From Tricharina praecox (Eukaryota), in the NCBI RefSeq assembly GCF_024521635.1, contig NW_026250419.1, positions 372,001-436,000 of the forward strand: a stretch of DNA of 64,000 bases, written 5' to 3'. Both the position numbers and the translations under genes were made by a program. Under the pieces are notes generated by a model. That model had not been told where the DNA came from and did no database searches. It saw nothing but the letters and a program-made list of their open reading frames with translations. Within the stretch, counting starts at the first letter, position 1. The number at the start of each line of letters is the position of its first letter. Shown in pieces: positions 1-64,000 of this stretch.

Positions 1-1428
1 TTATAATAGCCGTTGTTAATTTTGGTTGCCTACAAATGTATGTGGTCCAAGGGAATACGGGAATACGAGGCCGTGAGGACCCGGTGCGGTAGTCAGACAT
101 CGCGGTGCCACTGAAGAGGCGCCTACCTATCGGGTTTGTCCTTCTAGGTATGCCAACTTCCAGCCGTCAACTCCGAGACCCAGTCGATGCGATGCCAGAT
201 GGACGTTCGTCATCTGAATCATCAGATGCAACGACAGGGATGGGCTGAACTGCGTTAATACGATTAATTCGGTACGGTACCCTGTGTATGATAACCATCA
301 GTTACGTCGAACGAGTCCATAGCAATTATCGACATATCTCTCCCGAGCACTCGTGTAGGACAGCGATGGCTATGGATTGGAACGCAACATGAGGTGCCTT
401 ACAGCTGCAATGGCAATGGTTGCAGCAACATCGATAGTTATCCGCGCCGCGCTTGGAATAGTCCGTTTCGTATGGAGTATATGGAGTGTCAATATCATAC
501 CTATCTCGAAAACGCAATGCTCACCACTGGCTAATACCATTTTCTAAACGATTAACGACCAACAACGAACAACCACCTAGCACTCCTACCAGCCTTACTT
601 TGTGTGAGGATGCAGGTAATTGGACAGTCGGATATACACGAGAACTTCGGCTCTGCTTGAGATGTGCTGCATACCGAACTCCAATTCCATAGGGAAAGAC
701 CGTCAAAGCCGTGCCCGTTGACATTTGCTAGTTGCATTGCCGCTTCGAACTGCGACTCTGCGAGACATCGTCGGGTTTGGGGCGGCAGCAATGCACTTTC
801 GTCATCCGGATTGCAAGCATCATCTGCATGAGGTGCAGTTAGCGACTGGGGTACTCCACTGCCGGGCTCCGAATATTTCCCCGGTACATACCGTACCTGC
901 TTACATAGGGACGACGGACGTACCGCATGTCCAATTGAAGACCCTTCGTTCCAGCTTCCAGGCTTCCCGTTCCTTTCTAGCGACGTTCCTGACCGATCTG
1001 TTGGCCCTGCATCCAGCCGCCGCTCCGGCTCCGGCCATCCCATCCCATCACTGTTTGCTGCCATCGCCATCTCACGGGCATGACACTTGCAGGGATTTGC
1101 CCGGCCCGAACATCTGAGCTGTCTTGCGCACAAGCCCCAAGACCCAAGATCAAAACAAAGATGACGACAACAATATCATCGGTGGCTGGGGATCGGGCTT
1201 GGGAGCGCTTCCGATATTGGTACCCACTGAACTGACAGCCTCCTCCTCATCCTCATCTTCCTCCTCCTCCTTCACTTGTTCTCCTCTGCTTTTTCATTTG
1301 ACTCCATCCCCCATTCCTCTCCCTCCTCTCCCGAATCAAGCAACCCAGCTTCCTGTTTACGATCGTGTTTTCATTGCCGTTTCTATTTCCAGTCCAATAC
1401 CGTACTCGTTGATCCATATCGAATAAAC

Positions 1429-2082
1429 ATGCAGCTCCCCGCCTTCCTCCCCATCCTCCTCCTCTCCGCCCTCGTTGGTGTCCAAGCCTCACCACTGGCC
1501 GTTTTGCCCTACACCACCACAAGCCCGAGCTCCACGCCCAGCGTAGGGCCGCCCACACGGACACGGCCGACCTCCTTCGCCGGCCCCTCGGCCACGCCCC
1601 TCCGCGTACCCGCAGGCCTAAAACTCCGAGCCGCAGCCGCGGCCGCGGCGCCAGACCCGCAAGAAACGTGCGAAAACTCGGGCACCGGCAACACGGGATG
1701 CAACAACAGCGGCATCAACAACACGGGGACCAACAACTCCGGGATCAACAACTGCGGCACTGGGCAGTCGGGGATCGGCGAGGGGTGTGATGACGACGAC
1801 GATAGCACCGTCACTTTCGTCGGTGTTACCACCACTGTCAACGGCGGGGCTGTGGTCATTGCCGCTGCCGCGACGAATACAGACGCTACGGTTTATACCA
1901 CCATTCTGACTGGCGCTACAAGTACTGTCACCCTGATCGGTGATGGAAGGAACCGAAGGGTCGATTGTGCCTACTGGGAGGCTCAGGGGTACGTTTGCTC
2001 CGGGGCGGTCGGGAAGAGCGTCAGCTTGCTCGCGGTGGCGCTGGCGGCGGTGGTGACGGGGGCGTGGCTGGTGGTTGGATGA
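1429..2082 (+). CDS. Secreted, probably GPI-anchored Ser/Thr-rich cell-surface protein (217 aa) with NxGxx pentapeptide repeats
   Basis: ATG at 1429 lies inside ORF 1276..2082. Hydrophobic signal peptide MQLPAFLPILLLSALVGVQA, T/S/P-rich linker, and a C-terminal small-residue site (CSGA) followed by a hydrophobic tail (VSLLAVALAAVVTGAWLVVG). Confidence 0.8.
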   Translation: MQLPAFLPILLLSALVGVQASPLAVLPYTTTSPSSTPSVGPPTRTRPTSFAGPSATPLRVPAGLKLRAAAAAAAPDPQETCENSGTGNTGCNNSGINNTGTNNSGINNCGTGQSGIGEGCDDDDDSTVTFVGVTTTVNGGAVVIAAAATNTDATVYTTILTGATSTVTLIGDGRNRRVDCAYWEAQGYVCSGAVGKSVSLLAVALAAVVTGAWLVVG

Positions 2083-2963
2083 TTGCTCAATTGCTTCACG
2101 ACTCTAAGGTGGTGATGGTGGTGATGATGCATTTCTTTGATTTCTTTGTTTCTATTCACTCTACGGCGTTGGGTTGGCATACTTAGATCTGGGCTGGGGT
2201 TTTTTTCTGATGATGATGATGATGATGATGATACGGGGATACGAGGACATGGATAGCTGCATGTATTCTTCAGGATTACGAACGATGATGATGGGACTTC
2301 ATATGTATTTAGCATGCAAAACAAACAAGCAAAAATATCTTGACAGGAGTGTGATTTGAACACACGCCCAGTTCCCCGAATCAGACTGCACCATGATCCA
2401 TCACCAACCCTCGGAACGGTATCCGGAGAAAGCCCTGCTGCGGAAATAGCACTTACTTGGGTGCATTTTATACCCGCTTAGTAACACTATGATAGATGAT
2501 GCGGTAAAGGAACGTCACGACCACCGTTCGGTCTGTCCAGTGTCCAGGTCGAATGGTCGTTCCCTTTTCCTAAGCTTCGTATTCTGCGATATATACCGTA
2601 TTGTCATGTCAACTGTCAGCAACGGGGAGAGACCGACGGCCATGGCCTACGATTTCCAGCAAATCAAGTGTCGAACTGCATCCCCAACCTAAGTACCTGT
2701 GCACCTCAGCGAATCCGGTGATCTCCTGAAAGCTACCGGTATTACATACTCCGCGCAGTTACTCGATCCCGCCTCCCACGACATACGTACGTACGGCACC
2801 GGCGGTCAAACAAAACCCGCGGAAAAAAAAAGTCAGGGTTAGGTCTTTCACCAGCATCATTCCCAACCAACCAACGACGATCCATCCGTTGCTCGGCCGC
2901 CCGGTTGCGGGAGAGCAAGTTAGAGTATCCACGGTACTGAACTACACCTCCGCCACCTCCGCC

Positions 2964-4058
2964 ATGTCGATCCTCCTCAACAACCAGCGACGCCTACTGC
3001 TACTACTACACTTGCGTCCGGCGGGTGTGCGACCACCACTACACAATGCCAACGCCAATGTCAACGCCAACGCCTCGTCCTCGCCGCTGCTGAGCCTCGC
3101 CGCCGCCGGCAGCCGCGCCTACTCCGGCGGCCCCCGCCCCAAAGCCTGGAAGCTAGCGCGCTTCAAGAAGAAGGAAGACAAAGCGGCTTTGCCCAAGAAG
3201 CAATCCTTCGCGCTCCTGCGGCGGGGCGGCCCACCAGGCCCACCCGGTCCACCAGCCGAGCGGTTCTCAGCGGGCCTTTCTCGGCCGCCACCGCGTTCAC
3301 CACCACCGCGCGACTCCGCACCCAAACTGCCCAAGCCTTCCACGAAGCCGAAGTCCGCCGCAGCGACGACACGGCACTTCACCGCGCCGCACAAGAAGAA
3401 GCTAGTGCGGGCGGGGACACCTTTGTCGCGGATGCGGGACGACCCCTCCACGATCATCGTGCACACCGCGGGGGTGTGTGCGGCCAAGGACATGGGCTTC
3501 GCCGCCGTCGGCGTCTGGTTCGGGCCCGAGTCGCCCCTGAATCACGCGCGGCTCCTGAATAGTCCGCAGCATGCCGAGGATGCGGGGGACGTGATGACCG
3601 TGCTGCAGCCCGCGAAACATTGGGGCGAGCAGCTGAGGCGCGCGCAGATATGTGCGGCTATTGTCGGTTTGCGGACGCTGGAAAAGCATGCCCCCGAGGA
3701 GCGCAGCGTCCTCGTCGCTGTCGATCAGTATCTCTGGAAGGTCATGACGGATCTGGTCTATGCGTGGAGGAAGAACGGATGGGTCGAGGACACGGGGAAT
3801 AGGGTCGAGAACTGGGTGCTGCTGCGCGAGCTGGATAAGACGGCGTATGAAATGGAGGCGGCCGGATGGAGGGTCAGGTTCTGGGGGCTGCTGAAGACGA
3901 AGAATCAGCAGGCGGAGGATATGGCGAAGGGGGTGGTTGAGGACGCGAAGGCGAAGCCGAAGGCGAAGGACATGGCTCAGACGAAGACGGAGGACATAGG
4001 GACGGATGCTGAGATCGACAGCAAGTGGCTAGTAAAAGCTGCTGCTGAGCGGATGTAA
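2964..4058 (+). CDS. RNase HI-fold protein with degenerate catalytic residues and a basic N-terminal extension (364 aa)
   Basis: ATG at 2964 in a GCCATG context. The C-terminal half follows the RNase HI motif order: IVHTAGVC..AAVGVWFG..RRAQICAAI..VAVDQYL..WRKNGW...G..VEN..L...VRFW...NQQAEDMA. Confidence 0.75.
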   Translation: MSILLNNQRRLLLLLHLRPAGVRPPLHNANANVNANASSSPLLSLAAAGSRAYSGGPRPKAWKLARFKKKEDKAALPKKQSFALLRRGGPPGPPGPPAERFSAGLSRPPPRSPPPRDSAPKLPKPSTKPKSAAATTRHFTAPHKKKLVRAGTPLSRMRDDPSTIIVHTAGVCAAKDMGFAAVGVWFGPESPLNHARLLNSPQHAEDAGDVMTVLQPAKHWGEQLRRAQICAAIVGLRTLEKHAPEERSVLVAVDQYLWKVMTDLVYAWRKNGWVEDTGNRVENWVLLRELDKTAYEMEAAGWRVRFWGLLKTKNQQAEDMAKGVVEDAKAKPKAKDMAQTKTEDIGTDAEIDSKWLVKAAAERM

Positions 4059-4841
4059 GCTACCAGACGCCATCGAGGGGCAACAAGTCGACAGAATCTC
4101 CTCAAATCCTGACCATGTAAATTACACCTGGGGGGTATAAACTGTAAAAACTGTAGAAATCCTGCATCAATCGATCGTAAACGTGCATACCGTACCAGCG
4201 ACCAAGGGACTTCTCTTTACTCAACTCGCCAAATCAAACACCAGTATCCCATCGATCCGCGCGACGAACGGGAGCGTCATGAACCATCACACGACAATCG
4301 AACGTTTCATCTAGCCGATGCTTCGCGGATCATGGCTACTATCACTCGTCTTACTCGGCCATAAGAGCCGAGCATTAAGCTTTATTCTTGAATCGCTCAG
4401 ACGGCAAGTACTCTACTCTACTTAGAGTAGGGGGAGCCGTTCTCTCACGTGCAGTCAGTCGGTGCGGATCGAATTTCCCTGTAGGGGCTCGGGAGGGTGA
4501 GGGGACGTGCGCCTCCCCCCCGGCCGGCTGTGCGACTCGCGAGTGCATCAATACTCTACTCTAGATATCGCCACCGCACCGTAACTACATCATACCGGGT
4601 TCCTTGGTAGTGGAGTAGGTTGTGGAGAAACAAGTGGATTGAAACAAAGTATCTACCGGTATCTAAGTACGAAGTATGTAACACATGGAAAAGAATATAT
4701 ACAGAGCCTGCCGCAAGTGCGCATGCCTGGTAGGTATCACCGCCTTCAAACAAAAAACAAAAGATATCTTACAGAACATAACCTCCCATAACCCCCCAAC
4801 TCCACCATGCCACCCCACCCTGCCACTCACGCCCACCAGCA

Positions 4842-5246
4842 CTACCACCAAGCCCACCCCCACAACCACAGTCCAACAACCAGCACCCAGCCGGGCCACA
4901 TGAGTATCAGTAGCACAGGCGAGGGCTGAAACAGCAGGAGGAGCAGCTCATAGAAGCACGCATCCTTGAAGCGATTCCAGCGGCGGTGGATCCCCGCGCG
5001 TTTGCTGAGCTGTTGGAGACAGCAGAGGGAATTGCGAACCCCGGCGCCGAGGAGCAGCCGGATCGTGTTCGCGAACGCGAGCAGGATGAAGATCGTGTGC
5101 GTTAGCTGCGAGAGGAGGTGCGTGAATGTGCTGGGTGGGGATGGGGAGGCGGCGGTGGTGGGGGAGGAGACTCTGGTGCTGGTATTGGTGCTGGTACGGG
5201 TATGCGTACTGGCCGCCATCGAGGGGACGCGCGCGTGCCGGATCAT
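4842..5246 (-). CDS. Small hypothetical membrane protein (134 aa)
   Basis: ATG-initiated ORF with an S/T-rich N-terminus, two hydrophobic segments and a Trp-rich end (LLILMWPGWVLVVGLWLWGWAWW). No family recognised. Confidence 0.5.
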   Translation of the reverse strand: MIRHARVPSMAASTHTRTSTNTSTRVSSPTTAASPSPPSTFTHLLSQLTHTIFILLAFANTIRLLLGAGVRNSLCCLQQLSKRAGIHRRWNRFKDACFYELLLLLFQPSPVLLILMWPGWVLVVGLWLWGWAWW

Positions 5247-6665
5247 TGTTTGTGGCGGTGGAAGGGATGGTCTAGGTAGCAGGGCTGGTGTAAGGGACTC
5301 TAGTGTGCGGTTTTTCTAGACGGTTGTTAGAAACACCATATCTCTCATCTCTCATCTTGAATCGCAGCCGGTAAACCTACATGTCTTCGCGGAAGCCAAC
5401 TAGCCGTGGGTGCAAGTTGTGAGTTGTGAGGTGTGGAATGCGTGCGTTGTTGTGTATGAAGTCGAAGCTTCCAGATATGTAGGTGAATAGATAGGAGTTG
5501 ATGTGTTGATCCTTTGTTTTGGTCCGGTTCGATGCGTTCCATGCGTTCAATGCGGGTTCGCTCGGACAGTGTTCGCCAACTGCTACCTATACTATATATA
5601 GTCGGATCGAGTATAGATTCTTGGAAAAGGAGGCAGTCGAGCGGCCGTTGTTGTTGTTATTGTTGTTGTTGTCGTCGTTGTTGTCGTCGACGTCGAGGAA
5701 GAAGAAGAAGCTTTTCTTTATCGCAACGGGGTTCTGCCTCTGCCTTGCCTCGCTTTCGCTTCGAGTACTCTACCGGTACATAAGGTAATTCTAGGTCCAG
5801 GTTCAAGGTCCTTCCGTCTACTTACATAGCATGAGCACTTACATACCGGTTCTTGCACCGGTAATACGTGCCCAGTGCCCACTGCCGGTAGCCCTGCAGA
5901 TCTCCTCTCCTCTCCTCTCCTCTCCTCTTCCCTTCCCTTCCAAACAAAACAAATCTCGCGCAGCCCAGACCGTTTCCTCCCGACAGACCGACAGATCCTT
6001 CTTCTCCTCCCTCCATCTTCCCTTCTTCCCTCATCCCCTCTCGGCAGCATGCAAAACAATCTCCCTCCCCTCCCTCGATAGAGTACCCACGGTAGCATCC
6101 GACATGTGTGCCTGCAGCCTGCACTGCAGCAGGACGGAAACAGGGATGAGTTGCTGGAAGGCTCTCTCCCCTCTCCCCTCTCCTCTGAACAAGGTACTAC
6201 ATAGGACATGGGGTTTAGTTCGCTCCGCTTTCGTCACAGGACGACACATGACGTATAGTTTACTACGGTAGACATCTTGAGCGACCTTGAGGGACTGACG
6301 ACCAACGGACGGCGGATGGACGACCGACGAGACTTGACGATGCGGGACGTCACTGTGGAGCACCTATTGTGTCTTGTGTCGGACTAACGGTTTCGAGGGA
6401 CTCCATGGAGTGAGTGAGTGGCGGGGTGCCGGAGGGGGACGATCTGGAGTACATACCGGTACCGTACCGCAATGTGGGGCAGAGTGTAAACTACAGTGGG
6501 GACTTACATCACGCTGATACGGTACTTCTGCTCTCCTGTATACGGTGTGTACCTCGCCACTCAGGCAGGACCCGGGCAGACGATCCAATCCGCGTTCCAC
6601 CAAACCTCGGTCCATCCCGCGCAGCCAAAACACAACGAAGAAATAAAAAAGAAAAAAAGAAGTAG

Positions 6666-6773
6666 TGACAGGAGTGGGACTTGAACCCACGCTCAGTTTC
6701 CCGAACCAGGAATCGGAACGATTGCATTAAGGTGACCTTAACCTGGCGCCATAACCAACTCGGCCATCCTGCC
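6666..6773 (-). tRNA. tRNA-Leu(AAG) with a 24-nt intron (6712..6735)
   Basis: Reverse complement: GGCAGGA-TGGCCGAGTTGGTTATGGCG-CCAGG-TT-AAG-G-[intron]-T-CCTGG-long variable arm-GTGGGTTCAAGTCCCAC-TCCTGTCA. The acceptor stem, A/B boxes and canonical 37/38 intron position are present. The intron carries CCTTAA, complementary to the anticodon. An oligo(T) terminator lies downstream. Confidence 0.95.
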
Positions 6774-7081
6774 TTGGGTGTCTGTTGCCGTTTCATACGC
6801 AATCTGTTCCAGCGCTTCACTACATGCAATCAACTTTTCCCCATGTGTGAGCAACGGCTGGTTTCGTTGTCACCATGATGTACCGATCCATCCTCGTCTG
6901 ATGGACGGGAAAATCAGAGACAAGGTATGTAGGTATGGGTTTAACCCGAACTCGAATGCAGGAACAGACCTCGCTCGCCCTCTCGCTGTGCCAGTGGGTG
7001 TATATAGTATCGCATTGCCAATTGCCATTCGCCATAACGCCGCCGCTCACAAAAAAACAAGCACCAAACCGCGTACGAACA

Positions 7082-8051
7082 TCACGCCTGCCCGCCGCCC
7101 CTCTGAAACTGCAAACTATACCCTCCCTTCCCATCCGGCTTCATGCCAAAGTCGCTAGTGCTGATACCAAACGGCCTCAGTAGCCCATCCCCCAGCGTCT
7201 TCAGCCCCTTCATCGCATCCCCCACCTCGCTCGCCCGCACCTCCTCCAGCGCCTTCCTGCACCGCGCCAAGCTGCGCACACACTCCCTTCTCTCTGCCTC
7301 CGTCAGGTCCGCCTCGAGCTTGACACTCTCCCCCACCCTCTCCCCCTCCCGCAGCTCGCGCACCCTCCCCACCCCCAACAAGTCTTCATACTCCCCTACC
7401 GCCGTCTCGAGCTCCTTCCAAGTCCCGAGCATCTCCCTTGCCTTCCCGCGCCTCAGCAGCGGCTTCGTCCACCCCGGCCTCCGGCGGATCGCCTCGGCAG
7501 CATGCTCCAGCGCCAGCGTGGGCGCGGACAGCTTCAGGTGGCACGCGGAAAGGTTCGAGTGCAGGATTGCCGTCTCGTGGGATAAGTACGTCGGCGTGCT
7601 TTGTAGTGCCAGCGTGTACGCGTCGATCGCTGCCAGGTAGTGCGATGTCTGGAAGAGTGTGTTGCCCGAGGATTTTTGGAGGTGCGCTGCGGTGAGGAGG
7701 CGCTACGGGGAGGGGAGGGGGGTTAGCGGGGTGGTGGGGGGAGCGGGAGGGCGGGGGAGGGGGAGGGGAAGGGGAGGGGGGGCGTACGGATTCTTCGTCT
7801 GGGGGGAAGCGGGGACTAGTATCCCCCGCGACGCCGGCGGTGACGGTGTTGGTGGAGGGGTCTTCGTCCATGTCTTCGACTCGGCGCAGTGGTGATGTTG
7901 ATGTTGATAGTGCTGGTGGTGCTGATGGTGATGATGTTGCAGTTGCTGTTGCTGATGATTTTGCTGTTGCTGTTGCTGTTGCTGTTGCTTTTGCTGCTGC
8001 CGCTGTTGCTGTTGACTGTATCTCGGCGGAGGTTGCGCTGTTGTTGTGCAT
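7082..8051 (-). CDS. TTC1-like tetratricopeptide-repeat protein (294 aa); exons 8051-7788, 7702-7082
   Basis: Intron 7703..7787 (GTACGC...GCTAAC...TAG) joins the frames. TPR motifs KSSGNTLFQ..Y..AIDAYT..AL, ILHSNLSACHLKL and KPLLRRGKARE. C-terminus LKTLGDGLLRPFGISTSDF..GGYSLQF is typical of TTC1. Confidence 0.85.
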
Positions 8052-9220
8052 CTCTATCGCCTCGACGGGCGAAGACAGCAGGTACGGCAGGGGGTTGTTG
8101 AAGAAGCTGTCATAGAACGGTAGAGCTTTGGATTGGAGAACGGCAAGAGCCGTAGCGCCCGGACAGGGCCTGCAGAAGGATGGCATCTTTCTTAATTTTC
8201 CGTACCGTAGAGTATATATCCGGGAGTTCCAATGGTTAACAACGTCTGACTGACTGACCGCGTCGAGACTGCACTGGAGATCTTCTTCTTCGTCTTCTTC
8301 GTCTTCTTCTCCCGAGGAAGCAGCAAGCAAGCAAGCAGCAGAGATCAAGAGAGAGAGAGGAAGAAAGAGAAAGAGAAAGAGAGCGAGAATATAAACCTCG
8401 CGGGAGACCGCACTTTATTTACACGTCATGAGCTTGCAGCTTGCTGCTGGCTAGGTGCTGGCGCAAAAAAACAGCTTACATGAGACGGATGGATTGATTC
8501 GGGAACAACCGTTGTGTATGGGGAAAAGAGGTCGCTATGATACATACCAAGACAGACGAGGGCGTGAATGCGTGAGTGCGTGGGCAATGGGCGTCCCGTC
8601 GGTGCAAATTTGTTCCGTCCTCGACATGTCCTTACTGTACCGTACTCACTAACGAGGTGGATAGATGGCATGGCTTCTCCACTGTGCCGTGGTATGGATG
8701 GTATGTATGTATGGAGGTGGGTGTGCTATGTGTGTAAGACCTTTCGTCGCTCATGCACATTCGCTAAGCGGCTGATCCCCTCAAAGTGTCCAGGGCGGAG
8801 AGTAATTGCTCCGCATCCCATCGCTGCTGGCAGTGGGGGGGAGGGGGGGAGACGGGTACTTCGATAGATATTGTGACACCACGGGTTTATCTCGCGAGGT
8901 GGCTCCCCTGTTTTTACGGGTGAATGCAGGCGGGGGCTGAGGAACGGAATTTGCCTTGCCCCAAGCTCGGACTCAGGCTCACAGGTCGGAAGCGATGTTG
9001 TCCCGCAAACAATTAAGACTCATGCACTGATGCGCGGTCACATGCCGGTCGGGGGAGGAAGGAGGAGGGAGGGAAGGGAGGGGGAATATGCAATGAAATT
9101 CCAACGTCTAGGTTATCGAGGATCGCTCCCTCTGCACCGTCGCTAGCGTAATCTAGAACAGAACACACGCCAAAGGCCAACAGGTATCCCATCGTCACCG
9201 ACCACCACCTCCAACGCCGT

Positions 9221-10324
9221 CTAATTTTTCGCCGGAGGAATGACAATGCCGTAGCGCGTGTAGTCGAAGCCCTCGAGCGAACTACGCAGCTCGCCCCTTC
9301 CGTCGCCAATGCTTCCGATCGCCCCCATGTCCGCAGCCGGGGCCACACCCGCTTCAATATCCTTTTCTGCCTCGCCCATCAGACCCGCCAGCACCTGCTC
9401 CTCCCTGCCTTTGTACTCCTGCAGCAGGCCCTGATGCGGCACCCACACGACACGCATGCCCGCACGGCGTCCCGCCTCGACGCCGGGGACGGCATCTTCA
9501 AACACCAAGCACTCAGCGGGGGTAATCTCCTGCTTCCCCTCTTTGCGGAGGCCGGCATTGATCGACTCCAGCGCGAGCAGGTAAATATCGGGTGCGGGCT
9601 TCCCCCTTCCCAGCGGGATCCGTGGATCATCGCCGAGTATCTGCCGCTCCTTCGGAAACCGCTGGAACAGCTCTTGCAGGTGCGCCGTCTTGAGCTGGAA
9701 GTTGTATTCCGCCGACGACGTGGCGAGCGCAATGTGCAGCTTCTCTTCGGGGTGCGACGCGGGCGACGATGCGAGCAGCGTGTCGATCAGGCTCTCGACG
9801 CCGGGGAGAAGCCCTGCGCCCGGGAATACCTCTGCCTGCAGAGCTTTCTGGCGGACGAGATATTCCTCTATGGGGATGGGAATCTGGGCCCAGTCGCGGA
9901 AGATTTTGGTTGCCTAGGGCAGGAAAGAGTACGCGTAAGTAAAGTTCTCGTCTGGAAGGCTGGGAGCACTATACGCGAAACGCGCAAGATGGCCCGTGAA
10001 CCAGTCGGTTTCACGTGACATACGTGTCACAAGAAACATGACGGGGGCTTCCGAAACGTGAAGTAGAGAAAAACATACAGCAGAAACTGGGCGGCCTTGG
10101 AGCTGGGCCTTGATGTTCCAGGTGAGCGGCGGACGGCCGAGTTGTGCGAGGAGCGTGTTCGTGACTTGTGTGTAGAGGTCTTCGGTGTCGAGGAGCAGGC
10201 CGTCCATGTCAAAGAGACAGGCCCTGACTGGAGGGAAGGAGCTATGTAGATTTCATGTGAGAAAAAAAAGGCAAACTTTGCGGAGATGGAGAGGAGGTTA
10301 TCCTTACCTTTCTACGGGTGCCAT
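9221..10324 (-). CDS. HAD-superfamily phosphatase, pseudouridine-5'-phosphatase/HDHD1-like (290 aa); exons 10324-10308, 10241-10079, 9913-9221
   Basis: Spliced frame gives MAPVESSFPPVRACLFDMDGLLLDTED (motif I), ALATSS (II), GKPAPDIY (III) and LVFEDAVPGVEAGRRAGM (IV). Both introns are GT-AG and frame-consistent. Confidence 0.9.
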
Positions 10325-11976
10325 TCTGGTGAAGTCTGTGGGATAAAGTCCAATATGTTTTTTGGTGTCTGAGCTGTTTGGTTTGTTGTTTGGTGGGGTA
10401 TAAGTGTGGCGGGGTGTAAGAACCAAAAACAAAGAGGGGATGTTGGTGGGGGGAGAGTTTGGGGGCCAATTCAAGAGCCGACGCTAGTAGATAACTCTTT
10501 CTAGGAAGCTTCAACTGTGTATATGTGCCACGGGTGGTCACTCGTGAGAATCAAGGAGGAGTTGGGGGAGAGTTGTAGGGGTTAGAGACGATGCGGATGA
10601 TGAGGATGGCCTGGAAGTCGGACAGTATGCTTCTTAAATACGGCCCACGCGGCCGGTGGCCACGGCAGCTCAGTAGAAGGGCCCGCGTTCGTGATGGCAT
10701 ACCGTAAACCACGCCTAGCACGATTGATAGGTGCCTCAGCGCTGTCGAATGCGAGTACGGAGGTGTTCCTCGCTGCAGTAGGTACCCAAGTGCCCAGCAT
10801 GCCTACGGCAACCTGTAGCCATGGTCCAGCAGAGGACTGCAACTGCCCACGGGGCTTGCTCGCTTTCCGGCTGTCGTCCGTTCTCGCTTCCATCAGAAAC
10901 TATCACCGTAGTAGCCGCGTTTGCTGTGTTTTCCCTTCCGGCCAACGGAGGAGAGAGAAAGAAAGGCAGGAAGGCGGGGCTCATCACTCCCATGCTTCAG
11001 CAGATAGCTAGATTGAGGGGCTAAGATGGTTCAATGCCAATAACGTCGACGCATGTAATCAATCGGCGGATCACAGATGCCTTCTCGGCGTCGAATCCGA
11101 AGTCTTCACTGTGCTTCCGTGGTGGTGGGCTACTGTATTAGGGCCACTTGCACGAGAAACAAAATCATCTCTTGCTGTGGCTCGGGGGGTGTTCGGACAT
11201 TCACGTATCTACAAACAGCTTGTGAATGGGCCCAGCTAGCTCCACCCCACGTCGCCACTGCCGATGTGGTATGGTTCTGGAAGCCGTTCCTGCATCGACC
11301 TGCCCTTTCTCCCTTTGCGGCCTTGCGGCCTTGTCGACGAGCAAACGAAAGTTACGAAGCGACTGGCTCACGTTGGTGCGGGGCTATCTGGTGGCATTCC
11401 CCAAGGGCCCCGCAGATAGATAGGTAACTGGCCGTCTGCATCTCCCGTCGCGCTGGCCTCCATGGGGCTGGCCTGGCTCGCTCGCATGCCGGAACAATTG
11501 CTGCCATTATTCCACCCACCGTCGCCCCGGCGCCGGAAGAAGTGGGGGGTGGTGGCGAGAAGCGAGGTTGTGGCATTGGTCTGCAGGCAGCTCCGGAGCA
11601 CGAAGGGAAACCTGGAAAGAGAGAAAGGCGAATCGTACGTAGAGTGCAGATGGCACGTATGATCGAGCGGGCAGAGGTCGGCAGAGTGGGTAGGAGATAG
11701 GCAGCGTAGGCAGAGGAGGTACCAGTACGCTCTACTCTCTACTTCCGTTTGGGCCGGGCTTTGCTGGAAGTAGGCGTTGGACTTGGCGCCGCTAATGTCG
11801 AGGCAGCAGCTAGGCGTGTGTAACCGCCAGCGCCCCACGTTACTCGTCCAAGATAACTAACCAAGTTAGAGCTCTGACAAACGACCCAAGTAGTTGCAAC
11901 ATCCGTCGCGGTCCCGTCGCGTCTCCCCGCTTCTCCTGCAGACACACACACCCTAATCCACCACTGACCGCCCCAG

Positions 11977-12676
11977 ATGTCCGGAGACGACCACGACGAG
12001 AGCTATCGCGAGGCAAGCACCCAAGCAACCAAGCAACCAAGCACGCACGCACGCAACCACGCAAGCTTTGCTGCTGCTGCTAGCTCTTATCCGCCCAACT
12101 GGAGAGCTAACCTGGTGGGTCGCGTAGAGATTGAAATCGGCACTCTGGTACAGCGTCGGCAAAATCGTCGACGACGAATCGCTGAGCCTTCAGGTCAATG
12201 TCACACCGCAATTTATCGGTGCGTTGACAGAGCTAGTATATGCACAGGCGGGTACGTAGCTGGGCTTCATTTGTGTTGGTTTGTGGTTAAAGCCAAAGCT
12301 AATAAACAATGGCTGATAGAAAACGTTGCGAAAGACCTCGAATCATTCGCACAGTGAGTTGTATCCGATCATCATCACCACCGTGATCATCATCACCACC
12401 ATCACTATCACCATCACCCTCCTCCTCCTCGATTCGATCATGGCTGACGAATCCTCAAGCCATGCGAACCGGAGTACCGTCAACACCGACGATGTCCTGC
12501 TACTCGCCCGACGCAACGAGGGCCTAGGTCAGGTTCTGGAAACGTTCATCGATAACGCGCGGGAGGAGAGGGAAAAGGAAGATGTGAAGGTTGGTCCTGC
12601 TAGGGGAAAGGCGAAGGCTACTGCAAAGGACAAAGGGAAGGCTCCTGCCAAGGGGGGCGTGAAGAAGCGAACATGA
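11977..12676 (+). CDS. MHF1: CENP-S/MHF1 histone-fold protein (136 aa); exons 11977-12012, 12128-12251, 12320-12353, 12460-12676
   Basis: Spliced product MSGDDHDESYRE-RLKSALWYSVGKIVDDESL..TPQFIGALTELVYAQAENVAKDLESFAHHANRSTVNTDDVLLLARRNEGL is the CENP-S signature. Intron 1 uses a GC donor; introns 2 and 3 are GT-AG with branch sites. Confidence 0.88.
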
Positions 12677-15600
12677 TTTTTCTATATCGGCCTCGACTTC
12701 AATTGCATTATTTGGGTGGAACCTTCCTACGTATCCATCTAGGTACTCTAGATCGCACTTATTTACCGCGTCATGCGTCAGGCCGCGCGTCTGGTGAAGT
12801 TGTTTTTTCTTCTATTTTCTTCCAATTCATCATTGATTGCGTGCGACCTATCTAGATCATGGCGATGGCCAATCACTTGTTTCCCGATCCCTTTTGGGTG
12901 AAGACGCAGCTTTCTCGGTACAAACATAGTAACACTTTGTGATATGTACGACCCCCACTTGCAGCCAAGTTCATCCCAAGCCCAGGCCCGACGCATGGTA
13001 GCTCTGTAGTCCTGTAGCCTATGTACAGTACATACTAGAATACGAACGACCGTCTACACCTGTCTCCATCCAAATCATCCTTCAAACTTAGCGCGCTCGC
13101 GCTTCCGAGCTCACCTCACGGATCCTGCCATGCGCGATGCACATGCGTCGTCACCGGAGTAGGGGTTGTCAACGGTAAGTCACAAGTGGGGCCCATCTCT
13201 GTAGTCACTCGGTGACAGTTTTCAGCCGGGCACTCCTCAGGAATCAGCATCGCTTTTTTCCCACCCAGCGGACTCCGTGTTCTGAATATCGCGCAAGCCC
13301 CCCTCGTCACTGCTGCGGCCCGCCACAAGACATTGCCGCATTGCTATCGGGAATGAAGGAACGATCACATGGGAGTGGGGGTTTGACATCGCAGGTGTAT
13401 GCGGTGATACATACTGATGCTGGCGGCGGCGGCGGCGGCGAGGGCGTATTCGAGGTACCCTATATAGACGGCCGTATCGTTGGTATGAGCCCGCCGCGGG
13501 TTTCTCCACCTTGCAGTGGCTAGTCACTGTAGCTCACTCGCAGCCCAGTGATCTCCAAATAGAGCGTAAAGTTTGGGCCCTGCACACTGCACAATCGTGA
13601 TAGAGGTGTGCGGCGAATAGTTACCGACAGATACTACGTGGCGGTTGGGTCCTTAGGGGTGGGTATCGGATGTTGGGATCGATGTTGGGGACGCATCATG
13701 AATGTTGGAAAGGCTCACTATGGGTGCTGGGATATGGTTGACTACCGGTATGCATTGAGGATAAACCATAGATCATAGAAGATGCGGGAAGCGGGGCCCA
13801 AGTTTGCGAGAAGAGATCCGGATCGTACCAGTAAATATGGAGGCCAGGGCTGCTCTTGAGGGTTGTACACAATCCCGGGAAGTTGAATGTTGGTACATTG
13901 GTACTTCTTCTTACTTACTTAAGTACCTCCATAGTACGGCAGTTTCGTTCTGATCTGCATATATACCGTACATACGGTACTGCATGTAACGCGGTGAACA
14001 GAGGGGGCCGAAGGCTGGAGCCTGGAGCCTGGAGAATTCTGGCCTATGTTCTGTCGATCTGGGCCGGAGTCTACCCTCGGACTACCGGTATACTCCCAAT
14101 ATCTACCTGGTGGATATTGGCCCGCAATGACAGGTGCACAGATAGAGTGTAGGTTTGTATATACGCAGGAGAGAAGGTCTGTGAGTTTTGGAAGTACATG
14201 TTGTGATCCCGCAGCACAGAATCTCACCACGACCTCTACGCTTTTTGTGCATGGGATACTGATTATGTACCTGAGGTTTCTCTGGCTACTCAAGGAACGA
14301 CGAGAGCGCGCCGGTACGTAAAGTATCGTACTCCCCGGGAGGGACAGGGTTAAAATGAAATACAAGTACTCCAGTTGCCATGGCCGAAACTGGCCGATCA
14401 CGGGGAAAAAATCGAGAAAGAAAAAAAGAAGAAAAAAGGAACTAAGCTGCTCAGTGCGCTACGATGATCGATCATGGAAACCATGGCCCACGGCCGATCA
14501 TGACGATGCGCCATGCCCTCGCCGAGCTAGGTACCTGGTATCTTGACGAACCGGTATGGTAGAGAAGCGTCACCGCTTGGCGGGCGAGCACAACGCCTAC
14601 CGAGCATGCCACTCGGGAAGTCGGTGAGTCGGGGGCAACCGCGTCACTTCGCTCAGCGCCACAGAACCCGCAAGTTACAACAGAGTAATCCGGCCCAGCC
14701 CGCCGACCGCCGACCGACATTTCCACATTTCCGCCATTTCCCCGCACTTCTGGGAACATCACCGAGTGATCATGCATGAGCACTCGACTCCACTCCACTC
14801 CCTCCCTCCGATGCCATCACGTGACCCTCAGCCCTCCCTTCCCAGATCTCACATGACCCCACCCACCTCAAAGCCTCCCACTCCAGTCTCCAGTCTCCGG
14901 ATCGGAGAATTGGAACAGTCACAGTCCAGTTACATTGAACTCAAAATAAAATAAAATTGCACTTCCCGCGTCACTGCATGGCAATGCGCCTCCCCCCCGC
15001 CTCCGTCAGGTCATGCACGGGACTCGGGAGGGAGGGCGAGTGAGTCACACTTTTACACGCGGAGAAGGGGGGGTAATTAGGGGGCGAGGGGGGGGTACTA
15101 TCTATTGCATCGATAGAGAGATATCGGTGCTGCCTGAGGTATGGTACTCTACATAGAGAACATAGAGAACATAGAGAACATAGAGAAGAGAAGAGATGAC
15201 TGCGGGGAGGGGCGGGAGGCACAGCAGATGGATGGTTGTTTGTTTGTTTATGTAGAGTACTGCCGGCCTGCGGCTGCTAGGTACTCTACCGTACTCGCAT
15301 ATGTATGTACCGTATATATGCCCCCCAGTGGAATCGCAAGTACTCTACTCTATAGGTGTTCGTGGAGTCAGACTCAGCGGAGGAGGAGCGTTGCGTGCAG
15401 ACGGAGCGAGCCGACATTCACACGCTGGCTTTTATGTATGGTGCGAATCCACGGTTGAAACACAATCCTTATCTAAACCGAACCGAACCGTATCTAGAAA
15501 CAATACCTGGGTACGGTAAACGCCTGCTCGACCACTCAGCTGACCGTAACTGCCTGTTCGAACACCTACTCTATCTCCCCGGTTAACCAGGTAGAGTAGG

Positions 15601-18600
15601 TAACTGACGAATCGTCGATCGAATCTCGATGCATGTGTTGGTACTGGTAGAACACATCCCGTGCAGATGTGAAACGTGGACTGGGGCCGCCGGGAATATA
15701 TGTATGAGATTTCCGGGTCCTGGAGACTGGAGACTGGGAAAGAGTGGGGTGTTTACTTTAGAGTATGAGGTAGGTGGTTCTTGAAGGTTGAGGCGATAGG
15801 CAGATAGCGTAAAGTGTCAAGTTGGAGATAGAGGTAGAGCTCGGGTAGAGCATACATAGAGTAGGTATCATATGACAGAAATAGCATTCAGACTTAAGTT
15901 GGGATTCTAGAATGTGCGATGATGGTTATGCCTCCAGACTCTTGAGTCAATATCGAAACTATTTCTGGACCCTACTTTGGCCTCGGGAGTTGGATATCTG
16001 CCTTTTAGGATTTGTCCCATCTTGCAGGCCTTTTTTGGGGCCGTTTAACGGTTGAAGATCTTCGTTAAACGTCAGGATCCGCATCCGCATCCGCATGAGA
16101 GCTGCTGCTGCCGGGCGAACCGTTAAAGTGCCCAGGGATCGTCACTCGTACCGTATCTGCGCCATGAAAACCAAGGTGCAACCGTTGAAGCTTATCATGT
16201 TTGGATCGGCTATACGAGCTACCGGGACCCGTTACTTTGCGGCGCCGACGTCATCATACTCCCCGCCTCTAGAGTCAATCTCGCTACCGATACCAGCTAC
16301 GTACGCTCCTCCTCATTGTCGAATTCCTTACCTTCGAAGAAAACCTTTTGAGCAAAAACCTCCTCTTTAACTCATCGCTGAGATATCAGCCAACATGTCT
16401 GATCTGATATGTACAAAACCTCACCACTGATAGCACTGCCTACTCATCGTGCCGAGGCTGGGTTATCTCCCGATCCCCGTCCGGCATCATATTCTGCATT
16501 CCGTCGGCGGTGGGGAGACACCCGGAGCCGTGCGGAATCGGATGAATGACTTGTAACGTGACCTTGATTTTCACCCCAACGACAACTGTAGAGTAGTTCT
16601 ATCCGCGTCACATGTCCATGGCTGCACTTGTTCTGGTGTCTTGCTGCATACATAGTCGCCCGTTGCGGTTGCATCTGCCGCTTCGGACGCTTGGATAGAG
16701 TAGATGTCGCTGAGGTCACAGAGGGTCACTCGGCAGTTGCCAGCAGCACGTCAGTTGCCGATGCCCTCCCTGGCGGTCTGGCCATGAAGACGTGACTCGT
16801 GATGTGGTTGTCTACATACGCGCGACATCCATCGCGTAGAATAGATTTGCCGCGAGGGACATGCGGGGGAGGGGTGGGGGGGAAGCCGTTTCGAACGTTC
16901 TGCCGTTCTCCCGCAGAGTAGTGTACTTTTGACGCGGCACTCCAGAGCCAATTCCCAATGGCCATCGCGAAGGCCTGGCCTGACCTCGCCAGACGACGGA
17001 TCTCGGCCTTTGCATCTGGCGCCGGGTATTCTGACCTTGACATCGATAGGGTTTTGCCAATCAATCGACTCGTCCTCTACCGTACAGATGTAACGATCAG
17101 CATGATGCAATCCTTACATGTGTATGCGGAGCACATGAGGGTTCGGAGGGTTCGTTGAAACCGTAATGGTCTGAGGTCATGGACGTGAAACGAATGTACG
17201 GATGGACGGAGTCGACTGCCTCTTCCGAGTCCTTGATAGATCGATACGCCGCTGACGGGCAAAGGGTTGTAGTAGCCCCAGGAGGCGATACCCAAGCGCC
17301 TCCTTTTTTCTTGCGTCGCCACTCGGAGGGGGAAGGGGGGTTAGGGGGAACTGGATTTCAGGCGTGACCTGGCTACGACAGGCTGGGATTTGCTGACCAC
17401 CTTGACGACACCTCCTTTTCTATTTTATTTTATTATTATTTCCATTCTCTTCTGTTCTGTGCTTGTGGGCAACGGGTGTTGCTCTTCTCATTCCTCCTTT
17501 CCTTCAACTCCCTTCACTTTCGACCCCCTTCACTTTCGACGGTCGCTTGCATTCCCGTTTATCGCCAGCCATTTTTATTTTATTTTTATTTTTCTTCCCT
17601 TCCGACACGACACGGAATGGACGACCACGACGGATTTTCTTTCTTTTGAGGGGTAGGAGCTCCTTCGGCCGCAGAGAAACAGTCGCAGCAGCAGCAACAG
17701 CAGTGGGGGCAGACGAGGCGCCAGTCCATGTGGTCTCGTTGGTCAGTCGCGAGGTCGACGGTTTGGTTGGTTGGGCAGCGGGAACGCGGAATAATATCGC
17801 GGGCGACGAAAAGAGGAGGAGCTTCCGGATGGTGGTCTTGGTTGTGGTGGAGGGCGGTGGTCACTGGTGGTGGTGGTGTGTGGGTGGGTGGGCGGTTCAG
17901 CCAACGAGAAAGACGATGACGACAACGCAACACAGCAAAGCACAGCGCAGTTGGAGAAAAGGCTCCGACCGCCGACGACAGGCAGCCAGGAGAGGAGATT
18001 CCTTGTTTGGGACGATGACTGAACTCTACCGAACTCGACAAGACTTTGCAGGCCATGCTAGCCGGTTAGCCATCCCCGTCCTGGTTGGTTGGCTGGGACC
18101 AGCCATAGCCACAATGGAGCGACACACAGCGACGGGCAACATCCCTTCCCACCCTCACCACCACCACCACCACTCCACCTTTCACCTCCACCTCCAACAC
18201 CTCCACTACCTCCACCACCAACACCTCCTCCTCCTCTGTTTCCTCCCCTCCCCATCCCCCCTCCCCCACGTCGCCCCCTTCCTTCGTTCCTTTCACTTCG
18301 TTCCTTCCTTCCGTTCATCATGATCCATTCTCTCTTCCTCCACCACCCATACCAATACCATCCATACCATTCACCCTTCCATCCATACCATCCCTCATCA
18401 TCCATCCATGCTATCCCTTCTCTCCATCGTCCTTACTGATACGCGACTGCCTTACCGTTCCACCACTGTCGCCAGCTCTCCGCTTCGAATTTAAATTTCG
18501 CGTGAGTCGCGAAAGAGGGGCTGTTCTCTGCTCCGTGATTTCATCGTTGTCGCTGCGATGCCGACGACACTTGCAACAACCACGGTCGCGCGCACACACT

Positions 18601-19135
18601 CACATCATTTCGCATTCACACTCACACTCACATAACAGACTTCTCTCTTTGACACACACACATACATGCTCCATTTATATCGAACAGATCACGCAGTCTT
18701 CCTTTCCTCCTTCCCTCCTTACGCACACTGACCTTGCCTGCGCTCTACTTACTCACTTGCTTTGCTGGCCGGCTCGCTTCGAGCCGCATGCTGGCTCTGG
18801 GGGTGTTGGTCGCAGTGGTGTGTGTGTGTGCGTGCGGAGTGTGGACAGCGGGTCCGGCTCTGTTTGAGTTTTTTCCCAGCTAACCCACGTAGCGCTTTTT
18901 TCTCCTCCCTCCATCCACTTTCGCCCCGTCCGCTTGCTGCCTGCTGTTGCTTGTTGTGTCCTTTTTCGGCCTTAACTTCATTTTTGTTGCATACTTACTC
19001 TAGAGTATCTTTGCCGCGGAGACTTGGCGCTCCTTACGCTTCTATTACTCTTCTCCGTTCAAAAAAGTGATGTGTTAGCGTGTAATGCAAGTGCAGCAGT
19101 GACTGGCCCCCCGACCCCCCAGGCCGTCCCGCAAG

Positions 19136-19143
19136 TATAAAAG
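19136..19143 (+). promoter_or_regulatory. Candidate TATA box upstream of the TBP gene
   Basis: TATAAAAG followed by a CT-rich tract and an ATG-free stretch up to the TBP start at 19915. Confidence 0.45.
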
Positions 19144-19914
19144 GCCGGCTCGCCCACTCCAGAATTTTCGAAATCCCTTGGCTTGCCGTGCTTACAAACG
19201 TCCCACCCAAACGTCCCATCCGCCATCACCACCACCCCTAACGCCACATCTCCCTCTTCATCTCTTCTCTTCGACTTCCATCGAGACAGTTAAATACTGT
19301 CTGACCTCCTCGTCTCGAGCCATCTGCCCGAGTCGTCCCACCCTCTTTGAAAACGTAACCTCGTCGCCGTCGTCGTCGATAATACCTTCGTCCGGAACGC
19401 GTCGTCATCGTCTGCGACCGAGCGATAGATTCAGAAAAGAAAGAGCCTCCCTCTTCCTTCGATCCATCTATCACCACCACTACTCAGATAGTCCATTAGC
19501 TCGTTGGACACACATCCCTCTGTGACAAAATAAAAAATCAACAGAAGACCGAAGAAAGGGAAACACCACCAAAGTTTCAACAACAAAAAAAAAAAACTTC
19601 AGGGGAGACATTTGGTTGTTCATCTCTTGAATTTTCGACCCACACACCTAATCGCTTGAGCCGCTTCCGACACTCAGCATACCTTCAACTTCACCGGCAC
19701 AATCGCACTTCTATTCTAGCCCTCGCCACCGCTAGCCCTCCCTCCCCCCTCCCACATAAATACCCCGCCACACCTCCAATCGACAACACCTCATCGCTCC
19801 TACATCCGACACCGCCACCTCCACCTTCACCTCCGCCTCCACCCCCCGGCACCGATCGCAACGACCCCGTCCGTAACCGCTCGCTACGACAGCAACTTCG
19901 ACAGCACTCACGTC

Positions 19915-20960
19915 ATGGCTGCTATCATATCTCACCCCCAGAACGCTCTGCAGGCGAAGGCGTTTACCGCACCATCGTCTCTGTCTTACGGCACTGGTGA
20001 CATCACTCCTCCGTCCTCGGACGTCGAGGGTCAGAAAGCCCAGCAGCAGCAGCAGTCGCAGCAGCAGCAGGGAGACGCGCAAGGTCCTGACGCCGGTAAC
20101 GCTCCTGCGACCCCCGCCGCTACCCCCGGTGGAGGCCCCGGTGTCAGCGGCATCGTTCCGACCTTGCAGTGAGTATTCCTCTTGTTTCTTCTGGTTATCC
20201 GTTATGAAAACAAAGGCTTAACTTGCTTGCGCAATGATCGAAGAAACATCGTTGCGACCGTCAACTTGGATTGTCGCTTGGATCTGAAGACCATCGCGTT
20301 GCACGCAAGGAACGCGGAGTACAATCCAAAGGTACTTGATTGCTCTGCTGCTGTTGTTGTTGTTGCTGCTGCTGCTGCTTTCGCCGTCGTTGCTGCTATG
20401 GCGGCGACGACGATGACAATGAAATGGAAGAGAGACCTTGGCTTATACGAATACAATCTATCTAGCGTTTCGCTGCTGTTATCATGCGCATTCGTGAACC
20501 CAAGACTACCGCGTTGATCTTCGCTTCGGGCAAGATGGTCGTTACTGGTGCTAAGTCTGAGGACGACTCGAAGCTCGCCTCGCGCAAGTACGCGCGAATC
20601 ATACAGAAGCTGGGTTTCGGCGCCAAGTTCACGGACTTCAAGATCCAGAACATCGTCGGGTCTTGTGACATCAAGTTCCCAATCCGTCTCGAGGGTCTGG
20701 CTTCGCGCCATCACCATTTCAGCTCCTACGAGCCCGAGTTGTTCCCAGGATTGATCTACAGAATGATCAAGCCTAAGATTGTGCTCTTGATCTTCGTCTC
20801 CGGCAAGATCGTCCTCACCGGTGCCAAGGTCCGTGAGGAGATCTACACTGCCTTCGAGTCAATCTATCCCGTGTTGTCTGGTAAGTTTAAACCTTGTTTC
20901 CCTCCATATTACATTGTAGAGCTTCTATTAACATTACCCTCAGACTTCCGCAAAGTCTAA
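19915..20960 (+). CDS. SPT15: TATA-box-binding protein; exons 19915-20168, 20244-20331, 20466-20880, 20944-20960
   Basis: [68 protein letters not shown]...[14 protein letters not shown]...DFRKV. Three frame-consistent GT-AG introns. Confidence 0.98.
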
Positions 20961-22117
20961 ACAATACCCCAGATCGGATACTCTTGTGTTTCAGCGACTC
21001 ATCGGACCGACTTCTACACATGTATTACTACAACTCGCATACAACCTTCCACTTTTTCTGTCATGATCCACGACACGACATTTTCCAAAAGTTGGGGAGA
21101 CATGAAACCTACTATTACTACCCGGAGGAAGGAGGAAGAACCTGCAATAAAAAAATGAAAACAAAAAGGAAAAGGAGATGAAATACGTGCTTGTTTGTTG
21201 CGAGCAGAGATGAGGATATGATGGTACGGATCGGACTTGGGTGTGGTGATGGCTTCCATGTCCTGTTCTGTCCTGTCTACCTTTCTCTCTGTAGCGAACA
21301 TGCTCTTCTCTTCTAACTTTTTCTTTTCTTTTTAACTTTTTCTTCCCGCATACTTCCTCCCCTATCCTCTTTTTCTACATCTTCCAAATGCATTACAAAG
21401 GCGCGCGTGTTTTTTTTTTGTTGTTTTCTTTATGTTTGGGCTTTTCCTTTCTTCCTTTCTTCTTCCCAGTTCAGTTCAGTTGCGACCAGACTGTTTTGTG
21501 TGGCTTTTTGTGTTTCGTGTGTGCTTATACGGGGTTGGATTTTTTCTTCTTGCTTTCTTTGCCTTACTAACTTTTACCTGGTGTTGTTGTATCTGCGCGC
21601 AGGTTTTTTCTTTTCTGAGGAGGGGCTACACTCTAGAGTTGTTGGCTTGCTGCTTTTTGCTTTCTTCTCTCTGTTTTTTCTTTTCTTTCTGGCTGTGGGC
21701 TAGATGTGGTGCTCTGGTGTTTAGGGGATGGGGACGGGGAAAGAAGGGCGTGTGAGTGGGGTGTACATAGGTTGCTTAGCATGATGAGTGAGGAGGATGA
21801 GGAGCGGTGAGCAGTGAGGATCGTTGAGGGGGGGGGGGGGGTAATAGCATTGCGTACCCGTTACATTTTTATCTCTTGCACTGAGCTGTGAACAAGCTGT
21901 GAACACTGAACTATGATGCAAACTTGGAAAGCCATGATGAAAGATGGAAATAGATTGTGAACGATGATGAGAAATCCATGGTGAAAGATGGAAATAGATC
22001 TTGTATGATGCTTAACTCACACTCGGCGACTCTGTCAAAAGAACACAACGCTATCAAACAGCAACGACAACAGCAACGACAGCAACGCATCCAAAACAAA
22101 CCCAACCATCACCACCC

Positions 22118-25100
22118 TCACCTTTCCTCCCCCCTCCTCCCACCCCCACCGCCCCCCTGCCTCTTCAACCGTCCAGTAACCACCCACTGGGCATACGCAA
22201 GATACCTCTTCTTCCCGCCATCCTCGGTGCCGACATCAAGCGGGTTCTCTGGAATCTCAACGGCCTCACGATACACGACGGCGTCCTCGTCGGAAACGTC
22301 AGGGACCCGTATCTCGACGTAGCCCTTATACTCAGCGACAACGCCGGACTGCACGTCTCTAGCGCTGGGCGCGCTCGACGTCACCAGCGGCAGGTGCAGC
22401 GGGTGGTCCATGTACCGTCTGTACTCGGCGCGCTCCTTGTCGCTGATCGATGGGTCGAGCGAGCGCTCGACGGCTTGGTGCATGTTCCTTGTTTCGAGGG
22501 GGAGGTCGGATGGTGCTGGTGTGGTGGTGGAGGTGCTGGTGGGGGGAGGGACGGGTAGGCTCGGCGGAATGGGCCAGTGCCGGACGGCCGAGGTCTTGTT
22601 TGCTAGGTCGGACGCTTCGACTTCGGCCTTTTCTCGGAAGCCGGGGAATTCGATGATGCCGCGCCGCTGCTTGGTTTTTTTCTTCGAGGATTGCGCTGGT
22701 GGTTCCGCCGCGGCGCTGGCGCTGCGTACGACGAATGGAGACAGGTCGTATTTGCCGTCTTTGGTTTGCTTCAGTGGGATGTAGCGGAGCGTGCTGTTGA
22801 GGTTGTAGGTGAACACTTTGAGGAACGAGGAGACGGCCTTTGGACGGTAGTATTCGAGCCAGTAGTCGTCGAAATAGTGGTACGGTTTGTCGGCGAGCGG
22901 AGCCGGGAGCGTGGGAACATTGGGGAGCGTACGTGGTGAGAGGTGCGATGGCGTCCACCATTTTGTGTAGCTGCGCCGTTTGCGGCCGAGACGTGGGTCG
23001 GCGTGGTGGAGGTAGTAGTCCGTGCTGAGGTCCCATAGCATCGGCTGGCCTTGCGCGAAGATGTAGTTGCCGAGAAAGAGGTTGTATGCTTCTTGTCGCT
23101 GGCCGTCTGTAGAGTATTAGTAGCTGGTAGGGACAGAGGGAAGGGGACATACCGAGGAAGGAGTTGTTGTAGTAGCGCTTGAAGCTCTCGAGCATGTCTC
23201 GTGAATGGCTGCTCCACTGATTGATCTTCCTGTAAGTTTCCATGGTGTTGACTAGATGGCTACCAGCGTACTGAACCGCGATGGTGTCACCGTGATCGTG
23301 GTACATGTGCGTGAATAGATCCACGGCGTCCGTGTCGTAGTCGATACTCGTACCATTGATCACGCCTAGAGCATGCAGTTGATGTCCCAATGCTCTCTTG
23401 CCAATCACAAACTGCGCGGCATTGGTGCGATCGAGGCAATCGATGCAGTTGGTCCTGCATACACCGTTCTGGAGTTTCGGTTGGTGGGTTCCATTGATGG
23501 CGCCGTTGTGGAAGAAGCCAGTGGTGCTGACCACGTTCTCAGCAATGATCTCGAGTGTCTCGATCACATCTTGATCCCGGCTCTTCGCCGCTCGAGACAT
23601 GTCCCAGGCAATGTAGTGGATGTGCTTATCGTCCGGCAGGAACTGGTTCAGGTAGTTGATGGCCTGGGTGAACTCCTTAAGCAGCAATGACTCCCGGGGC
23701 ATTCTCTCCCTACTCTTGACTAGATTCAGCACGATTATCGGTGCACCGTATCTTCCGAATAGATCATCGAAGTGCAATGCCGCAGCACTGAAGAACGGAT
23801 CGACGAGATTCATCTCCACGGGTGGTTTCGGCGTCGCGGCATCGTTCTTCTGCGTCCAGAAGAGTGGGATGCTGCCGCGGTGCTGTACATAACTCGTGTA
23901 GTTTGGGTTGGAATACAACGTCCTGCCCGGGGCGTGAAAGCTCGTCGTCAGCATCTCGCTGACAATCTGCTCCGTCTCGACGTCGTTGGCGACGTATCCC
24001 AAGTCGTTCGCGCCACGCTTCAGGAACCGCGCTCCGGCAAAGTACCGCGAGCGCCGCGCGATGATGGTGATGTAGATGGAGCGGCCGTAGACGGCGATGT
24101 TCGCCTGGTCGACGTAGCCGTGCACTATCGGCATGCACCAGTCGTACGTGTTCTTTATACCCGCCTTCGCTGGTTCCAGGAGATAGTGGTTCCACGCGAA
24201 CATGTCGTTGTAATCATGCTTATCCGAATGCGCCAGGCCCTTCGCCAACGCCTCCCGTTGCCGTATAATATTGTGCTGCAGCGTCCGAGTGATATCATAC
24301 GAATAGCTGAAGTAGAAGCCGCGCGTGAGATCCAAGTTTCCGAGGATACTGACGAATCTGGCTTCCTCCGAATTCCTGTCCGGTTTCTTGGACGCGGCAC
24401 TGGTCGTCAACGGCACCATCTCCGTGTCGTCGATTTGGTAGACGTAGTGTCCTCCGATCATGGCCACCACGCTGCGCTTCGTGATCAGGAGCATATAGAA
24501 CACACCGGTGAAACGGATGAATCCGAGCAGTCCCCAGAACGGACACCTCTGTTTTAAGCCTCCAGTAGCGATGTTACCGTCTTCGATCGTAGCCAGTAGC
24601 CGCATCATCTCCGCTCGAGTGTATATCACCTCGTCCTCGATGATGCTCAAATCTCCTTCCTCCGCAGTCCTATCGATCTTTATGATCCGAAACTGCTGAT
24701 CCAGCAGGTCTGAGCCGACGATGTAATACCTCGTAGTAGTCTCGTAGAGTGTGAAGCGATGCATTCGGCGGACCGCATACTCAATCGTCTCATCATCGTC
24801 ATAATACCTCTGCCTCGCCCCACCACCGCCACCACTCTGCGCCGTACGGTCAAACGACTTCGGCACGCTTGGCTCCTCATCCTTGTCGTCCGACAGCGGT
24901 TGTCTCGTCCCGGGACTCGACGGCGGATTATTGCTCAACTGCGGATACGTTGGGCCGGACTGTATGTGGACCTTACGTTGCGCAGGCGCTGGAGCAGGTG
25001 GGGGAGGCGTCGGCGCAGGCGTGGGCAGCGCTGCGGGTGGCGCCGGTGGTGGTGCCTCCTGCGGTCCGGCGTCGTCAACTTCGAGCAGCGGTGCAGGTGG

Positions 25101-25553
25101 CAAGTCAATAGGCGCGCCGTCTGGTAAGATCTTTAGGCTTTCGCGTGGAATGTCGGCCGAACCCCGAGGCCGATGAGCTTTCTCGTCGGATGCGACCTTT
25201 AAGTCCTCATCTTGGACATCCACTGCTGCCACCGACGGTACTGGAGGCACGTATCCCCCACCTCCTCTTTCATCCCCTCCTTCTCGTCCGCCACTGTCGG
25301 CTGGTGACGGCGGATCGATGTTTGCGGTTCTGGTACTGTTGTCAGTGTCGATGGTCGGTGGTGGCGGCGGCAACGACGACGGGGGGTCGTTATCGTTCAT
25401 AGTGTTGGGGTGTGCGATATTGATGGTGTTTGAAGGATCGCTTGCTGGGGAAGCTGAAGCTCTTTCCTTTGCCCAGTTTCTGTGCCGTCCTGGAATATCT
25501 CCCGTCGAATGCGCTCGAGGAGTCGTGAACACTGATCGCCATAGGTAGTCCAT
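22118..25553 (-). CDS. FIG4: SAC-domain PI(3,5)P2 5-phosphatase; exons 25553-23153, 23106-22118 (start could instead be the ATG at 25400)
   Basis: SAC motifs ARRSRYFAGARFLKRG, VANDVETEQ, SYVQHRGSIPLFWTQ and catalytic CIDCLDRTN. A 46-nt intron 23107..23152 (GTATGT..ACTAAT..CAG) joins YNNSFL-DGQRQEAYNLFLG. Confidence 0.95.
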
Positions 25554-26409
25554 CCATACCTGCAGGGCACAGGGCGCTGGGTGCCCCCGTGACGTAGCTT
25601 GGCTGGTTCAGGAATGGAGATAGGCGCCACATGCTTTGGCCCCGCGCCGGCTGCAGCAGCTCGCAGCTCGCAGCCAAACGCGCCCCCACGCGAAGACCAT
25701 CGTCTCTGGCCGCTTCGGTACGATACCACGTGACTCGTCTCTGAAGAGTACGAACGCCATCTGCTCCCACGGCTTCCGCTTCATCTACTCTCCGCGGCTA
25801 TCCTGCGACTTCTATGTCTCTATCTCGTGCATTTCACTTTCCCCGTCAATGCGCTCACATGTTTTCGCCGTCCCTGGCTCCGTGAGTCCTTGCCAGTTCC
25901 ATCCGGTTTTGGCCTTGCTTCTGGCCTTCCGTTCGTTCGCTTAGGCCCTCCCTCCCTTCCGGCCTGCGCTGACATGTGAAGGCACAACAAGAACATGGCC
26001 CGGCCTATCTTCGACAAAGAGATACGCACGCCAATCTTCAGGCCGGCCAGCAATCCCCCCCGACCGCTGTCCCTCCGCTTTCACATGCCAATTAAAAACT
26101 CGGACGGCAAGAAAACCAACGAAAGCCTCCTGCGCACGCTGCCATCTTCTTCCAGTCCCTTCCCTTCCCCTCCCCAACTGCTATCAATCGATCGATCAGC
26201 AAACGGCGATACTACTATCGGAACATCTCGCGACGTGCCAGGAGACCATCCACCCGGCAATCAGCCCATCCCATCTACACGCGACCCATACTATACTGGC
26301 CCTCATCTACCCTGTGTCTGCACCACCCGACGAACTTCCGCCAACTACTCCAACCCTATCAGCCCTGAATTGAGCAACTCAGCATTGAAATCCAATCCAA
26401 TCCACAACG

Positions 26410-27323
26410 ATGGCTCCGGTCCCAGCCCCAGAACCGCACGACGATCCCCTCGTCCACAAAACCCGTCTGATCGAAGGTGCCCCCCCTTTCGACTCCCCCC
26501 CTCGCACCGCCCACTAACCCCACCAGAAATTCTCTCCACCTCCGACCTCTACCGCGTCCTCGGTGCCAGCCGCGGCAGCTCCAACAACGACCTACGCAGA
26601 CACTACCTCGACCGCTGCAAAGTAGTGCACCCCGACAAGCTCCCCAGCCACCCCCTCAGCACGCCGGCCTTCCAACGCCTCTCGCACGCCTACGAGAGGC
26701 TGCGCACGCCCACTCTGCGCGCGCAATACGACCGCACCTCGCCGCGGCGCACGCCGCAGTCCCCCTCCAGCATCGGCGTGGAAACGACCTTCCGCGGCGC
26801 GGTCCTCAGCATCCTGCAAGAGTTCCTGCACGGCGATTTCCAGCTGGTGCGCCGGCTCCTGGGCGCGCTGGGTAGGCAGTATCCAAACCTGGTCAATGAC
26901 GAGGTCGTGACCAGCCTGGAACGGAGCTTTGCCCGCATGCGCGAGCTCGTCCTCACTACTCAGACGTATGCCCTGCTGCTGAGCATCGAGCTTGGGCGCC
27001 TCCACCGCGTGCAGAAGAGGTTGATGGGGCTGGGGTACTTCGATGTGGTGGGCCGCATGCGTGTGGGGATGCAGCTGGTCCGGGTGACTTTGGCTATTCC
27101 CGTGCGGGTCGACCGCGCGCTGAGGAGGAAGGAGGAGCGCGAGTGGAAGGCGAAGCAGGAGGGGATTGAAGGGCGCATGGAGGGCGAGATCGGCGCGAGG
27201 CTGCTGAATGAGAGGGTTGCTAAGGTGCTGGAGTTTATTGTCGGTAGTGAGGTCGAGGATATGCCCGAGGATGGACCTGTGAGGTGGGGCGGTGGCTGGA
27301 ATGAAGGCACCAGGGCTGCGTGA
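26410..27323 (+). CDS. J-domain (DnaJ class C) protein (287 aa); exons 26410-26476, 26527-27323
   Basis: DLYRVLG....LRRHYLDRCKVVHPDK......AFQRLSHAYERL....RAQYD. A 50-nt intron 26477..26526 (GTGCCC..ACTAAC..CAG) links an upstream ATG exon in frame. Confidence 0.85.
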
Positions 27324-28647
27324 TGTGATGTTGATGTTGATGTTTGGTTTTGGGTTTTCTTTCTTGAGACGGCGTTCGGGAGTACGAGTGCCTACCTACT
27401 GCTTTTGGTTGTGGTTTGGCTTGGGATATAGACGGTTGTACATGTACTTTGCTTTTCGGGTGGTGGTGGTTGCTGACTGACTCTTCTCATGACGATATGA
27501 CGATATTCGTTCAAATTATCGGTAGCCCTTAGAATGCTACTGGTTTTCATTATGCCATGACATCGGGACCACACATCTCCAAGTACTTAGGGAATGGTAT
27601 CGGAGAGAGAAAAAGAGAACGGAAATAGATGAGTCCGAATTGATTCTGAAAGGCCTGATATTTTCGTCTCAGTTGGTCATGCCTTCGGCCCACTAGGTAC
27701 TCTACTCTATGTTCCAGCTCCAGTCAGATTGTACAGCCTCTCCATGTAGGTAGTTCGGTAGGTAACGACCGACTCCGACCGACTCCCGCCCACTACCCGT
27801 AGTCCCGATGTCCGCTCTCGCCAGATTCACCTTGCGAAGCGGAAGCGCATTTTCGGAGAGTCGAAAAGCCACCGATTTCGCGATAGAAGGGGGATCAAGT
27901 CAAGAAGCAGTGCGAGGGTGAGGGGAAGCAGAGTGTGACCGCAGCTCCGCAGCAGAAGCCTCGTCAATCGACAGACAGGCTGCCTGGCAAAGCGTTGCCT
28001 CATCACTCGACTCGACCTTTTCCGGCACAATGAGCGATTTCTTGGGTACCTATTTCCTTCCTTTTTTGTCTCCTCGCCGGTGGAGTTCCGTGGGGGAGGG
28101 CGGTCGAGGTGATGGTCGGTGGCTTCGTCGTGCTGCGAGCGGATCGGAGTACAACGGGAGAGGACGCGAAGGCTGAAGCCTGAGCAAACTGTGGGTTGTG
28201 CCTACTAACGCCTGGCGACTGGGCAGTGGGGCGAGGTTGATATCACTAATTTTGGGTCCTATACTTATTACTATTACCCCGAATCACATGTGCTCCGCCG
28301 AGAGGGCGGTATGTCGCTCACTGCCGCTCACTGCCGCTCACTACCGCCACGTGCGGATTGATCGATATGGCATGTCTACTCAAAACCCACATATTCTTCG
28401 AAATACGCACATGCGAAGCGCGAGGGATCCTTGGACGAGCAACTGATACTCTGAGATCATCTCGTGTGGTGAGACTGGAGTTTGACCGAGTGACGACTAG
28501 TGATCGCCTCCCGCCACGGAATGGTAATCCATTTCTCCGACTTGTCAGGACTCAGCCGTGAATGGTCGGTGCAGATAGGTAGACAGACAGCAGTAATCGC
28601 TATTGTAATATTCTAGAACCGACAAAAGCACGTTTCCCGCAACCGCG

Positions 28648-29520
28648 CTACGGACTCAACCTCTTGACAGTCCACACCTCGCTGTCGACACTCTCGCGCT
28701 CGTACACAAAGCGATCATGGAGTCTACTCTCCCTGCCCTGCCAAAACTCAACGTATACCGGCCTAACCCTAAGCCCGCCCCAGAACTCCGGCACCGGAAT
28801 CTTCTCTTGACCCTCAAACCTTTTTTCAACCTCGCTGACCCTCTCCTCAAGCGTACTCCTATGCTCAATAACCTCGCTCTGTCTACTAGCCCAAGCACCA
28901 ATCCTGCTGCCCCTAATCCTAGTATCAAAGTACCTTTGACTCTCCTCTGGGACCAGGCGCTCCGTGACACCTTCAACACGCACCTGCCGCTCCATCTCCC
29001 GCCAGTAGAACGTCAGGCTCGCCCACGGATTCCCGCGCAGGTCCTGCGACTTGCGCGACGTCCCAAAGTTGCTGTAGATTACAAAGCCCGTCGGGTCCAG
29101 CTCCTTGAGGTACACGGTGCGCGCGCTGACGCGGCCGGATGGGAGCGAAGCGGTCGAGAGTACGAGGGTCTCCGGCTGGTACACGGATGCCGACTGCGCT
29201 GCTGAGAACCAGCCGTGGAATTGCGTGAACGGCGAGGAGGATAGGTCGGCCGTGGAGAGCGTGCCGCGGGTGTACTGCCCGTCTGCGGGGGCGACTGGGG
29301 GTGTTAGTTGGGGTTTTTAGAGGGGAGGGGGAGGCGGACAGATTAGTTTTTCGCCCGTAGGAGTGGTAGAGAAGGAGGTGGAGGAGGCGGGGGTGGTGTT
29401 GGATGAGCCCATGGAGATGGGCGTGGAGGCGGAGGTGGAAGTGGAATTGGAGGAGGCCATTCTGCGAAGGTTCAGAGGTGGCGTGGTGGTGAAGAGTGTG
29501 CGTGTGAGGTTGCGAAGCAT
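28648..29520 (-). CDS. PDX3: Pyridoxamine/pyridoxine 5'-phosphate oxidase with a mitochondrial-like presequence (275 aa); exons 29520-29340, 29294-28648
   Basis: PFTQFHGWF, VSARTVYLKELD, RQVRVEG, SRIGAWASRQS, PEFWGG, EFWQGRESRLHDRF, RLSP. A 45-nt intron 29295..29339 with an ACTAAC branch site. Confidence 0.95.
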
Positions 29521-29806
29521 ACGATGTGGGTATCAAAGGTGTAGGTAGTCGAAGAGAATAAGTGAACAGAAGAGAAGCTGCCCAGCAGGACAGAAAATGG
29601 CGTGAGAAACAAAAATAGTCCGATCCCCGGAGCAGAACGTAAAGCTTCCTGATCTAGGATTCTAGGGACATTTGCCCCACTGTGTGACCGTGGACCGTGG
29701 AGCGTGGTACGGCGACTTCCGCCCCGCAACGTCATCACGCTCCGATCGCTCACCTTAGTTACGCGCGAACCAGCTCCTTCCCTCCTCCCTCCCCCCACAA
29801 CCCAAG

Positions 29807-30523
29807 ATGACATCCTCACCCCCGCCCCCGCAAGAGCTCGCACACAGCACCTACTACCAGAACGACCTCGCCCTCGTCGAGCCGCACGACCCAGACGCGT
29901 GGAAGCGCGTGAAGCCATATTCCGCGGGCTACCGCCGGCACCCCGTAACCTTCATTCCGGCCGGGCAGACGTCGTCAACGTTCCCGAGCACCTCATCGCC
30001 GCACACGCCCAGCAGCAGCGGGGCGGACGTCGCGGCGCGCTACCTCCGGCTCGTCGGGATCACCTCCTCTGCACCCACACCCGCCGCCGCCCCACCGCCG
30101 GAAAACTGCGCCAGCTGCAACCTCCCCATCGCCACCGGGCACGAGCTGACGCTCGCGCACCAGTCGTCTTTGGAACACAGTTTCCCGCCGCACCACCACA
30201 GACGGGGTGTGGGGCTGAAGATTCTCGAAGAGAAAGGGTGGGATCCCGAGGAGCGCAAGGGGCTCGGGAAGCAGTTGCAGGGCGACCGATACCCCGTCAA
30301 GGCGGTGGAGAAGAAGGATCGTCGAGGACTGGGCGCGACCGCGAAGAAGAAGCCTACGGCGGGCGCAAGGGTCGAGAAGGTAAGGGAGAAGTTGCATGCC
30401 AAGGCGGTCAGGAAGAGGGAGGGCGAGGGGAAGGAGCGCAGGGAGAAGATCATGAGGGAGCTTAGGGGAGGTGTCGATTGGGGCGTCATGATGGGCGGGG
30501 AGGAGATGAAGGGGCTGAGATGA
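29807..30523 (+). CDS. G-patch domain protein with a preceding Cx2C..Hx4H-like motif (238 aa)
   Basis: GVGLKILEEKGWDPEERKGLGKQLQGDRYPVK..K.DRRGLG is a G-patch. CASCNLPIATGHELTLAHQ lies upstream; basic C-terminus. Confidence 0.85.
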   Translation: MTSSPPPPQELAHSTYYQNDLALVEPHDPDAWKRVKPYSAGYRRHPVTFIPAGQTSSTFPSTSSPHTPSSSGADVAARYLRLVGITSSAPTPAAAPPPENCASCNLPIATGHELTLAHQSSLEHSFPPHHHRRGVGLKILEEKGWDPEERKGLGKQLQGDRYPVKAVEKKDRRGLGATAKKKPTAGARVEKVREKLHAKAVRKREGEGKERREKIMRELRGGVDWGVMMGGEEMKGLR

Positions 30524-30947
30524 TGTGGGGCCTTGTAGGAGTGCTCATTACTGCTATTGCTTGGTTTTGCTTGCGTGGGTCATCGGCGTTGGGTTTGCTG
30601 GATTGTGCGTAGAGGAAACGGAACACTCGCTCTAGGATATATACCACTCTTCTCATGAGTTGTCGGCCTCCACTGTGTTGACACAACACACAGAGACATG
30701 TGAACCTGCCGAGTGATTGAATCGTCGCCACGAATCACGCTCCTCGCCACAATCCTCTCCATTTTAAAGCGCAGCTAGTTCGGCAGCAAAATGGAGAATC
30801 TCTCTATTTAGAGTAATAGGTACGAAATTTACCAGCAGCAGATGAACCCAAATCCGTAACAATAAGTATAACAAACGCCGTAACACATGAACGTTAACAT
30901 CAATCCCGCTTTTGGCTTGCATCCCATTCCAGTCACCCGCCCACCGT

Positions 30948-33073
30948 TTATCGACTCCTGGTGGTTCCCATTCCTCTCTTTCCAGCAAACTATGTCTCCC
31001 GTTAGCATCACTGTGCAAGAAGAGAAGGAGAAGGGAGCGTACCAAGTGCTTGGCGATACTGGCAGTCTGGTGCCTATCGGCCTCACCCTGTCTAGCCATG
31101 CGGTTCATCTTCTTCTGACTCAACTTCGCCATCTTCTCAGCCTGGGTTCTGGCAACATCTCCCTCTCCAGTTCCGTCGTCACGTCTGTTCATGCTTCTAG
31201 CCCTGGCCTTCGCCTTTTCGATAGCCTTCTGCTTGTTCTGTCTCGGCACGCTCAAGCCTCTAGCCGCACCCTCGCCATCCTCCATATCCACGTCCTCGTC
31301 GTGGCCACGACGGCCCCGCGACTTGCTTCGTGCACGCTCAGAGATCTTGGTGTGGTCCAGACCAAGCTTGTCAAGATGCGCCTCCATCTCGGAGAGCTTC
31401 TTCGCCGGGCCGTTGGAGCGCGGCATGATGGCGCGGTTCTTGAGTGCCTTCTTTGATCGTGCGGCATTCCGGATGAGCTGCTGCTGCTCGCGGATGTAGT
31501 CGGCCTTCTCTCTGATGTCCATCTCCTCCTCGTCCTCGATGTCTTCGGGCTCGTCGTAGTAGCCCGACGCCTGCAGCTGCTCCTCTTCCTCTTCGAGCGC
31601 GGCGAGCTTGGCGTCGATATCGGGATCGATAAAGTCGTAGACGTTCTTGCCGTTGAACATCTCGGGGATCTTGTCCTGCTTCCAGTCGTCGTCCTCGAGG
31701 AGGTAGTTCTTCTTGAGGTTGATGTTGTAGACACCTGCACCACCATTCTCGGCTTCGAGGTCGCGTTCGAGCTTGCGGCGGTTGGGGTCGTTGATGTCGA
31801 ATTTCATGCGGTTGAGGACGGCATCGGGGATGAATGGCTGGGGCTCGACGCCGCTGAGGGGTCGCGAGACGTGGATACGGTTGAGAATGTTGACGGCCTC
31901 GTCGGAGGCAGCATTGCCAACAGCGTTCTTGAGTTTCTGCTCAACGCGGACGGCGAGGAGACGATCGCAAGCGGTGTTGCGAACCTCCATAACGCCCTCC
32001 TCGGTGTGGCAAGACAGGCGCAACATCTCGACCTCTCCAGTCTTGGTGATGGTCGCCAAAAGCTCCTGCTTCTCGGGATCCAAATCCTCGGGCTGCATGG
32101 CATCGATCTTGTTGACCACGAGGAACACAATTTTGTTCGCGAACAGGGGCTTGATCGAGTGGAACAGCTTCACCTGCGCCTCAACGGTGTATCCACACTG
32201 CTCCGACAGATCGACGAAGTAGAGCACGGCGCTGCGCAGATGCGCAATAGCGGTGATCGATTGCATCTCGATGGTGTTCATCTCCTCGAGCGGGTGGTCG
32301 AGGATTCCGGGAGTATCGATAGCCTGGAATCGCAGGTACTTGTAATCAAAGTGACCGACGTACAAACTTTTCGTGGTGAACGCATACGGCTGCACATCGA
32401 CATCCGCCCTGGTCACGCTCTTCAAGAAACTCGACTTTCCAACATTGGGGTAACCGCAGATCAACAGCGTCCGCGTGTTGGGGTCGATAGAGGGGAGACG
32501 ACCCAAGTGCTGGCGCACCTGCTCGAGGTATTCCAGCGAGCCCTTCAGACGCTTGGTGATTGTCGCCATACGTCCGAGACCCGCGCGCTTCAGCTGCTTG
32601 CACTGGAAAAGTGACTGCGCATACTTGATGAGACGAACATAGTCACGGGCGACTTGCTCGATCAGATGTTTTGCGGTCGACAGCTGACCCAGGGCGATAC
32701 GGAAATGGTCTGCATCGTAGAGCGTGTTCATCAGCGCACTGTGGAACGGATGGATATCCTGCAGTCGCGGGAACGTGTCCAGAATCGCCGAAAGCTTCTC
32801 GTTGAAAGTCTCTGCCGTGTACTTGACTTTACGAGTGTAGAACGCTCGGATACGGGAGATCTTGAAACCGGCACGGATCTGGGTGGGCAGGCGGCGCTGG
32901 GTCCGGGACAGCACGATGTCCAGGAACTCCTGCGACGTCGGCACCGGTGCGATGTTCTTCCAGGTCTATTGGCGGGCGGCGAATAGCGGGGGTCAGCAAA
33001 GCAATGCAAAGCACAGTGGCTGTCGCGCAATCCCGTGACAATGCGGGGGACGGGGGCTACTCACGAGCTGCAT
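30948..33073 (-). CDS. NOG1: Nucleolar GTP-binding protein 1 (657 aa); exons 33073-33065, 32965-31043, 30989-30948
   Basis: [32 protein letters not shown]1 GYPNVGKS, G2 YAFTT, G3 DTPG, G4 NKID and C-terminal [16 protein letters not shown]. Introns 32966..33064 and 30990..31042 are canonical. Confidence 0.97.
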
Positions 33074-35947
33074 CTTTACTGATCGTCTATTTCGGTCGGT
33101 GAAAGATGGCGATACCTGGTGTGGTGGTGTTGTCTGTCAGAAGAGAGAGAGGTCGAGAGAAAGTTTCTACGATAAGATTGGGAGCGCCCACTTCAAAAGT
33201 GTGCTGGAAAAGTTTGTGGTGGGGCTAGCACATGCGCTAACCTCAAGAAGGTTGGTGCATCCGCTTGGGGGCGGATTCATTACCACTCACTCGCCATGTG
33301 ACAAGCTCATTATGATTCGACGACCCAGTCCTTCAGTTCATCCAATAATCCAGGTGAGCAGCTGTCCACTCTCCCCACTCGATATCTCATACTAAGCACG
33401 CTGGCCAAAGCATAACCTACAGGAACGACGAACACCTTGATACGCAGCACCCGTCTGTCTACGTTGTCCATGGCGACTGCGCACACATCACCAGCCACGC
33501 CACATGCCACGCCCGAACGGAGAATACAACTCAAACCGTCCTTCAATCGTTTTCCACCAGCCCTCCCATTCTCCGGTGATCATCGTCAGGATTGAAACGT
33601 CAACCCCCCCCCCCCACCCCCCATCTTTCGCCTGAGGGAGGGGTATGTGGATGAGCTCGGGCGAGCGAGCGAGGGGAATCGCAGGCCGTATGCCTTGGGC
33701 CCATCGATGCCAACAACACCGTTTCCATGGAACAGAACAGCGCCACCGCGTTCGCTGACCGGCCCAGACGTCGTCGTCGACGTCTGCGTCTACGTCGACA
33801 ATACGTATTCGCGGATGTGCGGGGGGGTGTGTGGGGGGAGGGGGGAGGGGTGAAGTATGTATGCGTGTGTGGGTCACAACTTCACCTCCCACTCCCACGG
33901 CATAGCTCGATGTCGTGGCTGGATCCATCTCTAACGTTCGTGAGTTCGACTCGCTGGAGGGTCGGGGGTCGGTGGTGGTGGTGTTTTTTTTTTGTTTTGC
34001 CCCAAACACCACCACCACGGTCCACGCGCACCCCAGCGGCGCAAAATCGACGATTTGTGGTAACGAGGACAGAAAAGATTGGGTAAACCGATGAGATCCC
34101 CTTATGCTGCATGCGTCTGCGGGATGAATGAAGCTGATGATGATAAAGCTGATGACGATGTTCGACCCCATCTTTTCTTTTTTTTTTCTTGCTTCGTTTT
34201 TTTGCTTGCAAAACTGTGCTTCTTTTCGAAAGATCTACAACATGTACGATACGAGAGCTCGAGAGTCGAGTCACCTCCACCAGCTCAGAGCTATCAATTG
34301 ACAACCCGCTGACCACTCGATAGACCAAACAACAGCCTGGCCCTGCCCAAGCCACATCGCTATCGCCGCTGATAATCTCCAACTCGAGTTCGGGAGGGGG
34401 GGGGACGGGTGGTCCAGACTCCAGAACTTCATCTTCTCCACACTCTTCCAGTCACATAGTTGACATGCGCAACGAACGTTGCAGTAGAGTATGGATCGTT
34501 GGGCGGTGATCGACAGAGTCTCACTCGCAATTTCGCAGCTTCCCAGCAGCGCTTCCAACGACAACACTCGGAACCCACCGCAACCCACCCAAACTCCGAC
34601 TCGAGATCTGCTAATTATATACATACATGCGGTATGTACATACATTGTTTTTCAACTGCAATTTCCCCAGGCAGCGAGCAAGTGCGGGGCAGAGTAGAGT
34701 ACTCTACATACATCCATACATACATGGAAACCATCTCCCGCGCGCGAGCGAGCGCCCCAGTAGATACATAGAGTACAGTAGTGGGTATTCAAAGGCAAGC
34801 GTACGTGGCCCATGCATGCCCTCCTCCCCCCCCCAAAGCTCATCCTAATGGCATCGACTTGCTGCCACCACCGCCTCGACCGCCAACCACAGCCGTCGAG
34901 CACACACGCAACGCATGCTAGGTAGGTGGGTAGGTGGGTGGTGGGAACATGGTGTTCCGATAGGCACGGCATGCCGGAACAACTGGACAAATCACTGCCC
35001 ACAGGTTCGCCCTTCGGTCGTTTGCCTATCGCACCATCTATTCAGTACTGCACCTGGAAGGCAAGCAAGCAAGCAATAACACCAACAACAATAACGCACT
35101 AGAGCAAATGGCGGAGAAAGGTAGAAACAGATTAACTTGCCGGGCTGGTGGTTGGGCGGAGACGGTGGTAAACATGTCGGTATATCCGATATCAATGCAA
35201 CTGCAACTGCAACTGCGACAAGACAGACCATTTAAAAGTAGAGTACAGTATAAGCTACCAGCAGATATGAAAGAGGTGAAAAAAAAAGGAAAAAGAAAGA
35301 GAAGCCGGACAAAGACGAAGAAAAAAAAAGTAAAGAACCGAACGGAAAAATCAAAGCTTGATAAGCCACATATCGATACAAGCAACCTCCCGTCGCAGAT
35401 GCCGAAAACAAAAGCTCCAGAAACAGAAACCCCATCCCCCAAACTCCCGCATAAGGCAAGCGAGTACAGATAAACCGCGTTCCAAATGTAGGCACCAAAC
35501 GAACAAAAAAATAACGATAGAGCAAAAACAAAGAAGAAAATCATTCATACCGAGTAGAGTAAAGCATTCCATCCGAACGCCAGACAACAGATGCAAAAAG
35601 CAGTTCACTTCCAACAGTGCAAGGAAACCCAGACGCGAAATACTGTGGCCCCGATCATGAACCAGGTAAAGGAAAGAACTAGGTAGGCATCTATGTCCAG
35701 ATAGCAGGCACAAACGCAAGAAGCTGAAAACAGATGACAAACGGGCTGAAGGAAAAAAAGGTGTCTAGTAATACATCGTTAGAAAGAAAAAAATGGCCTT
35801 AGACTCTCCCTTGAGAAGAGTTGGTGGGCCGTGAATACACCCAACCATCACAGAAAGATTCTTAAGTGCCGTACTCGCAAGCCGATGGGCTCGTACTGCT
35901 CGATCTCGAAGTGATGCACCAAAGTTGGGTGTTGCGGTCGTGACGGT

Positions 35948-37408
35948 TTACGCACGACCACGGCGTCCGTGTCTCATTGTCCACCGTCCCCTTCCTCTTC
36001 CGCCAGCACCTCCTCCTCCGGCTCCTCCCTCTCCGGTTCTGCCCAATGCAGGGCTGCCATTTCCCTTTTGGATCCTGGTATTGGCATCAAACTGGGCACG
36101 CGTAAGGAAACTTCTCTCCTGGCGCTGCCCCCTACCTCCTCGGCGGGAATTGCGATTTCCGGGTTGGTGTGAGGTTTTCTTGTACTTGCTCCTCGCATCG
36201 TAGGGCAGGCCTCCCGACTCGGATTGCCTCCTCTTCTCCAACTTTTCCAACTTTTCCTCGAACTTCTTGTAGCCCTCTTTGGCTTCCTCGGTCGTTTTGG
36301 CCCTCCACTTTTCCCACAGCTCCAATTCACCGGTAGGATCATCCGCGAAGAGCTTGTCTTGCTGTTTATCTCTCCTGTTCCAGCGATTGGGATCGCGCCT
36401 CGCCAGCTCCACCTGACCGACCGTAAAACCGGCACTGGGGATCATGTTTTCAGCGTAGTAGTTGGTCATTGGGACAAACTCAAACTCCTCGCGTATGCCT
36501 CCCAGGTCGTTGGCAGTCTTCTCGGCATTATCCTGGAGCATCCTAAGGATTTTCTCGTGTGGATCCAAAGTGATCTCGCTGAACTCCTTCCGGGCCATCC
36601 TATCGAGAATCCGTGACCACCACCACTGGTAGACATCCGCCATGTGGTGCAGCATTCCAGAACTGTTGATATACTGCGCGGCACGCCTGCAGATTTCGGT
36701 GTCCTCGCGATACTTCTCGACAAACAAGTCTGGGTTCTCCACGGCTTCAGATGTTGGCTCGGCGAGCAGCGAGTGATCTGGAGGGATCGGGGGCCTGAGC
36801 TGCCTCGGAGGCAGTTGGTTCGGCTGCGACGGCTCGCTGGGCCGGCGGGGCCGGTTTCGTGGCTTGTTGCCAGAAGGCTGCTCCTGCCGAACACTGCCAT
36901 TGGCGCCAAGGACCGGCCACTCACAGCCCGGGGGTGGATTGCGGATTCGTGCAGCTAGTAAACCAGCAGCGCCGTGAATCAGATTGTTGTTGTTGTCACG
37001 CGGCACCTCTAGATGGCCGGAACGATCGTGGTAGGCTCGATGAGCTGGATGAGCTGCTTGCGGTCGCGGCGATTGCGGCAGTGGTCGGGGGGGAGGAAGA
37101 GGAGGAGGAGGAGGTAGTGTGGACAAGTGCTGCATGGAGCCGGAGTGGTCGCTATTCCTGCGGTCACCCCAGGAGGAGGGCGTGGACGACGACGACGACG
37201 ACAACCACGGCGACCGGGGCTCGGTGGACGATGCATCGGAGAAGTTGTGGGGAGGAGGCCGGTAGCGAGCAGGCTCCACCTGCGGTGGTGGTTGGTAGGG
37301 TCCTGCTGCAACCGGCAAGGTGTCTTGGTGTGCACCACGACCGCCGCCTTGTTGCCAGCTGTCTCCACGCGGAGACCAGGCTTTAGAGGTACTGCTGTCA
37401 GAGCGCAT
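35948..37408 (-). CDS. Hypothetical protein (486 aa): Pro/Ser-rich N-terminus, helical core, RGG-rich C-terminus
   Basis: 1.46-kb uninterrupted ORF; first ATG at 37408 within ORF 35948..37513. Central region of globular composition (DLFVEKYREDTEICRRAAQY...ELWEKWRAK). No family recognised. Confidence 0.7.
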   Translation of the reverse strand: MRSDSSTSKAWSPRGDSWQQGGGRGAHQDTLPVAAGPYQPPPQVEPARYRPPPHNFSDASSTEPRSPWLSSSSSSTPSSWGDRRNSDHSGSMQHLSTLPPPPPLPPPRPLPQSPRPQAAHPAHRAYHDRSGHLEVPRDNNNNLIHGAAGLLAARIRNPPPGCEWPVLGANGSVRQEQPSGNKPRNRPRRPSEPSQPNQLPPRQLRPPIPPDHSLLAEPTSEAVENPDLFVEKYREDTEICRRAAQYINSSGMLHHMADVYQWWWSRILDRMARKEFSEITLDPHEKILRMLQDNAEKTANDLGGIREEFEFVPMTNYYAENMIPSAGFTVGQVELARRDPNRWNRRDKQQDKLFADDPTGELELWEKWRAKTTEEAKEGYKKFEEKLEKLEKRRQSESGGLPYDARSKYKKTSHQPGNRNSRRGGRGQRQERSFLTRAQFDANTRIQKGNGSPALGRTGEGGAGGGGAGGRGRGRWTMRHGRRGRA

Positions 37409-39402
37409 TTCTCTTTGTCTGAGTAGTGTAGAGCTGTAGGAAGCAACAACAACGAGACCTGCAAAGAAGGAAAGAATGACAGTAGTAGCAGCGACAGCGC
37501 AATGCAGAAGCAAAAAAAACGGAAGTGGCGTGGTAGGAGGTCAAAGAGGAACGAAGTGCAACGTACAAAAAGGCCTGTCTGGGTGATTGTGCGCTCGCGG
37601 TTGTTCTTTTCTTTTTTTCCTTTCTTTTTGGTATTTCTTATTTTTGTCGTCGTTCAGACTTCTCGAGAGGTATGTAAATCGCGGGGTAGTTGTTTGGTGG
37701 TGATGGTGATATGGCAAGGTGTGTGTGGTCGATGGCAGTTGAGATCGGATACTTGGGGGGGTACTTGGTGAAAGTGTCCGGGGGTCAGGTGTTGGTGTCT
37801 CGTCGACGTCGTTTGATTCGTCCCACACACTAGCGACAAGGGTGTGCTGGATAAACTTACAAAAGCAGCAAAGTAAGTGTGGCTCGTTCTACGCTCGGTA
37901 AAGAAACATTGAATTGTATGTGGTGAGGGGGATCATCCCGCGCGGTTGTTCTATATACCTGGCCACCGCCGTAGTTGGGATCAACGGCATAGAATCAATA
38001 TATCTGCTTCTCGAAGGACTCTCAGAGAGGGTAGCTTTATCTTCAGAAAATATCTGGGGGGGATATCGCCCAGTTCCCTTCGGTGCGCAGCCTTTGCGAG
38101 CCGTTTGTGCCACGAGGAGCGGAATATTATCAAGGCTTCAGCCTGGTGGGTCGGGTAACGTCCTGTTGAGAGCCTAGGTCCCTGAGGGTTTGCGATCTCT
38201 CGATCTGCTCCTCGAGGCTTCCTCAGGTGCGAGGCTGGCATCAACCCAACGCCTTCTTCGGCCTGGCCTTAACTGCTAGTACTTACCTTAGTTGTCTGGG
38301 AAGGCTACACACGAACTTGACCGGTCTGACCAAAGTCAGCGTTTCGTTGTCATTCCCATCACACCACCTCTGGGCAGGTGATCGGAAGCTGCGGGAAGGT
38401 AAAACATTGCCTGCGCCCAAATATGTCACGATAGCGATATGTATGTGGGCTGTAGGCACCGATATCTCTATCGCAGCTGTTGCTGTGGCCGTGCCGTCGA
38501 CGTTGCTCATGCAAGATCGATATCGCAGCTGGTTCAGCCGTCAACTAGTTCTCGTCGACGTCTTGGCTCAGCGGATGGCTTGCATTGCTTCTTTACTCGC
38601 TGTTGCGTGCTATGGCGGGGAAATTAGTACAAATGGTGGTGGGTGGGTGGGGGTGGGGGAGGAGTGTTGACTGCCACTGCTCGGATATCGATATCTACCC
38701 TCCAGCCTGCGGGCTGCGCCCTCTTCCATCATGACGCCTTTCGAGATAATTATGGGTGGTGCTGGTGGTGGTGGCAAACAAGTCGCCCATAGCGTAGATA
38801 CGCTACAGGGCAACGTGACACAAAAAGCAACTCCCGAGCATCCCTCCTTGAAGGGCCGAGTACGTAATCCGAAGCTGAGCTTCTTTCAACTTCACCTCTC
38901 CTTTTCTCGAGCTCCCCCTTCCATAACCATTCAGTTCTCTCACCCCGGCGGAATGCCGACTTGCCAGCGATGCTCCACCCGAGTATGTACTCCGACAACT
39001 CCCCAGCCACGAGCTCGATCGGATCCATCAACTCCCGGACAACTGTGCCCACGCTCGGACCGTTGACCAGGCCTCTGGAAGTTCCAGAAAGCCGTTGAAG
39101 GGAACCATGACACGACCAGCCACCCCCGATGTTCTCGAAGGACAGGAAGACGGGTTTGACATGCGTTACCGACCAGCGTGTCCGTGGGTGCTGGCTGACC
39201 GGGCGTGGACATTCCGCCTCCCGCCGTTCGACCGCGGACAATAAACGAGATGAGGCACTCGTCACCATACTCCTGCACCCGGAGGGGGGATGGCAAAAGG
39301 AAAAAAAAATGATGGGAAAGGTGGCAGGGCAGCGCGGGGCAGGGCAGCGCGGGCAGGGCAGGGCAGGGCAGGTGGAGGCGGAAGCGGAAGCGAAGACACG
39401 CA

Positions 39403-39487
39403 GCACACACACACACACACACACACACACGTTCACACACACACACACATACTCACACACACACTCGCATACTCACACGCACTCACA
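39403..39487. repeat. (CA)n-type microsatellite, imperfect
   Basis: Long CACACA run with a few interruptions. Confidence 0.9.
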
Positions 39488-42400
39488 CTGTCTCTCTATC
39501 CAACCGTGTGGGGATGTGGGGTTATGCCAAGCGGTGCAGTTATTCCCTTTCTCGGCCGTCCACCAGCACACAGTTCTTCCTCTACGATTTTTGGTGCGCC
39601 GCTTACTTACCGGACGGATGGGCCTTCTATCAACGTTCCGCGCGGTGTTAATGGGGGTGGCCGGGGGTTGAGGTGGTTGGATGGAACGGATTGAATGGGT
39701 GATGATGTGGAACCCAGAACGGGAATAGGACTCGCAAAAAAAAAGCCCACCATTCGAACGTTCGAACGACGTGGTTTTGCTGCTGCTCGCTGGCCGGCTG
39801 GTACATGCGAGCCAGGCAGCCAGTAAGCGCGTACATGACAGCTGCGGTGTGATGGGACTATTGGGTAGCGCGACAAGTCACGTGCGCCGAGGTGGGTGTG
39901 TGTGTTGCCGCCCCGTTGGTTCGTTGCGGGCCATATCCTGCCAGCAGTTCGTCCAAAGTTTGTCTATTTATCTGTTTCCGTGGAATGGCGGTTTCCGGTT
40001 CGTCGGCGGGCCCTTCCCTTTGCTTTCCTTTCTTCTTTTTCCATTGCTGATGCCTGCTTGCCGCTGCTGACTCGCTGGGAACTAAGTACACACACGGCCT
40101 ACTCTACTCTGCAGTAACCATGGCACTCCTCCCACGTTAGGTGGAAGCTTGAGAAGGTACTTAGTGACATGTACTCCACTGAGCACACATGTACTCTGCA
40201 CACTCGCGCACTCACACACACACACGTACGACCCAACCAACAAAGCAGGAGGCTGGCAGCAGGGTCAGTCACAACGCAGCAACAGCAGCAACAGCAACAG
40301 CAGCAGCAGCAGCAGCGAGCGACCCGCGATTATGACTGAAACCCCACTCCTCTCCCAGCAAAAAAAGGTGAGGGCTATGCATTACCGGTTTGGACAGGAG
40401 ACTAACTTGCTACGTCGACAGGATGGACAGCAATTCCCACAACCCGTGGTAACATTCGAATGGCTGAGATCGATAGGGGTGGGACGCACGAAGCCTATAT
40501 TTCGCGTCCCAACTGTCCGCAATCGACAGATAGAAGCAGAAAAATGATGAAAAACGAAAAATAGAAAGGCGATGCGGCATCCGCCCGTTGATTTGACGGT
40601 GCTACTGCTGTTGCTACTGCTGTTGCTACTGCTGTTGCGACTGCTGCTGCTGAGTGATTCGCCCGTCTCTCGACCCTGCAGTGGTAGACTAGCCAGCCGG
40701 GCCCCATTGACTTTGGGGCGGCTGTGTTCTTACTCAGTCAAAAGCGATTGCGACCGACAGAGAGAGAGATAAATGCAATCGTCAGTTGTTGGTGGCCTCC
40801 ACTATACGAAACGTTGTGGCCAGTCGGATCCCGGCACGACCCTACTTCTGCCCGCGCGCCCGCTGGATAGTCACCACCAGTAGCAGAATATGGCAGCCAG
40901 CTCAGATGCATTGGCGGGGACGGGGGGAGCTGGGCGGAGGGAGGGGTGGTGGAGGTGCGGTGGTGGAGGTGGTGGTGGTGAAGGTGGTGGTGGACACATC
41001 TCAAAGCTAGGGAGTCCCCCAGTCGGCCTGCGAGTTTCTGCTGCTGCTGCGGCCGGTTGCTTGACGAGAGACAGCACTGCAACCGGCACTCGAGACGAGG
41101 TGGTCCGTGAGAGATGGCATGAAGACCGCACCGCACAACCGGCCGGTGGGGTGTTGGAATGGGGTACATGTAAAGTAGCAAACCCAGGCTGTGTTGGAGC
41201 ACGCAAGCAAGCAAGCAAGCAAGCAAGCAGGCAGGTAGGCAGGCAAAGAAAGCATGGCTGGCTGGCCAGTGAAGCATTCTCGGCCACTGGAGGATTCCCG
41301 TCATCGTATCTAGAACGAGTAACGAGCAAGGAGAGCGTGTATGTACAGCGCGCAGCTGCCTACTCTGCTGGCACACACCTCTCGGACTTTCCCAGATGTC
41401 GCGCCGTAGCTACATACCTACGTCTCGCATCCATCGTGGCCATAGGACTTTTAGGCGTTTAAACTCACGAGAGCGAGCAAAATATAGAAGCAGGCAGAGC
41501 ACAGTAGCACTAGTTAGCTGGGCTATAGTACCCCAAGGCAATAGTAGATGAATAAGTATTTGCGTATCGATGCGTTAGGTAGGTGCCAGATAGCTGGCCC
41601 GCCAATATTTGCGCGCTTCCCGAGAAGCGGGACAACTCATAGACGATCATTCTTTGCCTCCGCCGGCCTTAGGGACAACGTAGACATTCGGAAAGTAAAA
41701 AAAAAGAAAAGGGTGGCGTTGTCGTACCGATGTGCGGTAGTGAGCAAGTGAGAAAGTGAGCAAGTAAGCAAGTGAGCAAGTGAGTGAGTAGTAAGTGAGT
41801 GAGCAAGTATGGCATGTACTGTGTGCACAGATACTCTGCTGTACATACGGTGCAGAGTGTATGCTATGCAGCATCGTGATTGTAGAGTACATACATCTAA
41901 GGAGGTACATACTAGGAGCGTTGTTGTTGTTGTTGTGTAGTGCGGGCTTTTTTAGTGTGATGGGGAATGGCGGCGTTCGTTGTCGCCCGGTTGCTGTTGT
42001 GGGTCGGGGTTCTCGTTGCTGTTGTTGTTGTTGTGGCCACCATGGATCTGGTTGCTTGGGTGGTCCGTCCGTGGGGCCGTGGCCATGAACCATGGGGCTT
42101 GCTGGCCGTCGTCAATCGTGTCAGGGATCGCCTCCACCTCAACCCTCCTCCTCCAGCTCCACCTCCACGCCTACCACCCCCCTCCCCCTCCTAACCCACC
42201 CCCCGAGCATCCAGCTCATCGCTCCGCTGCCCCCCTCCCCTAACCTAAGCTCCGTTTCCAGTCCTGGGGTCCAACGTCAGTCAAGCTTCGGTCCCCAGTA
42301 ACGATCCGCGCTGCCACATACTACTGCCCTACATGCAGCATCACAACCCACCCCCCCCCCCCCCAACAACAACAACAGCACCAGCGCATTGCGGCCGCCG

Positions 42401-42850
42401 TGTAGAATCGCAAGTATAGAAAAAGGCCCGCCTTCGCCAGTATTTCCGTTGAACACAGATTCATCTTCCTGAAGATCTTCCTCCGCTTCCATCGTCTTCT
42501 CATAACCCCGCCTCCCTCCCCCCGACGCAACCTGCAAGTACCTCTAGCACCCTCTCCAAACAATCCCGTAAAAGAAAAGGAAAAAGGAAAAAAAGAAAAA
42601 GTCATCGTTACTTCTTCTTCCATCTTCTACTCCTACCGCCACAGCCACTCATAAGGTCAGTGACAAAGCTAGAACGATGCAGTCCCCACCTGTGTCCAAT
42701 GGCCCCCGCGCAATTGCTGTCGAACCCTCCATATTGACACACTGCAATATATAGAAGTCCCGCATCTCCCACCTTCCACAGACCCCATCAACTTCATCAC
42801 CGGAATCTTTATCCAACATCCTACCCCCACCCCCAGCAATAATCTCCAAC

Positions 42851-43671
42851 ATGGCAATCAAAACCACTCCCGCTGCCTCGAGATGCCTCGGCCTCCCAAG
42901 CTCTATCGATTCGCCGAGTCGGCTCGTCCACCCCCGCGCCCGCGAACTCTACGAGCACCTCCGCACCTTCCCGTGGGACGTCTCGTGTCTCACCTACCTG
43001 CGCTGCCGCCACGAAATCTTCCCCGAGGTCTTTGCCGGAAAGTCCACCACCACCCAGCTCGTCGAGTACCTCGTGGAGCTGCGCTTCCTCGCCACCGCTC
43101 TCAACGGTTGGTCGGAGGTCGCCCTTGGCCGGTAAGCACAGAAAAACAAAATCCCCCCCAAAATCTGCGCGCTCTCTGTCGCTCTCCTCTTGTGGGCAGT
43201 ACTCTGCAGCCCCATCCAACCTCGATCATGCAGCTTTCTCTGCAGATACAGGCTAGCGTCAGGTGGCAGATATACTTGCCAGCCAGCAGCGGCTGCCTTT
43301 AGAGCTCCGCTGGCACTGCATCCCCTAACCCTGTTTCACCATCTCCCTTTCCCCCTCTTTTTGTTTTATACAAAAAATCCCACAACCACGTCAGTCGTGC
43401 ATCCTGACTGACGCAACTTTCTCCCGTTAGCTCCCCGCACCATCTCGCGCCACTGGACAAACGCTTCATCATCTTCAGCATAGCCAACGCCTACCACGAG
43501 CTGCCCGATGTGCTGAAGGAGCTCATGACGATCAAGGATCGATCGTACAGCTCGTCGGTCAAGAAGTACTGCGACGAGGTGCATCTCGGTCTGACCGAGA
43601 TCTACCGCCATCCCGACATCAAGGCGCTCTGCGAGAATGTTAAGCAGAGCCCGATTCCGATGGAGTTTTAG
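42851..43671 (+). CDS. Hypothetical protein (173 aa); exons 42851-43131, 43431-43671
   Basis: Two blocks with strong C/G-ending codon bias are joined in frame by a 299-nt intron (GTAAGC...ACTGAC...TAG): ...WSEVALGR-SPHHLAPLDKRFIIFSIANAYHELPDVLKELM...SPIPMEF*. Confidence 0.75.
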
Positions 43672-46173
43672 AGTACATACGCACCTCGCATTGGCCATCG
43701 CTGGCACCACGCCGCCACCACGCTGCCAGCACCCAACACTCAACATCCATACCTTTCCACCGTCGTCCCGCCGAGAATTACCTATATCCGCACGATTAAT
43801 GTCCCTATTTCTTCGACACCGAATTCTTTATTATTACTTTTCAACTGTCAATACGCTTTTTACCCTTTAGTATCAGAACCAGATTGTGCGAGGAGGACAC
43901 AAAGGAACGAATACCTTACCTAGTACACAACAATATGCAACCACCGACGGGACACTTTTATCAATTCATCGCCGCTTGAGGAGCGACAAAAATCAATCAT
44001 CTTCATCTTCTCCTTCATCTTTCGACTTCTCCTCAACCTTCTTCATCCTTTTCTTCATCTTGGGGGCTTCTTATTTCTCTTCATCTTCTTGGTCTCCTTT
44101 GTTTAATCTCTGGGTCGGGTTCGAAAAGATTGCTACTTCGCTGCTGCCAGGTTGCGCGCGCGCCAAAAAGCTGTCCCACTTTTTTTTTCCGGCTTCCAAT
44201 CCATATTTCATCGGAGAGAATGGCGTTAACGATATGATTTTTCGGTCGGGCATTTTTTATTTCTTATCTATCATGCATGAAAATATCCGGTGTTATGAAT
44301 CCTTTTTTTCTTCTTTTTTTCTCTCTCTTCCTTTTCATCTTCGGGGTTGTCTGTCTCACATCATCTTCTTTTTCGTTCATGGCGCAATGTTTGGGGTCTG
44401 TCTGGATTTTCCTTTTTATTCTCTTTTCGGGCTTTTTTTTCCGGCTTCGAAGCGAGGGGTTGTATGTATGCTCGTGTACTAAAACTGGGGGTCTTTCATC
44501 GTTTTTCTTCTTCTTTGATTGTTTCTGTTTCTGTTTCTTTTTCTTCATATTTTTTTATTGGTGATTCTCACGAACTATCCGTGCGTGCGCCATCATCAGT
44601 TACTGTAGGTATGAATGTGTGTCTGTATGTATGTTTGTCTGTGTGTGCATGTATCTAACGGGACCGGCGGGGGCAGGGCATGGTGGACTGGGTGTTTTTT
44701 TCTGCATAGAACGGCTTGTTCTTGTTCTTGTTTTTTGGGGAGGGAAAGAGGGGAAGATGACGGTGGAGGACAGCCTGGGCTTGGGACGGTGGGAACGGGA
44801 ACGAGGAAGAGGGGGAGCATGCTACTTACATACATCTTACATACAACTTCATACCTGGGTATCGTGTCATACGAATGAACGCTTATGATCATCATTGCTG
44901 TTTCTCGCCCTTGGGCTTGTCGTTGAAGTTGAAGAGGATTCGCATGCGACACAACTTGGATTGAAGGTGATGATGATGGCGATATACACCGAACGGCTCC
45001 TGTTCCTCATCGGACGGTAGTTATACCGTATAGCTATCGCCATGAGTCCATGAGTCCATGACTATGGTGTGCGCCGCATGCGAAGATATTTCGTCCGTCC
45101 GCTAGCGGGATGGGGTCGAGTGATACCGTCTGATCCTGGTCCGTCGTAAGGCTTTCCTGAATCCTCGTTTATGATACGAGGCCAAACCCAAACCCCGCGC
45201 CGGCTGGGGAGGGAGGAGGCTGATATTTATACCTTTTTCCTCCCTTCTTTTTTTACCACTTACCCCCTCCCTCCCAACTCACCCCCGTCGCTTCTCGGAT
45301 CGCTTCTCGGCGGTGAACTCCGGAGGCGAGACTCGAGAGGGAGGGGAGGCGAGAGAGGGGCAGAGGGAGGGGGGACGGGGGTTCGTTTGTTTTGTTTGTA
45401 CTCTACTCTAGGTTTGTTACAGGGACGGTGGACCACGGCGGCTGCGTGGGTGTTGGTTTTTTTTTGGGGGGGGGGAGGCTTGCGGGGGCTTGGGCAATGG
45501 GGGGGGGGGGGGGGGGGGGGCTTGGGTAATGGGGAGGGGCTTGGACTTTGTTGGGCCCTGGGGTGGTGATGGACGGAACTGGAACTGGAGTCTGGGGGTT
45601 GTTGCACCAAATTCCAACGACTATTACTCTACCTGCTCTACTGAGGTTGCCGGCTGTGGTTGACGGCTGTAGTTGACGGCGCACGGCCGGCTGTTGGATA
45701 ATGCGGGGGATAGGGATCTGGTGGCTTCATTGAGGGTTGGGGAAACATCGTGAATCATCAACATACCTATGGTACGGCATTCACTGCAGACCCCGGGGGA
45801 GGTTTTCCGATTCACCATTCACCGTTCACCGTTCACGTGCGTGCGGGATGGGGGCCTGGGAGCGGCTGACGAAGCGGGTTACGTTTACATACTAGAACCT
45901 AGCATACACCGCCGGGCGCTGACTCTTCTCGAGTCCCGAGTCTGACTCTCTGAGGTGATGGATCATGGATGCGGCTGTCTGCTTACTCCAGTCTTGCCTA
46001 CTTTCTTACATAAGTCAGTAGTCTACTGATCCACGGCGCATGGAACGAGCGACGAGCGACGGGCGATAGTTACCGATGTGTAGCTTTGGGACTTGGTAAC
46101 GCGGCTTCTACTCACTCTTCCTCCTCCTCCTCCTCCTCGTGCGGCGGCGAACCAGCCGCCGCCACGGCGCCAC

Positions 46174-46251
46174 TCCAACCCCAAATCCAACCCCAAATCC
46201 AACCCCAAATCCAACCCCAAATCCAACCCCAAATCCAACCCCAAATCCAAC
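46174..46251. repeat. Perfect 12-bp tandem array (TCCAACCCCAAA)x6.5
   Basis: Six identical units plus a partial unit. Confidence 0.95.
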
Positions 46252-47317
46252 GCCGATTCCCTCCGCCAAACTCGAGCGTGTGAGTAACTTACACAACTTA
46301 CATAACCTACCTACCGACGCTGCATATCTAGGCCGACCGCCGAGCAGACATGACAGCCATGAGTAATTCCCACATCTTTCGTATGCAACTGCGCATGCAG
46401 CGCGGAGGATTGGCCTTGTGTGTCGCCGTGTGTGTCGTGTGTCGTGTGGGTGGTGTGGTGTAAAGTAGGCAGGCAGGCAGGCAGGTAGGCGAAGTGCGTA
46501 TACATACGTGCGGCTGAGCTTCCTGACATAGCTACGGTACCTATGGTAGGACTCTAGATATATGGAGTAGAGTGCCTATGGGGTGCTTGCTCTGACTCGG
46601 GGTCTGGGTCGGGAAACGCCTTGGGTATCATTCCCGACGTGACTGTTGCCAATGCCACGTTGTGACCAGTGTCGAGTTCGGGAATTCGTGCACGAGGAGA
46701 AGAGAGGCGACTCGAGAGGCGAGAGGCGAGTCTGCCCTGTGGCCGTCCGGCCGGCCGGGTTCCTCGACTGCCGTACTCTACTCTACTCTGCGTATCTAAA
46801 GCACGGACGGTATGTATGTGTGTATGTGTGTAGGGTAGATGCCTGGCAAGGAGCACGAAGTGGTGTGCTGTGTGTGCTCAGGTGAAGGCGGCCGCTGCTT
46901 CTGCTGCTGCTGTTGGTGTGGCAGCGAGCAGAGTGCGGTTGGGTTGGGTTGGGCTTTTTGTTGGCTGGCTGGCTGGCTGGCTGGCTGGTGATACAGGAGG
47001 TTGTGTTGCCGGGGTGCGAAGGCGAGTGGGAGGCAAGCAGGCAGGCAGGGCAATCGCACTTGCAATTCATAAAGAGCTGGTGTGCTGCTGCTGCTCTGCT
47101 GCTGTGACTGCCGTCGGATTTGTTGCTGCTGCTTCTGCTGCTGCCGCTGCTGCTGCTGAACTGACGACACCCGCCACCTGCGACTCAGCGAGCGAACGAA
47201 CGCGAGTTCTGAACCGCTTCCTTCCTACTACGCACACACGATACGACACGACCCCCGTCCAGATCCTACACGAAGCGAAGACCCGAAGCGAAGACGAACC
47301 CCCCGAGACGAGACAAG

Positions 47318-48088
47318 ATGGTGAGTTGCATCTGCATCCCGCTTGCTAGTACTATCTATGCCCACGGTACATATCTGGTGGCGGCGACTCCATACCCCGC
47401 CTAAAAGCACTACTTTCCTAGCCCACGGCCGCACTGACACCTTTTCCTTGCGCGCGTATAGGGCAAGCGACGATCGCACCGCACGCAATCGGGGTCAGGG
47501 CTGCCCGCGCGGCGGAAGGTGGTGATAGTCGGGGACGGAGCGTGCGGCAAGACGTGTCTGTTGATGCGATTCTCGAACAACACGTTTGACCCGGACGCGT
47601 ATGTTCCGACTGTGTTTGAGAACTACGTGAAGGACATTACGCTGGGGAATGGCGAGAAGGTCGAGCTCACGCTGTGGGATACTGCGGGCCAGGAGGACTA
47701 CGATCGACTGCGCCCCCTGTCGTATCCTGACACCGACGTCGTCCTCATCGCGTTCTCGGTTGACTCCCCGGATTCACTCAACAACGTCTACGATAAGTGG
47801 ATTTCGGAGGTCCTCCACTTCTGCCCCATGATCCCCATCATGCTGGTCGCGCTGAAGAGGGATCTGAGAACCGATGCTGCGACCGTCGCGAGACTGCAGC
47901 AGCAGCAGAGGGAGCCCAGAGGTCCTGTCACGATGGAAGAGGGCCAGAAGGCCGCGAGGGAGCTAAATTGTGATCACTACATCGAGTGCTCGAGTAAGAC
48001 GGGCGAGGGCGTCTTCCAGGTCTTTGAGAAGGCTAGCACTCTGGGCAGAAGGGGTCCGAAGCCAAATAAGTCCTGTGTCATTCTTTGA
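47318..48088 (+). CDS. Rho1/RhoA-like small GTPase (209 aa); exons 47318-47320 (ATG only), 47462-48088
   Basis: [45 protein letters not shown] and CAAX box CVIL. Intron 47321..47461 (GTGAGT..ACTGAC..TAG) places the ATG in frame. Confidence 0.92.
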
Positions 48089-49178
48089 TGGGCGATGATG
48101 GGCGATGGGGGGGAGGGGGGATGATGCCGCCCCGCCATGTCATGTAGGAAGCGTGGGGGCGGGGGCGGTTTTGACAGGCAGGGATGGCTGGGAAGAGGGA
48201 TTGGCGAGGCGCACTTTTTTGTCATCTAATGTCTTCCTTTTTTTCTTTCATTGTGGTGGTGTTTGTTTCTGCTTGTTCCATCGTTCGTTTTTTCTTCTTC
48301 TTTCCCGACGAGCTTCATCTACCATTGTAACAAAATATACGGATTGAGGGTGGTGACCATGGAACCTCGGCCGATTGGGTGGGAGGGTGGGGGGGGGGGG
48401 ACCGTTGGTACTCTACATATGATTCATCATTCACCCAGCGTCGTCCCATGCCGCATAACTAACAGGCTATGGGCTCGTCATAGGCTCATATGTAGTAGGC
48501 ACGGATTGTCCATCGAGTTACTGGTAGATTGCTACTGCACTCCGGAGCACTCTGCCTCTACATGGCCAGCCTAATATGCCCAATGCCGGCAGGAGGATTT
48601 GCCTTATCGAGACGAAGGCAGGCTGGCTGGGAAGACGGGGAAAACGTCGGGTACCTATCACCGTGGTCACTACCTACTTGGCCGGACGGGTTTTCCATGG
48701 GTTGATGGGCACAAAGGACTTGCTTACGTACATACAGAAGAAGAACTAGAGTTATGTACAAAAGCATATCGCCACTCACACACAAAGCACTCGCACTCAC
48801 ACTCACACCGGACCCAACAGAACAGAACAGAACACCATCGTTGATTCACGTTTTCCATAAACCAAGCCAGAGTATATATACCCAAGCATTTATCCGTATA
48901 GGTGGAACGAGACATCAAGGAATAGAAGAAGAAACAGAAGTAAGGACCCGACCCAACATAGCCCCAATCATCGCAGAACATACTACCTAACCACATCTTA
49001 TAGTTAGCATAAAGCATCCACCAAATTCCTTCCAGATTCCGACAGATCACCAAAGCGCGACGAGGGGGTTGATTACCTACATATGTAGTTATCCTGATCG
49101 TCCAAAATTTGCTCGTCGTCGTCTTCGCCGCCGTTGTTACTCTTCTCCCCACCGCTCCAAGCAGCACGGAACGACCCC

Positions 49179-51092
49179 TTACCACTCCTTGCTAGGGAGC
49201 ACCAGGTAGCCTTGCTTCCATCTAGCGTGTGACACTTGGTGATCTGGGCCGTAGCCGGACTGGATATTCTCGATATAGCTCAGTGGGTGTCTGGAGTTCT
49301 TAGCCTTGCGGGCCTCCATGATCTCCATCCTCTGGATGAGCGTCATAGGGCGTCCGGCACTCTCGGAGCTCTCGCCCTTGCGGGCCATGCTCCTCTCGGT
49401 CTTGCTCCTGTTCCCGGCCTGACGGGCGTCAATAGTCTCGAGCAGGGTCATTTGACGCCTGTAGCCTCCGGGCTGGCAGGCCATACTACCCTCTGACCTG
49501 GCGGACATGCTCTGGTCGGGCTTGGTCTCCATGAAGTGCCTGTTGGAACCGCCAACGGAGCCAGCCACATTCGGGATCCTTGGGGACATCGTGCTCTCGT
49601 CGGGCTTGGGATTGGCGGCCATGTCTCTCTCGGCCTGGCGAGCCGCGATGACCTCGATTAGGGTGAGCGGGCGCCTGGTACTCTCAGCCGTGCGACCCAT
49701 GCTGCGCTGGACGTGCTGGCGGCCCCTGGAGCTCTCGGTGCTCTCGCCGTGCGTGGTAGCAGAACCACCCGAGACAACCACGGCCGGAATCCTACCACCG
49801 CCGCTGGTAGGATTTCCGGCGTGGGTTTGCCACGGGATGGGTAACTTACCACCAGTAGCACCAGCACCAGCACCAGCAGCAGAAGCAGCACCAGCAACAA
49901 CACGACCGAAAGTACCCGCAGCACCAGCACCAGCACCAGCACCAGCAACACCAGCTCCACCAACTGCACCGACAGCACCAGCACCGACAGCACCAGCAGA
50001 GCCAGCAGAGCCAGCAGAGCCAGCAGAGCCAGCAGAGCCAGCAGAGCCAGCTCCAGCAGCTCCAGCAGCTCCAGCACCAGCTCCGGCAGCACGACCACGA
50101 CCAAAGGTACCAGCAGAGCCAGCACCAGCACCAGCACCAGCACCAGGACGACGAACATCACGGGCGGCGGCACGAGCAGCGGCAGCCCGAGCAACATCCG
50201 CACTCGCAACAGCACCGCGAGTGAGGGCCTTTGCTGGCGCCTTGACTGCTCCGATCGGAAACTGTCTGGCAACCCGCAAATTACCACCGGGACCACCAGC
50301 ACCGCCACGAGAAACCTCCGACTTCGACTTCTAGTCCGAAGTCTGGGAGTGAATAACCTGCTGGTGGCTAGTTGGGTTTGTGTTGGTGTTGACGGCGTTG
50401 GTAACAGATGCCAACGGCTTGTTAGAAATGCCGACCGATCCAACCGCAGCCGGAATCCTGCTATCGCTGCTGCCGCTGTCATTGCTGTTGCCGTTGCCGC
50501 CGGAACCCCTGCCACGGTAACGAGACGGGACTTGAAACTTACCACCAGAACCACCACTAGCCCCAGCGGCAACACCAGCACCAGCAGCAACACCACCACG
50601 AATTGGGGTCATCTTGAGCGTCTTGACAGATCCGGTCGGGTTCCACGTCGGAAACAGCAACTGCCCAGCCCCGCCAGCACCACCATCAACCGCACCGACC
50701 GGGTGTGACCAGCGCTGCGGCATGGTCTCCTCGGTCGGCTCGGCGATATGTGTACCGTCTGGTAGTGTCAGTACGATCCTTGGGATCGAGATTGAGTTCA
50801 CCTTCGCCGGCTTCTGGGCTTGGTGGAGGAGGAGATGCTGGAGCTGGTGGAACTTCTTCAGTATCTGCGAGCGGATACCTTGCTGGTGTGGGGCGCGCGG
50901 CTGCAGATGTGGGTGGACGTTTTGGCTGTTCGCTCCGTCCTGAATACGGTATTCCATGTGTTGCTGGGGTGTGGGGCGGTCGGCGAGGGATGGGAGTGGG
51001 GAGAGCTCGAGGGGCGAGGAGAGCTCGAGGTGCGGCGAGGAGGAGGAGTCGTGGGGAAGGAGGGACTTAAAGATGTTGGCGATACAACTCAT
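49179..51092 (-). CDS. Repeat-family disordered protein, copy A: 638-codon frame with one internal TAG (50331..50333); recoded gene or young pseudogene
   Basis: ORFs 50331..51092 and 49179..50279 are in the same frame and separated only by the TAG plus 17 sense codons. The RIPAxVGSVG motif occurs on both sides of the stop. Paralogue C also carries the N- and C-terminal modules in one frame. Confidence 0.65.
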
Positions 51093-51363
51093 CTTTGCTT
51101 GCGTACGTATTCAACGGTTGGGTTGGGTCTGGTAATAGTGGTGTTGGGTGCCAATATAGGTGTGAGTGCGGATTTTGGCGGTGGTTTAAGGTGGTGATAT
51201 GCCGATAGTTGCCGACTTATGGTGGTGGTGGAGTAAAGAGGAAAGAAAGGAAGGAAGGAATGTGGTGAACACGAGATTATATTGAGCGTCACGCCGAGTG
51301 TTTGGAGTTTGTCGTTGTAGGATTCGTAGGATTCGTGGGAAGTCGTTGGTGGGGTTGTGACGC

Positions 51364-51464
51364 CCATGGAAGAGTCGTGGACCGTGAAGAGTAGCCATGG
51401 TAGAGTCGTGGACCGTGAAGGAGTCGTGGACCGTGAAGTAGCCATGGCAGAGTCGTGAACCGTG
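51364..51464. repeat. Short tandem array, GAGTCGTGGACCGTGAA-type core x4 with interspersed CCATGG
   Basis: Three exact copies and one variant (GAGTCGTGAACCGTG), about 270-370 bp upstream of the copy A ATG. Confidence 0.85.
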
Positions 51465-51737
51465 TCCGAGGCGAGATGGAGTCGTTGGTGATAATTAAGT
51501 CGAGGACCGCAAAGTGGGCCATGGTAGTGCTCAACCGTGTCCCGAGTAACGGACGGTTCAACACGGCAGCGAGAACGGAAACACTGGAAGGAAAACATTT
51601 CTGGCCCGACTTCGTACCAAAATGAAGATCGTAGATAGGTAGAAGACAAAATTGATTGAACCAAGGAGAAAATTGAGAAATCGCAATCTAAGCATCGCTA
51701 TCGTATCCGGTATTTCGTATCCCATATCGCAGCTCTT

Positions 51738-52746
51738 CTACCGCGCCATCACCCTCTCTCTATTCCTATCCCTGACCCTCTCCTCCTCGTCCCTCTCGTT
51801 CTCCTCGTCCCTCTCGTTCTCCTCGGCCCAAGGCGAGTGACCCACCATCAACGGCGTGCGCTCACTCGCCCTGTGGCCATTCCGTGGCTCACGGGGGATA
51901 TGCTCCTCCTCGTCCAAGGACTCATCATCCGCCTCCTCCTCCTCGACGCGGCCAGCCTCCGATATCCTAGCGCGGCTCGCCGACTTGGCCGCGCGCGCGA
52001 GTTCCTCGGTGTGACGTTGAATAGCGATCAACGCGACGACCTATCATTATTCTCCGTCAATACCCGACTCCCCGAGTACACAAGTCTTGAATGCCTGCGA
52101 CCAACCTTAAAAACCGCAAGCAGCGCAAAAATCGCAAACAGCATCTCACCAGTGCTAGCGCCCGCCTGCATCCACGGGACGGAGCACGCCTTTGTCCTTC
52201 CGGTCGCATCACTGCACGAGGTGACATTCCTCGGCGGGAACGGATATGCCATGTGGGTGACGGTGCGGTAACCGCAGCAGCTGAGATTATCCTGGATGCC
52301 GCGGATGGTCTCGCCCTCCTTCGCGCGGAACAGCTCGTTCCACCGCCGCTCGAAGCGGCACGACGACAGCGGCGTCGCGAACAGCATCGACGACAGCGTC
52401 AGCACGATGGTCTCGACGAACAGCAGCAGCACGAGAGGGAGCGTGGTGACCATCTTCGTCACCGCTGTAGGCACCGCGTGCAGGAGCGCGTGCCCGAAAA
52501 TTAGAAAGTTGAGCAGCGGCAGAACGATACCCAGCAGTGGCAACAACAGCGAGATGGGGAGCTGCAGCCGGACGCTGTTGTACATCGCCAAGATACCGAG
52601 AAAGAGGAGCAGGCCGTTGAGCTATGCTCACCATTAGCAAGTCGGCCAGTCGGTCAATCCCCGCCCGGGCGGGAGATAAATACCCCTCCCGCGATAATGA
52701 TCCACCATCTCTTATTCCGCGACAGTTGAATCCACAGGTCAGGCAT
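51738..52746 (-). CDS. Fungal tetraspanin, Tsp3-like (293 aa); exons 52746-52684, 52621-52106, 52040-51738
   Basis: Four hydrophobic segments. The large loop reads C.FERRWNELFRAKEGETIRGIQDNLSCCGYRT....AYPFP.....C.......AC.VPW. Long charged cytoplasmic tail. Two frame-consistent GT-AG introns. Confidence 0.8.
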
Positions 52747-54000
52747 CGTCAATGCCTTCTTATGGTGTGTGTAGTAGTTTGCAGCGAGGCTTTCCTACGG
52801 AGGAGGAGATGGAAGAGAGTTGAGGACGAAGCGAGGAAAAAAGCGGGGGGCCGAAACCACGGGCGGGCGGACGGGGGGATGCCATTTTTATGAGATTCTT
52901 GCGGTTGACCGGTCGTCCCCCATCATTGGTTAGAGGGCCAGAGTTCCTGCGTGGCTACGTGTTTGAGCGGCTGATAATTCCATGGGCCACAGCAATATAG
53001 AGTACCTAGAGTATGGTGCTCTGTGTGCATATGCATGAATGTCTTGGACTCTGTTGGATAACAACAATCATGCATGTCACTCGATTGAGCGAGAATCGGG
53101 CGGTCCGACAGATTTGTATATAGACCTGAGGCCCAGCGAGGGATATAGAGAGCTCTGAGAAAGGGATTGTTGCAGCGCCAGGCAAAAGCAGAGGCTGAGG
53201 GAAGCGAAGGTACTATCTACACCGAGCTCGTTACCAGGACTGCAGACAGACCCTGTACTCTTGATAGGCTGCACGAACCTAGAAGAAACCTAGCTCCCGG
53301 ATAACGGCTACTAATCAACTAGTGACTTCGAGATCAACTGGGATATGATCGTATCATATTGAAGAAGAACATTATACTGCAGCCATGTCCTGCTTGCAAT
53401 CTTGCTATTTTGTGTATTAACCTATGTGACTAAGAAGAAATACAATTGCATTCTGGTTTCTATTTCAACCACATGGTGTACTTTTTTTTTGTTCGTAATG
53501 TACCCGTAGGTATTCGGCCAATAACATGTTTGTCCAAGAAGCGTGGGGGGTCTCAACAAGGCTGTCTGAGTGAGATGCGATGAATGACATGTCGTTGGTT
53601 AGGTGTGATTAGGGTTGCCGGCTAACTACGTTAGGTTATGTTAGGGAATGTCGACCAACTACGGGATGCCAAGACATCTCCCGCCCCACAACAACCACCT
53701 ACTTCTACCTGTGCCCTCTCTCTACTTTCAACACATCTTCTCTACTTACATCCAACACAACACTACTACATCCTCGATCTACCACGTCCTCCACATCAAA
53801 TCAGTACGCATATATGAGCGAACATATATCACGTTCACTAACCCCACTATGCGATGCCGGCAAAGCACCCATCATCGCCGGGTCGTTAGATTTAGCTATC
53901 GACCTTAGAAAAGCTCCCCCGGTGAAGGTTTGAAGCTTCCTATCCCTCAAATACCGCTTTCAAAGCTAACTGTGGATGGCAACACAGAATAGCGGAGCGG

Positions 54001-54627
54001 ATGGAAATGTGTGAGCCGAAGAGGGAATTATTTCCCTCGGCTCGGGCCCGAAAATCGGGCCCATGTTGGCGGGGCGCCTGTGGGCGTGCCCGCCGACGGG
54101 GGAGACAACGCCGCTGCGCAGGTCGCAGCGGGGGGTGTCCTCCCAGAACACACTCGCTCGCGGTGCTGCTGCTCGTGCTGCAGCTGCTGGTGCTGGTGGT
54201 TCTGGTGGTAAGTCGTAAGTCCCGTCGCGTTACCGTGGCAGAGGTTCCGGCGGCAACGGCAACCACAGCGGCAGCAGCGATAGCAGGATTCAGGCAGTGA
54301 TTGGCCCGGTTGGTTCTTCCAGCAAGCCGATGTCATCCGTCACCAACGCCGTCAACACCAACGCAACCAGCCACCAACAGGGTATTCACCCCCAGGCTTC
54401 AGGCTAGAAGTCGAAGTCGGGAGATGAAGGTGGAGGTGGGCTCGATCCCGATCCCGAGAATCGTGCTCACCACACCAAACGGAGCTAACATGGGCGAGCC
54501 AACTGAGGAGCACACGCCGCGGCGGAAGTCACACTCGGTCGGAGCGGTCGCCCATAGTGATAATTTGCAGGTTCTCGGGAAGCATTCGGCCGGCGCAGTC
54601 AAGGCCAAGGAAATGACGCTTTCTTGA
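54001..54627 (+). pseudogene. Repeat-family copy B: rearranged fragment with stops and a frame change
   Basis: Homologous to copy A (GGSGGK.*VPSRYRGRGSGGNG...HQQGIHPQASG*KSKS), with TAA at 54216 where A has CAA and the same TAG at 54405. The IPRIVLT module follows in a different frame. Confidence 0.7.
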
Positions 54628-54877
54628 GAAGATGGAAACATTTCCATCATTTCGGTCCGAGGACCGAGCTCCCGACACCCAACGGGATCGACAAGGAAGA
54701 TGCCAACAACGGACAACTGTCCCTTGTTTTCCGCCGCCAGCACCAGCGCTGGCGGCCAGGATCCTCTGCAAGTCTGCAACAACCGGAATATATCAACACC
54801 AATATTGCGACACCGATATCCACAACTATTATACCACCTCCCCCTATACCAACCGTCACATGGCTATGCAAGCCAAG

Positions 54878-56716
54878 ATGTGTTGCCTCACTGGCGCCCT
54901 CAAGTCCTTCCTCCTCCCCAACGAGCCCTCCTCGCCGTCTCTCGAGCTCTCCCCACTCCCCTCACTCGCCTAGCGCCCCATACCCCAGCAACACATGGAG
55001 TACCGTATGCATGGTGGAGCCAACACCGAAGACGCCAACCGCCTATTGTCCACCACCACCCACCATCTGGGTATCCGCTCCAAGATATTGAGCAAGCTTC
55101 ACAAGCTCCACCATCTCCTCCTCCATCAAGGCCAGAAGCCGAAGGTGAATTCGATCGCGATCCCAAGGATCGTACTAACCAGACTAGACGGCACGAACAT
55201 CGCCGAGCCGACTGAGGAGCCCATGCCGCAGCGCAGGTCACACCCGGTCGGTGCGGTCGATGCTTCCGAGAAGTCGCTTGCTCGCGATGGTGGTGCTAGT
55301 GGTGCTGGACAATTGCTGTTTCCGACGTGGCACCCGGCCGGAGCCGTCAAGGCTCCCGAGGAGACCAGCGCTCCCGAGGGGACCGACGCTTCCGAGGGCA
55401 CCAGCTCTCGTGGTGAAGATACCCGCGAGAAATTGTCTCGCGAAGATGGAAATATTTCCATCAGTTCGGTCCGAGGACCGAGCGCCCGACACCCAACGGG
55501 ACCCATAAAGAGGACTACAAGGGACGACTGTCCCTTGTTTTCCGCCGCCGCCGGTGCTGGAAACCAATCTTCTCTGCTATCTCACACCACACACCAGACG
55601 GGCATTCGCCCCGTGGTGTTGGTACATCCGTTCTTCTCACGCATCCGGATAAGGCCAATGGCCGCCTATCTGACGGTCATCATCTCATTCCGGGTGTGGG
55701 TACGCATGTTGCACTCTTGAGTGGGCTTGAAGTACAGTACGCCTTCGCCACTCGGCCGGCAGTCAAGTCCCTCACGATTCGGATCCTCGCTAGAGGTCCG
55801 AAGGCAGAAAAACTGGGAGCCGAAGAGGGAATTATTTCCCTCGGCTCGGGCCCGAAAATCGGGCCCAAGACCCCCGGCGGGGCGCCTGTGGGCGTGCCCG
55901 CCAACGGAGGGGGCCAGCCGGCTGCGCAGGTCGCGGCCGGCTGGAGCGGTGAAGGCGCTTCACAAGACGCTCGCTCATGGTGGTACTGGTGCTGCTGGAG
56001 CTGTTGGTCGTACTGGTTCTGCTAATTCTGCTGGAGCTGCTGCTGGTGAGTTGACCATCCCATGGCGATATCACCCCGGAAGTCTTACCAGCGGCGGTGG
56101 TAGGATTCCGGCTGTGGTTGGCCCGGTTGGTTCTGCTACCAGGCACGCCGAGCGCATCGAGAGCACCAGAGGCCGCCACCACGTCGAGCGCAGCATGGTC
56201 CGCCAGGCAGTGAGCTCCGGGCGCCCCCTTACGCTGGTCGATATCATCGCGGCTCGCCAGGCCGAGAGAGACATGGCCCTCAACATCAAGCCCGACGAGC
56301 GCAGCATGTCCCCAAGGATTCCAGCTGTGGTTGGCTCCGTTGGCGGTTCCAGCAGGCACTTCATGGCGACCAAGCCCGACAAGAGCATGTCCGCCAGGTC
56401 AGAGAGCAGCATGATCTGCCAGCCCGGAAGCTACATGCGTCCGATGACTCTGATCGAGACCATTGACGCCCGTCAGGCTGAGAACAGCAGCAAACCGAGT
56501 GGAGCATAGCCCGCAAGGGGCGAGAGCTCCGAGAGTGTCGGACATCCGATGACACTCATCCAGAGAATAGAGATCATGGAGGCTCGCAAAGCACAGAGCG
56601 CCAGACATCCTATGGCCCCTATCGGGAATATCGAGCCCGGCTATGGCTCAGATCACCAAGTGTCACACGCTAGATGGAAGCAAGGCCACCTGGCGCTCCC
56701 TGGCAAGGAGCGTTAG
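54878..56716 (+). pseudogene. Repeat-family copy C: full-length, single-frame paralogue of copy A with three internal stops (TAG 54971, TGA 55718, TAG 56507)
   Basis: Runs from MCCLTGALKSFLLP..LELSPLPSLA*RPIPQQHMEY to ...DHQVSHARWKQGHLALPGKER*, matching both termini of copy A in one reading frame. Confidence 0.7.
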
Positions 56717-56968
56717 GAAGACGACGAACGGACGATGGAAATATTTCCATCAGTTCGGTCCGAGGACCGAGCTCCCGACACCCAACGGGATCCATGCAGA
56801 TGGGGCGACCGCCCCTTGTTGTTCGCCGTCGCTGGTGCTGTCAACCAGGGTCCTCTGCTATCTCACACCACACACCAGGCGGGCATTCGCCCCCTGGTGT
56901 TGGAGCAGAGGAACTGGGAACCGTCGGAGTTGTGCTCGATCTGAGATCGACTTCACAACTCCGACGGG

Positions 56969-57185
56969 ACGCACGTGGACGAGTATGTCCCGCCGGGCCG
57001 AGAGCCCTAGGCGCCCGATGACCCTCATTGAGAGTATGGAGATGATGGAGGCCCAGAAGGCTGAGAACTTAAGGCATCCTATGACCCCTATCGGGAATAT
57101 CGAGTCCGGCAACGGCCGCGACCACCAAATTTCGCACGCTCGCTGGAAGCAAGCCCACCTAGCGCTCCCTGGCAAGGAGGGGTAA
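56969..57185 (+). pseudogene. Repeat-family copy D: duplicated C-terminal module
   Basis: SMSRRAESPRRPMTLIESMEMMEAQKAENLRHPMTPIGNIESGNGRDHQISHARWKQAHLALPGKEG* matches the ends of copies A and C. It is followed by a 3' flank similar to that of copy A. Confidence 0.7.
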
Positions 57186-60100
57186 GGAGGCGTTCCGTGC
57201 TGGACGACGAGCGGAAGACGGAGACTCGCAAGCTTTTTGTCGGTTGGGAGAACTCACTCACTAAAAATCTCGAAAAATCCGGTGGATGCTATATTCTGTA
57301 GTTAGGTATGTTCTGAGATGGGTTGTATGTTCTGCGATGGATTGAGTACTAAATTCTGCTTTAGTTCCTTCTTTCCACCTGTATCGATAATTGCTTGCTT
57401 GGAGTATCTCTACTTTAGCTTGGTTTATGAGAAACGGGAGATAACGTAACCCACTCGTCAAACAATTTGGTGGATGCTTTGTTCTGGTTATCTATGAGAT
57501 GTGGTTGGATATGTCGTATGCTCTGCGATGAATGCAATGAAGGAGTGATGTGGTTGAATAGCCGACATACGGCTGGCTAGAATTACATAAACTTTCTAGT
57601 ATACAAATATTGGTTGTAACATACGAACCTCTCACTGTTAATCAACTTCCGTTTTGACGTTTTGCTACTCGCTACCTACTTGTCATATGATGTCTTTTCA
57701 ACACTGTATTGTTCAGCGATTCTTCATGCAGCATGATTTGCGGTCCAGGTGGGCAAAGCCCCCGCCGTAGCGGAAACCGGATGTAGTGGAAGATTCTCGG
57801 GGGTGAATTTCAAAAGGAGACAGGGCAGCAAGTATAACGGCGCAATTGAGGAGTCTAGCAGACCGCGGGAAAGAGGTAAGAAGAAGAAGCCGAAGCAACG
57901 GCGGGGCATATGGAAGTACATATTCGAGCTGTCCGTGGAAGTAAAGTAGATATGCCCAACTAAATACATACTGCGCCGTCTCGGTGACACGAATATAGCA
58001 CAGCATAAATCGGTTTCACCGGAAGGCGGGAGTCGGACCGTGGCCGAACCGGGCCGGACGCGGACACGGACACGATGGGAGCGGAAAGGAGGGGGGGTCT
58101 GGGGAAGAAAGGCGGACGAAGTCGAAGGACTCCCGTCTCCTCTCCACGGCACTAGGTAGGCAGATGCTTGTCTTTCCCATATCCTCTGGCTTTGTGCGGA
58201 TGATCACGAAGATTCTCACGAAGATGCTTCCTCTTCGCCAGATCTATGGAGCCGGTCAACGAGCTGAGGAATCGCGAGGAGGAGGAGAAGTGCTGTTATG
58301 TACCGCATGTCAAGAAACTCGGTCATCCCAGCCCTCGTGCAAACGTATCCACAACGCAGCCATCGATATGCCGGTTTCTGTTGCGGCCGAGTCGGAGTGA
58401 GCAAGAGAGGGTTTATCTGCTTCCTTTCCTGGTATGTACATACTTATGTACTCTTGGTGAGACTTGGCGGTGTAGCCTGTAGGTAGTATCCTGCACTCGT
58501 GCGAGCTCTGACGGACGGAAGGAGTATGTAGATAGTTGCATCTGATTACCGTTCGTTCTGTGGGAGTGGAGTAGTTAGATTAAAGCTCGCTGCCTTGGGA
58601 TGACCATGCAGCTACGCCTCCCGCTGCTGACTGCTCACCGGGTCATGCTAATCGGGTTGGAACTGGGCTTCTCGGGAGTATGCTTATCCGAGTCGTTTGA
58701 TTACTATTCGCTCCCTAAATGAATACGAGCCCTACTTATGTATGTCCATATCCACACCCGCCAATGCAGAGGATATATGCCAACCTCCATCGCTAGCGAA
58801 ACAAAACAATCCACAACTGCCGTAGATCCGGAAGGAACCGGGAACGTATGTCGGTACGGAACGGTTCTCACAAGCCCTCACTCGTTCCACTACGCCCACC
58901 TCGCCAACCCCCCGGACGCGGCCCGAGTTCCCGGTTGTGAGGAGTATATTTAGCGTGGCCCGTACGATGAATGGACCGATGCCCTAGCTGCGCTTACATG
59001 TATGTATGTACTACATAGTGTAGGTAAGTACCTGGGCATGTGGTCCGCATGATATATATCGCTGCCGTCCCCCGCCAATTCTTGCTGTAGGAGTAGAGTA
59101 GGACGCTATCTGCCGGGGCTTGGTAGCTCGATAGCTCGATCAGCTCACCTTAAGTTTAATTCGGGCACGGGCCAATCTTTCCCCGCCGCCCGGTGAGCGG
59201 GAAAGAGTGAGAGAGAGAAATAAAATACCTGCTTTCATTCAACGTCGTAGCTGCTGTTATACTGATCGGTGTCAGCTATATACTCTAGAGGGAGCCTGTT
59301 GCAGCCTCGGCTTCGGCCTGCTTATCGGTGGGCAGGTAGCACACACACGCCCGGTCCTAAGCCTACACGCTGAGACCTATGTGTGCAAGGGCCGACCTCA
59401 ACCTATAGCCTGGGCGCTGCGCGCAAGGGCCGACCTTCTCTAGGCATCAACCTCATCAGTAGGGACGTTCTGCAGACTCCACGCACCACAACTACAACTA
59501 TCCAGGGGTATCAGATGGGGTTAGCTGGTTGGTGAAAAGTGGGAGGTTTTGCAAACCCCAAACTGCGAACTGGAACTACAACTACAACTACAAAACACGA
59601 AATCAAACTATGGAATGGTGGTGCGGCCGTGCCCATTGAGCGATACTGCAAGAGACAAGCGTTGGAGACAGTGACATGGTTTGTACCCTGTCTTTGACGC
59701 TTTCATCCAATCAGCGTGTTTGTTATGATCCAGATTAAATCGAGCTAACTCGCGCTACTCACGAACTTCAGTAGTTGTTGGTAGCGTCGCCGACCCATGT
59801 CCACACGATAGCTAGCCTGGTGACCTTCCTCCATTAAGTAGGACCCCTATCCGTTGCTGTGGTGATAGTTGTAGTTGTGGTGCGCGGAGGGGTCGCAGAA
59901 CGTCCCTAGTGTATGTAGCTTCGTCTACATCCGCGATGCCGAGCCCACGAGAGCAATGCTGCCTGAAGTACCGATGCGCACAGTAGGTATTAAACTGCAT
60001 GACCATTGCATATAGCCAGCCGAGCGGGCCGGTAAACGTTAGATTATGCACAGCTGAGTCAAGTACCAAGGTAGGCAATATATCTCCCCCTCGTATTGAC

Positions 60101-60264
60101 AGCTCACGACGTCTACCGGGGCGTCTTGGAAGTTAGAAGCTGTCGTCGAGGGGGTATATCTACCCCGTCTAGTCTCCCAGAAGGACAACTCCTCACCACC
60201 GCCATACATCGGTCTACTCCTCCTCCTCACCACTATCCACCCACTCCAACTACACACCGCCACC

Positions 60265-60660
60265 ATGCAGTCAATCAGCACCCTCCTCCTCCTCCTCCTC
60301 CCCCTAGCGCTCGCACTCCCGTCGCCACAGGATGCGTCAACAGTCGAGCCGAACGCGTGCACGACGACATGCGCCAGCGACTTCGCCTGCGTCGACTCGT
60401 ACCCGGAGTCGTGCATCTGCTGGAACCAAGTGATCGCCGACTGCGCGGCGAAGTGCGGTCAGGCCCCGGCGCCGACGGCAGACGACTGCAGCGTCAAGCG
60501 GGCTGTCGGGTGCCAGTCGAATTGTGTGGGCAAATACGCGTGCCTCCAGGTCTGGCCGCAGAGCTGCTACTGCGAGAACGCCATCAAGACCCAGTGTGCG
60601 GCCGAATGCGGAGGCACGCCGACGCTGGCTACTTGCCCGCCGCTGGCTGCCGAGTCATAG
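60265..60660 (+). CDS. Small secreted cysteine-rich protein (131 aa) with two 8-Cys repeats separated by KR
   Basis: CACCATG start, signal peptide MQSISTLLLLLLPLALA, 16 Cys in two blocks with matching spacing, and strong GC3 codon bias. Confidence 0.88.
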   Translation: MQSISTLLLLLLPLALALPSPQDASTVEPNACTTTCASDFACVDSYPESCICWNQVIADCAAKCGQAPAPTADDCSVKRAVGCQSNCVGKYACLQVWPQSCYCENAIKTQCAAECGGTPTLATCPPLAAES

Positions 60661-61630
60661 GCTGGCTCGCGTTTTGGATTGGGGGTGCGCCGTTGCGTTT
60701 CAGTGCTGGTTGTTTCCGAGGTATCCACTCTACCGGAAAATCTGGGGAAAGTTGGGTTTATGGTTATTGGGATGGATGGATGGCATTGCTGCGGGGAACA
60801 TGTGGAAGGAAAGGGAAAAAACAATGTATGTAATCAAAATAAGCTTGTCGCCTGGGTATCCCCCCCTTGGGTCTGCGGGGGGATGGTTTCAAAGATATTG
60901 GATGTTGGTGCATTCTCATGAAATATGATTCGTTGTGATTCGGCCTCGGTATCTTCTTCTTGGTGGTGGTGGTGGTGCGGGTACAGTGGACAGGGCCGAA
61001 AGTAACAATGCATAGTAGGATAAACTTCGGGGCCCCGGTCAGAACGCATCCCCCCCAGACGCGCGTGAGATCTCATCTCATCCCCCATCTGAATATGCCG
61101 TGCCTGTCCGGTCCGATCACAGCCCATCACCTGCAGTTGTCAGCCTCCATTCGACATGCATGCTGACGGGAGACGGAGACGGAGACGGAGATAAGTCCAG
61201 TCCAGTCGCAACTACCGAACACCGAGCGCCGAGCGCCGAGCGGACAAAAGCAGGCTGACGAATCCAATCCAATCCAGGCGGCGCAGAAGTAAGCACAAAG
61301 CACACGCGCGCACCCACTCTCGAGCAAGCGCATACCTACTCTACCTACATACCTAGCCAAGTTGCCAAGTTGCCAAGTACTCTCATACCCATAGTTACCC
61401 AGCATGTATTGTGTTGTGTTGTAGTTTTCGGTCGGTCAGTCGGTCAGTCGGTCGTGTGGACTCCGGCCGTCCGTCCCTCCGTTCGTAAGCGCCTATGTGT
61501 GTCTCTGTGTCTCTGTGTGTGTGTGCTCGCGGGGGGAAGGCCCTCGAGCCTCGAGGAGAACACCCACTAACCAAAGGTGCCAAGGCTGGAGCCTGGGCGA
61601 GACCAGGCGAGACGGGAGCTCAGCGCGATG

Positions 61631-62118
61631 CGTGCCTTTCCTGCCTTACCTGCCTTTCCTACCGCTCCGAGCTCAGAGCTGAGAGCTCAAAGCTCAGAGA
61701 TCACAGCCGTCGGCGTTTCGTTCCGGTCGGTGGGCAGCTGCCAAGGTGCGGGTAGGTGCCTAATTAAGCGGCATGCGACTCGCGAGACCGTTAACCGTGG
61801 CTACATAAAGTGGGTAGAATAGATTCTGAGAGGGGCTCATTGGAGCAGGCGTTCGATCGGTGAGTGGGGGAGATGAGGCTTTCCAGCCTGCCTTCGTGCC
61901 TTTCCTGCCGTTTAGAGCTCAAAGCTTAGAGCTCGAGCTCACAGCCGTCGGCGTTTCGTTCCGTTCGATGGCAGCTGCCAAGAGGCGGGTATGTAGTTAA
62001 GCGACATGCGAGATTGTCGACCGTGGCTAGGGAGTTAGTGAGAGGGGCTCATTGGGGAAGGCAGACGTTCGGTAGGTGGGGGGGAGATGAGGCCAGCCAG
62101 CTAGCCAGCCTTCCTGCC
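61631..62118. repeat. Diverged non-coding tandem duplication (units about 61631-61894 and 61895-62118)
   Basis: Shared colinear blocks CGTGCCTTTCCTGCC, AGAGCTCAAAGCT, TCACAGCCGTCGGCGTTTCGTTCCG, GGCAGCTGCCAAG, ACCGTGGCTA, TGAGAGGGGCTCATTGG and GGGGGAGATGAGGC. Confidence 0.85.
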
Positions 62119-63825
62119 TTGCTGCCTTCCTGCGGGTGGAGAAGAGTGCAGTTTGCACTTTCCATGTAGTTATGTATGTATGATTCCATTCAATTCGATT
62201 TCATTCCACGTGCCGATGCGCAGAGGATGCTACCTAGAGTACTCTACATACGGTACTCTATCCCTGAGCAGTGGGCACGGAACCGCAAGATGGACGTTGA
62301 ATGGATGGATCTGACAGCCGTCCGGGGGATTGGTGCTGTTGGATATTGACATGTTTGGATACATGTTATCGGGCCCATGCGACGGCCAAAAGTGCAAAGT
62401 GCAAAGTGCAAACATCTCGAATGGAATAATTACACTTGTGTACAAACATCGGACTCATGCCCGTGCCGTGAGTCATGCACCAACATTCGCCCACGCAGCG
62501 CGGCGCAGCGATCTCAACTTGAAGCTCAACCTCAACCATTGGTTAAGGGAATCCAACATCAATTCATTGTATTTGTCGCATACCTACACATCTACGGCCT
62601 ATCTATGGCCTATCCACCGGTAACTACCAGTAGACTGTGACGTCCAACCTCAACCTCAACCTCAACCTCGAGTCCTCAACCGTTGCAATACCGAGTGAGA
62701 GCGTGGTGAATACGCACATTAAGCCCCCAGATCGAGTGACAGAGTCGAGACATGTTTCGACTATAGTGCCACCTACACGAGGATGAGATTAGTCGCTCAA
62801 ACAAACCAAAACCCCTCGTCGATGGATAAATCCCCATTGTCCGATTTTGTATGATACCAACATCGTATCGGACTCACCCGACGCCGCCGCATAAAACTGC
62901 CCATCCACGGTCCACCAACACCCGCCCACCCGCACACCCAACACCCGCACGCCCGCCATTCGCCGTTCGCCGTTCACCGTTCGTCCCCCGACCCGTTCCG
63001 ACCGACAGCGGTTTGCTATGTACCGGTATCATATGTAGAGTATGTAGAGTAGAGCACCAACACGACCCGCTCCGCTCGCGGATAGACATGCTTGCTTGCT
63101 ACTCTCACCACTCTACCCACCCACCCACCTATCATAGGTAGCCTCCGCCCTCGCCCTCGCCATCCGCCATCCGCGCCGCATACGTGCGTGCGTGCCAGCG
63201 TGCGTGTGTGCGTGTGAGCAGTAACCAATTTTTATTTTATTTTACCAATTCGATTCGATTGAGGAGCTTGGGCCTCCTCCTGCTATGTACCTCTGGAGCC
63301 TGGAGTTATATGTGGTAGTTATTACCGCGCAGCGCACACGATCCAGATTCCAGAGTTCTCAGTTAGTCGCGTCGTCGCGCTCCAGCCCCGAATCATGTGT
63401 AGAGTATGACAATGGTAAGAATACTCTACAGAACCCCATGCGACGATGACGCCAGCTGGGTAGATTGGACTGGATTGGATTGGGCTGGATTTGGATTGCC
63501 CCCAACTGTTTTTTGTTTTGTTTTGTTTGTTTTGTTTATGGGCGGCAGGCACAGCTTCTAGAGTACACACGATGACATCGCGTGGGCGTCTGTTGGGGTT
63601 CACTCTTCACTCCTGTCCGGCTGCCCCCCCGTTAACTGGAGGGCCCAGGCGCGGGTGCGTGGGGGGTCGGGGGTCGGGGGTCGGGGAGGCGGCGCGCGGA
63701 TGGGTAATCAAGACACTGCTTCATCTTCAGCTTCATTCGTCTTCCCGTCTCTCTCTCTCTCTCTCGGGGGAAGGGGGCGAAACGGCAGCCCCACTCGCTC
63801 GTCGCTCATTCGTCCCGACATGGTA

Positions 63826-63879
63826 GGGAAGGGACGGGAAGGGAAGGGAAGGGAAGGGAAGGGACGGGAAGGGAAGGAA
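63826..63879. repeat. (GGGAA/GGGAC)n pentanucleotide tract
   Basis: About ten consecutive GGGAM units. Confidence 0.85.
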
Positions 63880-64000
63880 CGGGCCGGCGAGGCGAACCCT
63901 TCCATCCATCCATCCATCCACCCGTCCATACCAGATGATAAGCGACTCGTTGGCACATCGCACCTCGCACATCCGCGCGGAAGAAAGTGCCGGCGGCGGC

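Follow-up and report, generated by a model that had tools for sequence, protein, structure and literature searches.

An open reading frame on the minus strand of the window (the whole 64,000-nt stretch of DNA analyzed), here called copy A, is split by one in-frame TAG that is a plausible further case of a known class of edited premature stops, a reading to which we give just under an even chance. The indirect, sequence-based features expected of a premature-stop-correction (PSC) site are present at copy A: a single UAG in an open frame, favorable flanks, an A in a hairpin loop, and a stop that is not spliced out. According to this proposal, copy A would be a functioning gene, specific to its lineage, which encodes a largely disordered repeat protein rich in Gly and Ala and whose frame is divided by a genomic TAG. 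Unedited mRNA would terminate at codon 254 and yield a 253-aa product. Tad2/Tad3 (ADAT), probably at the sexual stage, would deaminate the A of the UAG, offered unpaired and after U in a stable hairpin loop, and the resulting UIG would be decoded as UGG (Trp), giving a 637-aa protein. The TAG would then be a "restorative" site of the Fusarium graminearum and Neurospora kind. The editing event, its stage, the enzyme and the roles of both protein forms are what we infer from these features. A preliminary description of this DNA had proposed such an editing switch; motif, loop, transcription, lack of splicing and open frame speak for it, and against it stands the finding of no A>G in two RNA runs, as read from their consensus contigs.

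The foremost alternative is that there is no recoding. The TAG would be a plain stop and copy A would either make the 253-aa product only or be a young copy that is dying within a tandem family in decay, with a downstream frame that is a relic yet to gather stops and a hairpin that is a by-product of coding repeats. We regard this as only a little less probable than editing, and the evidence on both sides of it is given below.

The copy A reading frame

Copy A extends on the minus strand from an ATG at 51092 to a TAA at 49181-49179, a total of 638 codons with one internal stop, and the sequence when read back agreed with its earlier description as one frame with a single stop in the context GAC TAG AAG. 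A tetraspanin-like gene and a Ras-like gene border the locus. The upstream part (50334-51092) consists of the 253 codons from the ATG to the codon preceding the TAG. The TAG itself, codon 254, occupies 50331-50333, with the candidate edited A at 50332, and is followed by a downstream frame (49182-50330) of 383 codons without a stop. Sixty percent of the coding potential of copy A is beyond the TAG, which is the only lesion; there are no others in 637 codons. In the downstream frame, a repeat rich in Gly, Ala and Ser (about 50200-49848) is followed by a non-repetitive C-terminal part (49847-49182), in which R-P-[LM]-T-L-I-E-type repeats occur three times. RIPAxVG-type modules are found both before and after the TAG without a change of frame. 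The GC3 of the upstream part is 0.66, while that of the C-terminal part is 0.77, versus 0.55 at each of codon positions 1 and 2, and is equal to that of NOG1. The Gly/Ala repeat, which is open in several frames, has a GC3 of 0.25.

Neither half of the copy A protein was assigned to a family in Pfam. HMMER comparison of the read-through protein with 1.84 billion representatives returned two matches: P0002, which is the ORF at 54995-55720 of the window's own paralog C, and P0003, a low-complexity match. P0002 was also the only protein in the libraries found with the 253-aa part. A word-indexed search with the full-length protein gave no matches among proteins of near length or among shorter proteins, its candidates having probably been swamped by Gly/Ala words. 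Metagenome scans with the N-terminal and C-terminal parts found no relative, and the plain downstream ORF had no usable match in the ESM Atlas, such that no library searched held a homolog other than the window's own paralog. That both the 253-aa and the full-length protein are missing from the protein libraries in which a pseudogene ORF (P0002) is present favors a plain stop. The copy A protein is of the hypothetical, disordered kind typical of known PSC genes: in F. graminearum, whose PSC pseudogenes number 71, 43 code for hypothetical proteins and 50 have disordered regions (PMC10776026).

The TAG-bearing hairpin and candidate editing motif

The TAG lies in a hairpin at 50320-50343 (minus strand) whose best predicted fold (ViennaRNA) has 7 bp, a bulged G, a further 3 bp and a 3-nt loop, AGA. 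The 24 nt of copy A fold at -9.4 kcal/mol (z -2.7, with 2 of 200 shuffles as good), and the hairpin is retained with wider flanks, in a 101-nt fold (z -3.2). The 24-nt strings previously reported at 50343-50320 in copy A and at 54395-54418 in paralog fragment B match the sequence exactly. The structure drawn for them, an 8-bp stem with a 7-nt anticodon-like loop (CUAGAAG), corresponds to a suboptimal though accessible conformer of -5.1 kcal/mol in copy A and -3.6 kcal/mol in fragment B, so that in copy A it is less stable than the predicted ground state by 4.3 kcal/mol. The A of the UAG is unpaired in both conformers (probability of pairing 0.00) and is also in a hairpin loop in the 61-nt fold. 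With its 3-nt loop, the predicted ground state does not have the 7-nt loop and approximately 5-bp stem that characterize a mimic of the tRNA anticodon loop, and ARAGORN found no tRNA in the window.

The fragment B hairpin (54395-54418) has a predicted energy of -8.2 kcal/mol. As had been stated, its three differences from copy A preserve the fold, two changing an A-U pair to G.U and one falling at the bulge. These differences include no compensatory double change and therefore the hairpin of fragment B is not independent evidence for that of copy A. Similarly, 17 identical nucleotides in a row about the TAG are no surprise between sequences that are 81% identical.

Fungal A-to-I editing prefers C or U at -2, U at -1 and A or G at +1, +3 and +4, with +2 the least important position (PMC9600606). 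The flanks of the copy A site, CU-A-GAAG, fit five of the six published preferences (-2, -1, +1, +3 and +4), and the A at +2 is non-preferred. Edited sites are in hairpin loops in 62% of cases, as judged by 61-nt folds, and stabler hairpins are edited more (PMC9600606). The two strands of the window together contain 1215 TAGs. The motif, in the sense of the -2/+3/+4 pattern, is present at 108 of them; 36 of these also have the A in a loop and three a stable local hairpin as well. Copy A is one of these three, its two companions being one palindromic site counted on each strand. A TAG thus has a chance of approximately 0.25% of combining motif, loop and stability, which argues against a stop that is no more than a stop. 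On stability by itself the opposite case can be made, because a 24-nt energy of -9.4 kcal/mol or lower is reached at 14 of the 1215 TAGs, or about 1% of random TAGs, and an A in a hairpin loop with an energy of -8.2 kcal/mol or lower at 21. The hairpin may also have its origin in coding repeats, S-D-stop-K-S-K-S being encoded by GACTTCG...CGAAGTC with a tandem GAAGTC.

Paralogs and the age of the TAG

Three further copies, all on the plus strand, are present in the window. Fragment B (54164-54420) is 81% identical to positions 50586-50318 of copy A and has the TAG (54405-54407) in common with it, along with an extra in-frame TAA at 54216-54218; its frame is lost about four codons past the TAG, after KSKS. 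Fragment B had been presented as a paralog that conserves the hairpin; with the extra TAA and the loss of frame, it is a pseudogene fragment and not a gene. Paralog C (54878-56712) consists of an N-terminal segment (54880-55351, 76% identity) and a C-terminal segment (55978-56710, 82%) without the middle. Its frame is interrupted by a TAG at 54971-54973, by a TGA near 55721 and by a -1/+1 indel pair near 56500, and it carries inserted repeat elements. Fragment D (56998-57202) covers only the last ~61 codons, with 79.5% identity to copy A. The additional stops, frameshifts, deletions and insertions that they carry mark B, C and D plainly as pseudogene fragments, as would be expected if the whole family were decaying.

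Copy A and fragment B differ at 37 of 244 aligned nucleotides (dS 0.32). Differences are found 3, 5 and 10 nt upstream of the TAG, and recent gene conversion between the two copies is therefore unlikely. Judging from its occurrence in both sequences, the TAG is old. Because the TAG is common to fragment B at a dS of ~0.3, a copy A that had died would be expected to have gathered lesions as densely as its siblings, at about one per 100-150 codons; copy A has none in 637, which argues against its being a relic. RIP was considered as a source of the TAG or of the divergence among paralogs and was rejected, as transitions and transversions number 148 and 120, with no RIP signature (TpA/ApT 0.46-0.73 and (CpA+TpG)/(ApC+GpT) 1.20-1.73 in the copies).

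Selection on the downstream frame

The dN/dS comparison downstream of the TAG that had been proposed as a check gave an answer that points both ways. For the downstream frame of copy A, dN/dS is 0.62 versus C and 0.32 versus D, below the off-frame controls (0.82-1.33), while the upstream part has a value of 0.41 versus C, with off-frame controls of 0.69 and 2.14. The downstream frame thus looks coding by GC3 and dN/dS: a GC3 of 0.77 and an in-frame dN/dS below 1 persist beyond the TAG, contrary to the expectation for a plain stop, and lend modest support to selection on this frame. Changes could be polarized only in the last 61 codons, which A, C and D share, and there the ratio of synonymous to non-synonymous changes is 3:9 on the A branch, which is about neutral, as compared to 6:8 for C and 10:14 for D. 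The near-neutral A branch is in keeping with a frame that is no longer translated. So is the probability that 383 neutral codons would gather no new stop, which is 0.24 at K = 0.06, 0.09 at K = 0.10 and 0.03 at K = 0.15, so that the frame could be open by chance in 3-24% of cases, the upper value applying at modest divergence. In addition, indels of trinucleotide or hexanucleotide repeats preserve a frame without selection.

Transcription of the locus

RNA evidence came from the contigs of two sequencing runs, X1 and X2, which give the majority variant only, with minority variants hidden and the tissue not recorded. Neither run is on record as RNA, and we took both to be so because they contain spliced joints. 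Three others (X3-X5) had next to none of the words of the locus. The locus is transcribed, as spliced contigs of X1 and X2 have five GT..AG joints within 48600-57400. Contigs cover the upstream part of copy A down to 50543 and the downstream part at 49217-49646 and 49077-49238; they break in the repeat region, and thus a single continuous mRNA was not seen. Both runs have a 94-nt GT..AG intron at 48983-49076 (minus strand; GTAATC...CTAAC...TAG), about 100 nt downstream of the copy A TAA, which is probably a 3'-UTR intron of the copy A transcript. Neither run's contigs list a poly(A)-like loose end near the TAG.

The expectation of A-to-G changes was not borne out in these runs: neither X1 nor X2 has A>G at 50332 or 54406, as judged by their consensus contigs, which would show an edited base only as the majority variant and are of unrecorded tissue. 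The bin holding 50332 has a depth of 24-26, with no listed contig piece explicitly across that position, and the fragment B TAG is spanned colinearly by contigs at 54013-54680 (X1) and 54034-54680 (X2) with no other letters. The median editing level of published PSC sites in perithecia is 79% (PMC10776026), and late sexual tissue should therefore show G at the TAG. The lack of A>G in the two runs' consensus contigs counts in favor of a TAG that is simply read as a stop, as does the chance that the host lineage is one without mRNA editing, which is established in Sordariomycetes and Pyronema only. NOG1 scored 884 bits to chain 8i9r, only moderately above the 821 to 8esq and 800 to 3jct, which suggests that the host is not close to Sordariales.

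Two other features of the contigs were considered and set aside. A drop in expression past the TAG, from depths of 455 and 251 upstream of 50543 to 24-50 downstream, was rejected because the upstream contig includes a neighboring tetraspanin-like gene and there is one depth figure per contig, which makes the contrast unreadable. An AA>GG change at 50922/50921 in X2 was rejected as editing, having A at -1 and being at 100% of depth. X2 bears another organism label and has an 18-nt indel.

Other possible routes to the downstream protein

The two halves of copy A could instead be expressed separately, the 253-aa protein from the main mRNA and the C-terminal repeats from an internal start or a separate transcript. 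An in-frame Met is available at 49700, the first ATG past the TAG, the interruption of the RNA contigs in the repeat region would fit two transcripts, and automated annotation of CHE1 orthologs made a similar call (PMC11169179). However, a start at 49700 would drop ~210 of the 383 open codons, which are still open, and no joint, start cluster or loose end in X1 or X2 marks an internal transcript start. The CHE1 annotations, moreover, are shown in that study to result from a PSC site as artefacts (PMC11169179). We consider separate expression very improbable.

Readthrough of the UAG promoted by structure, giving a minor full-length product from unedited mRNA, would account for both the stable local structure at the stop and the frame that is open past it. 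Known readthrough stimulators lie 3' of the stop, however, and are not wrapped around it, and UAG-A-AG is not known to be a leaky context. This explanation appears slightly weaker still.

Least probable of all is a small unannotated intron that removes the TAG: it is true that the stop falls within 26 GT..AG intervals of 40-200 nt that would preserve the frame, and that the donors used at the locus are degenerate (GTAATC, GTTGGT, GTATTT, GTTTGA and GTATGT), so that weak donors such as GTTGGA and GTTGGC are not dismissible by sequence alone. However, a GTRDGY donor is missing from every one of the 26, their acceptors are not preceded by a CTRAY branch motif as those of the five real introns are, and all five of those introns were seen as joints in X1 and X2 within 48600-57400, with none across 50331-50333 or the fragment B TAG, so that the splicing check proposed earlier left the stop in place.

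Implications

If editing of copy A is true, it would add a further "pseudogene that is not one" of the PSC kind, its host being, on the evidence of NOG1, no close relative of the Sordariales models. It would also bear on whether restorative editing arose once or repeatedly in filamentous fungi, and an orphan gene now mis-annotated or unannotated would be recovered. The copy A hairpin also offers a clean 24-nt natural substrate for probing the requirements of ADAT-type editing. Should editing not be borne out, the locus is a useful caution: in a genome like this one, approximately one in 400 TAGs looks "editable" by motif and hairpin, and therefore sequence features alone cannot call PSC sites.

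A more specific reading joins several of these elements. The interaction of Ame1 with Tad3 arose in Sordariomycetes, and the host may be outside that class, with bare Tad2/Tad3 editing CUAGAAG as a near-copy of an A34 loop, by analogy with hyphal CHE1 editing, and with the TAG kept through duplication as a switch, of dosage or of stage, between the 253-aa product and a 637-aa protein of silk-like repeats. Taken as a whole this combination is unlikely, but if true it would place restorative UAG-to-UGG editing where Ame1-dependent machinery is not established.

Comparison with known systems

Stop-loss editing, as of DBF2 in F. graminearum, resembles the proposal for copy A in that UAG to UGG extends a protein (PMC13123824). 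It differs in that a complete gene is edited at its canonical stop and gains a short tail, whereas 60% of the coding potential of copy A is beyond the stop.

The A34 tRNA anticodon stem-loop is the natural substrate of Tad2/Tad3, and the 7-nt conformer of the copy A hairpin matches its U33 and A34 as loop positions 2 and 3. The CUAGAAG loop is, we presume, close to that of tRNA-Ser(AGA). Unlike the anticodon stem-loop, however, the copy A hairpin has a stem of 8-10 bp with a bulge, not 5 bp, and a ground-state loop of 3 nt; this is a resemblance and not membership.

CHE1 of F. graminearum is like copy A in that its TAG lies in a hairpin loop and the A follows a U, in its truncated N-terminal product without a known motif, and in being a site that confuses annotation (PMC11169179). 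The CHE1 PSC site is edited by ADAT in vegetative hyphae without sexual-stage cofactors (PMC11169179). CHE1 differs in having C2H2 zinc fingers downstream and a PSC site that is kept across Fusarium species (PMC11169179), while the downstream part of copy A has no known domain in Pfam.

Unlike the PSC sites of F. graminearum (PUK1, AMD1, FgAMA1 and FgRID, among 71 PSC pseudogenes), copy A is known from DNA and from consensus contigs without edited RNA, its siblings are dead, and its host, by NOG1, is not close to Sordariales. Like them, copy A has a single in-frame UAG in an ORF that is otherwise intact (PMC11156358, PMC9600606, PMC10776026). The PSC pseudogenes are reported to have originated by de novo birth or duplication (PMC10776026). 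Copy A likewise belongs to a duplicated family and encodes a hypothetical disordered protein, and, as at the F. graminearum sites, its TAG is not spliced out and its A follows U, has purines at +1, +3 and +4, and lies in a stable hairpin loop.

Structure and probable maintenance of the copy A reading frame

Copy A is a single minus-strand frame of 638 codons, as the preliminary description had it, running from an ATG at 51092 to a TAA at 49181-49179. Its sole internal stop is a TAG at 50333-50331 (codon 254, context GAC TAG AAG, with the A of the TAG at 50332). In the reading we favor, which we hold at just short of an even chance, copy A is a live orphan gene with a candidate premature-stop-correction (PSC) editing site: the unedited mRNA would give a protein of 253 aa, and deamination of the looped A after U by a tRNA-type adenosine deaminase (ADAT) would convert the stop to UIG, read as Trp, and give one of 637 aa.

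By eye, the predicted protein starts with an N-terminal part that contains an IPRIVLT...EPTEE...SHPVGAV module. A middle part, which ends at the TAG, and about 120 residues of (GAGAGS)-like Gly/Ala/Ser repeats in GCT/GGT codons (about 49848-50200, minus strand) follow, and in the C-terminal part R-P-[LM]-T-L-I-E-x-I-x-A-R is repeated three times. Modules of the GGK...RIPAxVG type lie in the same frame on both sides of the TAG, and no Pfam family was found on either half of the protein. The repeat tract is silk-like, (GAGAGS)n or (GA)n, with almost all of its codons GCT and GGT and a GC3 of 0.25 vs 0.66-0.77 in the gene's flanks; the RNA contigs break within it.

BLASTN of copy A against the window, three-frame translation and pairwise alignments identified plus-strand 53900-57300 as a patchwork of partial copies. 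Paralogue B (54164-54420) aligns with the middle part of copy A at 81% identity and has the TAG (54405-54407) and its hairpin in common with it, but carries an additional in-frame TAA at 54216-54218, and its frame shifts about four codons past the TAG into a second IPRIVLT module absent from copy A at that place. Paralogue C (54878-56712) has the N- and C-terminal parts without the middle part, and carries two stops, TAG (54971-54973) and TGA (near 55721), as well as paired -1/+1 indels around 56500. D (56998-57202) comprises only the last ~61 codons. RIP was rejected as the source of the divergence between copies (transitions to transversions 148:120, RIP indices negative).

Relative to copy A, the N-terminal part of C has indels of 18, 3, 3 and 27 nt, each a multiple of three, and its 157 codons hold a single in-frame TAG (54971-54973, plus strand; context C-U-[A]-G-C-G-C). 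This looks like a copy on which selection acted for a while, or else like a second candidate for an editable stop. Two short repeat elements flank the B and C fragments, one at 54620-54760, 55436-55549 and 56731-56792 (86-95% identical between copies) and the other at 54000-54110 and 55814-55910 (90% identical). They may belong to the duplicated unit or mark the termini of a small mobile element, and the 64-kb window has no further copies.

Besides the TAG, there are no lesions in the 637 codons of copy A, and its siblings have roughly one per 100-150 codons. In copy A's frame dN/dS was 0.41 for the N-terminal part (A-C) and 0.43 for the middle part (A-B), and beyond the TAG it was 0.62 (A-C) and 0.32 (A-D) for the C-terminal part; the same alignments in the other two frames gave 0.69-2.14. 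The GC3 of the C-terminal part, 0.77 vs 0.55 at positions 1 and 2, equals that of the window's NOG1 gene, and that of the N-terminal part is 0.66. When the 383 downstream codons were substituted at random, 24% of trials at K = 0.06, 9% at 0.10 and 3% at 0.15 kept the frame free of stops; the neutral share of the A lineage is ~0.08-0.15, as estimated from K ~0.15 and dS 0.24-0.43. We conclude that the downstream frame certainly coded for protein earlier in the history of the family, and that it is probably, though not demonstrably, still maintained in copy A.

The principal alternative, which we rate as a serious possibility somewhat below an even chance, is that no recoding occurs: the gene is truncated or dying, and its hairpin arose incidentally from the coding repeats (S-D-stop-K-S-K-S). 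The Gly/Ala repeat is open in several frames, and repeat indels would keep the frame anyway. Changes could be polarized only for the last 61 codons (A, C and D), where the A branch has three synonymous and nine non-synonymous changes (omega ~0.8), and the C and D branches have ratios of 6:8 and 10:14; these small, non-significant numbers give no sign of a special constraint on A.

The hairpin at the TAG

The 24-nt string reported at 50343-50320, GACUUCGGACUAGAAGUCGAAGUC, is exact. ViennaRNA folds it into a stem of 7 bp and 3 bp, interrupted by a bulged G, with a 3-nt AGA loop (MFE -9.4 kcal/mol; z -2.7, with 2 of 200 shuffles equally stable). The 8-bp stem and 7-nt CUAGAAG loop of the preliminary description are available as a conformer, but a suboptimal one (-5.1 kcal/mol). 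In the ensemble the A of the UAG is paired with P 0.00 and the preceding U with P 0.67. The hairpin persisted with 101 nt of context (z -3.2, 0 of 200 shuffles equally good) and was also retained in 61 nt, the length used in the literature.

The hairpin is unusual, at about the top 1% of window TAGs, yet not unique, because, of the 1215 TAG trinucleotides counted over both strands, 14 fold at least as stably (24-nt MFE ≤ -9.4) and 21 combine an A in the hairpin loop with an MFE of -8.2 or lower. The -2/+3/+4 pattern occurs at 108/1215, an A in a hairpin loop of the 61-nt fold at 375/1215 and both together at 36/1215. Motif, loop and stable local hairpin coincide at only three of the 1215: the copy A site and one palindromic CTAG at 55791, read on each strand (the TAG of B fell short of the -8.2 threshold through rounding).

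The preliminary description had stressed that the A and B hairpins differ in ways that keep the fold. There are indeed three differences, two A-U to G.U and one at the bulge, with the TAG in common; all lie in the 5' arm. B thus shows the age of the TAG and not selection on the fold, because there is no compensatory double change and a 17-nt identical run is expected about once per 244 nt at 81% identity.

RNA contigs across the locus

A search of sequencing runs yielded two, X1 (share 0.85) and X2 (share 0.81), whose contigs were aligned to 48600-57400. Both are RNA-like, since their contigs show five intron-type joints, 59-94 nt long and bounded by GT..AG (or CT..AC): 49076-48983, 52103-52039 and 52683-52622 on the minus strand, and about 53926-53985 (X1 only) and about 57302-57360 on the plus strand. 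One contig joins 49238-49077 to 48982-48600, and thus a minus-strand transcript passes the copy A stop codon; the 94-nt intron at 48983-49076, ~100 nt past that codon, is spliced in both runs. With the premature stop 1.15 kb upstream, a transcript of this kind would, if unedited, probably be subject to nonsense-mediated decay. That the C-terminal part is expressed separately is improbable, and translational readthrough of the TAG slightly more so.

No joint crosses the TAG of copy A or B in the contigs of X1 or X2. A cryptic intron there is the least probable explanation. In-frame GT..AG intervals that span the TAG number 26, none with a GTRDGY donor, although the donors in actual use at the locus are themselves degenerate. 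The contigs argue against both an intron and an assembly error at the TAG.

Across the 8.8 kb, the differences listed come from X2 alone, at full depth, and comprise two T>C changes (50921 and 50922) and a deletion of 18 nt at 51783. At 50921-50922 the window has T T and X2 has C C, which on the mRNA is A A to G G (CAA AAC to CAG GAC, N58D), the Asp being the residue of paralogue C. The X2 differences are probably strain polymorphisms, those at 50921/50922 because on the mRNA the base at -1 is A and not U. No difference was found at the B TAG, which is crossed by contigs 54013-54680 (X1) and 54034-54680 (X2), and none at 50332 is among those listed, where bin depth is 24-26 and no listed piece explicitly spans the site. 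The copy A site is a well-formed and cheaply testable candidate for editing, but A>G, the defining observation, was not seen at either TAG in these contigs. Both low-level and stage-specific editing are compatible with these data, because contigs keep the majority variant and the tissue of X1 and X2 is unspecified.

Genomic surroundings

The window has a eukaryotic, fungal character: its GC content is ~55%, its GT..AG introns are short (59-94 nt), and its genes include those for NOG1, a DnaJ protein, a Ras-family GTPase and a protein with a SacI domain (Fig4-like). Lineage-specific sequence abounds; of 30 long ORFs tested with Pfam, 28 lacked a family at E ≤ 0.001, and one of the two matches was weak and low-complexity. 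Directly upstream of copy A on the same strand is a tetraspanin-like gene (52746->51741) with four hydrophobic segments and a CCG motif, whose match to Pfam Tetraspanin PF00335 (E 0.0016) is below cut-off. The RNA contigs confirm its two introns, at 52622-52683 and about 52039-52103, and it lies on the deepest RNA contig of the locus (455 and 251). The 18-nt deletion of X2 is in-frame, inside this gene's acidic ENERDE repeat tail. A tRNA gene at 6666-6773 (minus strand; Rfam 46.9 bits, missed by ARAGORN in default mode) combines a long variable arm with an intron that follows the anticodon; this anticodon, AAG (tRNA-Leu), provides an A34 and thus a natural ADAT substrate.

Comparison with known editing systems

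Bit scores of the window's NOG1 are 884 with chain 8i9r, 821 with 8esq and 800 with 3jct, which we take to be from Chaetomium thermophilum, S. pombe and S. cerevisiae, respectively, and the protein's GTPase core matches 8esq at least as well as 8i9r. These scores suggest that the fungus is not close to Sordariales, a distance that lowers the prior for a Sordariomycete mechanism. The copy A candidate would be more interesting if its host lies outside Sordariomycetes.

Editing is described as common in Sordariomycetes, present in Pyronema and so far not found in Leotiomycetes, with the Ame1-Tad3 interaction of Sordariomycete origin (bioRxiv 10.1101/2023.10.18.562923; PMC5381528; PMC7306014), and as absent from S. 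pombe meiosis (PMC9723688). The editors are given as Tad2/Tad3 with stage-specific cofactors, and UAG-to-UGG editing as required by PUK1 and 70 other genes (PMC11156358).

According to PMC9600606, editing in F. graminearum favors a pyrimidine (C/U) at -2, U at -1, a purine (A/G) at +1, +3 and +4, and G at +2; 62% of the sites lie in predicted hairpin loops, and higher hairpin stability goes with more editing. Copy A, with C-U-[A]-G-A-A-G, has the preferred base at five of these six positions. The CHE1 PSC site, according to PMC11169179, likewise lies in a hairpin loop; it is conserved across the genus Fusarium, undergoes editing in hyphae and is regularly annotated wrongly. PMC10776026 describes 71 PSC pseudogenes with a median editing level of 79%, 43 encoding hypothetical proteins and 50 having disordered regions; their TAGs come mostly, not solely, from TGG, and the genes arose via de novo birth or duplication. 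The phenomenon is already well described, and the copy A site, if real, would add an orphan gene to the PSC class.
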